10,280 bases of DNA from Candidatus Zixiibacteriota bacterium (GCA_041742355.1 JBGSIV010000053.1:1-10280), one strand, 5' to 3'; counted from the stretch's first letter, positions 1 to 10,280 are shown. Numbers and translations are program-made. The notes: generated by a model not told the origin, from the letters alone.

Positions 1-1
1 A

Positions 2-1093
2 CGCCTGCGCCGCCGCCCGAATCTTCTCATCCCCCATCACCCGCTTCATCCCACCAGCCAAAGCCGCCGCATCCTTCGACGGCACCACGACTGACGGCGT
101 CTCCTCGACCGCCTCACGCAACCCCGGGCAATCCGTCGCCACAATCGGCACTCCGCAGCACATCACCTCCGACGTCAGGAGCGGATACGCCTCCCACACC
201 GACGGCATCACGACCGCGTCACACCCCTGCATCAACTCCGCCACATTCGGCTGAAACGGCTGAAACCGGAAGAATTCCTCCAGGCCCAACTCCCGCACTT
301 TCTCCCGATACTGCCGCTCGTAATCGCCGCTCCCCACCGCCAGCACCACAAACTTCCGCTCCGGCTGCCCGGCGCGAAGACACGCTACAGCGTCGATCAA
401 ATACGGAAACCCCTTCTCCGGCATGAATCGCCCGAAACACCCGAACACGAACGTTGTCCCGTCAACCCCCATCGCCCGCCGCACTTTCTCCCGCGCCTCC
501 GGATAATCCTGCACAAACGGCGCCGGATCGATCCCGTTGCGGATCACCACCCACCGGCTCTTCTCGCGCAGTGCCGCCAACCCTTCCTGCACGTGCCCCA
601 GAATGTCCCGCCCCACCCCCACGAACACATCCACATCCCCCATCACCCGTTCGAATATCCACCGTTTCAGCCCCCCCAGCCGCCCCGCAAAACGCTTCTC
701 CTCGAGCACCCCGTGCATCGTCATCGCATGTGGCGTGTGAAGCACCCGGTTGACCAGCGCCACGCTGAACGCCGAGATGAACCCCTGGCTGTGAATGACG
801 TCGAACGTCTCCCGCATCCGCAGCTTCAGCACGTGCCAAAACAGCATGTCTCGCTTCAGCACCGGCGGCGCCCAGATCACCCGTATCCCCAGTTCCTCCA
901 TATCCTGCTGCACCGCCTCCCGCTCGATCACCGGATTGGCCAGGAGCGTCACCTCGAACTGCTCCATGGGCAGATACCGATAGTTGTACTTGAGGTAGGT
1001 CCGAATTCCCCCCAGCGGCCACATGCAGACAATCAGCACCCGGATTTTCCCGCCGCCCGCTCCCGCCGCCTGACTTCCACGCACCGAACCCAC
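2..1093 (-). CDS. Glycosyltransferase family 4 (GT-B) protein, 3' end truncated by the window edge
   Basis: Absent from the ORF track because there is no stop in the window; translated by hand from GTG at 1093, which overlaps the upstream TAG (TAGTG). Sequence: MGSVRGSQAAGAGGGKIRVLIVCMWPLGGIRTY...DVIHSQG...MTMHG...VIRNGIDP...FGCFGRFMPEKGFPYLIDA...DAVVMPSVWEAYPLLTSEVMCCGVPIVATDCPGLREAV. Contains the GT4 GR..xEKG motif and the E-x7-E motif. Confidence 0.93.
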   Translation of the reverse strand, partial: MGSVRGSQAAGAGGGKIRVLIVCMWPLGGIRTYLKYNYRYLPMEQFEVTLLANPVIEREAVQQDMEELGIRVIWAPPVLKRDMLFWHVLKLRMRETFDVIHSQGFISAFSVALVNRVLHTPHAMTMHGVLEEKRFAGRLGGLKRWIFERVMGDVDVFVGVGRDILGHVQEGLAALREKSRWVVIRNGIDPAPFVQDYPEAREKVRRAMGVDGTTFVFGCFGRFMPEKGFPYLIDAVACLRAGQPERKFVVLAVGSGDYERQYREKVRELGLEEFFRFQPFQPNVAELMQGCDAVVMPSVWEAYPLLTSEVMCCGVPIVATDCPGLREAVEETPSVVVPSKDAAALAGGMKRVMGDEKIRAAAQA

Positions 1094-1863
1094 TACCGTT
1101 CCTCCACCGGCTGCACCGCCACATCCGTCGCCCGCACTTCCGCGAGCACCGAATCCAGCGCCGTCGTCATCACCCGGTACCCCGCTTCGTTCGGGTCGAT
1201 GCCATCCTTTGACAGGTCTTTACGGAGATACCCCTGTTCATCGGCCAGCAGCCGATTGAATTCCACCAGCCGCCACTGGCCCGCCTGCGCTCCGGCACGC
1301 AGCCACTCGTTGAAGACCGCGATACTGTCCATAATCTTGTAGTCCCCCAGGTCCACCACTCCTCTCCGCGGCGGAATCACCGTGCCGAATATCGGCATAA
1401 TCCCATTCGCCCGCGCCAGGTCGGCCATCGACTGCGCGTACTCGCGAATCTCCTCCACCTCCCACTGCTGACGGAAATTGTACGACGAGACCTCGATCAC
1501 CACCGCCCCCGGGCGAAGCGCTATGACATCCGAACGAAATCGCAACAGAAACCCCGCCACCCGTTGTCCTTCGATCCCCCGGTTAACCGCCTCCCACTGC
1601 GGGAACGCCGCCTGCACATCCCATCGCGACACCACCTGTGTCCCCAGAAACACCACGCGCTTCGGCTGCGGCGCTTCTCCCCGGAACGCCTCGTTCGTCG
1701 CCTGGTACCGATGCCGCCCCGAAAACTCCTCCACCACCACCTCGTACTTGTCCAGCCAGTAATTGATGTATGACCGGTACATATAGGCCTTGTACCCGAC
1801 ATACACAATCGTCAGGTTTCCCAGGAGCGACGCCAGCAGAACCAGCTTCATGGTACGGCTCAT
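1093..1863 (-). CDS. Membrane-anchored SGNH/GDSL hydrolase-fold protein with degenerate catalytic motifs (probable pseudo-esterase)
   Basis: N-terminal hydrophobic helix; SGNH blocks recognisable (RVVFLGTQ, VNRGIEGQ, RFRSDVIALRPGAVVI, DGIDPNEAGY); AAGGA Shine-Dalgarno upstream of the ATG. Confidence 0.88.
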   Translation of the reverse strand: MSRTMKLVLLASLLGNLTIVYVGYKAYMYRSYINYWLDKYEVVVEEFSGRHRYQATNEAFRGEAPQPKRVVFLGTQVVSRWDVQAAFPQWEAVNRGIEGQRVAGFLLRFRSDVIALRPGAVVIEVSSYNFRQQWEVEEIREYAQSMADLARANGIMPIFGTVIPPRRGVVDLGDYKIMDSIAVFNEWLRAGAQAGQWRLVEFNRLLADEQGYLRKDLSKDGIDPNEAGYRVMTTALDSVLAEVRATDVAVQPVEER

Positions 1864-1902
1864 CGACAGTCCTTGTCATGCGCGTGATCGTTCTTCCCTC
1901 CA

Positions 1903-1931
1903 ACAATACGCGCCTTCTCCAAACAAGTCAC
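1903..1931 (-). promoter_or_regulatory. Putative sigma70 promoter for the SGNH-GT4 pair
   Basis: Minus strand reads GTGACT-N17-TATTGT, about 40 nt upstream of the ATG at 1863. Confidence 0.4.
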
Positions 1932-2024
1932 TAGCAAAAACTCGTCTGTCCCATATGGTACATGCTCCGCCCGGCGCAATCTCTGCTGATACTCCTTCGC
2001 ACCGTCTATCATCGACCAAAAAAG

Positions 2025-2053
2025 TTGACAACAAACCACGTGTTCCCTATTTT
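2025..2053 (+). promoter_or_regulatory. sigma70-type promoter upstream of the FN3-dockerin gene
   Basis: TTGACA (2025-2030), exactly 17 nt, TATTTT (2048-2053), with an A-tract (UP-like) just upstream; predicted TSS near 2060. Confidence 0.75.
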
Positions 2054-2059
2054 CTCACC

Positions 2060-2301
2060 GTGACTATCAGAGGGGAAAACTGATTAGTCGCCTGCCATCT
2101 GGCAGGGGGTATCAAAGGTGAATAGAATGAATCGCACGGCCCGATCTCTCATGGGACCGACAGGGCCGTACTATACGCATCGCCTATCCCAACGTCCTTT
2201 CTTTGCAAGCGGACCCGGCGCTCGTTGCAAGGCGCCGACTAGTGTCAACCGCCTTGAGTGCTATGCACTGAACCAACCCATCGACCCTGGAGGTTCGCCC
2301 A
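2060..2301 (+). other. Long structured 5' leader (candidate cis-regulatory RNA, class unknown)
   Basis: Successive stems: 2060-2070/2080-2091, 2091-2097/2100-2106, 2136-2142/2163-2169 (extendable by AGGTGA/TCGCCT), 2216-2222/2231-2237, 2257-2261/2265-2269. Confidence 0.35.
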
Positions 2302-2883
2302 ATGAACAGGATGTGGTTGATCGTCTGCCTGACGATCATTGGAGCGACGATGGCGACGGCTTCCTATGGCGCCGACATCACCGTTCTGTGGACCGCGCCC
2401 GGTGATGACGGCAACATCGGCACGGCCAAAGCCTATGAACTGCGCTACCTGAACCAGCGCATCAACGACAAGAACTGGACCCAGGCCACCGTCGTGGCCA
2501 GCGTCCCCGCCCCCATGCCGGCCGGGACCACCCAGTCGTGCACCATCACCAACCTCGACCCCGGACGCAAACTCTACCTCGCCATCCGGGCCGTCGATGA
2601 CGCCGGCAACTGGTCGCTCATCTCCAACAACGCCGTTTGCGCCAACTGCAACTGCCTCGCCAAAACCGGCAACGTCGACAACGACTCCTACGACGCCGTC
2701 ACTGTCGCCGATCTCACCGAACTCGTTGCCTACGTCTTCGGCGGGCAATCGTCCGTCCCCTGTCCCCTCGAGGCTAATATCAGCGGCGACACCGAGGGCA
2801 GCATCGACATTTCCGATGTCAGCGTACTCATTGGGTACCTGTACAAGGACCCTGAAACATACCAGCTGGCTCCGTGCCAGTAA
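2302..2883 (+). CDS. Secreted protein: signal peptide, WTAPGDDG-type fibronectin type III domain (strand A absent), C-terminal dockerin type I-like domain
   Basis: GGAGG Shine-Dalgarno; hydrophobic signal to about residue 23; FN3 features WTAPGDDG...YELRY...ITNLDPGRKLYLAIRAVDDAGNWSLISN; two Ca-binding dockerin-like repeats, GNVDNDSYDAVTVADLTELVAYVF and ANISGDTEGSIDISDVSVLIGYLY. Confidence 0.9.
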   Translation: MNRMWLIVCLTIIGATMATASYGADITVLWTAPGDDGNIGTAKAYELRYLNQRINDKNWTQATVVASVPAPMPAGTTQSCTITNLDPGRKLYLAIRAVDDAGNWSLISNNAVCANCNCLAKTGNVDNDSYDAVTVADLTELVAYVFGGQSSVPCPLEANISGDTEGSIDISDVSVLIGYLYKDPETYQLAPCQ

Positions 2884-3050
2884 ACCACCCGGTCTGACCG
2901 GGAGGGCTGCAGCCACCTCGACTCTACTGCACCGGTACTCCGTCACCGGAGACTCGCCCCTTCTGCTTCTGATCAGGGCCGCGTCGATAAGACCGGCCCC
3001 CGGATGTTGCGCCCACGCCAAGTGAACCGCCTCGAACACTGGATTGATCG

Positions 3051-3066
3051 AGGCACAACCTTTGCA
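3051..3066 (+). promoter_or_regulatory. Putative sigma54 (-24/-12) promoter
   Basis: AGGCACAACCTTTGCA against the consensus TGGCAC-N5-TTGCW, with exact GG-N10-GC spacing; it puts the TSS near 3077, about 24 nt before the ATG at 3101 and upstream of the Shine-Dalgarno. Confidence 0.6.
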
Positions 3067-3100
3067 CGCCGCAAGCGGGTTGCGACAATACGGAGGTTCT

Positions 3101-3919
3101 ATGTTTCTCAACATCACTCATCGGGCCGCACAACGACCCCTGGCCACCCTGACACGCCTTATCGTGACAGCGGTGCTCGCCTTAATCAGCGTCAGTCTCT
3201 TTGCCTCAAACGCGGCCGCCCAGCTGAAAGCCGAAGTCGCCGCCGGCGAAGTCATTCTCAGCTGGACCGCCCCGGGCGACGACGGCAATACCGGCACTGC
3301 CGCCCTCTACGACCTGCGCTATTCGAGAAGCCCCATCACCGCGGCCAACTGGAACGACTGGAACGTCATCGTCGCCGCCCAGAATGAGCCTCGTCCCGCG
3401 GCCGCCGGCACCGTCCAGGAGTACATCCTTACCGACCTCCCCCCCGGCACAACCTACTACTTCGCCATCCGTGCCGGCGACGAAGCCAACAACTGGTCCG
3501 GCCTCTCCAATGTCGTCACGGTGAAAACACCCACCGAGACCGTCCCCCCGGCCGCCATCACTGACCTCAACATCATCAGCACCGGCGACAATTCCGTCAC
3601 GCTCGGATGGACCGCCCCGGGCGACGATGGCACGACCGGTCAGGCCGCACAGTACGAAGTCCGCTACAGCACTTCTCCGATCACCGCCACCAACTGGGCC
3701 GCCGCGACCCTCGTCGCCGATGTCCCGACCCCCAAAGCCCCCGGCTCCCCCGAAACACTGACTGTCGCCAGTCTCCAATCGGGCGTCACCTACTATTTCG
3801 CGGTGAAGACGGCCGACGAAAACCCCAACTGGTCCGCCCTCTCCAATGTCGTCAACAGCATGACCTCGGGAGATACCACGCCGCCGGCCCCGGTAAGTGA
3901 TTTGAGAATTGCCAAGTAA
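3101..3919 (+). CDS. Secreted tandem fibronectin type III (WTAPGDDG) repeat protein with a C-terminal orphan strand-A peptide
   Basis: Start reassigned to ATG 3101 (GGAGGTTCT-ATG); signal peptide ending ...ASNAAA; two FN3 repeats of about 112-115 aa; ends DTTPPAPVSDLRIAK*. Confidence 0.92.
   Translation: MFLNITHRAAQRPLATLTRLIVTAVLALISVSLFASNAAAQLKAEVAAGEVILSWTAPGDDGNTGTAALYDLRYSRSPITAANWNDWNVIVAAQNEPRPAAAGTVQEYILTDLPPGTTYYFAIRAGDEANNWSGLSNVVTVKTPTETVPPAAITDLNIISTGDNSVTLGWTAPGDDGTTGQAAQYEVRYSTSPITATNWAAATLVADVPTPKAPGSPETLTVASLQSGVTYYFAVKTADENPNWSALSNVVNSMTSGDTTPPAPVSDLRIAK
3263..3854 (+). repeat. Internal gene duplication (two FN3 units)
   Basis: TGGACCGCCCCGGGCGACGA at 3263 and 3608; AACTGGTCCG(G/C)CCTCTCCAATGTCGTCA at 3491-3518 and 3827-3854 (27/28 identical). 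Confidence 0.85.
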
Positions 3920-3941
3920 GAATGTCCCCCTGCCCCCACGC

Positions 3942-3959
3942 TGAAGCCCCCCGGCTTCA
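3942..3959 (+). terminator. Small hairpin downstream of the FN3 gene
   Basis: TGAAGCC-CCCC-GGCTTCA followed by TCCTCCTT; the U-tract is weak. Confidence 0.35.
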
Positions 3960-3982
3960 TCCTCCTTATGCGTGAAATGGCG

Positions 3983-4009
3983 ACGGCCCTGTGATCATCA
4001 CAGGGCCGT
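3983..4009. terminator. 13-bp perfect inverted repeat between convergent genes (probable bidirectional terminator)
   Basis: ACGGCCCTGTGAT-C-ATCACAGGGCCGT; overlaps the ligase stop codon at 3998-4000; followed by TGTCTCTTT on the plus strand. Confidence 0.6.
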
Positions 4010-5584
4010 TGTCTCTTTGAGCATCTGCTTGATGACTTTGCCTGATTGATACTTCGGCAGCTCGGCCATGAATCGCACGAACTTCGGCACCTTGTGCACC
4101 GCCAGCCGCGCTTTGCAGTGATCGATCACCATCCGGTCCTCCACCAGCGCCCCCACCTGTGGTACCACCACCGCCACGATCGCTTCCCCGAGCACCGGAT
4201 CCGGCACCCCGAACACCGCCACCTCCGCCACCTGCGGCACCTCGAGGATCGTCTCTTCCACTTCCTTCGCGCTCACCCGGTTGCCGCCGCTCTTGATAAT
4301 CTCTTTTTTCCGCCCCACGATGAATATGAACCCGTCCCGGTCCACCCGCGCCAGGTCCCCCGTGTACAACCACCCGTCGTGGAGGACATCTTCCTCCTCC
4401 GCCTTCTGCTGCCAGTACCCCATCATCACCGAGTCGCCGCCGACAATAATCTCCCCTTCCTGATCCGGCCCGACCTCCCGCCCCTCGGCATCGACCACCC
4501 GCACCAGCACACCCGGTACCGGTATCCCCACCGACCCCAGCTTCGCCCCCAGCTTTTCCGGCGGCAGCCAGGTCACCCTCGGCGAGGCTTCCGTCTGACC
4601 GTACATGATGAAGATCTCCTTCGATGGAAACGCCTCCACCAGCCGACGGATCACCTCCGGCGCCATCGCCCCCCCTGCCTGCGTGAAATACCGCAGATCG
4701 GAAAGGTTCCGCTTCGCGAAGGTCGTGTTGCCCAGGAGAATCATGAAATTCGACGGCACTCCGGAGAACCCCGTCACCCGCTCCCGCTCCATCGTATCGA
4801 GCACCGTTTCCGGATACGTGAACCGGTTGTCGATCACCACCCGTCCGCCGACCGCCACGTGCGTCAGCAGGAGCGAATTGCCGTAAATGTAGTAGAACGG
4901 CAGAATGACGATCACGCTCTCGTGGCAGTTCAACCGGAGGTATTCCACCGTCCCCACCGTGTTCGCGATCAGGTTCCGGTGTGACAGCATCACCCCCTTG
5001 GGCTTGCCTGTGCTCCCCGAGGTATAGAAAATCGCCGCCAGTTCCCGCTCCGCCTCCGGCAGCTTCCCCCACCACAGCGCCAGATCATCCCGCGCCGCCG
5101 GATCGACTCCGCACGGATCGCCCGGTGCATCATCGGCCAGCCCCAGCATCTCGATCATCGCTTCGCTCGGTATCGGCAGCGTCAACCCCACCGTCGGATT
5201 GTCGAAGATCACGAGTTGCAGCGGCGTCGGATCCGCCGTCACGGCCGCCATGTGACGCGCGAACCGCGTCTGTGTGATGAGCACCTTCGCGCCCGAGTCG
5301 GCAATGATGTGCCGGAGCTGCGGCGGGCGGAACGACGTATCCAGCGGCACCAGCACCAGTCCGGCCATCGACACCGCAAAATACCCCACCGCGTACTCGA
5401 TCGAGTTCTCGGCCAGCAACCCCACCCGGTCGCCCGGGTTCAGCCCCAGCGCCTGCAGCCGCGTCGCCAGACGGCACACGTGATCGTGCAGCCGCGCATA
5501 GCTGATCCGGCGATCACCATGGACAACCGCCGGACGATGCCCGTACCGCCCGGCAGTCTCGATCAACAAGTCATGCAACTTCAT
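3998..5584 (-). CDS. ANL-superfamily adenylate-forming enzyme (acyl-CoA/acyl-ACP ligase, AMP-binding)
   Basis: Motifs FYTSGSTGKPKGV (A3), YGQTEA (A5), YTGDLA (A7), GRKKEIIKSGGNRVSAKEVE (A8) and LPKYQSGKV (A10 Lys). Confidence 0.95.
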   Translation of the reverse strand: MKLHDLLIETAGRYGHRPAVVHGDRRISYARLHDHVCRLATRLQALGLNPGDRVGLLAENSIEYAVGYFAVSMAGLVLVPLDTSFRPPQLRHIIADSGAKVLITQTRFARHMAAVTADPTPLQLVIFDNPTVGLTLPIPSEAMIEMLGLADDAPGDPCGVDPAARDDLALWWGKLPEAERELAAIFYTSGSTGKPKGVMLSHRNLIANTVGTVEYLRLNCHESVIVILPFYYIYGNSLLLTHVAVGGRVVIDNRFTYPETVLDTMERERVTGFSGVPSNFMILLGNTTFAKRNLSDLRYFTQAGGAMAPEVIRRLVEAFPSKEIFIMYGQTEASPRVTWLPPEKLGAKLGSVGIPVPGVLVRVVDAEGREVGPDQEGEIIVGGDSVMMGYWQQKAEEEDVLHDGWLYTGDLARVDRDGFIFIVGRKKEIIKSGGNRVSAKEVEETILEVPQVAEVAVFGVPDPVLGEAIVAVVVPQVGALVEDRMVIDHCKARLAVHKVPKFVRFMAELPKYQSGKVIKQMLKETTAL

Positions 5585-5628
5585 ATGGTACTGTCTGCTT
5601 CTCTCCGCAGTGCATGTGAACGAAAAAT

Positions 5629-5735
5629 AGACGAACTCATTGCGACCGCTTGGATACCGTCATAGCAAGCGCCGAGACACCGTCATAGCAGGCGCCGGGA
5701 CACCGTCATTGCAAGCGCCGGGACACCGTCATTGC
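5629..5735 (+). repeat. 23-bp tandem repeat (3 full units, 1 degenerate unit, 1 partial unit)
   Basis: Units at 5652, 5675 and 5698, consensus GGACACCGTCATWGCAAGCGCCG; an in-phase degenerate unit at 5629; the unit at 5721 runs into a REP-like element. Confidence 0.9.
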
Positions 5736-5761
5736 GAGGAGCGTAGCGACGAAGCAATCTC
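5727..5761 (+). repeat. CGTC-tagged palindromic (REP-like) element
   Basis: CGTCATTGCGAGGAGCGTAGCGACGAAGCAATCTC with ATTGC/GCAAT arms; it translates as RHCEERSDEAIS, a widespread extragenic palindrome signature. Confidence 0.75.
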
Positions 5762-5771
5762 TCCTCGTCCG

Positions 5772-5793
5772 GTGGCCCACCATTCATGGTGGG
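5772..5793 (+). repeat. GTGG-tagged REP-like palindrome
   Basis: GTGG-CCCACCAT-TC-ATGGTGGG: a GT(A/G)G tag directly followed by a perfect 8-bp stem. Confidence 0.6.
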
Positions 5794-5800
5794 TTCTTTC

Positions 5801-5861
5801 TGCCACAAACACGCCGTCTTTGTGCCACGGACACCATCAACGTCCCCGTGCCACGGACACC
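5801..5861 (-). repeat. Two overlapping GTGG-tagged REP-like hairpins
   Basis: Minus strand: GTGG-CACGGGGAC-GTTGATG-GTGTCCGTG and GTGG-CACAAAGAC-GGC-GTGTTTGTG; plus-strand direct repeat GTGCCACGGACACC at 5822 and 5848. Confidence 0.55.
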
Positions 5862-5863
5862 CC

Positions 5864-6868
5864 CTACCGCCGCTCCACCGGCACTTCCAGCGGATTCATC
5901 CGAAGATACTCGGTCGCCTCGATCTTCCGCCGAATCGCCTTGTACCCGCGTTCCACCTGCTCCGGCGTCAGATCGAGCACCCCGGCCGCCTCCGCCGCCG
6001 GCACTCCGTGCTCCATCGCGTACCAGAGCATGTCCATCGTGTAGAAGTTCAACCCGAAAAAGAACTCTTCCTGCGTCTGCTCAGAGCTGTACGTATCCGT
6101 CGTCGGCGTGCGATCGATAATCTCCTGCGGCACCCCGAGGTACTCCGCCAACTGGTATACCTGCGTCTTGAACAGGTGCGCGATCGGCTTCAGATCCGCG
6201 CCCCCGTCTCCCCACTTCACGAAAAACCCCTGCTCGTGCTCATCCTTGTTCCCCGTCCCGACCACCGCCCAGTTGCGCTTCTCCGCATGGTAGTACAACG
6301 TCGTCATCCGCAGCCGCTGCTTCAGGTTCGACGCCGCCACCACCTGCAGGTACACCGACATCGGCATCCGGCGGCTGTGCCACTGCCCCTGCGGATCCTC
6401 GATATTGAGCGTGAAGTAGTTGAACGACTGGTCTTCCAGCACGTTTGTTGGAATCACGATCTTGCACTTGTACGACGCATCGAACTCCGGAAACACCTCC
6501 CGGATCGCCTCGTCCCGGCGCTCGTAACACCGCATCCCGCTCAATCCGGCCGTCAGCACCTCTTCGGTCGTCTCAAAACCAAACCTCTCCGCCAGCTTCA
6601 GCGCGAGCTGCTTGCTCACCGGCGACGAGTCCTGCTCGGGCATCATGATCCCAATCACCCGCTGCGGCCCCAGCGCTTTCGCGCACAGCGCCACGACCAC
6701 CGACGAATCGATCCCGCCGGAAACGCCGACCACCGCGCCGCGCTTCTTCATCTTCACGCCGATCTGCTCCGCGATCACCTGGCACAGATTCCCGGCCACT
6801 TTCTCCGCATCGATCTTCAGGCTGTCTTTGGTGAATTTCACCGCCGTATCCTCTAGTTTGACCTTCAT
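5864..6868 (-). CDS. nadE: NH3-dependent NAD+ synthetase family protein (long form with central insertion); alternative start GTG at 6841
   Basis: PP-loop VVGVSGGIDSSVV; SNLKQRLRM; VVGTGNKDE; GFFVKWGDG; DLKPIAHLFKTQVYQLAEYLGVP; RTPTTD. No glutaminase domain. GAGGA precedes the GTG at 6841. Confidence 0.9.
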   Translation of the reverse strand: MKVKLEDTAVKFTKDSLKIDAEKVAGNLCQVIAEQIGVKMKKRGAVVGVSGGIDSSVVVALCAKALGPQRVIGIMMPEQDSSPVSKQLALKLAERFGFETTEEVLTAGLSGMRCYERRDEAIREVFPEFDASYKCKIVIPTNVLEDQSFNYFTLNIEDPQGQWHSRRMPMSVYLQVVAASNLKQRLRMTTLYYHAEKRNWAVVGTGNKDEHEQGFFVKWGDGGADLKPIAHLFKTQVYQLAEYLGVPQEIIDRTPTTDTYSSEQTQEEFFFGLNFYTMDMLWYAMEHGVPAAEAAGVLDLTPEQVERGYKAIRRKIEATEYLRMNPLEVPVERR

Positions 6869-6945
6869 ATATTTCGCTATTGCCTCGCCAAAGGTAATTG
6901 ATTCCTGCTAAAACACAACCCAAAACCGTCCACAATACGCCCCGT

Positions 6946-7803
6946 TCAGAACACCGGCGCCCCCACCGCCGGCGAATAGGCGTACCAGATTTTCAGCCGA
7001 CGGCCGCTCCCCTCCCCGGCTGCCCCGTCAACCCGAAGCAGCGCAAACGTCTTGTCCTCCGTCATCACCTGCACCCAGTCCCCCGCCTTCACCGCCACCC
7101 GGTCCTCCCCCGGCAGCGACGACAGCTTGGCCATCTCCGCCGTCACTTCCCCGTACTCCCCCCGAAACGGCAGCAGCCGAAACCGCGTCCTCCGCAGGAA
7201 ACCGAGCTGGTTCGGCGACCCGAGGTAGTCCTTCCCGTCAAGGGCGTAGTAGTACAGATCATTATCGACATTGTCCGCCCGGACATAGCCGTCCCGCGCG
7301 AAAGAAAATCCATCCTGCTCCCCCTTGTACCGCACCGCCAGATCCATAACGCCCCGGGGTCCGGGCACAATCAGAAGTTCCTCCGACGGCGCCGACAGAG
7401 ACCGGTCAGCAAACACCGTCCGGACATGCACGTAGTACGGCACGCCGTCCGAGAGCCCTTCCGCTTCATAAACCTCAACCCCGTCTTCCGGGTTCGTATC
7501 CCCCGGAAAGACCGGCTGGTTCCACGGCGTCACCTCGGCCGGAAGCACCGTCCCCGGATAGGCCGTAACCAGCGGCTCGCGGCTCACGTAAATGTTGTAG
7601 CCCGATGTCAGCACCGTGCAGTCGGCCTTGAACCTGACCAGCGCCCTGCCGGCCTCGACCTCGACTGCCACGTTATACGGCACGCACAGATCAACCCGTG
7701 AGACCAAAGGGGCTTCCGGCGCCTCTTCTCCAGGTTTCGGCCCAGTCCCGCCGCACCCGGCCACCACCAGTCCAAGCAGGATCGTCAACAGCATTCGTTT
7801 CAT
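6946..7803 (-). CDS. Lipoprotein with an FN3-like N-terminal domain, function unknown
   Basis: The likely start is ATG 7803, overlapping the peptidase TGA (ATGA); MKRMLLTILLGLVVAGC lipobox (Cys17); FN3-like pattern GYNIYVS...EGLSDGVPYYVHVRTV...SAPSEE. Confidence 0.88.
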   Translation of the reverse strand: MKRMLLTILLGLVVAGCGGTGPKPGEEAPEAPLVSRVDLCVPYNVAVEVEAGRALVRFKADCTVLTSGYNIYVSREPLVTAYPGTVLPAEVTPWNQPVFPGDTNPEDGVEVYEAEGLSDGVPYYVHVRTVFADRSLSAPSEELLIVPGPRGVMDLAVRYKGEQDGFSFARDGYVRADNVDNDLYYYALDGKDYLGSPNQLGFLRRTRFRLLPFRGEYGEVTAEMAKLSSLPGEDRVAVKAGDWVQVMTEDKTFALLRVDGAAGEGSGRRLKIWYAYSPAVGAPVF

Positions 7804-8969
7804 AACACGATCAGCTCCATCTGTCGGGGACACAGGTACTCCGCCCCCTCGTCCGTTATCGCCGCATCCTCTTCCAGCCCCACACACCCGATCCCCGGCA
7901 GGAGAATCTCCAGCTCCAGGGTTGTCACATTCCCCACCTCCAGCGGCTGCATCGGCATCGTGCCGTACCGCTCCCACTGCGGCCCGAGAATCCCGCCCCC
8001 GTCGTGCACATCCCGCCCGATAAAATGCCCCAGCGCATGCTGGTACTCCGGGTATCCGTTGTCGCGCAGTATTTCCCGCGCGAGCGCATCCACCTCGAAT
8101 CCCTTCACTCCCGGCCTGGCCTTCCGGCCAGTCGCGGTGATAATATCCCGAACCGTCTCGAACGCCTCGATCAATTCGGCCGGCGCTTTCGTCTCTCCCT
8201 TGCGGCGGAAATACGCCAGTCGCTGGAGATCCGAGCAATAGCCATCGAGCTTGATTCCGAAATCCACGTGCAGCAGATCCCCCGGTGCCAGTTTCGCCGC
8301 CGATGGCGCGCCGTGGCCCGGCGCGCTCTTGTCTCCCGCGTTCACAATCGTATCGAACGACATCACCCCGCCGGTCGCGAGGATCTCCCGATCGATCAGC
8401 TCTCCCACCTCCGCTTCCGACATCCCCACCCGCAACATCGGCACCACCCGCTCCCACACGCTCACCGTCTGCCGCGCTGCCTCGGCAATCAGCTCGATCT
8501 CCCCCGGCAACTTCCGACTCCGAAGTTTGCTGACCAACTGCTCGGATGAGATCAGCCGATCCACGTAGGGCGTCCCCTCGAGGTACTCCTGCAGCAGCAG
8601 GTACATGCCGTGCGTGAGACCATCCGCGGCCACGTCATTCACCGAGTAGTTGATCGCGATCGACTTCGGATCCAGCCGCGTGATCAACTTGACCAGATCC
8701 GGTTTGACATCCTGGGTGTAGGTCAACACCTCGATGAACTGCTTCGCCCGACGGAAATTCGCCTCGTCATGATTCCCCACCAGCGCAACCCCATCCCCCT
8801 GGCGCGTAAACGCGAAAAACGACTGCCACGTCGCCGCATGGCCGACCACCAGCGCCACCGTCGGATCGGCCATCATATTCGTCTCTCTGACAAAAATCAG
8901 CCAGAGGTCGATATCCAGCTCGCCCAGAATCCCGATCCCCTGGGCCGCCTTGTCTTGCGTCAGATTCAT
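7800..8969 (-). CDS. Xaa-Pro peptidase family protein (M24B, aminopeptidase P/prolidase-like)
   Basis: Pita-bread metal ligands HVDFG, CSDLQR, HALGHFIGRDVHD, TLE and LEED; substrate His in PGHG; RSRKLPGEIE linker. Confidence 0.95.
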   Translation of the reverse strand: MNLTQDKAAQGIGILGELDIDLWLIFVRETNMMADPTVALVVGHAATWQSFFAFTRQGDGVALVGNHDEANFRRAKQFIEVLTYTQDVKPDLVKLITRLDPKSIAINYSVNDVAADGLTHGMYLLLQEYLEGTPYVDRLISSEQLVSKLRSRKLPGEIELIAEAARQTVSVWERVVPMLRVGMSEAEVGELIDREILATGGVMSFDTIVNAGDKSAPGHGAPSAAKLAPGDLLHVDFGIKLDGYCSDLQRLAYFRRKGETKAPAELIEAFETVRDIITATGRKARPGVKGFEVDALAREILRDNGYPEYQHALGHFIGRDVHDGGGILGPQWERYGTMPMQPLEVGNVTTLELEILLPGIGCVGLEEDAAITDEGAEYLCPRQMELIVL

Positions 8970-9004
8970 GCCGCCAAATTACGCCATTTCATGTTGTGAT
9001 ACAA
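8970..9004 (-). promoter_or_regulatory. sigma70-type promoter giving a probable leaderless mRNA for the peptidase operon
   Basis: Minus strand reads TTGTAT-N17-TAATTT-GGCGGC-ATG; no Shine-Dalgarno between the -10 and the ATG. Confidence 0.65.
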
Positions 9005-9062
9005 GCCCTTAGTTGGAAAGCCCTGTACGGGTGTCGCCGCCTGCCCGCCACCCCTGCCCCGG

Positions 9063-9090
9063 TGAACATCCTGCCCCCAATCGCCGATAA
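9063..9090 (+). promoter_or_regulatory. Putative sigma28 (FliA/SigD)-like promoter
   Basis: Perfect GCCGATAA (9083-9090) with TGAA 16 nt upstream (consensus TAAA-N15/16). Confidence 0.35.
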
Positions 9091-9152
9091 ATTACATGCG
9101 CTCTGGATTTCACCGCCGATCGATTGGACGTAACCGAAACCGGAGGTTCTCC

Positions 9153-9617
9153 ATGACCACATTCCTCATCATCGTCGTCATCGGCGTCGTTGTCGGCTTC
9201 GCCTGCAACGCCCTACGCAATCCCGAGGGCAAAGCCGCGTCACCCGATTCCCAAAGACCGGCCAATCCCAACCTTCCCTGCCTGAAAACCGGTTCCTGCC
9301 CCTACGAATACGATCGGCAGTCCGATCGCGACATCGAGGGCATGCCGTTCCTCGAAAACGATGACCGCTCCTGCCCCGTGTACGGCCACATCTGCCCGGA
9401 ATTCATGGAGCAGGTCGGCTTCACCCCCGAGGATCTCGAAATCCGCGCCGTCATTCACTGCGGCAGCCTCCTCGATATCGCGGCCGCGAACCGCCCCGAT
9501 ATCAACCCGGAGGCCGTTGCGGAAATGAAGAAGCGCCTCTCCGAGGTCGTGATCCTGTACCCGATCGACCGGTATCCGCAGTACTATTCGGTGGACGGCA
9601 GCCCGGCTGCCCGCTGA
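9153..9617 (+). CDS. Hypothetical membrane-anchored protein with Cys/His clusters (possible metal binding)
   Basis: Start reassigned to ATG 9153 (GGAGGTTCTCC-ATG); N-terminal TM helix; PCLKTGSCPY, SCPVYGHICPEF and IHCG; C-ending codons like other plus-strand genes. Confidence 0.85.
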   Translation: MTTFLIIVVIGVVVGFACNALRNPEGKAASPDSQRPANPNLPCLKTGSCPYEYDRQSDRDIEGMPFLENDDRSCPVYGHICPEFMEQVGFTPEDLEIRAVIHCGSLLDIAAANRPDINPEAVAEMKKRLSEVVILYPIDRYPQYYSVDGSPAAR

Positions 9618-9671
9618 TTCAGTTACCCCCCGCGCCGATTGAAAGACCCACCTCCTCAGCCTGCCTTCCCC

Positions 9672-9688
9672 TGTGCAATTTCTGCACA
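9672..9688. promoter_or_regulatory. Dyad TGTGCA-N5-TGCACA, candidate transcription factor site
   Basis: Perfect 6-bp inverted repeat about 120 nt upstream of the next start codon. Confidence 0.3.
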
Positions 9689-9805
9689 CCTCCCCGAACA
9701 TCCTCCTCAAGCCCCTGACTTTCCTTGTCGACACTAGAAGTGAAGTCTCATAGTCGAATTTGCCGTTCAGCCCTATATCAGCTTCCCCATCCGAGGAGGA
9801 TTTGT

Positions 9806-10234
9806 ATGTACGAGAGCGGTTACTCCGACCCTGGCCCGATCTTCGGCGCCTTTGCGACAGCCTTTATCGCCATTTTCGCCGTCCTCTACCTCTTCTGCGC
9901 GTATGCCCAGTATCGTATCGCGAAGAAGTGCGGCCTCGACGAACACGCCTGGTGGGGCTTTATCCCGATCCTCAACCTCTTCCTGTGGATTGAGTGCGCC
10001 CGCCGCGAATGGTACTGGTTCTTCTTCATGCTCGTGCCCTTCGTCAACATCGTCGTCTGGCTCATTCTCGCCGTCGACGTATGCAGGAACATTGGCCGGA
10101 GTCCGGTCTGGGGCATCCTGACCATCCTGCCCTTCATCAATCTTGTCGCGATCGGCGTGATGGCCTTTTCTGCCCCGGTGCGCACCTTTGCCGCCCCCGG
10201 GCGGACCCATCGCCGCACTCCCGTCGGCGTGTAG
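9806..10234 (+). CDS. DUF5684-like integral membrane protein
   Basis: Start reassigned to ATG 9806 (GAGGAGG Shine-Dalgarno); repeated W...(I/V/L)P(I/F)(L/V/I)N helices (WWGFIPILNL, MLVPFVNIV, TILPFINLV). Confidence 0.85.
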   Translation: MYESGYSDPGPIFGAFATAFIAIFAVLYLFCAYAQYRIAKKCGLDEHAWWGFIPILNLFLWIECARREWYWFFFMLVPFVNIVVWLILAVDVCRNIGRSPVWGILTILPFINLVAIGVMAFSAPVRTFAAPGRTHRRTPVGV

Positions 10235-10256
10235 CTCGATCGATCACCGATCTGTG

Positions 10257-10280
10257 CCGTCAGGCGGGGGCGCCTGACGG
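10257..10280 (+). terminator. 10-bp perfect hairpin after the DUF5684-like gene (terminator or REP-like)
   Basis: CCGTCAGGCG-GGGG-CGCCTGACGG; the window ends before any U-tract can be seen. Confidence 0.5.

Follow-up and report, generated by a model that had tools for sequence, protein, structure and literature searches.

A conserved FN3 gene pair of a Candidatus Zixiibacteriota bacterium: a candidate plug-and-socket join between a free C-terminal arm and an incomplete FN3 domain

Introduction

Why should a secreted protein end in a second copy of the peptide that opens one of its own FN3 domains, with no domain after it, while the neighbouring gene encodes an FN3 domain that lacks this very peptide? 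The question is raised by two genes on a stretch of 10,280 nucleotides (hereafter the window), which is the whole contig C53 of genome G000, a 93.8% complete genome of a Candidatus Zixiibacteriota bacterium, the group to which most named homologues of the pair belong. An initial annotation had proposed that the C-terminal peptide of the second protein (P0002) completes the FN3 domain of the first (P0001) in trans, or else chains subunits head to tail into a filament that is capped and tethered by the dockerin-bearing P0001. We here assess both readings by means of homologues, gene neighbourhoods, structure models and known systems. FN3 domains that follow the signal peptide without their N-terminal arm are referred to as headless, and free arms at the C-terminus as tails.

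Results

Gene pair and gene ends

The two genes are co-oriented, flanked by unrelated genes on the opposite strand, and each preceded by a GGAGG ribosome site (Table 1). Sigma70-like sites, scored as consensus matches only, number 3 in positions 1850-4100 against 0.4 in shuffles. Between the P0002 stop and a convergent acyl-CoA ligase gene lie two hairpins (z scores of -5.2 and -7.2), which form a probable terminator. RNA runs shared only 5-8% of the sequence words.

Table 1. Features of the gene pair, in positions of the window
Feature	Position	Strand	Basis
Sigma70-like promoter candidate, TTGACA-17-TATTTT, upstream of gene 2302	2025..2053	+	consensus match only
Candidate socket/anchor gene P0001, 193 aa: signal peptide, headless FN3, dockerin-like module	2302..2883	+	
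P0001 signal peptide, residues 1-23	2302..2370	+	cleavage site placed by eye from sequence and homologues
P0001 FN3 without arm and without strand A; predicted Ca ligands D35, D36 (WTAPGDD loop) and D99 (F-G loop) kept	2371..2649	+	
Cysteine-framed dockerin-like module of P0001	2659..2880	+	own-genome HMM, homologue PF00404 matches
Candidate plug/extender gene P0002, 272 aa: signal peptide, arm-less FN3-1, complete FN3-2, free C-terminal arm	3101..3919	+	
P0002 FN3-1; L42 and beta strand A (43-47) kept, D-x-x-PP-x-x-I-x-D arm absent; D60, D61, D127 kept	3221..3529	+	
P0002 FN3-2, complete, with own arm ETVPPAAITDL (146-156); predicted Ca ligands E146, V148 carbonyl, D175, D176, D239	3536..3862	+	
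Free C-terminal arm of P0002, DTTPPAPVSDLRIAK (258-272), predicted plug; D258 predicted Ca ligand in trans	3872..3916	+	
Two hairpins, 3942-3959 and 3979-4013, between P0002 stop and convergent acyl-CoA ligase gene	3942..4013	.	z scores

The peptides and coordinates of the initial annotation were correct: ETVPPAAITDLNIIS starts the complete FN3-2 from residue 146 (nucleotide 3536), and DTTPPAPVSDLRIAK, residues 258-272, directly precedes the TAA with no domain after it. Its remark that the last codons of P0002 are AT-rich also holds, with a GC3 of 3/8 in the last 8 codons against 0.82 in the gene body. In run X4, which belongs to a different study, a contig covers positions 3578-3950 including tail and stop, with 19 substitutions and 0 gaps, and run X1, possibly from the same source as the window DNA, covers the stretch with 0 differences. 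The orthologues of P0002 in G002 and G003 stop at most one residue from the same place, so that the stop is retained in orthologues at about 50-65% identity. Truncation or mis-assembly of P0002 is ruled out by the conserved stop, the independent X4 contig and the hairpins 3' of the stop. The end of P0002 is confirmed as real, and the C-terminal peptide is neither a chance occurrence nor an assembly fault.

Domain anatomy of the two proteins

The FN3 domains of the pair score 30.3 and 57.2 bits with PF00041 (cut-off 25), and the top matches in fold searches were FN3 domains, with Z up to 9.1, an rmsd of 2.1 over 80 aligned residues, and Foldseek E-values of about 1e-10. Both proteins carry predicted signal peptides, pointing to export by Sec.

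In P0001 (30.3 bits), the PF00041 match begins at profile position 15 and the domain starts at strand B, which agrees with the earlier description of an FN3 opening at strand B after the signal peptide; D35, D36 and D99 are invariant in 17/17 aligned rows of P0001 homologues. The dockerin of that description can be retained as dockerin-like: the PF00404 profile gave no direct match to the P0001 module but matched 8 of the 17 aligned homologues, and the module was found with E=1.1e-11 by an own-genome dockerin HMM, built from 20 C-termini of dockerin-hit ORFs of which at least one was a wrongly included CTD. Whereas G000 contains 63 PF00404 matches, the search for cohesins suggested by the initial annotation returned 0 PF00963 matches at E<=0.001 among 12 candidates in this 93.8% complete genome; the best candidate (E 0.0017) covered part of the profile only and lay below the cut-off.

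For P0002, the AF2 model has a mean pLDDT of 90.4. In it, the PPxxIxDL segment of FN3-2 forms an extended, non-beta arm ahead of strand A, strand A proper comprises residues 157-161, L42 of FN3-1 sits at about the position of the arm Leu, and the tail is in no beta sheet. As modelled, the conserved peptide therefore comprises the N-terminal FN3 arm and the first part of strand A, and not strand A only. The 'free strand A' of the initial annotation is thus indeed an FN3-derived N-terminal peptide, but mostly the arm before strand A, and FN3-1, described there as keeping a partial strand A, does lack the arm but has a beta strand A at 43-47 in the AF2 model. Many tailed proteins, P0002 included, retain their own Leu and strand A, which would be rivals to a tail arriving from another chain.

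Conservation of the terminal arm

Homologues were taken from the listed matches of three length-limited searches (best 120 of 1575, 53/53 and 55/55), a set biased towards the queries, and the 220 listed proteins were sorted by regular expression into 165 with a headless domain after the signal peptide, 28 with a complete first FN3, and 27 ambiguous ones; the wider FN3 repeat family comprises 3393 representatives at E<=1e-30. The arm, D-x-x-P-P-x-x-I-x-D-L, is terminal in 81 of the 88 listed homologues that stop 15-40 residues after the last F-G loop. The survey proposed in the initial annotation thus recovered a conserved arm-ending stop among the matches listed, and its counter-case of a merely truncated copy was not seen. 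Among the listed matches, 63 of 92 terminal motifs end at most 8 residues past the Leu, although some tails extend for 40-55 poorly conserved residues. The same arm-ending stop occurs in proteins with one, two and three FN3 domains, in DUF11 proteins, in other cargos and in phage genes.

The 165 listed headless homologues end in the arm (87), a T9SS/FlgD-like CTD (55), a dockerin (13) or otherwise (10), such that 87 of the 97 listed headless proteins without CTD or dockerin have the tail. The 10 other endings are fragments and a few misclassified proteins. One, two or three FN3 domains precede the tail in 26, 4 and 57 of the listed headless proteins, and at least 26 proteins consist only of a signal peptide, one headless FN3 and the tail. 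Among the 28 listed homologues with a complete first FN3, 5 have a tail, 1 a CTD and 22 neither; lipoproteins in this group often stop right after strand G, and the tail is rare there. No tail was found in the 150 top-scoring long FN3 arrays (0/150). As headless first domains are the family norm and also occur in many tail-less proteins, any plug-and-socket arrangement would belong to the family as a whole and not to one dedicated pair.

In viruses, a one-domain headless gene with tail is present in at least 8 of 15 loci, the gene having been missed by ORF picking in four loci, and PHROG searches matched generic tail-fibre FN3 only. A DNA pattern for the arm had 33 matches in 10 genomes against 2 for its reversed control.

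In the matches listed, terminal arms with [PAS]P (n=78) have Asp at the first position in 78/78 and the last Leu in 97%, compared with 22% D and 75% E at the first position and 92% Leu in internal arms (n=218); terminal arms are no less conserved than internal ones. The argument that terminal arms are more conserved than internal arms and hence have a special function is weakened by the CTD proteins, in which D-type arms typically precede the last FN3 as well. From such D-type arms the invariant first Asp of the tails may have been inherited. One arm stands directly before a CTD with no FN3 in between (L191/L203).

A probable split calcium site

In a cryo-EM preprint (10.1101/2025.10.18.683246), the FnIII-like domain of CLCA1 binds an ion, 'presumably Ca2+', via D749, the F751 carbonyl, D778, D779 and D848, with spacings by residue number of 25 (D749-T774), 4 (T774-D778) and 10 (D848-N858). 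The corresponding spacings in P0002 FN3-2, mapped by the residue numbers in the preprint instead of an alignment or coordinates, are identical (E146-T171 25, T171-D175 4, D239-N249 10), but the first loop Asp and the F-G Asp lie 64 positions apart (D175-D239), versus 70 in CLCA1. The relationship to CLCA1 rests on a partial match to TIGR00868, the animal CLCA family, whose FN3 part is matched by P0001 and P0002 (positions 751-861, E=4e-20), and on CLCA clusters among the nearest Atlas models (TM 0.80-0.82); PDB sequence and fold searches returned generic FN3s only, with no CLCA1 entry listed.

Of the five CLCA1-type Ca2+ ligands, two are in the arm and three outside it; these three are retained by headless domains, and the arm Asp is retained by free tails. 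In the 165 listed headless first domains, the loop pair is DD in 156 and DN in 9, and the F-G Asp is present in 161. By analogy with CLCA1, joining the arm to a headless domain probably completes a split calcium site.

Structure models of the join

The heterodimer with insertion of the C-terminal peptide, as suggested by the initial annotation, was modelled with ESMFold2 for mature P0002 (41-272) and P0001 (24-117), without Ca and alongside 3 controls. The pair scored 0.78 and the best of the 3 controls 0.12; the pass mark, which 116 of 157 solved pairs but only 2 of 215 mismatched ones attain, is a rough one, as own alignments were used. Runs agreed in at least 96% of contacts, with a partner pLDDT of at least 86 that dropped to 66 when chain 1 was replaced. 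In the modelled interface, residues 257-272 and 228 of P0002 face residues 26-31, 33-38, 93-99 and 103-113 of P0001, with L268 and V265 on W30 and P262 on D99, and the tail is placed in the P0001 groove even though the arm-less head of P0002 itself is present. Since the halves of split domains tend to pass by their likeness to intact solved domains, the model shows fit, not binding.

Fold-back of the tail was not seen in two AF2 monomer models, as judged by DSSP, pLDDT and aligned ranges, so that this counter-case of the initial annotation finds no counterpart in the monomer models; the tail of the one-domain protein P0149 adopts no strand structure and is aligned to linkers that leave solved FN3s. 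On the other counter-case, a strand-A-less domain that is stable alone, AF2 folds a headless domain alone with high confidence, which counts against the join. According to PMC4330816, strands A and G are the last to pack in FN3 domains and are mobile, in keeping with an N-terminal element that can detach.

Tails on FN3-less proteins and gene neighbourhoods

The only other clear terminal arm in G000 belongs to a secreted DUF11 protein without FN3 (C39:7146-7706), encoded about 6 kb from a headless five-FN3-CTD gene. DUF11 homologues were found in 14 of 41 genomes. Of 22 loci taken, one had no match; among the 21 scored, 11 have a CTD at the end, 6 a dockerin and 4 the arm, followed in one case by 46 further residues. 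As the endings interchange, the arm takes the place of an export or anchor module, and these tails have no FN3 on their own chain to complete. Fused forms of the type cargo-arm-FN3-CTD are common, suggesting an origin of the system by fission at the arm.

Tailed genes are immediate neighbours of headless anchor genes in G000, G002, G003 and G026, and the dockerin-then-tail pair is kept in 3 of the 4 genomes of the genus (G000, G002 and G003, not G001; locus L005, which carries G003 proteins, was left out of the count). From a class search of 121 genomes, 20 regions with FN3-dockerin or short FN3 matches were picked, i.e. chosen and not sampled. A tailed gene directly adjoins a headless anchor gene in 9 of them, two being dockerin-tail-CTD triads, and L246 and L247 repeat the gene order of the window; 4 (L243-L245, L248) have a tailed gene without anchor neighbour, one more has a variant tail, and 6 (L250-L255) have anchor genes without tailed neighbour. 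Tailed genes without anchor neighbour also occur in phage loci, and most FN3-dockerin genes in a separate set of 20 regions have no tailed FN3 neighbour. The co-occurrence anticipated by the initial annotation is therefore partial: tailed genes recur beside headless anchor genes, but many anchors stand without a tailed neighbour. An obligate two-gene pair is ruled out by its absence in G001 and by the many FN3-dockerin genes without tailed neighbour. With any of the three endings, DUF11 genes are close to FN3 genes, so that proximity is not specific to the tail; for this reason, and because the regions were chosen, the neighbourhood counts are suggestive and not a statistic.

Discussion

Completion of the neighbour's FN3 in trans, as first proposed, is supported by the conserved stop, by the monomer and complex models and by the recurrent headless-anchor neighbours. 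We consider it likely that the peptide acts as a plug-and-socket tether in trans, in which a split calcium-binding FN3 hangs anchor-less proteins on dockerin- or CTD-bearing ones. Of its elements, the anatomy of the proteins, its conservation, the gene neighbourhood and the interchange of three C-terminal modules are shown. The probable split calcium site, the tail on FN3-less proteins and the self-complementary one-domain forms go beyond the initial annotation. After export of both proteins by Sec, which their signal peptides imply, the free arm of P0002 would settle on another chain, in this case P0001, by filling the groove left empty where its headless FN3 begins, at an interface that is modelled, with Pro262, Val265 and Leu268 packing on the strand-B Trp30 and the F-G region. 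Following the arrangement in CLCA1, Asp258 and the carbonyl two residues on would complete a Ca2+ site with Asp35, Asp36 and Asp99 of the socket; calcium would thereby lock the join, which would be non-covalent, form in the cell, and recreate the junction between covalent FN3 repeats. In this way the anchor-less stalk P0002, or else a tail-bearing cargo such as a DUF11 protein, would be hung on a partner with a dockerin or a T9SS-like CTD. As P0002 has both an arm-less head and a tail, it could also serve as an extender in short chains.

Head-plus-tail proteins might polymerise head to tail into long FN3 fibres that are ended and tethered by dockerin or CTD proteins, a reading that overlaps the tether and that we regard as rather unlikely. 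The pilin-like layout of the at least 26 proteins with one headless FN3 and a tail speaks for such fibres, as does the one-domain form in at least 8 of 15 viral loci; strand G and the arm are joined by a linker of a few residues, which on geometric grounds is too short for the arm to reach its own groove in register, and Ca-reinforced, chaperone-free donor-strand polymerisation exists in archaeal cannulae (PMC12518558). However, the head of P0002 keeps L42 and strand A and is thus a poorer socket than P0001, and DUF11 carriers cannot polymerise at all. Long filaments are best motivated for the one-domain forms. DUF11 carriers equally oppose completion within one type of chain, by closed swapped dimers or rings or by fold-back (circular permutation) in multi-domain members, with the dockerin neighbour being incidental: they bear the tail without any FN3. 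Such completion would account for the coupling of head and tail in one polypeptide (87 of 97 listed headless proteins without CTD or dockerin) and for the tailed genes without anchor neighbour, and N-terminal strand swapping of an FN3 scaffold is known from PDB 4m6a. We judge it improbable, given that fold-back is absent from the monomer models, that the modelled tail chose P0001 with its own head present, and that tailed genes recur beside anchor genes.

The tail might also be a sorting or processing signal that is read by another machine, like the CTD or the dockerin, with FN3 arm ancestry and nothing more. It occupies the same position as these modules in DUF11 proteins as well as FN3 proteins, and lipoproteins, with their lipid anchor, seldom carry it; yet it keeps exactly those residues predicted to pack on FN3 and to bind Ca2+, the matching ligands are kept by the headless domains, and the model docks it on a headless FN3, which makes this account quite improbable in our view. 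Finally, tailed proteins could be relics, i.e. shortened FN3-CTD arrays that stop after the arm, with headless domains folding without it. The resemblance of the tail to the D-type arm of the last FN3 in CTD proteins, the long variable extensions on some tails, the arm before a CTD without FN3, the AT-rich last codons of P0002 and the folding of headless domains alone by AF2 are what one would expect of relics, whereas the same stop across one-, two- and three-FN3, DUF11, other cargo and phage proteins, the 63 of 92 listed tails that end within 8 residues of the Leu, the conservation of terminal arms at no less than that of internal ones, and the retention of the stop by orthologues at about 50-65% identity are not; this account is already disfavoured and in our estimate very improbable.

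Beyond the tether, it is possible, and here put forward tentatively, that Zixibacteria and related phyla use the arm as a general C-terminal address, a third one next to the dockerin and the T9SS-like CTD. Cargo, extender and anchor proteins would then be joined through Ca sites shared by two chains, into modular stalks or self-growing FN3 fibres, while the minimal, self-complementary subunits of phages would polymerise or occupy host sockets. If the tether is true, it is a natural, portable, calcium-switched tag-and-catcher of about 12-15 residues on a very common fold. It would then explain many 'FN3 domain-containing' proteins that seem truncated at both ends, show a surface route for proteins without export or anchor domain in uncultured Zixibacteria and their relatives, and offer an EDTA-reversible tool for protein coupling.

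Several known systems resemble parts of this arrangement. Cohesin-dockerin scaffolds share with the present case the dockerin-like module on P0001 and the PF00404 matches in G000, but differ in that no PF00963 cohesin scored above the cut-off in this genome. Chaperone-usher pili have an N-terminal donor extension, lack the last strand, and have chaperone and usher genes in the cluster, whereas here the donor is C-terminal and the missing element N-terminal. Type V pili are made of lipoprotein precursors that are matured by a protease, with a two-domain pilin fold and a C-terminal donor; the donor is C-terminal here as well, but neither mature N-terminus has a lipobox Cys, and the fold is FN3. 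No chaperone, usher or lipoprotein-pilin layout was found among the listed ORFs of the window or the 8 that were scanned. Like these pili and the CPR Pam pili (PMC13278184), the system has an incomplete Ig-like sandwich that would be completed by a peptide of another chain, and anchor or terminator subunits; it differs in the FN3 fold, in the missing element, which is the N-terminal arm with strand A, and in that the tag is also found on unrelated cargo.

The archaeal cannulae formed by CanA assemble by donor-strand complementation without a chaperone, with Ca2+ reinforcing the contact between subunits (PMC12518558), as is predicted here; however, theirs is an N-terminal donor strand in an archaeal, tubular homopolymer, as opposed to a C-terminal, Pro-rich arm, an FN3 fold and mixed cargo and anchor partners. 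A natural trans-complementation of an incomplete Ig-like domain is that of obscurin-like-1 Ig3 by the myomesin My4-My5 linker (PMC5222588; PDB 5fm5), which concerns a eukaryotic Ig domain, an internal linker and one specific pair, and not a portable terminal tag. The CLCA1 domain belongs to the same FN3 subfamily and, in the preprint, builds its site likewise from an arm Asp, an arm carbonyl, the DD loop and the F-G Asp, but with arm and domain in one chain, whereas here the arm ends one protein and the rest starts another. In Tencon, a strand-swapped FN3 (PDB 4m6a), strand A is exchangeable between chains as proposed here, but the protein is engineered.

A mechanism akin to donor-strand complementation is suggested by the anatomy and by the model (0.78 vs 0.12 for the best control). 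A full-text literature search, which covered few subscription papers, returned no description of such a split-FN3 tag/socket system and no literature on Zixibacteria with dockerin, fibronectin or type IX secretion, or on calcium-linked FN3 strand complementation in trans. The pair is real and conserved, and is probably a plug-and-socket in trans with a split calcium site, a variant of donor-strand complementation not described in the literature searched.

SpyTag/SpyCatcher is an engineered, covalent tag-and-catcher; PDB entries 4mls and 4mli of this system were among the PDB search matches. It shares the tag-and-catcher logic with the pair described here, which is natural, and probably non-covalent and Ca-dependent.

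Tailed and candidate socket proteins beyond the window

Contig C39 of the same genome (locus L001) encodes a secreted DUF11 protein (7146-7706) that ends in a free arm, the C-terminal D-x-x-P-P-x-x-I-x-D-L peptide, as does the tailed two-FN3 protein P0002 of the window; among homologues of the DUF11 protein, a dockerin or a T9SS-like C-terminal domain (CTD) takes the place of the arm. Further along the contig (13871-15949), a protein with five FN3s, the first armless, carries a T9SS-type sorting domain (TIGR04183 match above cut-off) and is another candidate socket in this genome. Complete, armed FN3s of the P0001/P0002 family were seen in three of its lipoproteins (C98:10914-12239, C304:36990-38291 and C121:53437-54732), followed by apparent leucine-rich repeats.

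The same logic is found beyond Zixibacteria, in the three-gene clusters of loci L055 and L058, where a headless two-FN3 protein with arm and extension lies between two headless FN3-CTD proteins.

In viral locus L082 (6001-6399) and others among L083-L095, a phage gene encodes a signal peptide, one FN3 and the arm; in L082 this gene is flanked by tail genes on one side and, on the other, by one with a tail-lysozyme family match. A protein of genome G108 (L244) shares both ends with this phage protein, which suggests a prophage.

Dockerins and cohesins

The whole genome was found to contain 63 PF00404 dockerin matches and no PF00963 cohesin above cut-off. Segments ahead of the arm in L202:3966-5738 and L203:3992-5851 resemble cohesin by eye; a Pfam search of them gave no cohesin match.

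Genomic setting and relation to CLCA

The enzyme-coding stretches listed below are probably part of an exopolysaccharide locus; polysaccharide genes also surround L202 and L203. On the plus strand C exceeds G throughout the window (cumulative skew -16), in agreement with G-rich third positions in minus-strand genes.

Other features of the window
Feature	Position	Remark
Glycosyltransferase-like DNA	1-1090	
GDSL hydrolase	1093-1863	
Acyl-CoA ligase (AMP-binding) and NAD-synthase-like genes	3998-6868	
Short tandem repeats (~21 nt) and REP-like palindromic stretch	5676-5740 and 5810-5860	Between ligase and NAD-synthase-like genes

The FN3s of P0001 (2371-2649) and P0002 (3221-3862) belong to one subfamily with the C-terminal FN3 of CLCA proteins from animals, a tie between CLCA and a bacterial repeat.
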